The notes beneath the pieces were generated by a model. The model did not search any database, was not told where the DNA came from, and saw nothing but the letters and a program-made list of their open reading frames with translations. A program made the position numbers and the translations under genes. From Squalus acanthias (taxonomy: Eukaryota), in the NCBI GenBank assembly GCA_030390025.1, contig JASTWF010000033.1, forward strand, positions 248,001 through 312,000: a stretch of DNA of 64,000 nt, read 5' to 3'. Positions 1 to 64,000 of the stretch are shown here, piece by piece. Position 1 is the stretch's first letter. The number at the start of each line of letters is the position of its first letter.

Positions 1-84
1 ACAATGTCAAGAACACAGGCTTCAGGAGGAAGGGGAAATACCATTGCTGAAGTCTGCGCTGAGTTTAAAAAAGAAAGAAGGAAA

Positions 85-392
85 CACTTGCATTTCGGCA
101 GCGTCTTTCACGACCTCAGGACATCCCAAAGCGCTTTACAGCCAATGAAGTACTTTGGAAATGTAGTCACTGTTATAATGTTAGGAACGGGCAGGTAATT
201 TGTGTACAGCAAGCTCCAATATACAGCAATGTGATAATGACCAGATAATCTGTTTCAGTGATGTTGATTGAGGGATAAATATTGGCCAGGAGAATTCTCC
301 TCTTCGAAGTAGTGCCATGGGATGTTTTACATCTACCCGAGAGAGGAGACGTCTCATCCGAAAACCCCACCAGACAGTGCAGTAGGCAACGC
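85..392 (-). mobile_element. Deu-domain tRNA SINE fragment (SacSINE1-like)
   Basis: Reverse-complement match to the copy at 8333-8800, including the L2-type tail. Confidence 0.75.
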
Positions 393-1884
393 CTGATGTA
401 ACCTCCAGGTTAAAAAACACAACTTGTTTGTGAGCAACATGGCTCACCGAAGATAAATGCAGTTTTGCTCATCAGAGCCTCGTTTTATGCGACACTCGAC
501 GCCAAAAGCTTCAACAAAAAGCATTATCGAGGATAATTAATCCGGCTTGACAATTTGATCCACCTCGCGGACACAATTATCACCAACTCCCCCTCCCGCA
601 TTTGAGTTAATTTTAATAACTTGCCTAATGTTTACCTTTTTCAAGATTCATTTGAATTCCCGCACAGTTAAGGTTTGCAGTTGTACAATCGCATGCGCAG
701 GGGTGTGAAGTGGTTGGGGTTTGTACTAGTAGCGAAGGTGCCAGTGCAGTGATGGGGTGTAGTGTGCAGAGTGCTCAATGGATGGGAATGTGTTTGCAGC
801 GAGTGAGATTGCCAATGCAGTAAATGTGTGCTGTTAAACCAGCTCCAATCGGCAGCGCCAGCTCCAGTATAACTGCAGTCCAATGAAGAGGGACAGTTTA
901 AAATGCCAAGGTTGTACATGGAACTCCGACCCGCTTTACAAAGTATCTGCCCGAGGAATGGAGCTCACGCAATGTCCCTGTGACCCTGGACTTTGAGCAA
1001 GCTGCAGGTGACTGTGTCTCTCACTCAGCCAGCTGTACATCACCCCACCCATGGCGATCTGATACTGCAACCTGTCCAATAGTTGTACTCACTGACTCAT
1101 CTCCTAGTTTTACTTCTTGAAAGTTATTTGAGAACCTCAGTCTATATGTAGCACGGGGCACACCCAATCTCCGATGTTGCGGCGTCCGCCTACACAACAG
1201 ATGGTTAATAATTGAGACTAGAACTCAAGATAAGAGCGGAGAAAACCCGCTCCTATAACATTCCTCTTTTCGTTCCTTAGCTGGGGTTAAACCATGCAAT
1301 ATATGTGTTAAAACAGCGAACAGAGGAAAATCTTCCCAACGCTGGAAATGCTGATTCGCCACCGTCATCAACACTGATCTCCAGGCCGTGATGTCCGTTG
1401 CAATGGATGTTCATCAGACATCCGGCTGAGTTAATATCAGTAATAATCAGATCGGAAATAACTTTCATGATGTGAACTCTAACCTGGTCCATTAACACGT
1501 ACATGTTGCCAGGTTAGATGGCCAAAGTTATGAATGACAACTCCCACCAGGTGACACCTCTTTTGATTATATGGTCAAAACATTTCCAGCCAGTAATTTA
1601 CCGACCATGGACATTAATGGGCGGAAAAACACGCGAGCGGGGCGCAATTTCACGGTTTGCGCTCCAGGAGCACGAGCACAGGGCAGCAGCGGAAACGCAC
1701 CATTTGACTCTCGCGGAGAGACCAGTATCGGTAGAGTAATTCCACCATGTAGGCCCCGTGTGTGCCGGACGACTCGGCTGCGGTGAATGGTTCAGAGAGA
1801 ACAATTCTCTGCTCTCAAGGGAAATTTACACATGTGCCTTCCAATGGGAATATGGTTTGGTATTTTTCCGGATGTAGTGCATGT

Positions 1885-3850
1885 TGGAATCAAACAATCG
1901 TAGACATTACTGCACAGAAGGAGGCCAGCGTGTCTGTGCCGGCCGAAAAACATCTTTCCAGCAGAATGCCACATTCCAGCTCATGGTCCGTAGCCTTGCA
2001 GGTTTCGATACTTCAAGTGCACATCCAAGTACTTTTACAATGTGATGAGGGTCTCTGCCTCTATGTTCCTTTCAGGTAGTGAGTTCCAGACCTCCTCCAC
2101 CCTCTGGGTGAAAAAAAGTTGTCCTCAAATCCCTCTAAACCTCCTACTAATTACTTTAAATCTATGCCCCCTGGTCATTGAACTCTCTGCTAAGGTAAAT
2201 AGGTCCTTCCTATCCACTCTATCTAGGCCCCTCATAATTTTGTACAGCTCAACAAGGTCTCCCCTCAGCCTTCTCTGTTCCAAAGAAAACAACGCCAGCC
2301 TATCCAATCTTTCCTCATATTCTCCAGTCCTGGCAACAATCTCCTCCGTTCCCTCTCTACTGTAATTAGTTCTTCCCTGTAATGTGGTGACCAGAACTGT
2401 ACGAGGTACCTTAGCTGTGGCCTAACTAGTGTTTTATTTAGTTCAAGCATACCCCCCCTGCTCTTATATTCTATGCCTCGGCTAATAAAGTAAAATATCC
2501 CGTATGTCTTATTAACCACCTTATCTACTTGTCCTGCTACCTTCAGGGCTCTGTGGCCATGCACTCCAAGGATCCTCTTTTCCTCTACATTAGTTGTGTA
2601 TTCCCTTGCCTTGTAACCCCCCCCCCCCCCGCAAATGTATTACCTCACACTTCTCCGGATTGATTTCCATTTACCACTTTTCTGCCCACTTGACCAATCT
2701 GTTGATAGCTTCCTGCATTCTACAGCTTTCTTCATCACTGTCAACGACACGGCCAATTAATTTATCATCTGCAAACTTCTTAATCATGCCCCTACATTGA
2801 AGACTAACTCATTGATTTATAACACAACAAACAAGGGACCCAGTACTGAGCCCTGAGGAACCCCACTGGAAATAAACTTCCAGTCACAAAAACACCCGTC
2901 GACCATTACCCTTTGTTTCCTGCCTCTGAGCCAATTTTGGATCCAACTTGCCACTTTCCCTTGGATCCCATGGGCTTTTACTTTTCTGACCAGACTGCCG
3001 TATGGGATATTTTGAAAGGCCTTGCTAAAATCCATGTAAACTACATCAAACGCACTACCATCATCAACCCTCCTTGTTACCTTCTCAAAAAATTCAACCA
3101 GGTTAGTCAGACTTGAACTTCTATTAACACATCCATGCTGACTGTCCTTGATTAATCTGTGGTTTTCTAAGTGACGATTAATACTATCCCTCAGGATTTT
3201 TCCATTAATTTTTTCACCACCGAGATTAGGCAGACTGGACTGTAATTGCATTCTCTTTCTTTTTCTCCGTTTTAAAACAATGATACAACATTAGCTGTCC
3301 TCCAGTCCTCTAGCTTCACACCTGTAGACAGAGTGGATTTGAAAATTATGATCAGAGTCTCCGCTTATTTTCTCCCTTGCCTCTCTTAACAGCCTGAGAT
3401 ACATTTCATCCGGGCCTGGCGATTTATCTACTTTCAAATATGCTCAACCCATTAATACTTCCTCTCTCACAATGTTTATCTGATTTATTATTTCACACAT
3501 CCTCCTCCTTAACTACAATGCCTGCATCGTCCGACTCTTTTTAGAAAGCAGACGGAAAGTAATGATTAAAAACCATACCCACGTCTTCTGCCTCCCCACA
3601 CCGTTTACCTTCATGATCTCTAATAGGCCCCGCTGTTTCCTTAGTTACTCTCTTGCTCTTTAAGTATTTATAAAACACCTTTGTGTTTTCATTGATGTTT
3701 CGTGCCAATTTATTGTTCATGCCCTCTCCTTACGTTCCTAATTTCACGCCTGCACTTTCTATACTCCTCTAGGCTTTCTGCAGTATTTAGCTCTCTGCAT
3801 CTAACATATGCTTCCCTTTTTGCCTCATCTTGCCTTATGTTGTTTCCGTC
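1885..3850 (-). mobile_element. Degenerate 5'-truncated CR1 LINE (ORF2 RT and 3' end)
   Basis: Minus ORFs with [28 protein letters not shown]...QFWSPH, RRLRGDL motifs. Confidence 0.9.
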
Positions 3851-4219
3851 AGAGCTATTAAGGCTGGGTCCTTGTGTTCTGCCACGGAGATAGACCCGCG
3901 GTGTCAACTCTAGACAGCTCAGCACCAGATGAAGGCTTTTACCGAGTTAGTAGTGATGGAGGACATTCCGGTCACCCGCCCCATTACTTGTAAGGGACTC
4001 AGTCAGATGGGCATTCCCCTTTGAACCAGCAGGGATCCATGTTCGCAATGGTCGTGTCGCTGGTACACAGAGGTTAAATGATTTAATTTTTTATGTTAGG
4101 CGGCTGAAGCCTCAATGCGAAGTAACTAAATTAACAGATGACATCAAGCTAGGAGAATTATGGAATTCGCTTATGCAGCCAAAATATTAAATTGACAGCT
4201 CTCCACGGTATGCACCAAA

Positions 4220-5460
4220 TACATAGAAATATATACAAGTTACAACACGGAATCAGACTTTGGACCCAACCAGTCAGTGTCGGCGTTTACCCTCCACACA
4301 AGTAAATAGTTCTAATCACATTTACCCGCCTTTATCCACAGCCCTTCAACCCCTTTCCTACATCCACCTCTCCAATCTAATTGTGAATGTTGACACAATC
4401 CCTTCAACCCCTTTCCTACATCCACCTCTCCAATCTAATTGTGAATGTTGACACAATCCCTTCAACCCCTTTCCTTCATCCACCTCTCCAATCTAATTGT
4501 GAATGTTGACACAGTTTATGCCCCAACCACTAAACCTGGAAGTGAATTCCACAGCCTCATAACTCTCTTTGTGAAGAAGTTTCTCCTGATTGCTGTTCTA
4601 ATTCTCTGACATTTGATCTTGTATCTAAGTCCCCTAAGAGCCCTTCGCCATTGAAAACAGCCTGCTTATATCTACCCCGTCCCATCTTTCATAATTTTAA
4701 ACTTTCCTATTTTATTGACCCATAATCTAAGTTATCAGAACGAAAATTGAGCAATTTTCGCATATTTCTTCATATTTATATTTCATCATACCAGCCAGCA
4801 TTCTACTGAATCTGTGTTGTACAGTCTTTAAATCCTCAATATCCATATTACAGCGAGGAGCCGAATACCGCACACAGTACTCTAACTGAAGTATTATTCT
4901 TACCATTACCTCTTGTTTTTATATTCTATATCTCTTATGATAAAACCTGGAATCCCATTAGCTTTTTTACAGCCTGATCAAGCTGCGGTGCTGCCTCACT
5001 CTTCTCTTCCACAGCTCCGAGCCTACTTCCATTCAGAGAATCATTACTATTCCTTTTGCAAAAATCCACCAGCTCATACTTGCTGATGTTGAATTCCATC
5101 TGCCACTTTTCAGCTCATTCCTCAATTGTATCAATCTCACTTTGCAGCTTCCGTTGGTCTTCCCAATAATTACCTATGCCTCTTATTTAGGTAAAATGTT
5201 CAAATTTCGAAATACTCTCTTTAGGCCCAGACCCAAATCATTGATATACGCGGCGAACGGAAGAATCCCCAGAACTGATTCCTGTGGGATTTCTCTACCC
5301 ACTCCCAACCGTTCTCAATTTAATGAGCTCTCCGTTTTCTCTCTTCTAATCACTAGTAATCCAATGTGCTCTCCTCTCCTTAATTCTGTACTCATTATCC
5401 GTTATTTAATGTCTGCTGTAGTAACTTGTCAAATGCTTTCTTAAAGTCCAGTTACATTAC
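4220..5460 (-). mobile_element. Old CR1 LINE 3' fragment
   Basis: CR1 3' UTR-like start (catagaa...), degenerate ORF2 similarity to other copies in the window. Confidence 0.7.
4342..4513. repeat. 58-bp tandem repeat, 3 copies, inside the CR1 3' end
   Basis: Unit cccttcaacccctttcctacatccacctctccaatctaattgtgaatgttgacacaat at 4342, 4400, 4458. Confidence 0.95.
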
Positions 5461-5896
5461 AAATCAGATTAGTAAAGATCGAGAGACCACAGCACAAACC
5501 AAACTGCAGGTCTGTTACTATTAACGCGGCCGGTGCCAAGCTGGGGGTCCTTGGTTACCGCGGGGCGGGAGCTCGGTTTGTCACAGTAAAATAATTAAAG
5601 GTTCAGTAGTAATTATTTGAGTGAGCGCTTTTTGTGCCGTTCGCTGTGTCAAGCTGGCATATAAGCGCAGACATTATTATTAATATAGCATTAAAGTATC
5701 GCCAAATTATTAAACTAGGAATGTATGGAAACACAATTAGCGTGGATGCAATCAAACCAAACACAGTTACCGTGAAGCGTGTTCTCTATATCTCCACTGA
5801 TCTGTTCATGTTAATTGGTGCAGATGTCACCATTGTGACGATGGATATCGGGGACACAATGCAGCCCCTCACAGCCCGTGAGCTATACTCACTGCT

Positions 5897-5950
5897 ATTG
5901 GTCCCTCACTCCGCCCCATGCAAATGAGCCCAGTCTCTCGAGGCTTATAA
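5897..5950 (+). promoter_or_regulatory. V-gene promoter: inverted CCAAT (ATTGG 5897-5901), GC box (CCGCCC 5911-5916), Ig octamer ATGCAAAT (5918-5925), TATA-like TTATAA (5945-5950)
   Basis: Motifs read directly, 70-125 bp upstream of the leader ATG at 6023; the octamer is in heavy-chain orientation just 5' of the TATA. Confidence 0.8.
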
Positions 5951-6022
5951 GGTCGGTGCTCAGACACACACGGTTACACAGAGCAGTCGGTGTTGGGTCT
6001 GGAGTTCGCTGGTGAAGAAACA

Positions 6023-6065
6023 ATGAATAATTTCTGGGTTTCCGTCCTTTTAGCCTGGTTACCAA
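6023..6065 (+). CDS. IgNAR: IgNAR leader exon (MNNFWVSVLLAWLP + phase-1 nucleotide)
   Basis: ATG at 6023, hydrophobic signal peptide like known IgNAR leaders, GTAAG donor at 6066. Confidence 0.92.
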
Positions 6066-6205
6066 GTAAGTGTTGTTTAAGAAAGAGATTAAATGTTAAT
6101 TGGATAAAACTGTGCGGCAGTGTCTACATTGCGGAAATTGCCCTGCCTTTAAACTCTTGTATTGTTTAAGATACGCGACATATTAAATATATTTTCTCCA
6201 TTCAG

Positions 6206-6479
6206 ATGCCTTCGGTGCATATGTAGACCAAACACCAAGAACGGCAACGAAAGAGACAGGCGAATCCCTGACCATCAACTGCGTCCTAACTGATAACAGG
6301 TGTGATTTGCAGAGCACATCCTGGTACCGGAAAAATCCGGGTTCATCAAACCATGAGCAGGTGTCGATTAGCGGCCGATATGTTGAATCAGTCAACAAGG
6401 GAACAAAGTCATTTTCTCTGCGAATCAAGGACCTGACAGTTGCAGACAGTGCCACGTATATCTGCAAAGCTTGTGGAAC
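6206..6479 (+). CDS. IgNAR: IgNAR V segment (VNAR, type II-like): [91 protein letters not shown]
   Basis: Acceptor ttcAG at 6204-6205; open frame in phase with the leader; VNAR hallmarks ([12 protein letters not shown], no CDR2, GRYVES, SFSLRI, DSATYxC); non-canonical Cys in CDR1. Confidence 0.97.
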
Positions 6480-6518
6480 CACAGCAATGGAGGAGGCGGT
6501 CCCTGCAATACACAAACT
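6480..6518 (+). promoter_or_regulatory. V 3' recombination signal, 23-bp spacer
   Basis: CACAGCA (6480-6486), 23 nt, ACACAAACT (6510-6518). Confidence 0.92.
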
Positions 6519-6707
6519 ATCAGCACACTTTGTTACAAGAACAAGGGCACTATTTATCTGTTGCTTAACCTTGAAGAATGGATCCTCAGTATTTTGGAGG
6601 GATAACACTGTTGGTTATAAAAGACACCCTGACAAGAAGTATTGAGGTAGGAAGCTGGTTTGCAGTAAGTGTCTCGACCTGAGGCTCTCGCACTAATGCA
6701 CATGGGA

Positions 6708-6786
6708 CCTTTTTGTAATGGTCTCTATGACTGTGTGGCAATCAGTACCACAGTGATGAATCTTGCATTCCCGTAATACATAAACT
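6708..6786 (+). other. D1 segment (6736-6748, TGGCAATCAGTAC) with 5' 12-RSS and 3' 22-RSS
   Basis: CCTTTTTGT-12-GACTGTG | D | CACAGTG-22-ACATAAACT; all three frames open (WQSV, GNQY, AIS). Confidence 0.92.
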
Positions 6787-7112
6787 GTCCCCACACCTCT
6801 TAATAAAAAGTTAATACAGGTTATTCTCTCGGTGGCTAATAACCTCACGGTTAAATGCTCATTGTCTCTGTCAGACACTGGCTGACATATTAAAGCCTTT
6901 TCTTTATTAATTTCAGTGATATTTCTATCAATATTACGGTCATATTTATAATGGAACATTGATATTTCTCCAGGACTTTTATGAATGGCTGGGAATTATA
7001 ACCGTCTACGGGGATCCCAATATAAAGGCAATGATTTGAATCATATTTACTGCAATTTTCAATCAATATCTTGGAATATTTGAAGGATTTTCTGTGATGT
7101 TTGCAACAATGG

Positions 7113-7181
7113 AGTTCTTGTGCTGGTGTGAAATGATGTGTATACTGCAGTGGCACAGTGACTCGGGCCATAGCACAAACC
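7113..7181 (+). other. D2 segment (7141-7153, TATACTGCAGTGG) with 12-RSS on both sides
   Basis: AGTTCTTGT-12-TGATGTG | D | CACAGTG-12-GCACAAACC; frames YTAV, ILQW, YCS. Confidence 0.9.
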
Positions 7182-7492
7182 TCTCCAACAGTTATCTGTT
7201 ATCCTACTCATGGAGGTGGCTGCATAATGTGCTTCTTGCTCATGGATGTTACTGCATAGAGCTTGAAATCAGTTCCAGTTCGACCTTTGCTTGAAATCGA
7301 TCCGCATTCCCTGATGTTAAATCAGTGGATTATCTTCTTCAGTGTTACAGGAGTTCGCATTGCAAATATTGAATGTCTGATGGAGAGAAACTGACGGAAA
7401 ATGAAGATTTACCAATGACTCCAACATATCTGGAAGGTCCGAGGAGCGGTGATGTTTTGTTGTATTAATTACCGGACCTTTGCTTCAATTAC

Positions 7493-7531
7493 CCTTTTTG
7501 AACTGGGCTGACTGGGAGCTGACTGACTGTG
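7493..7531 (+). promoter_or_regulatory. J 5' recombination signal, 23-bp spacer
   Basis: CCTTTTTGA (7493-7501), 23 nt, GACTGTG (7525-7531). Confidence 0.85.
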
Positions 7532-7581
7532 TGGCTATAACTGGTATAACGGAGGTGGCACCGTGCTGACTGTGAACTCTG
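7532..7581 (+). CDS. IgNAR: IgNAR J segment (GYNWYNGGGTVLTVNS)
   Basis: GxGTVLTVN motif, RSS upstream, phase-1 GTAAG donor at 7582. Confidence 0.95.
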
Positions 7582-8332
7582 GTAAGTGACCTCTCTTGCT
7601 GCTTTATTGATAAGATTTTGATCCTAGAATTTGAAAAGAATCAGTGTTGTCGTTAAAAGCGCAAAATGCAATAGCCGAAGCTCTTTGTGAAGACTCGGTT
7701 AGGTTCACTGTCAATTTATTTGGCATAAACTAAAAAATGGTTTTCAAAAGAGATTTTGCCCGTCAATAAAATAAACCTGTATTTAAATATATAACTTCCG
7801 TCCAAACAAACCCGTATTTAAATATAAAACTTACCTGTCATGCATTTTTTAAGATGCTTATTTGAATAGATTGTGATAGTTTAAATAGTTGAAACGGAAC
7901 CAGCCCAGTAAAGTTACTCCTTACTGAGGTGTCCCAGTACATCTTTGATATACAGTATATCTGATTCGAAGAATTAAAACAATTATTGGAACAGGAACAT
8001 TTGCTGCAAACAAGGAATGAATACAACGTGTAATTTTATAAAATGTTCCCTTGGAAAATCACCACTCTTTATAAAACAATGACCACTAAATTAATATCGG
8101 CACAGATCCTGCAAATATGTTGTCACTTCGAATCGTGTCATTTGTTGGTCGGGATTAATGGCGCACACTTCAGTGACCGAGCTGTAACTCTGAGGAAGCT
8201 CTTTACATGGAAGCCAGTCCCCGAGACACCCGCATTAGAGCTTATCGACGCGCTCTGTGTGTAAGATTAAGCGAGCAGCAGAGAACTTTGAAACTACAGT
8301 GGGTTTCAGTGTAATAAGTGGGCTCTGTTTTA

Positions 8333-8800
8333 GTGTCAGCTGCGGCTCAGTTTGTACCACGCTCGCCTCTGAGTCAGAAGCTTGTGGGTTCCGAGTCCCA
8401 CTCCAGCGACTTGAGCACGATAAATGCAGGCTGACACTCCAGTACAGTGCTGAGGGAGCGCAGCACTTTCGGAGGTGCAATCTTTTGGATGCGACGTTAA
8501 ACTGAGGCCCCGTCTTCTCTCTCAGATAGATGTTAATAGATCCCATGGCATTATTTCGAGAGAAGATCAGGGGAGTTACCCCCGGTGTCTTGGCCAATAT
8601 TTATCCCTCCATCAACATCATATAAACAGATTATCTGGTCATTATCACACTGCTGTTTGTGGGAGCTTGCTGAGCGCAAATTGCCTGCTGCGTTAAGTAC
8701 ATTTCATCAGTGCCTACACTCCAAATGTACTTCACTGGCTGTAAAGCGCTTTGGTACATCCGGTGTTCTTGAAAGGCGCTATATAAATGCAAGCATTTCT
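8333..8800 (+). mobile_element. Near full-length Deu-domain tRNA SINE (SacSINE1-like)
   Basis: tRNA-like head (ggctcagt...gggttccgagtccca), central Deu/LF-SINE-like core (gatcccatggca...ccccggtgtcttggccaatatttatccc), tail gtaaagcgctttgg...aaaggcgctatataaatgcaag. Confidence 0.8.
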
Positions 8801-9972
8801 TTTTAATGTGTATGCATAAAAATGAAGTAAGTGTTATTCAATGCTTCGAGGAGAACAGTGAAGTCTCTGACTTATTGTTTATACTATTTACGGGACGTTT
8901 ACTTATTTTAGTTGAAAAAGCAATCAGTTTATTTAGAGCCTGAGTCTGGGTCTGATAGCCTGTAAATTCAGTCAGCGTTTCGAGGAGAGGAGAATCCCGA
9001 AGCTGATGGGCAGAATCAGGATTTGTTGTTGCCATCCCATGGTCTAGCTATCGCGTGCCTGGAGATTGGACCGGTTAACCTTCGGTACAGATGATCGGAG
9101 TGGGTCCAGCGACATGGGTAGCAATCGGACACGGAATCCGGTAAAATATATACCGTCAAATTCCTAAAACGTGACAAAACGTTAAAATCGATCTGCACCA
9201 TCCCACCAAATAGTTCCAGGCCATGTGAAGCTGATCCACACTCCCTCCGCAGGAGAAGATACACAGCGAATATTACAGGACGACAGATCAGCTGATCAGA
9301 ATGGCCCATGAACTGAGAAAGTGTCTGGTGCAGAACCCCCAAACTGTGGCAGTCAGTAACATGAGAAGAACAGTGTCTTTGAAGGGGGCGGTGGGATACA
9401 GATTGGACTAGAAACTTTGCTGAGGTTCATTGATTCCTCGCAGAGACAGAACACGTCACTGAGCGAAAGGAAAAACGTTCTAAGAAGGCGAGAAAGGCCA
9501 ATTGGTTCCGTTACACGTTTCCATGGGGATTGTTCCACCATGGAATTCCCTCCTCAAACAACTAGGACACTCCAGTTTAAACAGCGCTAAAACTGGCACT
9601 TTTCCCACTTGATATTACAGGGCCAACCGCTTTACTCTATCCGCTGCATTAGCCCAGACCTTAACTGGTCTAGTTAAAATGGGTTCACCGCTCTAGTAGA
9701 AAAGCGAACTGAGGAGAGTCAAGCGTTAAGCCTGGTTCCCTGAGATGGGCAACGGTGATTTTAAAGCTAATTTCCTTCCTTGCCTCCTCGGACTGAACAA
9801 AACGAGTGAAGCAATGGTATTAATATTTCTGTCAATGTTATTCACAGTTCCACTATCATAGGGTAATCATTTTATATAATCTTCCATTTGCCAAAGGATT
9901 GGGAAGAAAGTGCCTGTATTATTAGTCGTTGTCCAGCTTCATGACGTGTTTACTTCCACCTCGCTATTTCAT

Positions 9973-10716
9973 TGGCCCAGAAATTGATCTCGCTCTGTTC
10001 CCGCGGGGGTAAGGCTTCCCCGCGTTCTCTCACTCTGCGTGTGCTTTTTCAGATCCAGCTCGCACGAACTTGATGTTCCAGACATCAGCTGGGCAGTGCT
10101 TGCGTATCCCACCGGCGTAGTGAATTCGTGCGAGCTGTGGGATCACGTGACTCAGTTAGAGCCAATGGCAGCACACCATCTTCCATTCATAAGTTTTACA
10201 TACGTGCTGTGAAATCTATGAATCTTACACCCCCCCAAAATAACAGCTAAACCTCAATTAAATTTAAAAAAAAACATCACATTAATAAAATAAGTATAGT
10301 TAAATAAATTAACCATTTTAAATAAAAAATTAAATTTTTGAAAAAATTTAAAATCTTTTAAAAAGTTATAAAAATAAACTTACCTGTCTTTAAAGTCTCT
10401 AAAAAAGATATACCTGTTAAAAAAAATTCAAAAAAATACTTAATTCACTACTTACCTTGTTAAAAGTGGGTCTTACTCCTCCTTTCTCCATTTCTAAAAT
10501 CTTCCGTACTTACCTGCGCGTCCAAAGCATGAAGTGCACAGCAAGCACGCAGCCTGTAGCGCGCACGCGATGCACCGAGGAACCGCCCCCTTTTCAAAAG
10601 ACCAAGTGCCGGTTTTCAGCGCATGCGCAGGGCATGCAGAAAACCGGCAATTGGAGAGAGAATACGCGACAGTACGCAGTGCGTACTCTCGCGTCGCGGG
10701 ATGAATTTTTGGCCCA
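9973..10716. mobile_element. MITE-like non-autonomous DNA element
   Basis: Imperfect ~21-bp terminal inverted repeats (tggcccagaaattgatctcgc / reverse complement tgggccaaaaattcatcccgc), GC-rich arms, AT-rich centre, no ORF. Confidence 0.6.
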
Positions 10717-11789
10717 TTACTTCTTCTGTCATTATTTTAAAGACCTGTTACATTGTCTTCACTCAGCCTTTTGTAAAACTTCATCAGTTGTGATTTAAGA
10801 TTCATCTCCTTTTCTTTGAAGGTTCCATTTTTTAGCAGCCATTATTTCCCAGGCTCTTGTACGGACTCAGCCCAATCCTGCCTATGTTCAGTTCCTTGCA
10901 TATTTGAAGTCTATCTGTTTGTTTGTACATTTCACTTTAACACATTCAGGATTAGAAACCCCTCTAGCCAACAGCACATATGGCGAATTCCGTCCGATGC
11001 TTCGGAGCAATTTACCATCTCTTCAGTTTGCTGGTTGGCAGATTGTGAGCAGCAGATTCCCCAATGCTGGCGCGTCATTTTATTAAACTAGCCCCAGCCT
11101 TGTGACCTCCCACCGAAACCATTGTGTTCTGTATCTCACTGTGCTTCTTTCAAACGAACGGGAGGCGGCGCACTCCCAGCCCTGGTTTTCAGTCAATTGA
11201 CATTTATAGGGCTGGGGTTGTACATTTCCCTGATATGTGTTCCTCATCTGTGCTGGAAATGCAGAATGGTAAATCTTGCCCTATACTTAATTTATTCATC
11301 ACCTGTAACATCCTTAAGCAGATTCCATCTTTTCCCGTTGAGCTTTGAGCAAAGTTTCACAATTTATTTTCACTGTAACGTTCCCGATAGCTTCCGAATT
11401 TGTTTTTTGTACAATGTATTTAGACCCGCATTGTTGTTCCTTCCCCTCACAATTGAGAGAAATCTCGAATCCAACAATAATTATTCAGCATAGTTCAAGT
11501 TACAAACCAGTTCCTCAAGTCAGTAAGAATGACTTGTATTTATACCGTTCGCCTTTAACTTAACTTGGGGCGGGGGATTCAGGTCTAAAGAAGTAGGAAG
11601 GAGACAGGTGAAGACAAGACCACGAATTTTAAACTTACGGCATTCGGATGAAATAAAGATCAGCGCGGTCGGGGCTGGTGATCCATTGGAACTTGGTGTA
11701 GATGGGATCGTGGTATCAGAGATTTGGATAAACTGATGTTTCTGCATGGCGGGAGATGTAAAAATGGCAAGTAGAGCATTGCAGGAACA

Positions 11790-14560
11790 AAAGGAGCGTA
11801 TAAATAAAACAAATGCAGTGGATGTTGTGTATATTGATTTTCAAAAGGCGGTTGATACAATGCCAGATAACGGGTTTGTTGCTAAAGTAAAGGTGCGTAT
11901 TATTGAAGAGAGGTAAGAAACTTGGAGAAGAGCTTTACTAAAGGACATAAAGCAGGGGACAGTGGGTAATAATGTAAAATCGCACGTCTGAGGGTTTCAG
12001 TTGCAGGGGGGTTGAAGTAGGATTGCAGGCGGGTGATGTTACGGAGGCTGATGTGCCCAATCATTGCGATGGAAGTATATGGGGTGAAAGGATATGAGGT
12101 TCCATCATGAAGCTAATGCAGAGGCTGCGAAGTGTTTGTTTGTGACTGAGACTGTTGCCAGAGAGGCGGTTAGAATTAGTGGTCCGGGAACAGAGTTTGC
12201 GACAGGGATAAATATTAAAGGTAAAGCTAGCATATGCTATATGCTTTGATAGCCTGTCACATATATAGTGAGAAGAAAAAATCACTGATTACGAAAATAA
12301 ATATATTTGCATTTGCAGCCTTGTTCTCAAATTGTCCTTGGTGTATTCACTGAGCCCGTCGGATGTGGCATTAGATTAATAATTTGCAATTTTCTAATGC
12401 TTTCCTCATTTGGCAGAGAGTTCTCCATGCGATTTCTTACTTAGCGCTGATGAGCAATTCATAAAGTGCTTTGTTTATCACAGTCACTTCTCTCCCTATT
12501 TGTTTATTCTTAACCATCCTGCTGCAATATGCACACCTTGAATAATTGTCATGTCATTCTATGTGAATTAAACCACTTCTTCAGTAGGATCACTGCCTGC
12601 AAACTTGTGATGGCCGAATGTTACATGTGAGGACTGCAAAAATCTAAGCTTTAGTATTGCACAAAGAGATTCCTGAAATGTTGAGGAGGTTATTGGGAAG
12701 TTGTGGAAGGTTATGGAGAGTATTATTGTGAAGTCCCTTGGATAAGTAGGAACACTAAGAGGAGAGTTAAAAAGTGGCACGTGAGAAATCTAAAGATAAG
12801 ATTAGATTAAAGATGAAGAACGGAATCTTCTTCAGGAAGATGAATGAATGAAGGAGATGCTAACCAACGACTTTGTCTCGGCTTTTAAAAAAATACATTA
12901 GTGGGAGTTGAAAGGTACAAGGGTAGAATGCGGAGCAGCTCAATATGAAAAATATAGATAAAGAAGGAGTGCTGAAAAAATGATGGAAGTCAAAAGATGG
13001 CCTGTATCCTAGAATGTTGAGAACAGACATGCAGCAAATAGTAGATGCTCTGACCACAAACTTTCAATCAACCTAGGATCTGAAACCTGTGACAGACGAC
13101 TAATATATTATCTTTGTTCAAGAAGGGAGAGAAGTATAACTGTGTTGCAGTCAGCCAATCGCCGGAAGTGGGTCATATTCTACAGTCAGAAATTAACATT
13201 CACTAACAGAGAAATCTTTTAATTAAAGACAGTTAGCAGGTGTCTGTAAAAGTCAAGTTCTCCCTGACAGATATACAGAGTTCTTCGAAGAACTCTGCAC
13301 ATTTCCAGTTCAGTTCTGGGCACCACACCTCAGGAATGATATATTAGCCTTGAAGGGATGCAGTGCAGGTTCACCAGAATTATATCAGGGCTAAAAATGT
13401 TAAATTATGTGGACAGGCCGCACAGACTAGGCTTGTATTCCCTTGAACATAGAATATTAAGCGGTGATTTAACTGATTAAGCGGTGTTTAAGATGATTAA
13501 AGGGTTTGATGGTGTGGATAGAGAGAAAATATTTCCTGGTGGTGTCAAGAACAAAGGGGCATAACATTAAAGTTAAAGCTCGACCTTTCAAGGATGAATT
13601 CCGGAAGCAGTTCTTCACAAATCTGTTGCGGAAATCTGGAATTATTTCCTCCAAAAGGCTGTTGAGCTTATGTCAACTGTAAAGTGCAAAAATAACATAG
13701 ATATATTTTTGTCATGTATGGGTATTAAGGTTTACGGAACTAAGGCGTGTAGATGTAGTTAAGATACATTTTGGCCTTGATTACATTGAAGGGCGGAATA
13801 GGCTCACGGGGATGAATATCCTATTCATGTTCCTACGAAATAACGGAGCGTATAAATAAAACAAATGCAGTTGATGTTGTGTATATTGATTTTCAAAAGG
13901 CGGTTCATACAATGCCAGATAACGGGTTTGTCGATAAAGTAAAGGTGCGTATTATTGAAGAGAGGATAGAAACTTGGGGAAGAGCTTCACTAAAGGACAT
14001 AAAGCAGGGGACAGTGGTTAATAATGCAAAATCGGATTGGAGGAATGTAAGCTCGAGTGTTGCTAAAGGTTTAGTATTCGAACTATATGTAATAGGATTC
14101 GAGTATAGGAGGCTGAATGTCATAATTTTAAAATGAATTCTGCAGTTCCCAGACAGTTTAGTAGATTGGGCAGGTAGATGGCAGATGACATGCAATATGG
14201 AGAATATAAAGTGATATATTTTGAGAGGAAGAATGAGATAACATATTTATTAAATTGTAATGTTTTTAATGGAGAAGAAGAATAGAGAGACACAGGTGTT
14301 CAGATAGACAGCTCATTAAAAGTGGAAGGCTGTTAATTCAACGTACGGGTTGCTCGGCTTTCTCAGCAGGGGTAGCGAATGCTAAAGAGAAAGGAGAGAG
14401 AACCCAACATTTAAAAATCATTGTTTAGGCCTAAATTTAAGATTATGTCCCGTTTTGGTGCCTTACGTTAGGAAGGATGTCAAGGTCATGGAGAGGGTGC
14501 AGAAGGGATTCACCGAGATAATGCCTCAGACGGGAAGCTTTAGTAATGAGAAGAATATAA
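11790..14560 (+). mobile_element. Patchwork of old CR1 fragments
   Basis: VYIDFQKA motifs at ~11830 and ~13880, CR1 3' end at ~13300-13840. Confidence 0.65.
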
Positions 14561-14564
14561 CAAC

Positions 14565-15275
14565 CGCAGCAACTTGCATTTATATAGCGCCTTTAACGTA
14601 GTAAAATGTATCAAGGCACTACACAGGGGGCTTGCTGAACAAAATTTGACACCGAGACACATACGGGGATATTAGGACAGGTGGCAAAAAGCTTGGAAAA
14701 GAGGTAGGTATTCAGGAGCATTTTAAATGAGGATAGAGAGTAGAGCGGCGTAGAGGTTTATTGAGAAAATTCCAGAGCTTAGGACGTAGGTATGGGCGCC
14801 AATGGTGAAGAAATGGAAATCGGGAATGCGCAAGAGGCCAGAATTGGAGGAGCGCAGACCTCTCGGAGGGTTTTAGGGCTGGAATATCTGACAGAGATAC
14901 CACAAGGATAAGATGCCAATGTAGGTCAGCGAGTACGTCCTGCGAGTTAAGTTAGGGACAGCAAAGTTTTGGAACAGCTCAAGATTACGAAGGGTGACTG
15001 GTGGGAGGCCAGACAGGATCGCGTTGGAATATTCAAGTCTAGAGGTGACAGAGGCATGGATGAGGGTTTCAGCAGCCGATAGGCTGAAGCAGGGGCAGAC
15101 TCGAGCAATGAAACGGAGGCAGAAATAGGAGCACTTGGTGACGGTGAGGATATGGGGTCGAAAGCTCAGCTCCGATTGAAGTTGGACATGGAAGTTGCGA
15201 ACAGTCTGATTCAGCCTGAAACAGTGGCCATGGAGGAGAATGGAGACGGTGGTCAAGGAACAAAGTGAAACTTTG
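14565..15275 (-). mobile_element. L2 LINE 3' fragment inserted into an older CR1 (CR1 resumes ~15290-15540)
   Basis: Minus ORF AAETLIHASVTSRLEYSNAILSGLP typical of L2 ORF2; L2 tail at ~14570-14620. Confidence 0.8.
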
Positions 15276-16502
15276 GCTCTTTTCATGAGAACAAACTGTA
15301 AGAGGCAGTCAAATTATGAAGCATTTGATAAGCTAAATGGAAATAAAGTACGTGCATTGGTCGGTAACTAAAGGGTATAATTTCAAAATCTTCAGCCAAA
15401 GAACGAAAAGAGAGATAAGGAGAGCTATTTTATTTTAGAGAGCTTGCTCGGACAAGGGACGTCCTACCACAAACAGAATCAGCACATTATTTTAAAAAGG
15501 AGGTAGGCAAACATTTGAAAATCGAAGTATGGGGAAAGGACAGGGAAATAGTGCTTAAGAATAAAATTTCTGCTGCGCCGCTCCTTAACGGGAACTGCGC
15601 AATCCCAGCCGTGATTCTCCATTCACCATAGTGAATTGATATAAAATACAGGCTGGGAATGGGCAATTGCTCCATGTGCGCTCCCGGCGTCCGCCACCAG
15701 GGGCGCAGCGGTGTTTCTACTCCTTCGTGGATTGCTCTTGCTCAGAGCCGGCAGTGGCGCCCTGATCTGAATGAATCCTTCAGTGCTGTAAATGCTAGGA
15801 TTCTATCGGTCCCTCAACTAGCATTACCAAACCTCACTGCTGTCTCAGATCCCTGAGTTACGAAATCAAAGTGCTCCAAAAGCAGGAAAATTAAAAGAGG
15901 TTATTGGTAACAATAATCGATATACATTTAATATCTGACCCCAAATCGAGAGTACAGATGTTTTCGGCAAGGTGCATTGATCATCCTTCACTCCGAAATT
16001 AACAAGTGATCGGAATATTATTTGAATGTTCAATCATTACCAGAACCTCTTTATCCTAACACGCCCACTGTAATGTCGTCACAATTCCTCCCAGCTTCAA
16101 TACACCACAGCCACACAGCAATAGTAAATTGTAGTTTGTTAAACACAGAGTCGCTGGGAAAGTGGCAACGCCAGTTGGTATAATCCCTTATCACGCTGTG
16201 GCCTTGGACTTTGTACTTTCCCGTAATAAAACAATGCAACTCGTAAAACAATAATATATTGTTGAATGTGAATGGATCGGTAACATTTCAGATGAGGTTA
16301 ATTTTACTAATAAACTCTTATATGTCACCAATGTGTGTTAAACATTGCCGAGCCCGTGGCTGCGAGCCAATCACATTATCTTAATCAATAGCTGGTCCCT
16401 AGTTTTCAAAATATTTCAGGTGGTGTCAAATTTCACAGCGATGTTAAGGGAAGTAAAACAAACGACAATTATCCACAGACAATACGTTCAATACATAAAA
16501 TA

Positions 16503-16720
16503 AGAAAGACTTGAATTTCTATCGCGCCTTTTACGTCATCAGGACGTCCCAAAGCGCTCTATAGCCAACGACATATTTTTGAAGTGTAGTCACTGTTGCA
16601 ATGTAGTAAACGCGGCAGCCAATTTGTGCACAGCATGATTCATAAAACAGCAATGTGATAATGCGTTGGTTGAGGGATAAGTATTGGCCAGGACACGGTA
16701 GAAATGGTCTAATCTTCATG
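16503..16720 (-). mobile_element. Deu-domain SINE, 3' half only, cut by the CR1 tail
   Basis: Matches 85-300 and the reverse complement of ~8550-8800; similarity stops at the CR1 tail. Confidence 0.8.
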
Positions 16721-18692
16721 ATACATAGATACATAGATACATAGAAGATAGGAGCAGGAGTAGGCCATCCGGCCCTTCGAGCCTGCTCCGCCATTTAATG
16801 AGATCATGGCTGATCCTTCAATTCAGTATCCCGTCCCCGCCTTCTCTCCGTAACCCTTAACCCCTTTTGCCTGTAGAAATATATCTAATTCCCTCTTAAA
16901 TATATTTAATGAGCTGGCGTACACTGCCCTCTGTGGCAATGAGTTCCACAGGTTCACCACTCTCTGAGTGAAGAAATTCCCCCTCATTTCTGTCCTAAAT
17001 GGTTTAGCCCTTATCCTTAAATTATGTCCTCTAGTTCTGTTCTCACCCGCCAAGGGAAACATTCCTTCTGCATCTAATCTGTCTAGACCTGTCAGAATTT
17101 TATACACTTCTATGAGGTCCCCTCTCAATCTTCTAAACTCCAGTGTGTACATCCCTAAACTACATAGTCTCTCCTCATAGGTCAATCCCGCCATTCCTGG
17201 TATCAGCCTGGTGAATCGCCGCTGCACCCCCTCCATGGCAAGAACATCTTTCCTCAGATGAGGCGACCAAAACTGTACACAGTACTCGAGGTGTGGTCTC
17301 ACCAGTGCCCTGTACAGCTGCAGCAAGGTATCCCTGTTCCTGTATTCCAACCCTTTTGCTATGAAGGCCAGCATACCGTTTGCCTTCTTGACCGCCTGTT
17401 GCACCTGCATGCTCGCCTTCAGTGACTGGTGTACAAGAACACCCAGGTCTCTCTGTACTTCCCCCTCTCCCAATTTATTGCCATTTAAATAATAATTTGC
17501 CCTCCCGTTCCTGCACCCAAGGTGGATAACTTCGCACTTGTCCACATTATAGTGCATCTGCCATTTATCCGCCCAATCACCCAGTCTGTCCAAATCGCTC
17601 TGGAGCTTCCTGGTCTCCTCCTCTGAGCCCACCCCCCCTCCTAGTTTAGTGTCGTCTGCAAATTTGGAAATGCTGCATTCGACTCCCTGATCCAGGTCAT
17701 TAATATAAATTGTGAACAGCTGGGGACCCAGGACAGATCCCTGTGGTACCCCACTTGTTACTGCCTGCCATTCAGAAAATGAGCCGTTTATTCCAACTCT
17801 CTGTTTTCTATCTGACAGCCAGTTCTCTATCCACGTCAATACTTTCCCCTTTATCCCATGAGCTTCAATTTTCCATGCTAATCTTTTATGTGGGACCTTA
17901 TCGAAGGCCTTTTGGAAGTCCAGGTACACCACATCTACTGGCTCTCCCCCATCTATTTTACCAGTTTCTCCCTCAAAAAATTCCAATAGATTAGTCAAGC
18001 ACGATTTACCCTTTGTAAATCCATGTTGACTCTGTCCTATCCTGTCCCCATTTGCTAAGTGCTCGGCTATTTCATCCTTAATGATGGACTCCAGCATTTT
18101 GCCCACAACTGATGTAAGGCTTACAGGTCTGTAATTACCTGCTTTTTCCCTACCCCCCTTTTTGAATAGTGGGGTAACGTTAGCTACCCTCCAATCCATG
18201 GGCACTGTTCCCGAGTCTAATGAATTCTGAAAAATCATGCTTAGTGCATCCGCTATCTCTAGGGCCACCTCCTTCAGTACCCTAGGATGCATGTTATCAG
18301 GCCCTGGGGATTTGTCCGCCTTCAATCCCTTTAGCTTCCTTAACACCATATCCTTAGAGATATTGATTTGCGTCAGTTCCTCCTTTGCCAATGTCCCTAT
18401 TTTTCCCGATATCCCAGGGAGGTTTTTTGTGTCTTCCTTCGTAAAGACTGACCCAAAGTATGCATTTAGTTGGTCTGCCATTTCCTTATTTCCCATTATA
18501 TATTCCCCCGTATCTGACTGCAATGGACCAACTTTGGTTTTCACCAGTCTTTTCCTCTTGATATACTTATAAAAGCTTTTGGAGTTAGTTTTTATATTTT
18601 CCGCCAGCTTGCTTTCGTAAGCTATTTTGCCCTTCTTGATTAAGCCCTTTGCCCTCCTTTGCTCTATCTTAAACTGTTCCCAATCTTCCGCT
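16721..18692 (-). mobile_element. Young 5'-truncated CR1 LINE with uninterrupted ORF2 RT/C-terminal region
   Basis: Over 600 codons without a stop ([24 protein letters not shown]), stop at 16823, 3' UTR and short TCTATGTA-type tail; 5' end fused to the IgNAR C5 exon. Confidence 0.97.
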
Positions 18693-19043
18693 CTGCCTCC
18701 ATCGGCGGACGAGATTGACACTGAGAATACGGCTACCCTGGTGTGTCTAGCCACCGGATTTTACCCTGCCGAGATTTACATCGCTTGGATGGCCAATGAC
18801 ACCCTTTTGGATTCAGCTTACCCGAGCCAACCGGACACCGAGAAGACAAACGGTTCCGGCTCCATTGGCAGCAGGCTGAGACTGACCGCGGCGCAGTGGA
18901 ACAGCGGCACCACTTACTCCTGTTTAGTGGGACACCCGTCCCTCAAAATGAATTTAATCAGAAGTATAAATAAATCTCACGGTAAACCTACTTTAGTGAA
19001 TATTTCACTTGTTCTAACCGACAGTTTTAAATCGTGTGCATAA
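18693..19043 (+). pseudogene. IgNAR: IgNAR last constant exon (C5) plus secretory tail, 5'-truncated (native acceptor and roughly the first dozen codons missing)
   Basis: LPPSADEIDTENTATLVCLATGFYPAEIYIAWMANDTLLDS...WNSGTTYSCLVGHPSL...; tail GKPTLVNISLVLTDSFKSCA* with NIS sequon and penultimate Cys; internal TM donor G|GTAAAC at 18981/18982; upstream sequence is antisense CR1. Confidence 0.93.
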
Positions 19044-19370
19044 CCCCCCGTGGTTGAGTAGCTGATTCCTATCGAAGTGTTACCGCTGTTCTGTTCATCA
19101 CTGTTTGAGCATCTGAATCAGCGAATCTCCCATTTATCCAACCTCACTGTCACCCTCCAGATCAGAGAGCAATTCTTGAGATATTTTGCTAATATATGAA
19201 ACTATATCAGTCAATGTTGGATAAATATGGTTAGAATCAGAAAACCATGAATAACCTTAGTACCGTTTAAAAGAAGTTGCAACATTGTTTTAGATCCATT
19301 GAAGGGTTCAGTGACGTTATTGGATAAATAGGAAATGGCGTTTTAGTCTGTATGTGGCTTCGCTAATTGC

Positions 19371-19376
19371 AATAAA
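19371..19376 (+). terminator. Candidate polyadenylation signal for the secretory form
   Basis: AATAAA about 330 nt after the secretory stop, followed by GT-rich sequence near 19410-19425. Confidence 0.55.
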
Positions 19377-19689
19377 TGCAGAATGAAAACCTTCTGTCTC
19401 CCAGAATCTTTGTTTTTGTGTGTGTTATCTCCGCGATGATGATTTACAACTTGATCAAGATATATATGGTGTCCTTGTCTAATCTTGGACGTGTGCAGCA
19501 CTTTTCCATTCCCTCACTTTTTAGAGACATTACGGGTGATTTGAATCAGACTGCACTAATCCTCACCATTCTTGGCAGCTTCCGGAACTCCTGTGATTTA
19601 CAATTGGCCAATGAGCTATCTACTTGTAGAACGGAGTGAATAAAGGTGGACGAACATCCGGTCATCCTTTAGAACGCCAATTAATGGCC

Positions 19690-20690
19690 AAGACTGGTGA
19701 TTGCCTGGTGTCACGCTTACTTATCTAGTGGTAGCCAGAGAATCTCCTGCAAGGGCTTCTCTTCCGGCTCCCTCACCGTTACCTCTGGAGTCTCCAGAGG
19801 ATATATCCTTGGTGCCCTCCTCTTTCTCATCTACATGCTGCCACTCGGTGACATCATCCGAAATCAGATTCCACATGTACGCTGAAGACACCCAGCTCTT
19901 CCTCACCATCACCTCTCTCAATCCTTGCACTGCCTCTGATTTGTGATGCTGTTTGTCCGGCATCTCGAATTGGATGAGCAGAAATGTCCTCTAATTAAAT
20001 ATTGGGAAGACCGAAGCCATGTTCTTCGAACCGCGCCACAAACTCCATTTCCCAGCCACCGACTCCATCCTACTCCCTTTTACTACAATTTTATGAGGCT
20101 GAGCCAGACTGTTTGCATCCTTGGAATCATAACTGACCCTGATCTGAACTTCCGACCATATATCCACTCCGTCACCATGACCACCTACTTCCACCTCAGT
20201 AATAGCGCCTGTCTGTGTCCCGTGTCGCAGCTCACCTACTGCTCAAACACTGTGTGACGTCCAGACTCGACTATTCCAATGTTCTCCTGGCTGGCCTCCC
20301 ATTTTTTACCCTCTGTAAGATTGAGCTCATCCAAAACTATGCTGCCCTCTCCTAAATCGCACCAAGTCCAATTCAGACATCAGCCATCTGATCGCTGACC
20401 TACATTGGCTCCTGGTCCGGCAACGCATAAGTGGTAGAATTCTTATCCTTGTTTACATATCCCCACATGGCCTCGCCCCTCCGTATATCTGTATATCCAT
20501 CACATACCATTGGCATGCGCGCCTTCAGCTGCCTCCTCACAGCCTACCTCTTTGACCAAGCTTTTGGTCATCTGCTATAATATCTCCTTATTTGGCTTGG
20601 TGTCAAATTATGTTTGATGACGCTCCTGTGAAGCGCCTTGGGACGATTTGCACCGTTAAAGATGCTCTATGAATGCAACTTGATGTTGTT
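19690..20690 (+). mobile_element. L2 LINE 3' fragment
   Basis: SGVSRGYILGALLFLIYMLPLGDIIR and FHMYAEDTQL RT motifs; L2 tail gtgaagcgccttgggacg. Confidence 0.85.
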
Positions 20691-20779
20691 GTATTGGACT
20701 ATCAATCTGCAGTTTCCAATGGTTTCATTTCCAAGGTATGTCTGGACTTTGGAAGTATCCTCTTATCAATTTATTGTCA

Positions 20780-21200
20780 GCTTGGTTCATTGCCAGCTGC
20801 CTGGCCTCTGAATCAGAAGGTTCTGAGTTCAAGCTCCTCTCCAGGACCTCGACCCACAATCGTGGCTGACAATCCAATGCAACGATCACGGGGTTGCTCA
20901 GTTGTCAAAGGTGAGCAGTTCCGGATGATAAACTTCTCCCAGGCCTCGTCCAACTGTTCAGTTGACTGTTAAAGATCCAATGGGAGTACTGAGGGAGCAG
21001 CGAGCTCTCCTGGAGTCTGGCCCTATGTTCTGTTACTTGTTAGACTAAATTCCCATTTACCTCAATGCTGCTTTTCGGGCCTTGCTCTGGGTAAATTATC
21101 TGTGGAGTTGTTGATCAAACACTTTAAACAGTAACTATTTGGCTGTGAAGGTTTTGGGACCTCTTGAAGCCCTGAAAGGCGATCTATGAAGTGAAATATG
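20780..21200 (+). mobile_element. Degenerate Deu-domain SINE
   Basis: Colinear similarity to 8333-8800. Confidence 0.6.
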
Positions 21201-21484
21201 CCTTCTTATCATGATCAGTTAAATCACAGGTCAGGGAGAAGCACAGATTCGGCCTGCTTATCCAATGCGAAGCTGAGCCACATAGACCAAGAATATTCTA
21301 AGCAGATCTAAGTGAGTCAGCTGATCCGATCCTGACCTCAATGGTGGCGCTGCATTTTCTTCGCAAGGGTAAAATAAGCCGTTATTTAGTGTGTTCTCTT
21401 GCAACTACATAAGCATAGGCCCGTGCACATAGAACCCCCACATTCTGAAATCTTGTGGAATCAATAACACAGCGTATCATCTGG

Positions 21485-22288
21485 TGGCTCGAATATTCTG
21501 CAATATAACCACAGTATGTGCATTTTCCCCGTGCTTTATGGCGATGGGAGTCTGCCCGCAATTTGCGGGGGGTTATAACAGCAAACTGTCAGCGTTCGCC
21601 GGCAGCACCGCTCTGAAACTAACCATAGAATCAGGATTTAGCGCATGCGCATCTAAACGTGGAAATGCTGAAGTTATGGTCAGTCATTCACTGCTCGGAC
21701 ACTGGCTGCGCTGTGGAGCTCCCCAAAGCCGACAATTAGTGTAATCAGTGGAACTGACAAAAATTATGAACTTTTCTGCGGTAATATCGCTTTTACGCAC
21801 CACATTAAATGTTAAACCTTTTTGGAATATGTGTAACTGGGGGTTTAATAGATTATTGACTGCTAAACAACCGTTCTGGCCCTGAAAAGGTTTGTTTTTT
21901 TACATTTGTGGAGTGTCACATTTCTCCATTATGATAAAAATGACAAGTTTTTAAAAACGTTTTAAAAAATTAAAGATTTGTCATGATATTTCAGCTTCTA
22001 CCTTATCCCCATGTGAGACTCGCAATCTTTATTTCGGTCTCTGTAACATTTTTACAAAAGTCCGGATAAAAGCAGCTTCTCTTTTCCTGTTTGCTGACTG
22101 TGATATTTCTTCAATGCGATTGGCTGCTCAGACACATTGTTGACGTCACTGCTGCAGCGCTTCACTTGTGATCCCCTATTCACGGCACTGCAATCAAATG
22201 CAGGGAGAAAAAGGCAAACTTCTCGCAGCTTTCTTCGGAGCCAACGGCGAACACATTGGCTTCGCTGCTGACCGCAATTTACGGGCCA
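21485..22288. mobile_element. MITE-like element related to 9973-10716
   Basis: Right end aatttacgggcca resembles the same TIR; weak left TIR tggctcgaatatt; shared agcgcatgcgca motif and AT-rich centre. Confidence 0.45.
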
Positions 22289-23080
22289 TTAATAACAATC
22301 GATAAAGCAGAGAATTGTAGAAGTGATATATCTCGTCAGTAATCCGAAACCTAACAGTATGGGAGCGCCAGCATCGTGAGTCACAGCTAGATGTAATGAC
22401 AGTGAGGCTGGTCTGACGCTCTGTGTAGATGATAATGTAAGATAGTGCCACGTCAACCGATTGAAATCCTATCACAAAACTTGTGTGTATTTGCGAGTAA
22501 CCTTTTGTTACTAAATATTAATGTATTTCCACAGTCCAACTAAACTGCGCTGATCAGATGCAGTTGAATCTTTAGACCGAAATGTGACACGGTCCGCATT
22601 TTACTGCCGATCTCTTAAATCAGTTTAGCAGGTGAACCACAAGGGATTTAATCCTGTAATCAGTCCACCCTTCTGTTTAGAGTGGCGTCGAGTTTCACTA
22701 TTCTAAATAGATTTCCATTATTTTTTGTTGTTATTAGCTTCCAGAAGAAAAAATATACATTAATCAAACGCGCTTGTCAGCGGCATGGAACTTTAAGGTA
22801 AAAAGGTTGGTTATATGTGCGGTATAAACTCAATCCTCCGTCCTGTGTACTCTGTCTGACCGCGACTGTCACCACACAACAAGCATCTCCTCAGTCTCCT
22901 GAAAATCACTCATCCACATCGAGCTGGTTAATGAATGAACTACATGTTCACGTTCTGTCAGTTCAACTTCTAACGCACCATGTCCGAGCATCTGCCGGTT
23001 ACGTGCTATTACATAGCCTTTGTGTTTATTCTGTTTTCAACATGAACACATTTATAACAATATCCATCTATTGATTCCAG

Positions 23081-23238
23081 AAACTCCAATAATAAGTGAA
23101 GATCCAGATGACCACGAGGTCGAGGACGGAGGATTAGAAAACTTAAATGAGGATGCCGGCACTACAGCAACAGTGGTCGCTCTCGTCATCCTGTTTATTC
23201 TCAGTATCCTGTACAGCACATTTGTAACCGTCATCAAG
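23081..23238 (+). CDS. IgNAR: IgNAR transmembrane exon TM1 (ETPIISEDPDDHEVEDGGLENLNEDAGTTATVVALVILFILSILYSTFVTVIK)
   Basis: ttccAG acceptor 23079-23080, phase 1; acidic spacer then Ig CART-type TM motif (LFILSILYSTFVT); GTAATG donor at 23239. Confidence 0.92.
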
Positions 23239-23668
23239 GTAATGCCGACCTTCAATAGCACAGTGACACTGTGCAAATTCATTGGAAACGTGAGTTTATT
23301 CTTTAGATATAGTTAAGGTGCTAATGATGAACTAAATATTCCAATATCAGCATTAATCCTATCGTCCCCACAGTATCAGATTGTACTTCATTATTCTTTC
23401 CCATGTGATTAACTGTCACATTTAATAAGCCTGCTGAATATGATGAATTAACAGAGGAAGGCATGCATATGAGTATTAATGGGACATATAAGAGCATATA
23501 TATATATATTTCAAAAATGGAATGTATTACTTTGCTCCTAGATTGTGGGTCGGTAGAAGCACAGTGAAAAGGACAGCGATTTATCAAATGATTACGAGTG
23601 ATAACCCAGAAATATTTAGCGACATGGTGATAAACAAGCTTCCTGGGAATAGTGAGCATAACAGGTTT

Positions 23669-23688
23669 GAGAGAGAGAGAGAGAGAGA
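23669..23688. repeat. (GA)n microsatellite
   Basis: About 10 GA units. Confidence 0.9.
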
Positions 23689-24104
23689 AATGTTCTGCAC
23701 GTAAACCTGGATCACTGTGAAGATACGAGGAAAGCATTAACTACGGAAGGATGGGCGAACATTTCAGTTGGTAAATCGATGAACAAATAGTGCAATTTAT
23801 TCAAGAAGCTGATCAGCGCACACAAAAATACACAATCCCAAAAATAGAAATTCTAAATGAATGAGTACATTATGTTGAAAGAGAACAGTTAGGGCCAGGA
23901 TTAAACCAAAGCGGGAAGGTTATGTCAAGGCGAAGAAAATGGTAAGTTTGACAGCTGGGAGTATTGTATAAAACATAGTGAAAAGAAATAATGAAATTAA
24001 AAAATGCAACGTGCAGTACGAAACAATTATAGGGACCTGCAGGATAACATCAAATGTTTTACAGGTACATAAAGAGAAAGAGAACGTGCATTTGAGGTTG
24101 TTGC

Positions 24105-24720
24105 ATAGGAACATGGGAACATGGGAAGGCCATTCAGCTGCACGGGCCTGATCCGCCGCTCAGTTAGACCATGGCTGATCTGTAACGTACCTAATGATAA
24201 ACACCTTGGTTTCACGTCTTGTAATAAAATTACCTAACATAAACCTATCAATCTCAGTTTTGAAATGTTCAATTGATCCCCAGCCTCAACAGCTTTTTGG
24301 GGTAGAAAGTTCCAGATTTCCCGTACCCTTTGTGTGGTGAAGTGCTTCCTGACATCGCCCTGAACGGACCAGCTCTGATGTTACCTTCATTCCACCTTGT
24401 TCTGGTGTCGCCCGTCAGAGGAATTAGTTTCTCTCTATCTACTCTTTAAATCCCTTTACTCACCAGAAACACCTAAATCACCCCTTAATCTTCTCTATCC
24501 AACGGAACACAACGCTAATCTAAGGAAAATGCCCTTCTAATTTTAACCCTTTTAGTACCGGTATCATTCTGGTGAATCTGCTCTGCACCCTCTCCACGGC
24601 CAATATATCCTCCTGAGCTGCGGTGCTCAGAACTGACCGCAGGAACCGGAGCTTTAGACAACTACAGCATAACTTCCACCCCTTTGTATGCCAGCCCCAA
24701 TGAGATAAGTTGAGTTATTT
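24105..24720 (-). mobile_element. CR1 3' fragment
   Basis: CR1 3' UTR (ggccattcagc...catggctgatct) and degenerate ORF2 end. Confidence 0.75.
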
Positions 24721-24721
24721 T

Positions 24722-25158
24722 TATAGAAACATAGAAACATAGAATCTAGGAGCAGGAGTAGGCCATTCGGCCCGTCGAGCCTGCTCCACCATTCAATACG
24801 ATCATGGCTGATCATCCAAATCCAGTACTCTGTCCCTGCTTTAATCCCCACAGTACACATATCCCACCCTATCCCCGTAACGCCACGTATTTAATTCCCC
24901 CTAACATATCCCATCCTATCCCCATAACCCCACATATTGAATCCCCCCCTAACACTAAGGGTCAATTTATCATAGCCAAATCAACCTAACCCGCACATTT
25001 TTGGACTGTGGGAGGAAACCGGAGCACCCGGAGGAAACCCACGCAGACACGGGGAGAATGTGCAAACTCCACACAGACAGTCACCCGAGGTCAGATTCGA
25101 ACCCGGGTCCCTGGCGCTGTGAGGCACCAGTGCTAACCACTATGCCACCGTGTTGCCC
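24722..25158 (-). mobile_element. HE1-like V-SINE with CR1-derived tail
   Basis: Minus strand: tRNA head (ggtggcatagtggttagcact...gggttcgaat), V-domain (gtggagtttgcacattctccccgtgtctgcgtgggtttcctccgggtgctccggtttcctcccaca), tail same in type as the CR1 3' end at 16721-16830. Confidence 0.88.
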
Positions 25159-25837
25159 CTTATTTCAACGTTGTGTACATGTATTTTTGCGTGATTCCTA
25201 TTAAGCTTCTGGAAACTCCGTACGTAAATGGAATCCCCTCAAGCATAATGGGAATCCCCTTTCTGATTTGTTGGGCCGGGCCCACGTGATCCCGTGGGCG
25301 CTTGCGAGCCGAATGCGCTCCTGGGATACCTGGGCCTCTACGCAGTCTTAGGCCTAGAGACCCAGGTGCGGGTGTCTTCCTGGATTCAGGACCATCAGGT
25401 AGATGCGAGATTTACTGCGTTTCGGAGGAATCCGCCCGCGCGAAGCCTCCGACGGCAAATTCAGCCCCTGTTCAGTTTTTAGGAAACTTACAGGGACAAT
25501 CCTAGGTTTGCTAGGAGTCCAGCGACAATTCACATGGATGGTCACATTTTTCGGATTATTGTATAATTATTGCTGTCTATATAATCATTACTAACACATG
25601 ATTCCCTTGTCATTGATACACTCGCGGAGACACGCGACTCGTGACGCTGACTGGTCTTAGGGGTGAGGCCATTCAGTTCTGGAGGATAACTGTCCAAACC
25701 CAGAAACCACCTCACATTTCAGAGCAATAGTCCATTATCCTGTCTTTTATTGCACACTTTGACTATTCAGTCTGATTGGGCATCATCTGTCTCACTCTGT
25801 TACTCACTGGGTTATCATTCTATTGTTTCCACTGCAG

Positions 25838-25885
25838 GTGCACCAGCGCCCGCTTGGCCAGAAGGCACTTCCGGTTTATAATTAG
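25838..25885 (+). CDS. Candidate TM2 cytoplasmic exon (VHQRPLGQKALPVYN*)
   Basis: Strong pyrimidine-rich acceptor ...tgtttccactgcAG|GTG in phase 0, starting with Val as Ig TM2 exons do; no transcript evidence. Confidence 0.55.
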   Translation: MHQRPLGQKALPVYN

Positions 25886-26429
25886 GGTGTGTTACGAGAA
25901 TCTCCGTCGGATGCTGACGGGACTGGATTGCCTCACTCGCTCATCGTTATCGGCTGGTGCACGGCACCATTTCATCTCGTATTCCTATATAGTCTCAAGC
26001 AAAGCATAAAAACTGTTAGCTTTCTTTTCTTTCATGAGCTAATTTCTTATTCTTGAAACGTTAAGTGTCATTGTTGAATAGAACTCCGCGTGACTTTAGC
26101 AAAACAGTGAACCGCGAATAGTTGAATGTCCAGGAGGGACAGATTGTAATTTACTGTAACTGGAGAAAATTCGATGATTCGATGTAATATTGTATTTAAT
26201 TGCCGCACCTTGGATACAGGCTCAATTTATTCAGACATTAGTGAGTGGCGCCCTCTCCCAATATTCAATAGCACAGAAACAGACGACCGTCTGAAATATT
26301 AAGCATTTTGTTTAACATCTTTCAATATAATGTAACTTTAAATTTGTTAATATTTATGATTGATCTGCCAACCAATTAGCAAGAATGACTTCACCTTTGT
26401 CAATTCAATGCTCCCCTATAGGATTGGCT

Positions 26430-26735
26430 GATTGGTCGCTCCCTTGCCTTTGGGCCAATCAGGCGGTGGGTTCAAGTGCCACTCCAGCATCACATCCCAG
26501 AATATAGTTTGATACCACCCAATGCAGCACTGGGGGAGTACTGGATTACCACACATGCCCCGTCAATCGGCTGAATCGATAAAACCAGGCCGTGTTTGCC
26601 GGTGCAGAGCTGCCGAATTATACACTGGCTAACATCCTCACTTTCAGTAAAACAACAAATACAAACCATCATTTTAACGTGTCTTTCATCACATTTGGGG
26701 GATCTTACTGTGTATGAATTGCCTAAATAACAGCA
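26430..26735 (+). mobile_element. Highly degenerate tRNA SINE
   Basis: gggttcaagtgccactccag head and partial Deu core. Confidence 0.5.
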
Positions 26736-28689
26736 GTGAGCGGGGTTTGCTGGAGTATTCGGCTTCCCAACAAAGTAACCACATTGTCCCTTTCAAGGCC
26801 GACTCTCAGTGCATAATTCCCCAAGGAATATATTGGTTATTGCTGCGCACTGTGTGTATCATTATTTACAGCCTGTCGTGAGCGTCTGTGTCCCGCCAGT
26901 CTGTGACTGGGGGAAGTTGCTCCTAAAGCCAAGTTACTGATAGTTACTCCAACAATGGGTCCGCCGCCGCACGAGCTGCAGCAGAATCGCGTGGTTCGTA
27001 TTAAAGACCTGGGATGAAATGTCCCAGCTGAAATTTCTAGGCTCCAATTGTGAACTGGGATTTTTAAAATCGATTACTAAATGTTTTGATGGATTATGGA
27101 GGATTTAGTCATTGTAGAATTAATTGGATCTGAAAGTAATTGTGGCACAGGTTCGATGTTGGAAAGGCCCGTGACAAGGCATAAAGAGTAGATGAGATTT
27201 ACATCTGTGTTTTATAGCGGAAGGGGCTGGTAGGGCAAACATCCAGCAATGAAACACCCCACACTTGTTATATCACATGACAGAAAACTGAGATCACTGG
27301 GTTTTCAGCAGGGCCTGGTGGAGAAAGAATGGTCGTGAAGCTATGTGTTAGCAGAATCTTGAAACAACAGGAGTGTTTCCTATGTCGGCCATTTGTTAAA
27401 TATATAATCACGGTGTCGCTGGGAATAGTAACCAGGGAAACTTTCCTACCACTTTCCTGAGGTCGTAGACACAGAGCATTGGGTGTAAATCTTCCCTGTA
27501 GATCTTGTATTAGTTAAGGCCCGTAGACCGTAAAGAGGGTCCCTGTGGGCAAAAAGTGCATTGAAGCAATCTGAATATAACATGGTTGAACAGATTGGAC
27601 ACAAGATCTACCAGCAAAAGTTACCATTCCTCTACTCGCTGTTTATGTTGACAGCTCAATTGTGACAGTTAAGATTCCCTCTGTTTGGCATTTTTTGTAG
27701 AATCGTTAACAGCTCGTTGCTGAATGTGTTGACGATTTGGTTAGCGATACGTAACAGAGGAAATCTTCACCAAGGTTTATCTGATATCTGAAACCCAGTG
27801 GAAACTAAATACCGCCGTGAATGCCCAATAGCGACAATTATATCTGGAAAGGTGTGCCAGGTCGGACGCTTTGTTACAAACCCTGGTTAAGAATTCCTCT
27901 GCTAGTGTGTTGCAGTGAGATCATGCTGCGTTCAAATCAGATTCCGTGAGGTCGTATTTCTGGCCAAGTCTTTAACATATTTTAAAAGGATCCGCTAACT
28001 ACTTGGCAAGAAATATCGAGCAGAGAGAACCTACATCAGAGCCTGTGCAACGTCACTGTCCATAGTTAGATATGGATTCTCCCCTGTATCTAATTTCAGC
28101 TACAAACGATGGAATCCGAAGACGTCAGCAGTTGCATTGCACATGGAGGGGAACTGTGATAGTAAGATCAATTTGTTTTCATGTGACGTGGGACGTTAGG
28201 AAAAGGAATAGGCAATTCAGCCACTCGATAGTGCTCCGCCATTCAATTACATCCTGTCTGATCTGTCCCTTAACTCCAGCTCCCCGCCTATGCTCCATAT
28301 CCCTTGATACCCTTTCCTGACATGACTGTATTTGCAGTGATTTGCCTAAATAAAGTGTCAGAAACAATTGGAACTTGTGTCCGTTCCCTAAATGTGTGGA
28401 AATTAAATGCTCTCATCAATAGATTTTTGTTCAGCTTTGTTTGAATGCTAATGCTGGTTTGCTTTTTTTATTAAATTACTTTTAGACTCTGTCAATGCAA
28501 AGTTTCAGAATATAATAAAACATAATCTGTTCCATGCTGTTCGTCAATGTTTTTATTAAAAGTTCTGGGTTTAAATCCAACACTTATTTTTGTTTAGGTA
28601 TTTCAGTTTGCGCCAATGATTAAGTTAGTAAAACTCACCAATAAACTTAATAAAAGCTACACCTTAAACAAGTAAAATAATGTACGGAT

Positions 28690-29727
28690 GAAAACAAAGA
28701 GTAGGGATAAACGGGTCTTTTTCAGGATGGCAGGCCGTGCGTGACTCGTGGGGTACCGCAGGGATCGGTGCTTGGGCCCCAGCTATTCACAAAGTATATC
28801 AATGATTTGGATGAGGGGACAAAATATAACAATACCAAATTTGCTGATGACACATAGCTATGTGACAGTGTCAGTTGCGAAGAGGATGTGAAGAGGCTTC
28901 AAGAAGATCTCGACAGACTCAGTGAGTGGGCGAGAACATGGCAGATGGATTATAATGTGGATAAATGTGAAGATATCCACTTTGGTAGAAAAAACAGAAA
29001 GGCAGAATATTTCCTAAATGGTGAAAGATTGGGGAATGCAGATGCTCAAAGGGTACCTGGGTGTCCTTGTACATGAGTCACTGAAAGTGAATGTGCAGGT
29101 GCAGCAAGCCATTAGGAAGGCAAATGGTATGCTAGCCTTCATTACAAGAGGATTTGAGTACAGGAGTAAAGAAGTATTACTCCAATTATATATGTCCTTG
29201 GTGAGACCACACCTGGAGTACTGTGCACAATTTTGGTCTCCTTACCTAAGAAAGGATATACTTCCGTAGAGGTAGTGCAAGGAATGTTAACGAGATTGAT
29301 TCCTGGGATGGCGGGACTGTCGTATGAGAAGAGATTGAGTAAACTACTCCTGTATTCTCTTGAATTCAGAAGAATGAGAGGGGATCTATGTGAAGCATAC
29401 AATATTATTACAGGACTTGATAGGGTGAATGCAGGGAGAATGTTTCCCTTAGCTGGGGAGTCTAGAACCAGGGGCCAAAGCCTCAGGATAAAGGGTAGGC
29501 CATTCAGGACTGAGATGAGAAGACATTTCTTCACACAGAGGGCTGTATTAGGTTTATTCAAAACAGAAGTCGATAGATTTCTGACTAGTAATAGCATCAA
29601 GGGATATGGCGATAAGGCCGGTGAATGGAATTGAGGCAGAAGATCAGCGATGATCTCATTGAATGATGTTGCAGGCTCAAAGGGCCGAATGGCCTACTCC
29701 TGCTCCTATTTCTTGTGTTCTTATGTA
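28690..29727 (+). mobile_element. CR1 3' fragment
   Basis: [24 protein letters not shown]...FWSP motifs with frameshifts; 3' UTR ggcctactcctgctcct. Confidence 0.92.
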
Positions 29728-30369
29728 AATTGTGTCTAGAAACCGGCGCCCTGAATCCCATTTTTTCACGACCGATATTGAATGGACCGGAGCATCTGGA
29801 GGTTTGGGTGTGTTCCTGGAATATGGGAATAACCCGGACAATTAACAGTTCTAATCATTAAGCGATATGATCATTAATACAAGGTTCATACATTCTAGGA
29901 CATTGAGTATTCAGTCTTAGCATTAATGTTCTGGTCATTATTTGGATGAATTGATTCATTCATTAATAACGCAGAAATCCAAACATCAATTCACCGAAGT
30001 GACGCTTTCAATTCAATGCAGCTAAATTGAGTGAATCCGTTCTGTGGTTAACTGCGGGGAACTAAAGGCTTGTTGTGATATTCCGCTGCACAGGTTTAGT
30101 GGCTTTCTGTGGCTCTCCTCTGTTCCATGGCTTGAAATTTAAGCCGATTGATTTAAACCGGTTGAGACGCCATTGAAAGAATATTCTAGTGATGTCAAAC
30201 CAAAGTATTGCTGCCCTAATATCACAATCGGCAATTTCCAGTGACACTTCCTTCAAATGACCAGAAGGACTCAAAGTCTAAAATTACTTGGTCTTATTCA
30301 GAGGCTAATGCTGCATAACTTCCCATGATGCCCCCTTGTCCCTGTTTTAAGGCAGGCATTACGCATTTT

Positions 30370-30500
30370 ACAACAACTAGTAGCATTTATATAGCGCCTT
30401 TAACCTAGTAAAACGTCTCAAGTCGCTTCACATGAGTCTGATGAAACAACATCAGACACCGAGCCACATAAGGGGATTGTGGGATATGATGCCGATTAGA
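30370..30500 (-). mobile_element. L2 3' tail fragment
   Basis: gcatttatatagcgcctttaac...gacaccgagccacat as at 14575-14660. Confidence 0.65.
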
Positions 30501-30999
30501 TAATGGCTAATAATTCATTCAACAGCTCACTAATATTGGAGCAAATCCCGCTTTGCAAGGTAACTTCGCGGAACCTCTGAAGTCACGGCAATTGTGCCAG
30601 ATGATGCTCCCAAGAAATTCCCTGCATAACGTGTCTTGAACATTTTGCAGGAACTTTGCATGTGTGCTATATTGGCGGAGGCACTGTCCTTTTAAACATA
30701 AATATGTTAACATGTTATCTAAAATTGGAATTTCAAACACATTGAGAATTCACCGGGATGTTGCTTTCCCACAGAATAAATTAAGGCCCAGGAAATCAAA
30801 GAAGCCTGTAAAATTAAGTCTAATAGCCTGACGAGGATGTAACTTAAATGAAGTGGCGCAATTGCGTGCGTGTGACATGGTTTCGCGCCGCCTTCTTAAA
30901 AACCTACAAAGAAGTTAACCTTTTCCACTGACAGCTGTTTAAATTCAACAAGCATTTACTTTAGTATTACTGAATGAAATTTAAAGATATTGGACATTA

Positions 31000-33600
31000 T
31001 TAAATTTAAGTTTCTTAATTATAAGTTAATATTTCCCCATAGTGACAGACGGAAAATGATGATTTAATAAATTACCTCCTTGGGCTCTTAAGCAGAGCCA
31101 CAATGGATTATCTGCTTTCTTGTGTGTTATGGAATTTATCTTGTAAAGTAATTGCAGCACTTCTGTCTCTAATGTTCAAACACTGTGTAAACCACCTAGC
31201 CTGGGAATCACTTGTTTCTGAAATTTAATTGATAAGATAAATGTATAGAAATGAAATTGAACATTGACAAAACCTGTCAGTCCAGTAGTACAGATGTTTG
31301 GATTTTGGGAGGATTTTGAAATGACAAAATTGACTCAGGCCGATATATTGGGTTACCAAGTGAGAAGGTTTCATCTATGTTTTTAATGGACAGTAAAGTT
31401 CCTCCAGGGCTCTTGAATGAGATATGAATGGTAATTGATGGGATGTATAAAATGGACAGAGGAACTAATTGAGGGTGTGAGATAGAAACAGGAAAATTAC
31501 ACCACCAAATGGGAATTTTCCAGACTTTTTAGTGAAAGTCAGGAAAATGTTGTTACGAATAGTAAATTGATAGCTTTCTCTTGGAGACATTTGTGACCCT
31601 GCCTATAATGAACCTTTTAAGAAAACTGAATTTGATAGTCCGGCCACTAACCAAGACATCAGAACCATGTGGTGGAAAATGAGCAAAGACAATCTTTTGA
31701 TAAGATCGTCGCAAAGCCCGGGAATGTCTTGTATCGAATGGCACGTGCGGCATGCTATTGTGATACTGGTATGACAGTGTAAATATGATTTGTTACGTAT
31801 GAAGCAATTACCATCCGGGAATGCATGGTGAATCTGCACTGAAGAACGGATCTCAAACATGCTCAGTTACTTGACTACAGTACGACATGAAATGGTTAAT
31901 GCGGCTCAGGAGAGTGAGACAACTTTTAAAGCATTGACACACTCCATCGAGAAACTATCTAATTATTGAAACAATCAGAATAGAGTTAAACACACTGGTA
32001 CCTGTTAGCGGGATTGAAATTGAAGTTGAAGCAGAGAGTTACATTGAATTTGGATTGGGACAATGGAGGGCTATGGAGTATTCATGTTTAGCAAGAATTA
32101 TCCACAAGATGGATACGATTAAAGAGATCTGGAGAATCTTTTAAGTCCATGACTTGTTGATTAGATGTTAAATTGTAGTGTCGCTTCAAATGATTGTAAG
32201 ACTGAATTATAACTTGTAACTGTAATAATTGTGATTTGTAGGTAACAGAGCGTGGGAAAAACCAATACAAATCCAGTATGAGTTGGTTTTGGTGGTGCCT
32301 CCTGTGTCACTACTACCGCAACTACCATGCTTTACGGATTTAACAGGGCCTGTCCCATCAACCAACACGTTTTACTCAATATCAAAATCTATGCTCAAGT
32401 GAAACGGACAGTAAATGAGATACTTATGTATCAGCTGCACTATTATGTGACACAATTCTGATAATACATTCTCCTGTTGCCTGAGGGTTTCAGTAAGCTC
32501 GTGATGGGACTGAACCCCTCCCTAAAGACATTTTATGATTTGGAGCAAGACAACTCGAGAATAGATATTGGAATTGACAGCATAGGGGACAACTTACACT
32601 GGTGGGAAATTGGGTTTAATATATCAGCACACCCTTAAAGTCGTATTATTTCACACGCTCTTGTAGTTCTCCAACTTGTAATGATAGTGTATTTGATATA
32701 TGTAACCCATGTAGTAAGACTTTGATACAAAGGCCAATTGTGTACTCATGCCTATGAGAAACCAGCACCAACAAATTAATTGAGCGCACCAAAAGAGAAG
32801 ATCAGAAGAAACAGAGGAGACCCCAGGCGGGGTAAGATAAGGCCCGTTACTGCCAGATCTTGTGATTCATCAATAGGATCAACGGGCGGAGGTGAAATGA
32901 TAGACTGGGACACACTGGAAGGAAAGGAATATCAGTACGGCCCTCATGATAGTTGAGGAGACCCTGGAGTTTCCCTCAGCCATGACAATAGTAAAGGATC
33001 GCCCCTGTAAGTGGCATAGTTAGAACCCAGGCCTATAATGAAAAGGGGGATAAAACCACCTTTGAGAAGCGCTCCGTTCCCCTCAATGAGAGGACTCCGA
33101 TTTGCAGCAATTCTTGTGAGAGAATAGATTGAAATCATCGAGTAATCAATGTTTCAAACATTTCATCCTCGAGTTGGGGACTGCACGAAAGATTAGTATT
33201 TAGAGACCATATAGTAGATGATAATCATATATGTATAAATTCAAGTGTCGTCATTGACCAACTAATCTTACCTATGATTCCGTGTGGGTATGCATATGTT
33301 AATGTCTATTCGAATATAGCCACCAGGACTGTCAAAAGTAGTTTTGACTAAGCTCTGATAACAAAGCCATAAGAAAATAGTGACGGTTAAATTGCTAAAT
33401 AACATATTGTAATACTAAGCTTAATTAGAGTTCGCTTACCAATGTTTATACGAGGGAAGCTAGGAATGAAAGAGATAAGGTAAATTCCAATAACACTGAA
33501 CAGGGTGAGGTTGTGGGAAAATTACTGAGCCAGGAAGGGCCAAGATGCTACCCTTAGTCCAAGTGACAATGGTATTTTGACCATTAGAACCAATTAAAAA
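31000..33600 (+). mobile_element. Probable degenerate env-bearing LTR retroelement (env remnant, polypurine tract and start of LTR)
   Basis: Broken frames give a coiled-coil-like stretch (~31860-31965), Cys-containing segments, then HWWEIGFN (32597) followed by a hydrophobic TM-like stretch; PPT-like gagttggggac before TG at 33182. Confidence 0.4.
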
Positions 33601-33965
33601 AGGCGATTTTCTTAAAGCTAGAGCGGCGAGGCGGCAGAGGCAGCGGACCTGCGAGGGAACAGAGGTGGCATGCGGCGGTACTTAAGGTGAGCTTCGAGGC
33701 GGCAGACAAATCCAGGTTCCGGGCGAGGGAAGCAAAAAATATTCGTAGTGTGACGTCACCAAAAAGCAGGTAAGTGATTGGTTGGTGAGTGTTTTCTTTC
33801 TCAATTTTTCTAAACTTAAATTTTGTGGCTTCTACGTTCTCTTTGTGTAGCGGGGACTACGGTTAAGTAAGGGCACTTAAGTATATCACTTAATTCCAGT
33901 GTAATTGGTGGGATCCATTTAATTTTAATTTAATTTTAATTAATTAATTAATTAAAGGGTAAGTC

Positions 33966-34916
33966 ATGGCAGGACAGCTCGGTGCTGTGACATGCTCTTC
34001 CTGCGCTATGTGGGAAATCAGGGACACTTCCTGTGTCCCTGACAACCATGTGTGTGGGAAATGTATCCAGCTGCAGCTACTGACAGACCGCATTGCGGCA
34101 CTTGAGCTGCGGATGGATGCATATTGGAGCATTCGTGATGCTGAAAATATCGTCGATATCACGTTTAGGGAGTTGGTCACACCGCAGGTAAAGGGTGTAC
34201 AGGCAGGAAGGTAATGGGTGACCACCAGGCAGAGTAATAGGCGCAGGCAGGTAGTGCATGAGTCACCTGTGGCCATCCCCCTCTCAAACAGATATACCGC
34301 TTTGGATATTGTTGAGGGAGATGGCTTATCAGGGGAAGACAGCAGCAGCCAACTTCCTAGCACCATAGGTGGTTCTGCTGCACAGGATGGGAGGAAAATG
34401 AGTGGGAGAGCTATCGTGATAGGGGATTCTATTGTAAGGGGAATAGATAGGCGTTTCTGCAGCAGCAAGCGAGACTGCAGGATGGCATGTTGCCTCCCTG
34501 GTGCAAGGGTCAAGGATGTCTCAGAGCAGCTACAGAGCATTTTGGAAGGGGAGGGTGAACAGCCAGTTGTCGTCTTACAGATAGGTACCAACGATTTTCG
34601 TAAAAAACGGGATGAGGTCCTAAAAGCAGAATATAGGGAGTTAGGAGGTAAATTAAAAAATAGGACCTCAAAGGTGGTAATCTCAGGATTGCTACCAGTG
34701 CCACATGCTAGTCAGAATAGAAATAGAAGGATATTTCAAATGAATACGTGGCTAGAGGAATGGTGCAAGGGAGAGGGATTCAAATTCCTCGGGCATTGGA
34801 ACCGGTTCTGGGGGATGTGGGACCAGTACAAACCGAACGGTCTACACCTGGGCAGGGCCGGGACCGATGTCCTAGGGGGAGTGTTTGCTAGTGCTCTGGG
34901 GGAGGGTTTAAACTAA
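33966..34916 (+). pseudogene. CR1 ORF1: zinc finger/leucine zipper plus SGNH/GDSL esterase, one premature stop (34212-34214)
   Basis: CSSCAMW...CGKC; LSNRY; IVIGDSIVRG; GTND; NGLHL; both ORF pieces are in the same frame. Confidence 0.9.
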
Positions 34917-35102
34917 AATGGCAGGGGGTTGGGTACCTGAGCAGGGAGTCAGAGGAAAGGGAAACAAGGATAAAAGCAAAAGATAGGAAGGAGAAAAACA
35001 AAAGTTGCAGTCAGAGAAAACAACGGTTTAAATCAAACATGGCCACAGTAAATAGTAATTCTAATAGGTCTAAGAGCGTTAAAAAAAACAAGCCTGAAGG
35101 CT

Positions 35103-37889
35103 TTGTGTCTTAATGCAAGGAGCATTCGGAACAAGGTGGACGAATTAGCTGCGCAAATAGAGGTAAACGAATATGATTTGATTGGGATTACCGAAACATG
35201 GCTCCAGGGTGGCCTAGGCTGGGAACATAATATCCAGGGGTACTCAATATGCAGGAAAGATAGGCAAAAAGGAAAGGGAGGTGGGGTAGCATTGCTCGTT
35301 AAAGAGGGGATTAACACAATTGAAAGGAAGGATATTAGCTCTGATGATGTGGAATCTGCATGGGTTGAACTGAGAAATAACAAGGGGCAGAAAACGTTAG
35401 TGGGAGTGATATATAGACCTCCAAACAGTAATGCGGAGTTTGGGGATGGCATTAAAAGGGAAATTAGAGAAGCGTGCAATAAGGGCACAGCAGTCATCAT
35501 GGGTGACTTAAATCTACATATAGATTGGGCTAACCAAATGTGTAACAATACTATGGAGGAGGAATTCCTGGAGTGTTTACGGGACGGTTTCCTGGACGAA
35601 TATGTCGATGAACCAACCAGACATCAGGCCATCTTAGACTGGGTATTATGCAATGAGAAAGGATTAATTAGCAATCTTGTTGTGCGAGGCCCCTTGGGTC
35701 GGAGCGATCATAATATGATAGAATTCTTCATTAGGACGGAGAGTGAAGTAGGTGACTCAGAGACTAGGGTCCTGAATTTAAATAAAGGAAACTACGATGG
35801 TATGAGGTGCGAGTTGGGTAGGATTGATTGGGGAATGTCACTCAAGGGGTTGACGGTGGATAGGCAATGGCAAACATTCAAAGACTGCATGGACGACCTA
35901 CAGAACTTGTTAAACCCAGTTTGGAATAAGAATAAAACAAAAAGGGTAACTCAACCATGGCTAACAAGGGAAATTAGGGATAGCATATGATCCAAGGAGA
36001 GGGAAATATAAATTGGCCAGAAAAAGCAGTAACCCTGTGGATTGGGAGCAGTTTAAGATTCAACAAAGCAGGACAAAGGGATTAATTAAGAAGGGGAAAA
36101 TAGAATACGAGAGTAAGCTTTCAGGGAACATAAAAACTGACTGTAAAAGCTTTTATAGATATGTGAAGAGTAAAAGATTAGTGAAATCAAGCATAGCTCC
36201 CTTGCAGTCAGAATCAGGGGAACTTATAATGGGGAACAAAGAAATGTCAGACCAATTAAATACATATTTTGGTTCTGTCTTCACAAAGGAGGACACAAAT
36301 AACCTCCCAGAGATGTTGGGGAACATAGGGTCTGATGAAAGGGAGGAACTGAAAGAAATCAGTATTTGTAGGGCAATGGTGTTAGGGAAATTGAACGGAT
36401 TGAAGGCCGATAAATCCCCAGGGCCTGATAATCTACATCCTAGGGTACTTAAGGAAGTGGCCCTAGAAATAGTAGATGCATAGCTGATCATCTTCCAACA
36501 ATCATTGGAATCTGGAAAAGAACCCATGGTTTGGAGGGTAGCTAATGTTACCCCACTATTCAAAAAGGGTGGTAGAGAGAAAACGGGGAATTACAGACCG
36601 GTAAACCTGACATCGGTAGTGGGGAAAATGCTAGAGTCTATTGTAAAATATGTAATATCTGAGCACTTGAAAAACAGTGACAGTATCGGACAAATTCAAC
36701 ATGGATTTACAAAAGGTAAATCATGCTTGACTAATCTATTGGAATTTTTTGAGGATGTACCTGGTAAAATAGATAAGGATGTGGTGTATTTGGTCTTCCA
36801 AAAGGCATTTGATAAGGTCCCGCATAAGAGATTAGCGTGCAAAGTTAAGGCACATGGGATTGGGGGCAAGGTATTGACTTGGATGGAGAACTGGTTGGCA
36901 ATCAGAAAGCAAAGAGGTGCAATAAACGGGTCTTTTTCCGAGTGGCAGGGAGTGACTAGTGGGCTACCGCAGGGATCGGTCCTTGGACCCCAGCTATTCA
37001 CAACATATATTAATGATCTAGACAAGGGAACGAGATGTAATATCTCCAAGTTTGCAGACGACATAAAACTGGGTGGGCGTGTGTGCTGCGATGAGGTTGC
37101 CGAGAAACTCCAGGATGATTTGGACAGGTTGGGTGATTGGGCAGAAGCGTGGCAGATGCAATATAACGTGGATAAATGCGAGGTTATCCACTTGGTTGTC
37201 AAAAACAGGAAGGCAGATTATTATCTGAATGGCAATAGATTGGGAGAAGGGGAAGTGCATCGAGACCTGGGTGTCCTTGTGCACCAGTCGCTGAAGGTAA
37301 GCATGCAGGTGCAGCAGGCGGTTAAGAAGGCAAATGGTATCTGGCCTTCATAGCGAGAGGGTTTGAGTACAGCAATAACGATGTCTTGCTGCAGTTGTAC
37401 AGGGCCTTGGTGAGACCACACCTTGAGTACTGTGTGCAGTTTTTGTCGCCTTATCTGAGGAAGGATGTTCTTGCCATTGAAGGAGTTCAGCGAAGATTCA
37501 CTAGGCTGATACCTGGGATGGCAGCAATGACGTATGAAGAAAGATTGGGACGATTGGGATTATACTCGCTGGAGTTTAGAAGAATGAGAGGGCATATCAT
37601 TGAAACTTATAAAATTCTGACAGGACAGGACAAACTAGATGCAGCAAGGATGTTCCCGATGGTCGGGGAGTCCAGAACCAGGGATCACAGTCTAAGGATA
37701 AGGGGTAAGACATTTAGGTCATAAATGAGGAGGAATTTCTTCACCCAGAGAGTGGTGAACCTGTGGAATTCTCTGCCACAGAAGGCAGTAGAGGCCAATT
37801 CATAAAATAGATTCAAGAAGGAGTTGGATATATTTCTTAAGGCTAAAGGGATCAAGGGTTATGGGGATTAAGCAGGGACAGGGTACTGA
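35103..37889 (+). pseudogene. CR1 ORF2: APE endonuclease and reverse transcriptase with several stops and a frameshift
   Basis: NARSI, ITETWL, YRPP, MGDLN, SDH; [21 protein letters not shown]; stops at 35988 and 36481, frameshift near 37340. Confidence 0.93.
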
Positions 37890-38294
37890 ATTTGGATGAT
37901 CAGCCATGATCGCATTGAATGGCGGAGCAGGCTAGACGGGCCGAATGGCCTACTCCTGCTCCTATCTTCTATGATTCTATGATTCTATGAAAGACCATAT
38001 ATGAACACTGGCCAAACCAAGTTTTGATAAGAAATGGGTTAAAACCTTGATACTCGATAAACAACTTTACACAGACATTACTGCGAGAACAAAGGAACAC
38101 ACTGAAGACTACGTCATCTGTGTCCGAGAGGTTCGAGAGACCAAGGGCTGCGAGTTACTCGTTAAACTATCGCCTGTTGTTCAGTCTATAACATTGTAAG
38201 CTTATTCAACTTCTGATCTATTGCGCAAACATACAGGTCGCCGCCTATTGGTATCTTGTCCAAGAACTCAGAGATCATTAACATCTTACAGAAG

Positions 38295-39290
38295 TGTGCA
38301 GAGGGGTCCCCAAGCGTTGTTATTGGGACCACTGCTTTTCTTGTTATATATTAGTGGACTGGATTTGGATATAGCGAATACAATTTGGAGTCTTGCAGAT
38401 GATACACAACTTGGCAACGTAGTAAATAGTGGGCATGATAGTTGCAGACATCAGGAGGACATAAACAGACTGGTGAAATGAGCAGACACATGACAGATGC
38501 AATTTAATGCTGAAAGTGTGAAGTGGTGCACTTAAGGAGAAACAACAGAGAGAGGAAGTATAAACTAAATTATACTGGTTTGACGGATTGCAGGAATGGG
38601 GGACAAATCTTTGAAGGTGGCAGGGTAAGTTGACAAGGCGGTTAAGAAAGTGTAAGGGATAATTGGCTTTGTAAATAGTGGCTTTGATTGAAAAAAAATA
38701 AGTCATGCTAAACCTTTAGAAATCTCTGGTTAGTCCTCAGCGGGCGTTTTGTGTACAACTCTGGACCCCACACTATAGGAAGGATGCCAAGGCCCTGCAG
38801 AGGGTACGGAGGAGATTTAATAGGATGAAGCCATGGATAAGGAAGCTCAATTATGCGGACAGATTGCAGAATCTGGTATTGTTCTCCTTAAACCACTGGA
38901 GGTTAAGAGGAGATATAATACAGATATTCAAAATTATGAGGGTTTTTGATAGAGCAAGATGGGAGAAACTATTTCCTGTGGCCAGTGGGTCAGGAATCGA
39001 AGGTCATAGATTTAAAATAATTGACAAAAGAACTGAGCAGACATGTCCTCACACAGAGGGTTGTTAAGATCTCGAACGCACTGCCTGAAAGAGTGGTGGA
39101 ATCAGATTCCATGGGAACTTTTAAAAGGTAATTGGACCTGTACTTGGACAGGACTAATTTGCAGGTTTATGGGTAAAAAGCTGGGAAGTGGGATTAAATT
39201 AGACAGCACTTCCACTGAGCCAGCGCAGGCGTGATGCGGAGCACGGCCTTCATTGTGCTGCAAGAGTCTATCCTTCTATGATTCTATTCT
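38295..39290 (+). mobile_element. Degenerate CR1 3' fragment
   Basis: LLGPLLFLLYI...LADDT, RLRGDII motifs, ttctatgattctat tail. Confidence 0.85.
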
Positions 39291-39479
39291 ACCCCGAACA
39301 CCCCTTTATCTTCTAATATAATTGTAAAACATTTCTCTGCTCATCTTGCTAACCCTCGCAAGTTTCTTTCCCTCCTCCCTTTTTGCAGCTCTTACCATCT
39401 GTTATGTTTCACCTTTGTTGTTCTTAATACCGATCCAAGTCCCCTTGATTTACACTATTCTCTGCATCTTTATGGCCTC

Positions 39480-42400
39480 TCTACAGAATTGATTCGGGTC
39501 CCTGGTAAAAGAACGGGTGAGTGGGATGAGTTTGGGTTTGATACGGGAATATGAGGAGAAAGTGGGGACGTGCAATTAGTGCGGAATTGATACAGGCCTG
39601 CGAGAAGAAAGCGGGTCATTGGGAGAAGTTTGGGTTTGATAGAGGGTAACAGTGAGAGAGTGAGGCAATGGAATTTATTTCGGATTGATGCATGACAATG
39701 GAGACAGCGGAAAGTGGGATTATTTTGGGATCTTTACAGGGCTATGGGGAGAGCGACAAAATGGGAATCGTTTAAGAATGCAGCAGGGCTATGGGGGAGA
39801 TAGCGGGAAGTAGAATTCGATTTAGATTGAGACAAGACCATGGGGGAAGAGCGTGGCTGTGGTATTAGTATTGGATTACAGCATTGGGAGAGAAAGAGGC
39901 AATGGGCTTAGTTTTGGATTGAAAGAGGGCTATGGAAAAGGCATAGCAGTGGGATTGGTTTAGATTGATAAAGACTATGGGGCGAGAGCTGGTCAGTGGT
40001 ATTAATTGAGGATTGATGTCGGGATACAGGGAGAGAGTGGGCAGTGCGATTCCTGCTGACTTGATACAGGGCTATGGCGAGAGAGTAACGCAGTGAGGTT
40101 AATTTAAAAAATCCTACTGGGCTATGGTGAGTGAGAGAAGGGCGGTGGGATTAGGATGGGATATTTGCACCGCTATCAAGAAAGCGGGGTAGTGGGATTG
40201 GTTTAGGAATGGAGCAGGGCTAGGAGGAGAGAGCGGGGCATTCGAATTCGTTTGGGAATGGAGCAGGGCTATGAGGAGAGAGCGGGGCAGAGGGATTGAT
40301 TTAGGAATGGAGCAGGGCAAGGAGGAGAGAGCGGGGCAGTGGGATTGGTTTAGGAATGGAGCAGGGCTAGGAGGAGAGAGCGGGGCAGTGGGATTGGTTT
40401 AGGAATGGAGCAGGGCTTGGAGGAGAGAGCGAGGCAGATTTATTGGTTTGGGAATTGATCAGGGCGTGGAGGAGAGAGCGGCGCAGTGGGATTCTTTTGG
40501 GAATGTAGCAGGGCTAGGTAGAGAGCGGGGCAGTGGGATTGGTTTAGGAATGGAGCAGGGATAGCAGGTATATGTGGGGCAGTGGGATTGGTTTATGAAT
40601 GGATAAGTGCTAGGAGGAGATAGAGGGGCAGTGGGATTGGTAAAGGAATGGAGCAGGGCGAGGAGAAGAGAGCGGGCACAGGGATTGGTTTAGGAATGGA
40701 GCATGGCTAGGAGGAGAGAGCGGGAAAGTGGGATTTATTTAGGATGGAGTAGGGCTAGTAGGAGAGAATGGGGCAGTGGGATTGTTTTAGGAATGGAGCA
40801 GGGAGGGGGGAGAGAGCGGGGCAGTGGTTTGGTTTAGGAATGGAGCAGGGCTACGAGGAGAGAGCAGGGCAGTGGGATTGGTTTAGGAATGGAGCAGAGC
40901 TAGGTGGAGAGAGAGGGGCAGTGAGATAGGTTTAGGAATGGAGTAGGTCTAGGAGGAGAGGTCGGGCAGGGGGATTGGTTTATGAATGGAGCAGATCTAA
41001 GAGGAGAGAGATGGCAGTGGGATTGGTGTAGGAATGGAACAGGCCAGGAGGAGAGAGCGGGGCAGTGGGATTGATTTTGGAATGGAGCAGGGCTAGGAGG
41101 AGGTAGCTGGGCAGTGGGATTAGTTTAGGAATGGAGCAGGGCTAGGAGGAGAGAGCGTGGCAGTGGGATTGGTTTAAGAATTGAGCAGGGTAAGGAGGAG
41201 AGAGCTGGGCAGTGGGATTAGTTTAGGAATGGAGCTGGGCTAGGAGGAGAGAGTGGGGCAGTGGGATTGGTTTGGGAATGGAGCAGGGCTAGGTGGAGAG
41301 AGAGGTGCAGTGGGATTGGTTTAGGAATGGAGCAGGGCTTGGAGGAGAGAGCCGCGCAGAGGGATTGGTTTGGAAATTGATCAGGGCTAGGAGGAGAGAG
41401 CGGGGCCGTGGGATTTGATTAGGAATGGCGCAGTACTAGGGGGAGAGAGCGGGGCAGTTGGATTGGTTTGGGAATGGAGCAGGGCTTGGAGGAGAGCACG
41501 GGGCAGTGGGACTGTATGTGGAGTGGAGCAGGGCCAGGAGGAGACAGACGGGCAGTGGGATTAGTTTAGGAAAGGAGAACGGCTAGGAGGAGAGAGCGGG
41601 GCAGTGGGATTGGTTGAAGAATGCAGCACGGCTAGAAGGAGAGAGCGGGGCAGTGGGATATGTTGGGGAATGGAGCAGGGCTAGGAGGAGAGAGCGGGGC
41701 AGTGGGATTGGTTGGGGAGTCGAGCAGGGCTAGGAGGAGAGAGCGGGGCAGTGGGATTGTTTGGGGAATGGAGCAGGGCTAGGAGGAGAGAGCGGGGAAG
41801 GGGGATAGGTTTAGGAATGGAGCAGTTCTAGGAGGAGAGAGCGGTTCAGTGGGATTGATGCAGGAATGGAACAGGGCGAGGAGGAGAGAACTTGGCAGTG
41901 GGATTGGTTAAGGAATGGAGCTGGGCTAGGAGGAGAGAGCGGGGCAGTGGGATTGTTGTAGGAATGGAGAAGGGCTAGGAGGAGAGATGGGGCAGTGGGA
42001 ATAGTTTAGGAATGGTGCAGGGCTTGGAGGAGAGAGCGGGGCTGTCGAATTAGTTTAGGAATAGAGCAGGGCTAGGAGGAGAGAGCGGGGCAGTGGGATT
42101 GGTTGGGGAATGGAGCAGGGCTTGGAGGAGAGAGCGGGGCAGTGGGATTGGTTGGGGAATGGAGCAGGGCTTGGAGGAGAGAGCGGGGCAGTGGGATATG
42201 TTTAGGAATGGAGCAGAGCTAGGATCAGAGAAAGGGGCAGTGGGATTGGTTAAGGAATGGAGCAGGGCTAGGAGGAGAGAGCGGGGCAGTGGGATATGTT
42301 TAGGAATGGAGCAGAGCTAGGATCAGAGAAAGGGGCAGTGGGATTGTTGTAGGAATGGAGAAGTGCTAGGAGGAGAGAGCGGGGCAGTGGGATTAGTTTA

Positions 42401-45400
42401 GGAATGGAGCAGGACTAGGAGGAGAGAGCGGGGCAGTGGGATTGGTTTAGGAATGGAGCAGGACTAGGAGGAGAGAGCGGGGCAGTGGGATTGGTTTAGG
42501 AATGGAGCAGGACTAGGAGGAGAGAGCGGGGCAGTGGGATTGGTTTAGGAATGGAGCAGGGCTAGGAGGAGAGAGCGGGTCTGTGGGATTGGTTGAGCAA
42601 TGGAGCAGGGCTAGGAGGTGAGAGCGGGGCAGTGGGATTGGTTGAGGAATGAGCAGGGCTTGGAGGAGAGAGCGGGGCAGTGGGATTGGTTTAGGAATGG
42701 AGCAGGGCTAGGAGGGGAGAGCGGGGCAGTGGGATTGGATTAGGAATGGAGCAGGGCTAGGAGGAGAGAGCGGGGCAGTGGGATTGGTTGAGGAATGGAG
42801 CAGGGCTTGGAGGAGAGATCGGGGCAGGGTTATTGGTTTAGGAATGGAGCAGGTCTAGGAGGAGAGAGCGGGGCAGTGGATTGGTTTAGGAATGGAGAAG
42901 TGCTCGGAGGAGAGAGCGGGAAATTGGGATAGGTTTAGGAATGGAGCAGGGCTAGGAGGATAGAGCGGGGCAGTGGGATTGGTTGAGGAATGGAGCAGGG
43001 CTAGGAGGGAAGAGCGGGGCAGTGGGATTGGTTTAGGAATGGAGCAGGGCTAGGAGGGGAGAGCGGGGCAGTGGGATTGGATTAGGAATGTAACTGGGCT
43101 AGGAGGAGAGAGCGGGGCAGTGGGATTGGTTGGGGAGTCGAGCAGGGCTAGAAGGAGAGATCGGGGCAGTGTGATTGGTTGTGGAATGAAGCAGGGATTG
43201 GAGGAGAGAGCGGGGCAGTGGGATTGTTTGGGGAATGGAGCCAGTCTAGGAGGAGAGAGCGGGGCAGTGGTTTTGGTTGGGGAATGGAGCAGGGCTAGGA
43301 GGTGAGAGCTTGGCTGTGGGATTGGTTTAGGAATGGGGCAGGGCTACGAGGATATAGCGGGGCATGTGGGATTGGCTGGGGAATGGAGCAGGACTCGGAG
43401 GAGAGAGTGGGGCAGTGGGATTGGTTGAAGAATGCAGAACGGCTAGAAGGAGAGAGCGGGGCAGTGGGATATGTTGGGGAATGGAGCAGGGCTAGGAGGA
43501 GAGAGCGGGGCAGTGGGATTGGTTGGTGAGTCGAGCAGGGCTAGGAGGAGAGAGCGGGGCAGTGGGATTGGTTTGGGAATGGAGCAAGGCTAGGAGGAGA
43601 GAGCGGGGCAGTGGGATTGGTTGGTGAGTCGAGCAGGGCTAGGAGGAGAGAGCGGGGCAGTGGGATTGGTTGGGGAATGGAGCAGGGCTAGAAGGAGAGA
43701 GCGGGGCAGTGGGATTGGTTCGGGGGTGGAGCACGGCTAGGATGAGAGAGCGGGGCAGTGGGATTGGTTGGGGAATGGAGCAGGGCTTGGAGGACAGAGC
43801 GGGGCAGGGGGATTGGTTTAGGAATGGAGCAGGTCTAGGAGGACAGAGCGGTTCAGTGGGATTGATGCAGGAATGGAACAGGGCGAGGAGGAGAGAACTT
43901 GGCAGTGGGATTGGTTAAGGAATGGAGCAGGGCTAGGAGGGGAGAGTGGGGCAGTGGGATTGTTGTAGGAATGGAGAAGGGCTAGGAGGAGACAGCGGGG
44001 CAGTGGGATTAGTTTAGGAATGGTGCAGGGCTTGGAGGAGAGAGCGGGGCTGTCGAATTCGTTTAGGAATAGAGCAGGGCTAGGAGGAGAGAGCGGGGCA
44101 GTGGGACTTTTTGGGGAATGGAGCAGGGCTAGGAGGAGAGAGCGGGGCAGTGGGATTGGTTGGGGAATGGAGCAGGGCTTGGAGGAGAGAACGGGGCAGT
44201 GGGATTTGTTTAGGAATGGAGCATAGCTAGGATCAGAGAAAGGGGCAGTGGGATTGTTGTAGGAATGGAGCAGGGCTAGGAGGCGACAGCCGGACAGTGG
44301 GCTTGGTTTGTGAATGGATCAGGGCTAGGAGGATAGAGCGGGGCAGTGGGATTGCTTGAGGAATGGAGCAGGGCTAGGAGGGGAGAGCGGGGCAGTGGGA
44401 TTGGTTGGGGAATGGAGCAGGGCTAGGAGGGGAGAGCGTGGCCGTGGGATTGGATTAGGAATGGAGCAGAATTTGGAGGAGAGAGCGGGGCAGTGGGAGT
44501 GGTTGGGGATTGGAGCAGGACTAGGAGGAGAGAGCGGGGCAGTGGGATTGGTTGGGAAATGGAGCAGGGCAAGAAGGAGAGAGCGGGGCAGTGGGATTGG
44601 TTGGGGAATGGAGCAGAATTTGGAGGAGAGAGCGGGGCAGTGGGATTGGTTGGGGAGTCGAGCAGGGCTAGGAGGAGAGAGCGGGGCAGTGGGATTGCTT
44701 GGGGAATGGAGCAGGGCTAGAAGGAGAAAGTAGGGCAGTGGGATTGGTTCGGGTGTGGAGCACGGATAGGAAGAGAGAGCGTGGCAGTGGGATTGGTTTG
44801 GGAATGGAGCAGGGCTAGGAGGAGAGAGCGGGGCAGTGGGATTGGTTGGGGAATGGAGCAGGGCTTGGAGGAGAGAGCGGGGCAGTGGGATATGTTTAGG
44901 AATGGAGCAGAGCTAGGATCAGAGAAAGGGGCAGTGGGATTGGTTAAGGAATGGAGCAGGGCTAGGAGGAGAGAGCGGGGCAGTGGGATATGTTTAGGAA
45001 TGGAGCAGAGCTAGGATCAGAGAAAGGGGCAGTGGGATTGTTGTAGGAATGGAGAAGTGCTAGGAGGAGAGAGCGGGGCAGTGGGATTAGTTTAGGAATG
45101 GAGCAGGACTAGGAGGAGAGAGCGGGGCAGTGGGATTGGTTTAGGAATGGAGCAGGACTAGGAGGAGAGAGCGGAGCAGTGGGATTGGTTTAGGAATGGA
45201 GCAGGACTAGGAGGAGAGAGCGGGGCAGTGGGATTGGTTTAGGAATGGAGCAGGGCTAGGAGGTGAGAGCGGGTCTGTGGGATTGGTTGAGCAATGGAGC
45301 AGGGCTAGGAGGTGAGAGCGGGGCAGTGGGATTGGTTGAGGAATGAGCAGGGCTTGGAGGAGAGAGCGGGGCAGTGGGATTGGTTTAGGAATGGAGCAGG

Positions 45401-48400
45401 GCTAGGAGGGGAGAGCGGGGCAGTGGGATTGGATTAGAAATGGAGCAGGGCTAGGAGGAGAGAGCGGGGCAGTGGGATTGGTTGAGGAATGGAGCAGGGC
45501 TTGGAGGAGAGATCGGGGCAGGGTTATTGGTTTAGGAATGGAGCAGGTCTAGGAGGAGAGAGCGGGGCAGTGGGATTGGTTTAGGAATGGAGAAGTGCTC
45601 GGAGGAGAGAGCGGGAAATTGGGATAGGTTTAGGAATGGAGCAGGGCTAGGAGGATAGAGCGGGGCAGTGGGATTGGTTGAGGAATGGAGCAGGGCTAGG
45701 AGGGAAGAGCGGGGCAGTGGGATTGGTTTAGGAATGGAGCAGGGCTAGGAGGGGAGAGCGGGGCAGTGGGATTGGGTTAGGAATGTAACTGGGCTAGGAG
45801 GAGAGAGCGGGGCAGTGGGATTGGTTGGGGAGTCGAGCAGGGCTAGAAGGAGAGATCGGGGCAGTGTGATTGGTTGTGGAATGAAGCAGGGATTGGAGGA
45901 GAGAGCGGGGCAGTGGGATTGTTTGGGGAATGGAGCCAGTCTAGGAGGAGAGAGCGGGGCAGTGGTTTTGGTTGGGGAATGGAGCAGGGCTAGGAGGTGA
46001 GAGCTTGGCTGTGGGATTGGTTTAGGAATGGGGCAGGGCTACGAGGATATAGCGGGGCATGTGGGATTGGCTGGGGAATGGAGCAGGACTCGGAGCAGAG
46101 AGTGGGGCAGTGGGATTGGTTGAAGAATGCAGCACGGCTAGAAGGAGAGAGCGGGGCAGTGGGATATGTTGGGGAATGGAGCAGGGCTAGGAGGAGAGAG
46201 CGGGGCAGTGGGATTAGTTTAGGAATGGTGCAGGGCTTGGAGGAGAGAGCGGGGCTGTCGAATTAGTTTAGGAATAGAGCAGGGCTAGGAGGAGAGAGCG
46301 GGGCAATTGGACTTTTTGGGGAATGGAGCAGGGCTAGGAGGAGAGAGCGGGGCAGTGGGATTGATTGAGGAATGGAGCTGGGCTAGGAGGAGAGAACGGG
46401 GCAGTGGGATTGGTTAAGGAATGGAGCAGGGCTAGGAGAAGAGAGCGGGTCAGTGGGATATGTTTAGGAATGGAGAAGGGCTAGGAGGATAGAGCGGGGC
46501 AGTGGGAATAGTTTAGGAATGGAGCAGGGGTAGGATGAGTGAGCGGGGCAGTGGGATTGGTTTAGGAATAGAGCAGGGCTAGGAGGAGAGAGCGGGGCAG
46601 TGGGATTGGTTGAGGAATGGAGCAGGGCTTGGAGGGGAGAGCGGGGCAGTGGGATTGGTTGAGGAATGGAGCAGGGCTAGGAGGAGAGAGCGGGGCAGTG
46701 GGATTGGTTGAGGAATGGAGCAGGGCTAGGAGGAGAGAGCGGGGCAGTGGGATTGGTTGAGGAATGGAGCAGGGCTAGGAGGAGAGAGATGGGCAGTTTG
46801 GATTGGTTTTGTAATGGACCAGGGCTAGGTTGAGAGTGCGGGGCAGTGGAATTAGTTTAGGAATGGAGCAGGGCTAAGAGGAGAGAGCGGGGCAGTGGGA
46901 TTATTGGGGGAATGGAGCAGGGCTAGGACGCGACAGACGGACAGTGGGATTGTTTTAGGAATTGAGCAGGGCTAGGAGGAGAGAGCGGGGTAGTGGCATT
47001 GGTTTGGGAATGGAGCAGGGCGAGGACGATAGAGCGGGGCTGTGGGATTGGTTTAGGAATGGAGCAGGGCTTGGAGGAGAGAGCGGGGCAGTGGGATTGG
47101 TTTGGGACTTGATCAGGGCTAGGAGGGGAGAGCAGGGCCGTGGGATTCATTTGGGAATGGAGCAGGGCTAGGAGAATGGAGCGGGGCAATGGGATTGGTT
47201 TGGGAATGGAGCAGGGCTAGGAGGAGAGACGGGGCAGTGGGAATGTTTTGGGAATGGAGCAGGGCTAGGACGAGAAAGCGGGGCAGTGGGATTTGTTTAG
47301 GAATGGGGCAGTACTAGGACGAGAGAGCGGGGCACTGGGATTGGTTTGGGAATGGAGCAGGGCTAGGTGGAGAGAGCGGTTCAGTGAGATAGGTTTAGGA
47401 ATAGAACAGGGCTAGGAGGAGAGAGCGGGTCAGTGGGATTGGTTTAGGAATGGAACAGGGCTCGGAGGAGAGTGCGGGGCAGTGGTATTGGTTTTGGAAT
47501 GGAGCAGGGCTAGGAGGAGTATAAAGCAGGGCAGTGGGATTGGTTTAGGAATGGAGCAGGGCTCGGACGAGAGAGCGGGACAGTGGGATTGGTTTAGGAA
47601 TGGAGCAGGGCTAGGAGGAGAGAGCGGGGCAGTGGGATTGGTTGGCGAATGGAGCAAGCTTAGGAGGAGAGAGTGGGGCAGTGGTATTGGTTTGGGAATG
47701 TTGCAGGGCTAGGAGGAGAGAGCGGGGCAGTTTGATTCTTTTGGGAATGGAGCACGGCTAGGTAGAGAGCGGGGCAGTGGGATTGGTTTAGGAATGGAAC
47801 AGGGCTAGGATGAGAGAGCGGAGCAGTGGGATTGGTTTAGGAATGGAGCAGGGCTAGGAGGAGAGAGCGGGACAGTGGGATTGGTTGGCGAATGGAGCAA
47901 GCTTAGGAGGAGAGAGTGGGGCAGTGGGATTGGTTTGGGAATGTTGCAGGGCTAGGAGGAGAAAGCGGGGCAGTGGGATTCTTTTGGGAATGGAGCAGGG
48001 CTAGGAGGAGAGAGCTGGGCAGTGGGATTGGTTTAGGAATGGTGCTGGGCTAGGAGGAGAGAGCGGGAGAGTGGGTTTGGTTCCGAAATGGAGCAGGGCT
48101 AGGAGTAGAGAGCGGGAGAGTGGGATTGGTTTAGGAATGGAGCAGGGCTTGGAGTAGAGAGCGAGAGAGTGGGTTTGGTTTCGGAATGGAGCAGGGCTAG
48201 GAGCAGAGAGCGGGCGAGTGGGATTGGTTTAGGAATGGAGCAGGGCTACGAGTAGAGGGCAGGAGAGTGGGATTGGTTTCGGAATGCAGCAGTGCTTCGA
48301 AGATAGAGCGTGGCAGTGGGATTGATTTGGAAATGGAGCAGGGCTCAGAGGAGAGAGCGGGGCAGTGGAATTGCTTTTGGAATGCAGCAGTGGTAGGAGG

Positions 48401-51400
48401 AGGGAGCGGGGCAGTGGGATTAGTTTAGGAATGGAGCATTGCTCGGAGGAGCGAGCGGGACAGAGGGATTGGTTTAGGAATCGAGCAGGTTTAGGAGGAG
48501 AGAGAGGGGCAGTGGGATAGCTTTAGGAATGGAGAAGGGCTAGGAGGAGACAGCGGGGCAGTGGGCTTGGTTTGGGAATGAAGCAGTGCTAGGAGGAGAG
48601 AGCGGGGCAGTGGGATTAGTTTAGGAAAGGTGCAGGACTAGGAGGAGAGAGCGGGGCAGTGGGATTGGTTGGGGAATGGAGCAGGGCTAGGAGGAGAGAG
48701 CGGGTCAGTTGGATTGGTTGAGGAATGAGCAGGGCTAGGAGGAGAGAGCGGGGCAGTGGGATTGGATTAGGAATGAGCAGGGCTAGGAGGGGAGAGCGGG
48801 GCAGTGGGATTGGATTAGGAATGGAGCAGGGCTAGGAGGTGAGAGCGGGGCAGTGGGATTGGTTGAGGAATGAGCAGGGCTAGGAGGGGAGAGCGGGGCA
48901 GTGGGATTGGATTAGGAATGGAGCAGGGCTAGGAGGTGAGAGCGGGGCAGTGGGATTGGTTGAGGAATGAGCAGGGCTAGGAGGAGAGAGCGGGGCAGTA
49001 GGATTGGTTGAGGAATGGAGCAGGGCTAGGAGGGAAGAGCGGGGCAGTGGGATTGGTTTAGGAATGGAGCAGGGCTAGGAGGGGAGAGCGGGGCAGTGGG
49101 ATTGGTTTAGGAATGGAGCAGGGCTAGGAGGAGAGAGTGGGGCAGTGGGATTGATTGAAGAATGCAGCACGGCTAGAAGGAGAGAGCGGGGCAGTGGGAT
49201 ATGTTGGGGAATGGAGCAAGTCTAGGAGGAGAGAGCGGGGCAGTGGGATTGGTTGGTGAGTCGAGCAGGGCTAGGAGGAGAGAGCGGGGCAGTGGGATTG
49301 GTTGGGGAATGGAGCAGGGCTAGAAGGAGAGAGTGGGGCAGTGGGATTGGTTCGGGTGTGGAGCACGGCTAGGAGTAGAGAGCGGGGCAGTGCGATTGGT
49401 TGGGGAATGGAGCAGGGCTTGGAGGAGAGAGCGGGGCAGGGGGATTGGTTTAGGAATGGAGCAGGTGTAGGAGGAGAGAGCGGTTCAGTGGGATTGATGC
49501 AGGAATGGAACAGGGCGAGGAGGAGATAACTTGGCAGTGGGATTGGTTAAGGAATGGAGCAGGGCTAGGAGGAGAGAGCGGGGCAGTGGGATTGTTGTAG
49601 GAATGGAGAAGGGCTAGGAGGAGAGAGCGGGGCAGTGGGATAAGTTTAGGAATGGTGCAGGGCTTGGAGGAGAGAGCGGGGCTGTCGAATTAGTTTAGGA
49701 ATAGAGCAGGGCTAGGAGGAGAGAGCGGGGCAGTGGGACTTTTTGGGGAATGGAGCAGGGCTAGGAGGAGAGAGCGGGGCAGTGGGACTTTTTGGGGAAT
49801 GGAGCAGGGCTAGGAGGAGAGAGCGGGGCAGTGGGATTGGATGGGGAATGGAGCAGGGCTTGCAGGAGAGAACGGGGCAGTGGGATTGGTTAAGGAATGG
49901 AACAGGGCTAGGAGGAGAGAGCGGGGCAGTGGGATTTGTTTAGGAATGGAGCAGAGCTAGGATCAGAGAAAGGGGCAGTGGGATTGTTGTAGGAATGGAG
50001 AAGGTCTAGGAGGAGAGAGCGGGGCAGTGGGATTAGTTTAGGAATAGAGCAGGGCTACGAGGAGAGAGCGGGGCAGTGGGATTTTTTGGGGAATGGAGCA
50101 GGGCTAGGAGGAGAGAGCGGGGCAGTGGGATTTGTTGGGGAATGGAGCAGGGCTAGGAGGCGACAGCCGGACAGTGGGCTTGGTTTGTGAATGGATCAGG
50201 GCTAGGAGGATAGAGCGGGGCAGTTGTATTGCTTGAGGAATGGAGCAGGGCTAGGAGGGGAGAGCGGGGCAGTGGGCTTGGTTGGGGAATGGAGCAGGGC
50301 TAGGAGGGGAGAGCGGGGCCGTGGGATTGGATTAGGAATGGAGCTGGGCTAGGAGGATTTAGCGGGGCCTGTGGGATTGGTTGGGGATTGGAGCAGGACT
50401 AGGAGGAGAGAGCGGGGCAGTGGGATTGGTTGGGGAGACGAGCAGGGCTAGGAGGTGAGAGCGGGGCAGTGGGATTGGTTGGGGAATGGAGCAGAATTTG
50501 GAGGAGAGAGCGGGGCAGTGGGATTGGTTGAGGAGTCTGCCAGGGCTAGGAGGAGAGAGCGGGGCAGTGGGATTGCTTGGGGAATGGAGCAGGGCTAGAA
50601 GGAGAGAATGAGGCAGCGGGATTGGTTCGGGTGTGGAGCAGTTCTTGGAGGAGAGAGCGGGGCGGTGGGCTTGGTTGGGAAATGGAGCAGCGATTGGAGG
50701 AGAGAGCGGGATTGTGGTTTTGGTTGTGGAATGGAGCAGGGCTGGGAGGCGAGAGCGGGACAGAGGGATTGGTTTAGGAATCGAGCAGGTTTAGGAGGAG
50801 AGAGCAGGGCAGTGGGATTGCTTGAGGAATGGAGCAGGGCTAGGAGGGGAGAGCGGGGCAGTGGGCTTGTTTTGGGAATTAAGCAGTGCTAGGAGGAGAG
50901 AGCGGGACAGTGGGACATGTTGGGGAAAGGAGCAAGGCTAGAAGGAGAGAGTGGGGCAGTGGGATTGGTTCGGGTGTGGAGCACGGCTAGGAGGAGAGAG
51001 CGGGGCAGTGGGATTGGTTGGGGAATGGAGCAGGGCTTGGAGGAGAGAGCGGGGCAGGGGGATTGGTTTAGGAATGGAGCATGTCTAGGAGGAGAGAACT
51101 TGGCAGTGGGATTGGTTAAGGAATGGAGCAGGGCTAGGAGGAGAGAGTGGGGCAGTGGGCTTGTTTTGGGAATTAAGCAGTGCTAGGAGGAAAGAGCGGG
51201 ACAGTGGGACATGTTGGGGAAAGGAGCAAGGCTAGGAGGAGAGAGTGGGGCAGTGGGCTTGTTTTGGGAATTAAGCAGTGCTAGGAGGAGAGAGCGGGAC
51301 AGTGGGACATGTTGGGGAAAGGAGCAAGGCTAGGAGGAGAGAGCGGGGCAGTGGGATTGGTTGGGGAGTCGAGCAGGGCTAGGAGGAGAGAGCGGGGCAG

Positions 51401-54400
51401 TGGGATTGGTTGGGGAATGGAGCAGGGCTAGAAGGAGAGAGTGGGGCAGTGGGATTGGTTCGGGTGTGGAGCACGGCTAGGAGGAGAGAGCGGGGCAGTG
51501 GGATTGGTTGGGGAATGGAGCAGGGCTTGGAGGAGAGAGCGGGGCAGGGGGATTTGTTTAGGAATGGAGCATGTCTAGGAGGAGAGAACTTGGCAGTGGG
51601 ATTGGTTAAGGAATGGAGCAGGGCTAGGAGGAGAGAGCGGGGCAGTGTGATTTGTTTAGGAATGGAGCAGGGCTAGGAGGAGAGAGCGGGTCAGTGGGAT
51701 TGGTTGAGGAATGGAGCCAGGCTAGGAGGGGAGAGCGGGGCAGTGGGATTGGTTTGGGAATGGAGCAGGGCTAGTAGGGGAGAGCGGGGCAGTGGGATTG
51801 GATTAGGAATGGAACAGGGCTAGGAGGAGAGAGCGGGGCAGTGGGATTGGTTGAGGAATGGAACTGGGCTAGGAGGGGAGAGCGGGGCAGTTGGATTGGT
51901 TTAGGAATGCAGCAGGGCTAGGAGGGGAGAGCGGGGCAGTGGGATTGGATTAGTATTGTAGCTGGGCTAGGAGGAGAGAGCGGGGCAGTGGGATTGGTTG
52001 GGGCATGGAGCAGGGCTTGGAGGAGAGAGCGGGGCAGGGAGATTGGTTCGGGTGTGAAGTAGGGCTAGGAGGAGAGAGCGGGGCAGTGGGATTGGTTGGG
52101 GAATGGAGCAGGGCTTGGAGGAGAGAGCGGGGCAGGGAGATTGGTTTAGGAATGGAGCAGGTCTAGGAGGAGAGAGCGGGTCAGTGGTATTGATGCAGGA
52201 ATGGAACAGGGCGAGGAGGAGAGAACGGGGCAGTGGGATTGGTTAAGGAATGGAGCTGGGCTAGGAGGAGAGAGCGGGACAGTGGGATTGTTGTAGGAAT
52301 GGAGAAGGGCTAGGAGGAGAGAGCGGGGCAGTGGGACTTGTTTAGGAATGGAGCAGAGCTAGGAGGAGAGAGCGGGACAGTGGGATTGTTGTAGGAATGG
52401 AGAAGGGCTAGGAGGAGAAAGCGGGGCAGTGGGATTAGTTTAGGAATGGTGCAGGGCTTCGAGGATAGAGCGGGGCAGTGGAATTAGTTTAGGAATAGAG
52501 CAGGGGTAGGAGGAGAGTGCGGGGCAGTGGGATTTGTTGGGGAATGGAGCAGGGCTAGGAGGCGACAGCCGGACAGTGGGCTTGGTTTGTGAATGGTGCA
52601 GGGCTAGGAGGTTAGAGCGGGGCAGTGGGATTGGTTTAGGAATGGAGCAGGGCTTGGAGGAGAGAGCGGGGCAGTGGGACTGGTATAGGAATGGAGCAGG
52701 GCTAGGAGGAGAGAGCGGGGTGGTGGGGTTGCTTTAGGAATGGAGCAGGGCTAGGAGGAGAGAGCGGGGCAGTGGGATTGGTTAAGGAATGGAGCTGGGC
52801 TAGGAGGAGAGAGCGGGGCAGTGGGATTTGTTTAGGAATGGAGCAGAGCTAGGAGGAGAGAGCGGGGCAGTGGGATTGTTGCAGGAATGGAGAAGGGCTA
52901 GGAGGAGAGAGCGGGGCAATGGGATTAGTTTCGGAATGGTGTAGGGCTTGGAGGAGAGAGCGGGGCAGTGGAATTAGTTTGGGAATAGGGCAGGGCTAGG
53001 AGGCGACAGCCGGACAGTTGGCTTGTTTTGTGAATGGATCAGGGGTAGGAGGATAGAGCGGGGCAGTGGGATTGGTTGAGGAATGGAGCAGAGCTGGGAG
53101 GGGAGAGCGGGGCAGTGGGATTGGTTGGGGAATGGAGCAGGACTAGGAGGAGAGAGCGGGGCAGTGGGATTGGTTGGGGAGACGAGCAGGGCTAGGAGGT
53201 GAGAGCGGGGAAGTGGGATTGGTTGGGGAATGGAGCAGGGCTAGAAGGAGACGCGGGGCAGTGGGATTGGTTGGGGAGTCTGGCAGGGCTAGGAGGAGAG
53301 AGCGGGGCAAGGGGATTGATTGGGGAATGGAGCAGGGCTAGAAGGAGAGAGTGGGGCAGTGGGACTGGTTCGGGTGTGGAGCAGGGCTAGGAGGAGAGAG
53401 CGGGGCAGTGGGATTGGTTGGGAAATGGAGCAGGGATTGGAGGAGAGAGCGGGAGAGTGGGTTTGGTTGTGGAATGGAGCAAGGCTCGGAGGCGGGAGCG
53501 GGACAGAGGGATTGGTTTATGAATCGAGCAGGTTTAGCAGGAGAGAGCAGGACAGTGGGATTGCTTTAGGAATGGTGAAGGACTAGGAGGAGAAAGCGGG
53601 TCAGTGGGCTTGGTTTGGGAATTAAGCAGTGCTACGAGGAGAGAGCGGGGCAGTGAGAATGGTTTAAGAATGGAGCAGGGCTAGGAGGAGAGAGCGGGGC
53701 AGTGGGATTAGTTTAGGAATGGAGCATGGCTAGGAGGAGAGAGCGGGGCAGTGGGATTGGTTTAGGAATGGAGCAGGGCTAGGAGGAGAGAGTGGGGCAG
53801 TGGGATTAGTTTAGGAATGGAGCAGGGCTAGGAGGAGAGAGTGGGGCAGTGGGATTAGTTTAGGAATGGAGCAGGGCTAGGAGGAGAGAGCGGGGCAGTG
53901 GGATTAGTTTAGGAATGGAGCATGGCTAGGAGGAGAGAGCGGGGCAGTGGGATTGGTTTAGGACTGGAGCAGGGCTAGGAGGAGAGAGCGGGTCAGTGGG
54001 ATTGGTTGAGGAATGGAGCAGGGCTAGGAGGGGAGAGTGGGGCAGTGGAATTGGTTTAGGAATGGAGCAGGGTTAGGAGGGGAGTACGGGGCAGTGGGAA
54101 TGGATTAGGAATGGAGCAGGGCTAGGAGGAGAGAGCGGGGCAGTGGGATTGGTTGAGGAATGGAGCAGGGCTAGGAGGGGAGAGCGGGGCAGTTGGATTG
54201 GTTTAGGAATGCAGCAGGGCTAGGAGGGGAGAGCGGGGCAATTGGATTGGATTAGGAATGTAGCTGGGCTAGGAGGAGAGAGCGGGGCAGTGGGATTGGT
54301 TGGGGAGTCGAGCAGGGCTAGGAGGAGAGAACGGGGTAGTGGGATTGGTTGGGGAATGGAGCAGGGGTAGAAGGAGAGAGTGGGGCAGTGGCATTGGTTC

Positions 54401-57400
54401 GGGTGTGAAGCAGGTCTAGGATGAGAGAGAGGCAGTGGGATTGGTTGGGGAATGGAGCAGGGCTTGGAGGAGAGAGCGGGGCAGGGGGATTGGTTTAGGA
54501 ATGGAGCAGGTCTAGGAGGAGAGAGCGGGTCAGTGGGATTGATGCAGGAATGGAACAGGGCGAGGAGGAGAGAACGGGGCAGTGGGATTGGTTAAGGAAT
54601 GGAGCTGGGCTAGGAGGTGAGAGCGGGGCAGTGGGACTTGTTTAGGAATGGAGCAGAGCTCGGAGGAGAGAGCGGGGCAGTGGGATTGTTGTAGGAATGG
54701 AGAAGGGCTAGGAGGAGAGAGCGGGGCAGTGGGATTAGTTTAGGAATGGTGCAGGGCTTGGACGAGAGAGCGGGGCAATGGAATTAGTTTAGGAATAGAG
54801 CAGGGGTAGGAGGAGAGAGCGGGGCAGTGGGATTTGTTGGGGAATGGAGCAGGGCTAGGAGGCGACAGCCGGACAGTGGGCTCGGTTTGTGAATGGTGCA
54901 GGGCTAGGAGGATAGAGCGGGTCAGTGGGATTGGTTTAGGAATGGAGCAGGGCTAGGAGGAGAGAGCGGGGCAGTGGGATTGGTTGGGGAATGGAGCAGG
55001 GCTAGGACGATAGAGCGGGGAAGTGGGATTGGTTGAGGAATGGAGCAGGGCTAGGAGGAGAGAGCGGGGCACTGGGATTTGTTGAGGAATGGAGCATGGC
55101 TAGGAGGAGAGAGCGGGGCAGTGGGATTGGTTGAGGAATGGAGCAGGGCTAGGAGGGGAGAGTGGGGCAGTGGAATTGGTTGGGGAATGGAGGCGTGCTA
55201 GGAGTAGAGAGCGGGGCAGTGGGATTTTTTGGGGAATGGATCAGATCTAGGAGGACAGAGCGGGGCAGTGTGAATGTTGTGGAATGGAGCAGGGCTAGGA
55301 GGACAGAGCGGCGCAGTGTGATTGCGTTAGGAATGGAGCTGGACTAGGAGGAGAGAGCGGGGCCGTGGGATTTGTTGGGGAATGGGGCAGGGCTAGGAAT
55401 AGAGAGCGGGGCATTTGGATTGGTTTCGGAATGGTGCAGGGCTAGGAGGAGAGAACGGGGCAGTGAGATTGATTGGGGAATGGAGCAGGGCTAGGAGGAG
55501 AGAACGGGGCAGTGGGATTGGTTGGGGAATTGAGCAGGGCTAGGAGGAGAGAGCGGGGCAGTGGGACATGTTGGTGAATGGAGCAGGGCTAGGAGCAGAG
55601 AGCGGGGCAGTGGGATTGGTTGGGGAATGGAGCAGGGCTTGGAGGAGAGAGCGGGGCAGGGGGATTGGTTTAGGAATGGAGGAGGTCTAGGTGGAGAGTG
55701 CGGGTCAGTGGGATTGATGTAGGAATGGAACAGGGCGAGGAGGAGAGAGCGGGGCAGTGGGATTAGATTAGGAATGGTGCAGGGCTTGGAGGAGAGAGCG
55801 GGGCAGTGGAATTAGTTTAGGAATGGAGCAGGGCTAGGAGGAGAGAGCGGGGCAGTGGGATTTTTTCGGGAATGGAGCAGGGCTTGGAGGAGAGAGCGGG
55901 GCTGTGGGATTTGTTGGGGAATGGAGCAGGGCTTATCGGCGACAGCCGCACAGTGGGCTTGGTTTGTGAATGGAGCAGGGCTAGGAGGAGAGAGCGGGCC
56001 AGTGGGACTGGTATAGGAATGGAGCAGGTCTAGGAGGAGAGAGCAGGGTGGTGGGGTTGGTTTAGGAATCGAGTAGGGCTAGGAGGATGGAGCAGGGCAG
56101 TGGGATTGGTTTAGGAATGGAGCAGGGCTAGGTGGAGAGAGCGGGACAGTGGGATTGGTTTAGGAATGGACCAGGGCTAGGTTGAGAGATCGTGGCAGTG
56201 GAATTAGTTTAGGAATGGAGCAGGGCTCAGAGGAGAGAGCGGGGCAGTTGGATTTTTGGTGGAATTGAGCAGGGCTAGGAGGAGAGAGCAGGGCAGTGGG
56301 ATTGATTTAGGAATTGAGCAGGGCTAGGAGGAGAGAGCGGGGCAGTGGGATTGGTTTAGGAATGGAGCAGGGCTAGGAGGAGAGAGCGGCCCCTTGGGAT
56401 TCTTTTGGGATTAGAGCGGTTTAGGAGAAGGGAGCGGGGCAATGGGGTGGTTTGGGAATGCAGCAGGGCTAGGAGGAGAAACGGGGCAGAGGGTGAGTTT
56501 TGGGAATGGAGCAGGGCTAGGAGGAGAGAGCGGGGCAGTGGGATTTGTTTAGGAATGGGACAGTACTAGGAGGAGAGAGCGGGGCAGTGGGATTGGTTTG
56601 GGAATGGAGCAGGACTAGGTGGAGAGAGCGGTTCAGTGGGATTGGTTTAGGAATGGAACAGGGCTTGGAGGTCGAGAGCGGGTCAGTGGCATTGGTTTAG
56701 GAATGGAACAGGGCTTGGAGGTCGAGAGCGGGTCAGTGGGATTGGTTTAGGAATGGGACAGTACTAGGAGGAGAGAGCGGGGAAGTGGGATTGGGTTAGA
56801 AATGGAACGGGCTCGGAGGGGAGAACGGGGCAGTGGGATTGGTTCTGGAATGGAGCAGGGCTAGGAGGAGTATAAAGCAGGGCAGTGGGATTGGTTTAGG
56901 AATGGAGCAGGGCGAGGAGGAGAGAGCGGGACAGTGGGATTGGTTTAGGAATGGAGCAGGTCTAGGAGGGGAGAGCGGGGCAGTGGGATTGGTTGGCGAA
57001 TGGAGCAAGCTTAGGAAGAGAGAGCGGGGCAGTGGGATTCTTTTGGGAATGGTGCAGAGCTAGGTAGAGAGCGGGGCAGTTGGATTGGTTTAGGAATGGA
57101 CAAGTGCTAGGTTGAGAGAGCGGGGCAGAGGAATTGGATCAGGAATGGTGCAGAGCTAGGAGGAGAGAGCGGGAGAATGGGATTGGTTTCCGAATGGAGC
57201 AGTGCGTCGAGGATAGAGCGGGGCAGTGGGATTGATTTGGAAATGGAGGAGGGATAGGAGGAGAGAGCGGGGCAGTGGGATTGGTTTAGGAATGGAGCAG
57301 GGCTAGGAGTATAGAGCGGGACAGTGGGATTGGTTTAGGAATGGAGCAGCGCTTCGAGTATAGAGCGGGGCAGTGGGATTGGTTTAGGAATGAAGCAGGT

Positions 57401-60400
57401 CTGGGAGGAGAGAGCGGGGCAGTGGAATTGGTTTAGGAATTTAGCAGGGCTAGGAGGAGAGAGCGGGACAGAGGGATTGGTTTAGGAATCGAGCAGGTTT
57501 AGGAGGAGAGAGCAGGGCAGTGGGATTGCTTTAGGAATGGAGAAGGGCTAGGAGGAGACAGTGGGGCAGTGGGCTTGGTTTGGGATTTAAGCAGTGCTAG
57601 GAGGAGAGAGCGGGGCAGTGGGATTGGTTTAGGAATGGAGCAGGGCTAGGAGGAGATAGCGGGGCAGTGGGATTAGTTTAGGAATGGAGCAGGGCTAGGA
57701 GGAGCGAGCGGGGCAGTGGGATTGGTTGGGGAATGGAGCAGGACTAGGAGGAGAGAGCGGGGCAGTGGTATTGGTTGGGGAATGGTGCAGGGCTAGGAGG
57801 AGACAGCGGGGCAGTGGGATTGGTTGTGGAATGGAGCATGGCTAGGAGGAGAGAGCGGGGCAGTGGGATTGGTTTAGGACTGGAGCAGGGCTAGGAGGAG
57901 AGAGCGGGTCAGTGGGATTGGTTGAGGAATGGAGCAGGGCTAGGAGGGGAGAGTGGGGCAGTGGAATTGGTTTAGGAATGGAGCAGGGTTAGGAGGGGAG
58001 TACGGGGCAGTGGGAATGGATTAGGAATGGAGCAGGGCTAGGAGGAGAGAGCGGGGCAGTGGGATTGGTTGAGGAATGGAGCAGGGCTAGGAGGGGAGAG
58101 CGGGGCAGTTGGATTGGTTTAGGAATGCAGCAGGGCTAGGAGGGGAGAGCGGGGCAATTGGATTGGATTAGGAATGTAGCTGGGCTAGGAGGAGAGAGCG
58201 GGGCAGTGGGATTGGTTGGGGAGTCGAGCAGGGCTAGGAGGAGAGAACGGGGTAGTGGGATTGGTTGGGGAATGGAGCAGGGGTAGAAGGAGAGAGTGGG
58301 GCAGTGGCATTGGTTCGGGTGTGAAGCAGGTCTAGGATGAGAGAGAGGCAGTGGGATTGGTTGGGGAATGGAGCAGGGCTTGGAGGAGAGAGCGGGGCAG
58401 GGAGATTGGTTTAGGAATGGAGCAGGTCTAGGAGGAGAGAGCGGGTCAGTGGGATTGATGCAGGAATGGAACAGGGCGAGGAGGAGAGAACGGGGCAGTG
58501 GGATTGGTTAAGGAATGGAGCTGGGCTAGGAGGTGAGAGCGGGGCAGTGGGACTTGTTTAGGAATGGAGCAGAGCTCGGAGGAGAGAGCGGGGCAGTGGG
58601 ATTGTTGTAGGAATGGAGAAGGGCTAGGAGGAGAGAGCGGGGCAGTGGGATTAGTTTAGGAATGGTGCAGGGCTTGGACGAGAGAGCGGGGCAATGGAAT
58701 TAGTTTAGGAATAGAGCAGGGGTAGGAGGAGAGAGCGGGGCAGTGGGATTTGTTGGGGAATGGAGCAGGGCTAGGAGGCGACAGCCGGACAGTGGGCTCG
58801 GTTTGTGAATGGTGCAGGGCTAGGAGGATAGAGCGGGTCAGTGGGATTGGTTTAGGAATGGAGCAGGGCTAGGAGGAGAGAGCGGGGCAGTGGGATTGGT
58901 TGGGGAATGGAGCAGGGCTAGGACGATAGAGCGGGGAAGTGGGATTGGTTGAGGAATGGAGCAGGGCTAGGAGGAGAGAGCGGGGCACTGGGATTTGTTG
59001 AGGAATGGAGCATGGCTTGGAGGAGAGAGCGGGGCAGTGGGATTGGTTGAGGAATGGAGCAGGGCTAGGAGGGGAGAGTGGGGCAGTGGAATTGGTTGGG
59101 GAATGGAGGCGTGCTAGGAGTAGAGAGCGGGGCAGTGGGATTTTTTGGGGAATGGATCAGATCTAGGAGGACAGAGCGGGGCAGTGTGAATGTTGTGGAA
59201 TGGAGCAGGGCTAGGAGGACAGAGCGGCGCAGTGTGATTGCGTTAGGAATGGAGCTGGACTAGGAGGAGAGAGCGGGGCCGTGGGATTTGTTGGGGAATG
59301 GGGCAGGGCTAGGAATAGAGAGCGGGGCATTTGGATTGGTTTCGGAATGGTGCAGGGCTAGGAGGAGAGAACGGGGCAGTGAGATTGATTGGGGAATGGA
59401 GCAGTGCTAGGAGGAGAGAACGGGGCAGTGGGATTGGTTGGGGAATTGAGCAGGGCTAGGAGGAGAGAGCGGGGCAGTGGGACATGTTGGTGAATGGAGC
59501 AGGGCTAGGAGCAGAGAGCGGGGCAGTGGGATTGGTTGGGGAATGGAGCAGGGCTTGGAGGAGAGAGCGGGGCAGGGGGATTGGTTTAGGAATGGAGGAG
59601 GTCTAGGTGGAGAGTGCGGGTCAGTGGGATTGATGTAGGAATGGAACAGGGCGAGGAGGAGAGAGCGGGGCAGTGGGATTAGATTAGGAATGGTGCAGGG
59701 CTTGGAGGAGAGAGCGGGGCAGTGGAATTAGTTTAGGAATGGAGCAGGGCTAGGAGGAGAGAGCGGGGCAGTGGGATTTTTTCGGGAATGGAGCAGGGCT
59801 TGGAGGAGAGAGCGGGGCTGTGGGATTTGTTGGGGAATGGAGCAGGGCTTATCGGCGACAGCCGCACAGTGGGCTTGGTTTGTGAATGGAGCAGGGCTAG
59901 GAGGAGAGAGCGGGCCAGTGGGACTGGTATAGGAATGGAGCAGGTCTAGGAGGAGAGAGCAGGGTGGTGGGGTTGGTTTAGGAATCGAGTAGGGCTAGGA
60001 GGATGGAGCAGGGCAGTGGGATTGGTTTAGGAATGGAGCAGGGCTAGGTGGAGAGAGCGGGACAGTGGGATTGGTTTAGGAATGGACCAGGGCTAGGTTG
60101 AGAGATCGTGGCAGTGGAATTAGTTTAGGAATGGAGCAGGGCTCAGAGGAGAGAGCGGGGCAGTGGGATTTTTGGTGGAATTGAGCAGGGCTAGGAGGAG
60201 AGAGCAGGGCAGTGGGATTGATTTAGGAATTGAGCAGGGCTAGGAGGAGAGAGCGGGGCAGTGGGATTGGTTTAGGAATGGAGCAGGGCTAGGAGGAGAG
60301 AGCGGCCCCTTGGGATTCTTTTGGGATTAGAGCGGTTTAGGAGAAGGGAGCGGGGCAATGGGGTGGTTTGGGAATGCAGCAGGGCTAGGAGGAGAAACGG

Positions 60401-62030
60401 GGCAGAGGGTGAGTTTTGGGAATGGAGCAGGGCTAGGAGGAGAGAGCGGGGCAGTGGGATTTGTTTAGGAATGGGACAGTACTAGGAGGAGAGAGCGGGG
60501 CAGTGGGATTGGTTTGGGAATGGAGCAGGACTAGGTGGAGAGAGCGGTTCAGTGGGATTGGTTTAGGAATGGAACAGGGCTTGGAGGTCGAGAGCGGGTC
60601 AGTGGCATTGGTTTAGGAATGGAACAGGGCTTGGAGGTCGAGAGCGGGTCAGTGGGATTGGTTTAGGAATGGGACAGTACTAGGAGGAGAGAGCGGGGAA
60701 GTGGGATTGGGTTAGAAATGGAACGGGCTCGGAGGGGAGAACGGGGCAGTGGGATTGGTTCTGGAATGGAGCAGGGCTAGGAGGAGTATAAAGCAGGGCA
60801 GTGGGATTGGTTTAGGAATGGAGCAGGGCGAGGAGGAGAGAGCGGGACAGTGGGATTGGTTTAGGAATGGAGCAGGTCTAGGAGGGGAGAGCGGGGCAGT
60901 GGGATTGGTTGGCGAATGGAGCAAGCTTAGGAAGAGAGAGCGGGGCAGTGGGATTCTTTTGGGAATGGTGCAGAGCTAGGTAGAGAGCGGGGCAGTTGGA
61001 TTGGTTTAGGAATGGACAAGTGCTAGGTTGAGAGAGCGGGGCAGAGGAATTGGATCAGGAATGGTGCAGAGCTAGGAGGAGAGAGCGGGAGAATGGGATT
61101 GGTTTCCGAATGGAGCAGTGCGTCGAGGATAGAGCGGGGCAGTGGGATTGATTTGGAAATGGAGGAGGGATAGGAGGAGAGAGCGGGGCAGTGGGATTGG
61201 TTTAGGAATGGAGCAGGGCTAGGAGTATAGAGCGGGACAGTGGGATTGGTTTAGGAATGGAGCAGCGCTTCGAGTATAGAGCGGGGCAGTGGGATTGGTT
61301 TAGGAATGAAGCAGGTCTGGGAGGAGAGAGCGGGGCAGTGGAATTGGTTTAGGAATTTAGCAGGGCTAGGAGGAGAGAGCGGGACAGAGGGATTGGTTTA
61401 GGAATCGAGCAGGTTTAGGAGGAGAGAGCAGGGCAGTGGGATTGCTTTAGGAATGGAGAAGGGCTAGGAGGAGACAGTGGGGCAGTGGGCTTGGTTTGGG
61501 ATTTAAGCAGTGCTAGGAGGAGAGAGCGGGGCAGTGGGATTGGTTTAGGAATGGAGCAGGGCTAGGAGGAGATAGCGGGGCAGTGGGATTAGTTTAGGAA
61601 TGGAGCAGGGCTAGGAGGAGCGAGCGGGGCAGTGGGATTGGTTGGGGAATGGAGCAGGACTAGGAGGAGAGAGCGGGGCAGTGGAATTGGTTGGGGAATG
61701 GTGCAGGGCTAGGAGGAGACAGCGGGGCAGTGGGATTGGTTGTGGAATGGAGCAGGGCTAGGAGGAGAGAGCGGGGCAGTGGCATTGTTTGGGGAATGGA
61801 GCAGGGTTAGGAGGAGAGAGCGGGGCAGTGGGATTGGTTGGGGAATGGAACAGGGCTAGGAGGAGATAGCGGGGCAGTGGGATTGGGTTTTGATCGATAC
61901 AGGCCGATGCGTGGATTTGATGTGTTTTGTATTGTCACAGGACGATGGAGACAGAGTGGCGGTGGGATTAGTTTGTGATTGATACCGGGCCATGGGACAG
62001 AGGTGGGCAACGTCGTTAGTTTAGATTGAT
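39480..62030 (+). repeat. G-rich 49-bp tandem array; homogeneous core ~40180-61890 (about 440 units by length), degenerate fringes on both sides
   Basis: Consensus GGAGCAGGGCTAGGAGGAGAGAGCGGGGCAGTGGGATTGGTTTAGGAAT; period checked at 40358 and 40407. Confidence 0.98.
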
Positions 62031-62080
62031 ATCTGAGGAAAACAACCCCAGTCTGTCGAGTCTCTCTTAATAGCTGAAAC

Positions 62081-62209
62081 GCCCACTCTCTCCCTGTATC
62101 CCGATATCAATCCTAAATTAATACCATTGACCAGCTCTCGCCCCATAGTCTTTAGTAAAACCAATCCCACAGCTATGCCTTTTCCTTGGCCCTGCTTCAA
62201 TCCCAAACT
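62081..62209 (-). repeat. Inverted copy of the left fringe of the array (39910-40042)
   Basis: Reverse complement reproduces diagnostic variants such as ggaaaaggcatagc, aaagactatggggcgagagctggtca and cgggatacagggagagagtgggc. Confidence 0.88.
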
Positions 62210-62229
62210 GACAACAAAGTCACACTCTA

Positions 62230-63434
62230 TAGTGAAGTTGATGTCGACTACGTGGACTTCAGAAGGGCTTTTGACAATGTCACACATGGGAGACTGGTTA
62301 TGAAGGTAAGAGCCCATGGGATACAGGGTAATTTGGCACATTGGATCCAAAATTGGCTTAGTGGCAGAAGGCAGAGAGTTATGGTCGAAGCTTCTTTTTG
62401 TGACTGGAAGCCTGTGTCCAGTGTTGTACCGCAGGGATCGGTGCTGGAACATTTGCTGTTTTTAGTGTACATTAATGATTTAGATATGAATGTAGCAGGC
62501 GTGATCAGTATATTCGCAGATGACAGGAAAATTTGGTGGAATGGTAAATAGCGAGGAGGGAAGCCTCAGGCTACAGGACGATATCGGCGGGATGGTTAGA
62601 TGGGCAGAACCGTGGCAAATGGAATTTAAACCTGAAAAGTGTGAGGCGATGCATTTTGGGAGGACTAACAAGTCAAGGGAATATACAATGAATGGTAGGA
62701 TTGTAGGAAGGACAGGGGATCAGATAGACCTTGGTGTGCATGTACATAGATCCCAGAAGGCAGCAGGACAGGTAGATAAGGTGGTTAAAAAGGCATATGG
62801 GATACCTGCCTTCATTAGCTGAGGCATAGAATATAAGAGCAGGGAGGTTATGATGGAGCTGTACAAAACGCTAGTTAGGCCACAGCTGGAATACTGTGTG
62901 CAGTTCTGGTCGCAACACTATAGGAGGGATGTGATTGCATTGGAGAGGGTGCAGACGAGATTCAACAGGATGTTACCTGGACTGGAGCGCTTCAGCTATG
63001 AAGAGAGACTGGACAGGCTGGGGTTGTTTTCATTAGAGCTGAGAAGGCTGAGGGGGGACCTGATTGAGGTGTACAAAATTATGAGTGGCATAGATAGGGT
63101 AGATAGAAAGGAACTTTTCCGCTTAGTAGTTGTGTCAATAACCAGGGGGCATAGATTCAAGGTAAGGGGAAGGAGGTTTAGAAGGGATTTGTGGAAAAAC
63201 TATTTCACCCAGAGGGTGGTTGAAATCTGGAACTCACTGCCTGAAAGGGTGGTAGAGGCAGGAACCCTCACAACATTCAAGAAGCATTTAGAGGAGCACT
63301 TGAAACGCCATAGCATACAAGGCTACGGACCAAGGGCTGGAAATGGGATTAGAATAGACAGGGCTTGAAGGCTGGCGCGGAAACGATGGGCCGAAGGGCC
63401 TCTTTCTGTGCTGTATAACTCTATGACTCTATGA
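62230..63434 (+). mobile_element. CR1 3' fragment
   Basis: VDFRRAFD, VPQGSVL, IFADD, LVRPQLEYCVQFWS motifs; ctctatga tail. Confidence 0.93.
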
Positions 63435-63670
63435 TACAGGGCTATTGGGAGAGAGCTTGGCCGTTGGGATTTGCTTCGGATTGATACGGCACTATGAAAA
63501 GAGAATGGGCAGTGGGATTATTTTAATTAATGCAGGATTGGTACAGGCCAGTGGGATTATTATGGGATTGGTACTCCACTAAATGGTGAAAACGTGGCAG
63601 TGGGATTACATTATGAGTGCGATGGAACTGTGGGAGAGAGCGGGCTTGTGGTAATCGCTCTGAGTTAATA
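63435..63670 (+). repeat. Degenerate units of the same G-rich repeat
   Basis: tacagggctattgggagagagc...gtgggatta units. Confidence 0.7.
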
Positions 63671-64000
63671 CATAGGAAAATAAAACAGGAGTAGGCCATT
63701 CAGCCCAGCGAGGATTTTCCGTCAATCAGTGAGATCATGGCTGATCTGAATCTTTACTGCATCCATCCACCTTGGACCCATATCCTTTTATAACATCTCC
63801 AGCAAAAAGCAACCGATCTCAGATTTAAAATGATTCATTGAGCGACCATCTACTGCTGCTTGTTGGAGCGAGTTCCACACTTCTCCCACCCTTTACACCA
63901 AGAGGTGTTTCCTAACATCTCCCCTGAACAGCCTGGCTCTGATTTGAAGATTCTGTCCCCTTGGACCGAGACTCCTCCATCAGCGGAAAATGTTCATCTC
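63670..64000 (-). mobile_element. CR1 3' end fragment running off the window
   Basis: caggagtaggccattcagccc...gatcatggctgatct 3' UTR. Confidence 0.75.

Follow-up and report, generated by a model that had tools for sequence, protein, structure and literature searches.

A candidate CR1 insertion with a long target-site deletion in an IgNAR cluster of Squalus acanthias

In a 64,000-nucleotide stretch of Squalus acanthias DNA (assembly GCA_030390025.1, contig JASTWF010000033.1, positions 248,001 to 312,000 of the forward strand; hereafter the window), a young CR1 retroelement stands between an old SINE and the C5 coding sequence of an IgNAR cluster, in the place where the exons for C1-C4 would be expected. 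The locus raises the question of whether the CR1 copy took these exons away as it inserted, whether the insertion and the deletion were separate events, or whether the arrangement came about in another way, and what the remaining cluster could still produce.

A single germline IgNAR cluster, on the plus strand, lies in the window (Table 1). The leader, V, two D segments and J are kept, each of them open and provided with splice sites and RSS that are usable. The top PDB match of the VNAR exon was the shark VNAR structure 4hgk (E 1.8e-44), which we take to be the spiny dogfish VNAR domain. The C5 remnant was 78% identical to Triakis IgNAR and 69-78% identical across IgNAR-type proteins, compared with 56-67% for long IgW-type proteins. 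An IgW identity for the cluster was thus rejected, considering that the C domain is nearer to the IgNAR type and the V is nearest to shark VNAR structures. The RSS across 6480-7582 follow the order 23, 12-D-22, 12-D-12, 23. The usual number of D segments in an IgNAR cluster is three; two are present here, one D having been lost or pre-joined. The J of this cluster reads WYNGGG, not YYDGAG. Between J and the SINE and CR1 lies a 9 kb intron with old repeats, and an old CR1 fragment in the J-C intron carries a 193-bp direct duplication (94%; 11790-11982 and 13842-14034). Upstream of the leader, an old CR1 3' region contains three near-perfect 58-bp tandem copies (4342-4513). Past the donor of the TM exon, the frame stays open at 23239-23316, and a match to the same read-through in P0024 means that distant sharks have conserved this intronic stretch. 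A crude pattern search found no second TM micro-exon. A 49-bp satellite array, which gave more than 400 overlapping 300-nt matches (~40040-62000), begins ~17 kb past the TM exon.

Table 1. Features of the IgNAR cluster and of the CR1 copy, in window coordinates.
Feature	Position	Strand	Description
Leader exon, MNNFWVSVLLAWLP	6023..6065	+	phase-1 GT donor at 6066; like the P0015 and P0017 leaders
VNAR exon	6206..6479	+	open; both canonical Cys, plus an extra CDR1 Cys
23-bp RSS 3' of the VNAR exon	starts 6480		heptamer CACAGCA
D segment 1	6736..6748	+	12-RSS upstream, 22-RSS downstream
D segment 2	7141..7153	+	12-RSS on each side, the 5' one degenerate
J segment, GYNWYNGGGTVLTVNS	7532..7581	+	preceded by a 23-RSS; phase-1 GT donor at 7582
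Old SINE, 3' part	16493..16718	-	segments of 76% and 87% to the full copy at 8316-8809
5'-truncated young CR1	16720..18695	-	1,976 bp; without ORF1 and endonuclease
CR1 3' tail	16720..16745	-	(GATACATA)x3.2, 8-bp unit
Acceptor-like AG at 18621, antisense CR1	18598..18621	+	in phase with J; candidate, one among many
Microhomology CTG, 3 bp	18693..18695		common to the CR1 5' end and C5; right breakpoint
C5 remnant and secretory tail	18693..19043	+	ends Cys-Ala-stop; first ~10 codons and acceptor gone
IgNAR TM exon	23081..23238	+	phase-1 acceptor, open; 58% to the P0024 TM region

A complete IgNAR cluster needs five C exons. When full IgNAR proteins were used as queries, no C1-C4 exon was found in the whole 64-kb window, which rules out that C1-C4 were displaced elsewhere within it. 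The C1-C4 domains of two IgNARs, searched against positions 1-40,000, gave the C5 remnant, a paralogue, as the sole significant match, and all other matches of these single-domain queries had E>0.2. C5, whose exon start was inferred from P0015 and P0017, is present from 18693 without its start and acceptor. The loss of C1-C4 and of the start of C5 that the first-pass annotation had reported is therefore real in this sequence. The deletion likely comprises at least ~1.26 kb of C1-C4 coding sequence plus ~0.3 kb plus introns, and would amount to several kb. Because V, D and J are unrearranged, a somatic B-cell switch-type deletion was excluded.

The CR1 copy at 16720-18695 is the sole long CR1 stretch in the window that is free of stops and frameshifts, the remaining copies having stops or breaks. 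Its frame at 16826-18694 on the minus strand is stop-free over 623 codons and encodes an RT domain (RVT_1). An older, near full-length CR1 on the plus strand (33963-37990) carries an esterase ORF1, an endonuclease and an RT, with stops and frameshifts. The two copies are 80% identical, and the GDSL esterase and endonuclease are found only in the older one; considering that the older copy retains both, ~2.1 kb is missing from the 5' end of the young CR1. With the RT and the tandem tail in the young copy, and the APE endonuclease and esterase in its 80%-identical older relative, the element would belong to the CR1 clade rather than to L2, a label given by architecture.

Positions 16000-19700 were compared with the assembled contigs (Logan) of four of the 21 matching runs listed, none of which is recorded as RNA. 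X1 and X4 are DNA runs from organism A, and X3 and X9, from organisms B and A, respectively, were guessed to be RNA. The comparison covered 40 of 58 rows and 32 of 46,990 pieces and, for X4, 55% of the run.

At the left end, the SINE at 16493-~16718 corresponds to the full copy (8316-8809) in its 3' part only. Its similarity reaches at least 16717 and the CR1 tail begins at 16720, 2-3 nt away. The ~270-bp 5' part of the SINE was not found beyond the CR1 on the far side; in the window, it matched only the full copy, the one at 63-351 and, at 20801, a 45-bp head on the plus strand. The CR1 tail thus lies in the middle of a SINE whose 5' half is not on the far side, as had been noticed at first. 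A short 5' end is shared by the SINE copy at 63-351, so the missing 5' part is a weak sign by itself, and what counts is not the shortness of the SINE but that its break coincides with the CR1 tail. A contig of X3 carries the same diverged SINE copy (16539-16718, six differences) and has 47 further unaligned letters, which may be the empty site. The comparison masked 16719-16746, and more than 31 letters are what a non-repetitive continuation would give. A GATA overlap at the CR1 3' junction is possible. No TSD was found, the one shared 5-mer lying away from the junctions, and the earlier remark on its absence was borne out. The SINE is likely of the SacSINE1/Deu type; the full copy (8316-8809) had no match in Rfam. 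The Deu-SINE/SacSINE1 family is described in PMC5499810.

At the right end, the contigs supply both parent sequences. In X3 and X9, native C5 is preceded by AAAGTCTACGTC, reading K-V-Y-V and then LPPS, and the native ...TACGTC before C5 mismatches the window at 18692 and 18691. A contig of X1 continues 93 letters past 18693 into sequence absent from the window. An intact C5 start is present in three of the four runs (X1, X3 and X9), X4 having no coverage there. On the other side, X3, X9 and X4 show the CR1 subfamily going on after 18695 with GCGCTTTTTTTGGCT, and this GCGC... mismatches the window at 18696. Agreement of the window with C5 begins at 18693 and with CR1 ends at 18695, which leaves the 3-bp CTG as the overlap, and no bases were inserted. 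The truncated CR1 5' end therefore does run straight into C5 coding sequence, whereas the 7-bp microhomology once proposed (ctctgcc, 18691-18697) is broken at 18691 and 18692 on the C5 side and at 18696 on the CR1 side. Likewise, RAEDW in the peptide GGRAEDWEQF, read earlier from the CR1 strand, stands, but its GG is C5 antisense, the subfamily reading SARAEDW. An overlap of 3 bp would occur by chance with a probability of ~5%, and both parents were read in other individuals, at a divergence of 1-2%.

The CR1 differed from the contigs at 10 of 1691 positions in X3 and 9 of 1604 in X9 (0.6%), and the IgNAR flanks with C5 at 16 of 1317 in X1 and 35 of 1753 in X3 (1.2-2.0%; Fisher p 0.075 and 0.0002 for CR1 versus flank counts). 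Considering that the CR1 is nearer to the contigs than the IgNAR flanks are, the insertion likely postdates the split from the sampled IgNAR clusters. Among the nine listed differences in the CR1 frame, four are derived in the window, three are ancestral and two could not be assigned; because the window holds the older state at three of nine, part of the 0.6% reflects lineage difference, not decay. Four of these nine are synonymous (p 0.17). The window-only C5 changes among the listed rows are two, both non-synonymous (S>G and E>Q), as would be expected after loss of function. Private changes are similarly few in CR1 and C5, in counts too small to time events. The event had been called recent because both frames lack stops. 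This holds relative to cluster divergence (0.6% versus 1.2-2.0%), but stop-free frames are expected anyway at so few changes (p 0.63). The shark mutation rate is low, 7e-10 per generation in another order (PMC10587355), and at this rate 0.2-0.6% would correspond to millions of generations, though the true decay may be much less. The CR1 thus appears young relative to cluster divergence and need not be recent in years.

Taken together, a CR1 insertion with a long target-site deletion is the best reading of the locus, and we regard it as probable. The CR1 endonuclease would have nicked inside the old SINE at ~16719, and reverse transcription, primed at the 3' tail of the RNA, would have halted after ~2 kb. 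The far target end would then have been resected, or a second break lay downstream, and the cDNA end would have been joined to C5 at the CTG overlap of 3 bp, with loss of everything between the SINE and C5 codon ~11, namely the SINE 5' part, C1-C4 and the C5 acceptor. This reading is favoured because the left break has the full 3' tail, the right break has a 5'-truncated end with a 3-bp microhomology, a TSD is lacking, and relatives carry both intact C5 and the same SINE copy. The mechanism is an established one, of which the locus would be a new instance. A retrotransposition-mediated deletion was already suggested in the first-pass annotation and is retained here for the tail, the truncation and the lack of a TSD, although the same sequence would be expected from two steps, an origin that the annotation did not name.

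In such a two-step origin, a longer CR1 would have inserted into the SINE with a short TSD and an unrelated microhomology deletion would later have run from the CR1 into C5. We consider this possible but rather unlikely. The final sequence would be identical, and a 3-bp overlap also marks ordinary end joining. Long target truncations were found in none of 25 wild-type ZfL2-2 inserts and in five of 25 in Ku70-/- cells (PMC2666801); that they are rare in repair-proficient cells would count against a one-step event, as does the fact that CR1/L2 inserts usually have TSDs of 3-5 bp (PMC4245944). Broken IgNAR clusters are also common, three of seven in the bamboo shark (PMC8692893). On the other hand, two steps call for a second rare event whose left break fell within at most ~2.1 kb of a young copy (at most 0.6% from its subfamily), and CR1 and C5 have similarly few private changes, though too few for timing.

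The arrangement could also be an assembly join or chimera, in which flanks from different IgNAR clusters were collapsed through near-identical CR1s or came from a chimeric read. The CR1 subfamily is abundant and near-identical, with contig depths of 1e5-1e6 in the DNA runs, IgNAR clusters are multicopy, and no run confirmed the junction: among the matches listed in the four runs, no contig bridged either junction. For X3 and X9, adding up two non-bridging contigs accounts for the whole depth of bin 18604-18727 (304.4 and 662.8). The contigs of the four runs all depart from the window at 18858, 18894 and several flank sites, and the highest word share of any run was 0.60. In X1, the depths of the variant contigs (61.2 and 54.9) add up to that of the shared stretches (113-116), which leaves little room for a third contig type. 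The X1 contigs at 16247-16360 comprise two intron variants of similar depth, with 7 and 2 differences from the window, which points to two or more types of IgNAR cluster in organism A. Probably, the individuals sampled do not have the window haplotype or the contigs dropped it; because contigs drop rare variants, the missing bridging contig and window alleles are not proof. The reads neither confirm nor refute the junction. However, a collapse requires two independent insertions of the same subfamily in the same orientation and in matching order in paralogous clusters, and the two flanks, free of indels, carry private substitutions that none of the four runs has, as a single distinct haplotype would. 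Furthermore, each junction links a repeat to unique sequence and bears base-level LINE signatures, and must therefore exist. An assembly origin is thus improbable.

Recombination between two CR1 copies, the other route named at first, fared worst, and NAHR between a CR1 in the J-C1 intron and a CR1 inside C5 is very improbable: retroelement recombination is a known deletion route (PMC4859970) and subfamily copies are ~99% alike, but it requires an earlier CR1 insertion in the same orientation in the C5 exon, half of a TSD is visible at neither end, the two parental copies were not found, and identity to the older CR1 runs without a step (0.76-0.84 per 200 bp; an insensitive test).

The favoured insertion with target-site deletion has parallels in several reports. 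As in the L-TST of ZfL2-1 and ZfL2-2 (PMC2666801, PMC4245944), a CR1/L2-type element with 5' truncation, 5' microhomology and no TSD accompanies a kb-scale loss on its 5' side; about 50% of the ZfL2-2 5' junctions have microhomology, and the ZfL2 target truncations span 343-50,187 bp (PMC2666801). The ZfL2 events were obtained in DT40 and HeLa cells, mostly without Ku70, whereas ours is a single sequence from a shark germline. Target-site deletions by L1, Alu and SVA occur in human and primate genomes (PMC4859970), where a retroelement likewise spans an exon-removing deletion, but here the insert is a CR1 with an 8-bp tandem tail instead of poly(A) and the target is an antigen-receptor cluster. 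The white-spotted bamboo shark, too, has broken IgNAR clusters lying beside complete ones; those are without V, in contrast with the window cluster, which keeps leader, V, D, J, Sec and TM and loses C1-C4, and the available sections of that report give no mechanism (PMC8692893). Short IgNAR isoforms (V-C1-C2-C3-TM, and a secreted form without C2-C3; PMC8692893, PMC4279169) similarly indicate that loss of C domains is tolerated; they are RNA forms that keep C1, whereas here C1-C4 are gone from the DNA. A literature search, with few subscription papers within reach, found no report of a CR1-bridged IgNAR deletion, and the main text of PMC10468316 mentions neither IgNAR nor CR1.

The window cluster cannot make a normal IgNAR. 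It is most likely non-functional, a pseudogene and one more broken IgNAR cluster, because J is left without a normal C acceptor and numerous cryptic ones lie in the antisense CR1 (11 of the 16 acceptor-like sites between J and C5). We consider it very unlikely that the cluster acts as a constant-less IgNAR, in which V-D-D-J would rearrange and be joined in phase to TM or to the AGs at 18621 or 18607, or would lend its V to other clusters. J and the TM exon share phase 1, so that a V-TM product would keep the frame and yield a V-only membrane receptor. Splicing to 18621 is predicted to give a 24-residue linker open into C5 and the secretory tail, which would amount to a secreted V-linker-C5 mini-antibody with the tail cysteine, and splicing to 18607 a stop after ten residues, so that V plus ten residues would be a natural free nanobody. 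A search with the TM peptide gave 0 of 41 candidates; a V search gave 8 of 32, which says little on V-TM forms. In the nurse shark, V can be expressed with the C region of another cluster (PMC4279169), and inter-cluster switching would plausibly be the sole route that keeps the window V useful.

VNAR libraries may draw V segments, or PCR products lacking a normal constant region, from the cluster. If its V-D-J were expressed as V-TM or V-C5, the importance would be far greater, because the accessible reports describe no IgNAR form that lacks C1-C4. Resolved to the base, the locus is a candidate for a multi-exon deletion driven by CR1 in an antigen-receptor locus of a cartilaginous fish, and such CR1 deletion would be one way for Ig clusters to die or be reshaped in shark genomes rich in repeats.
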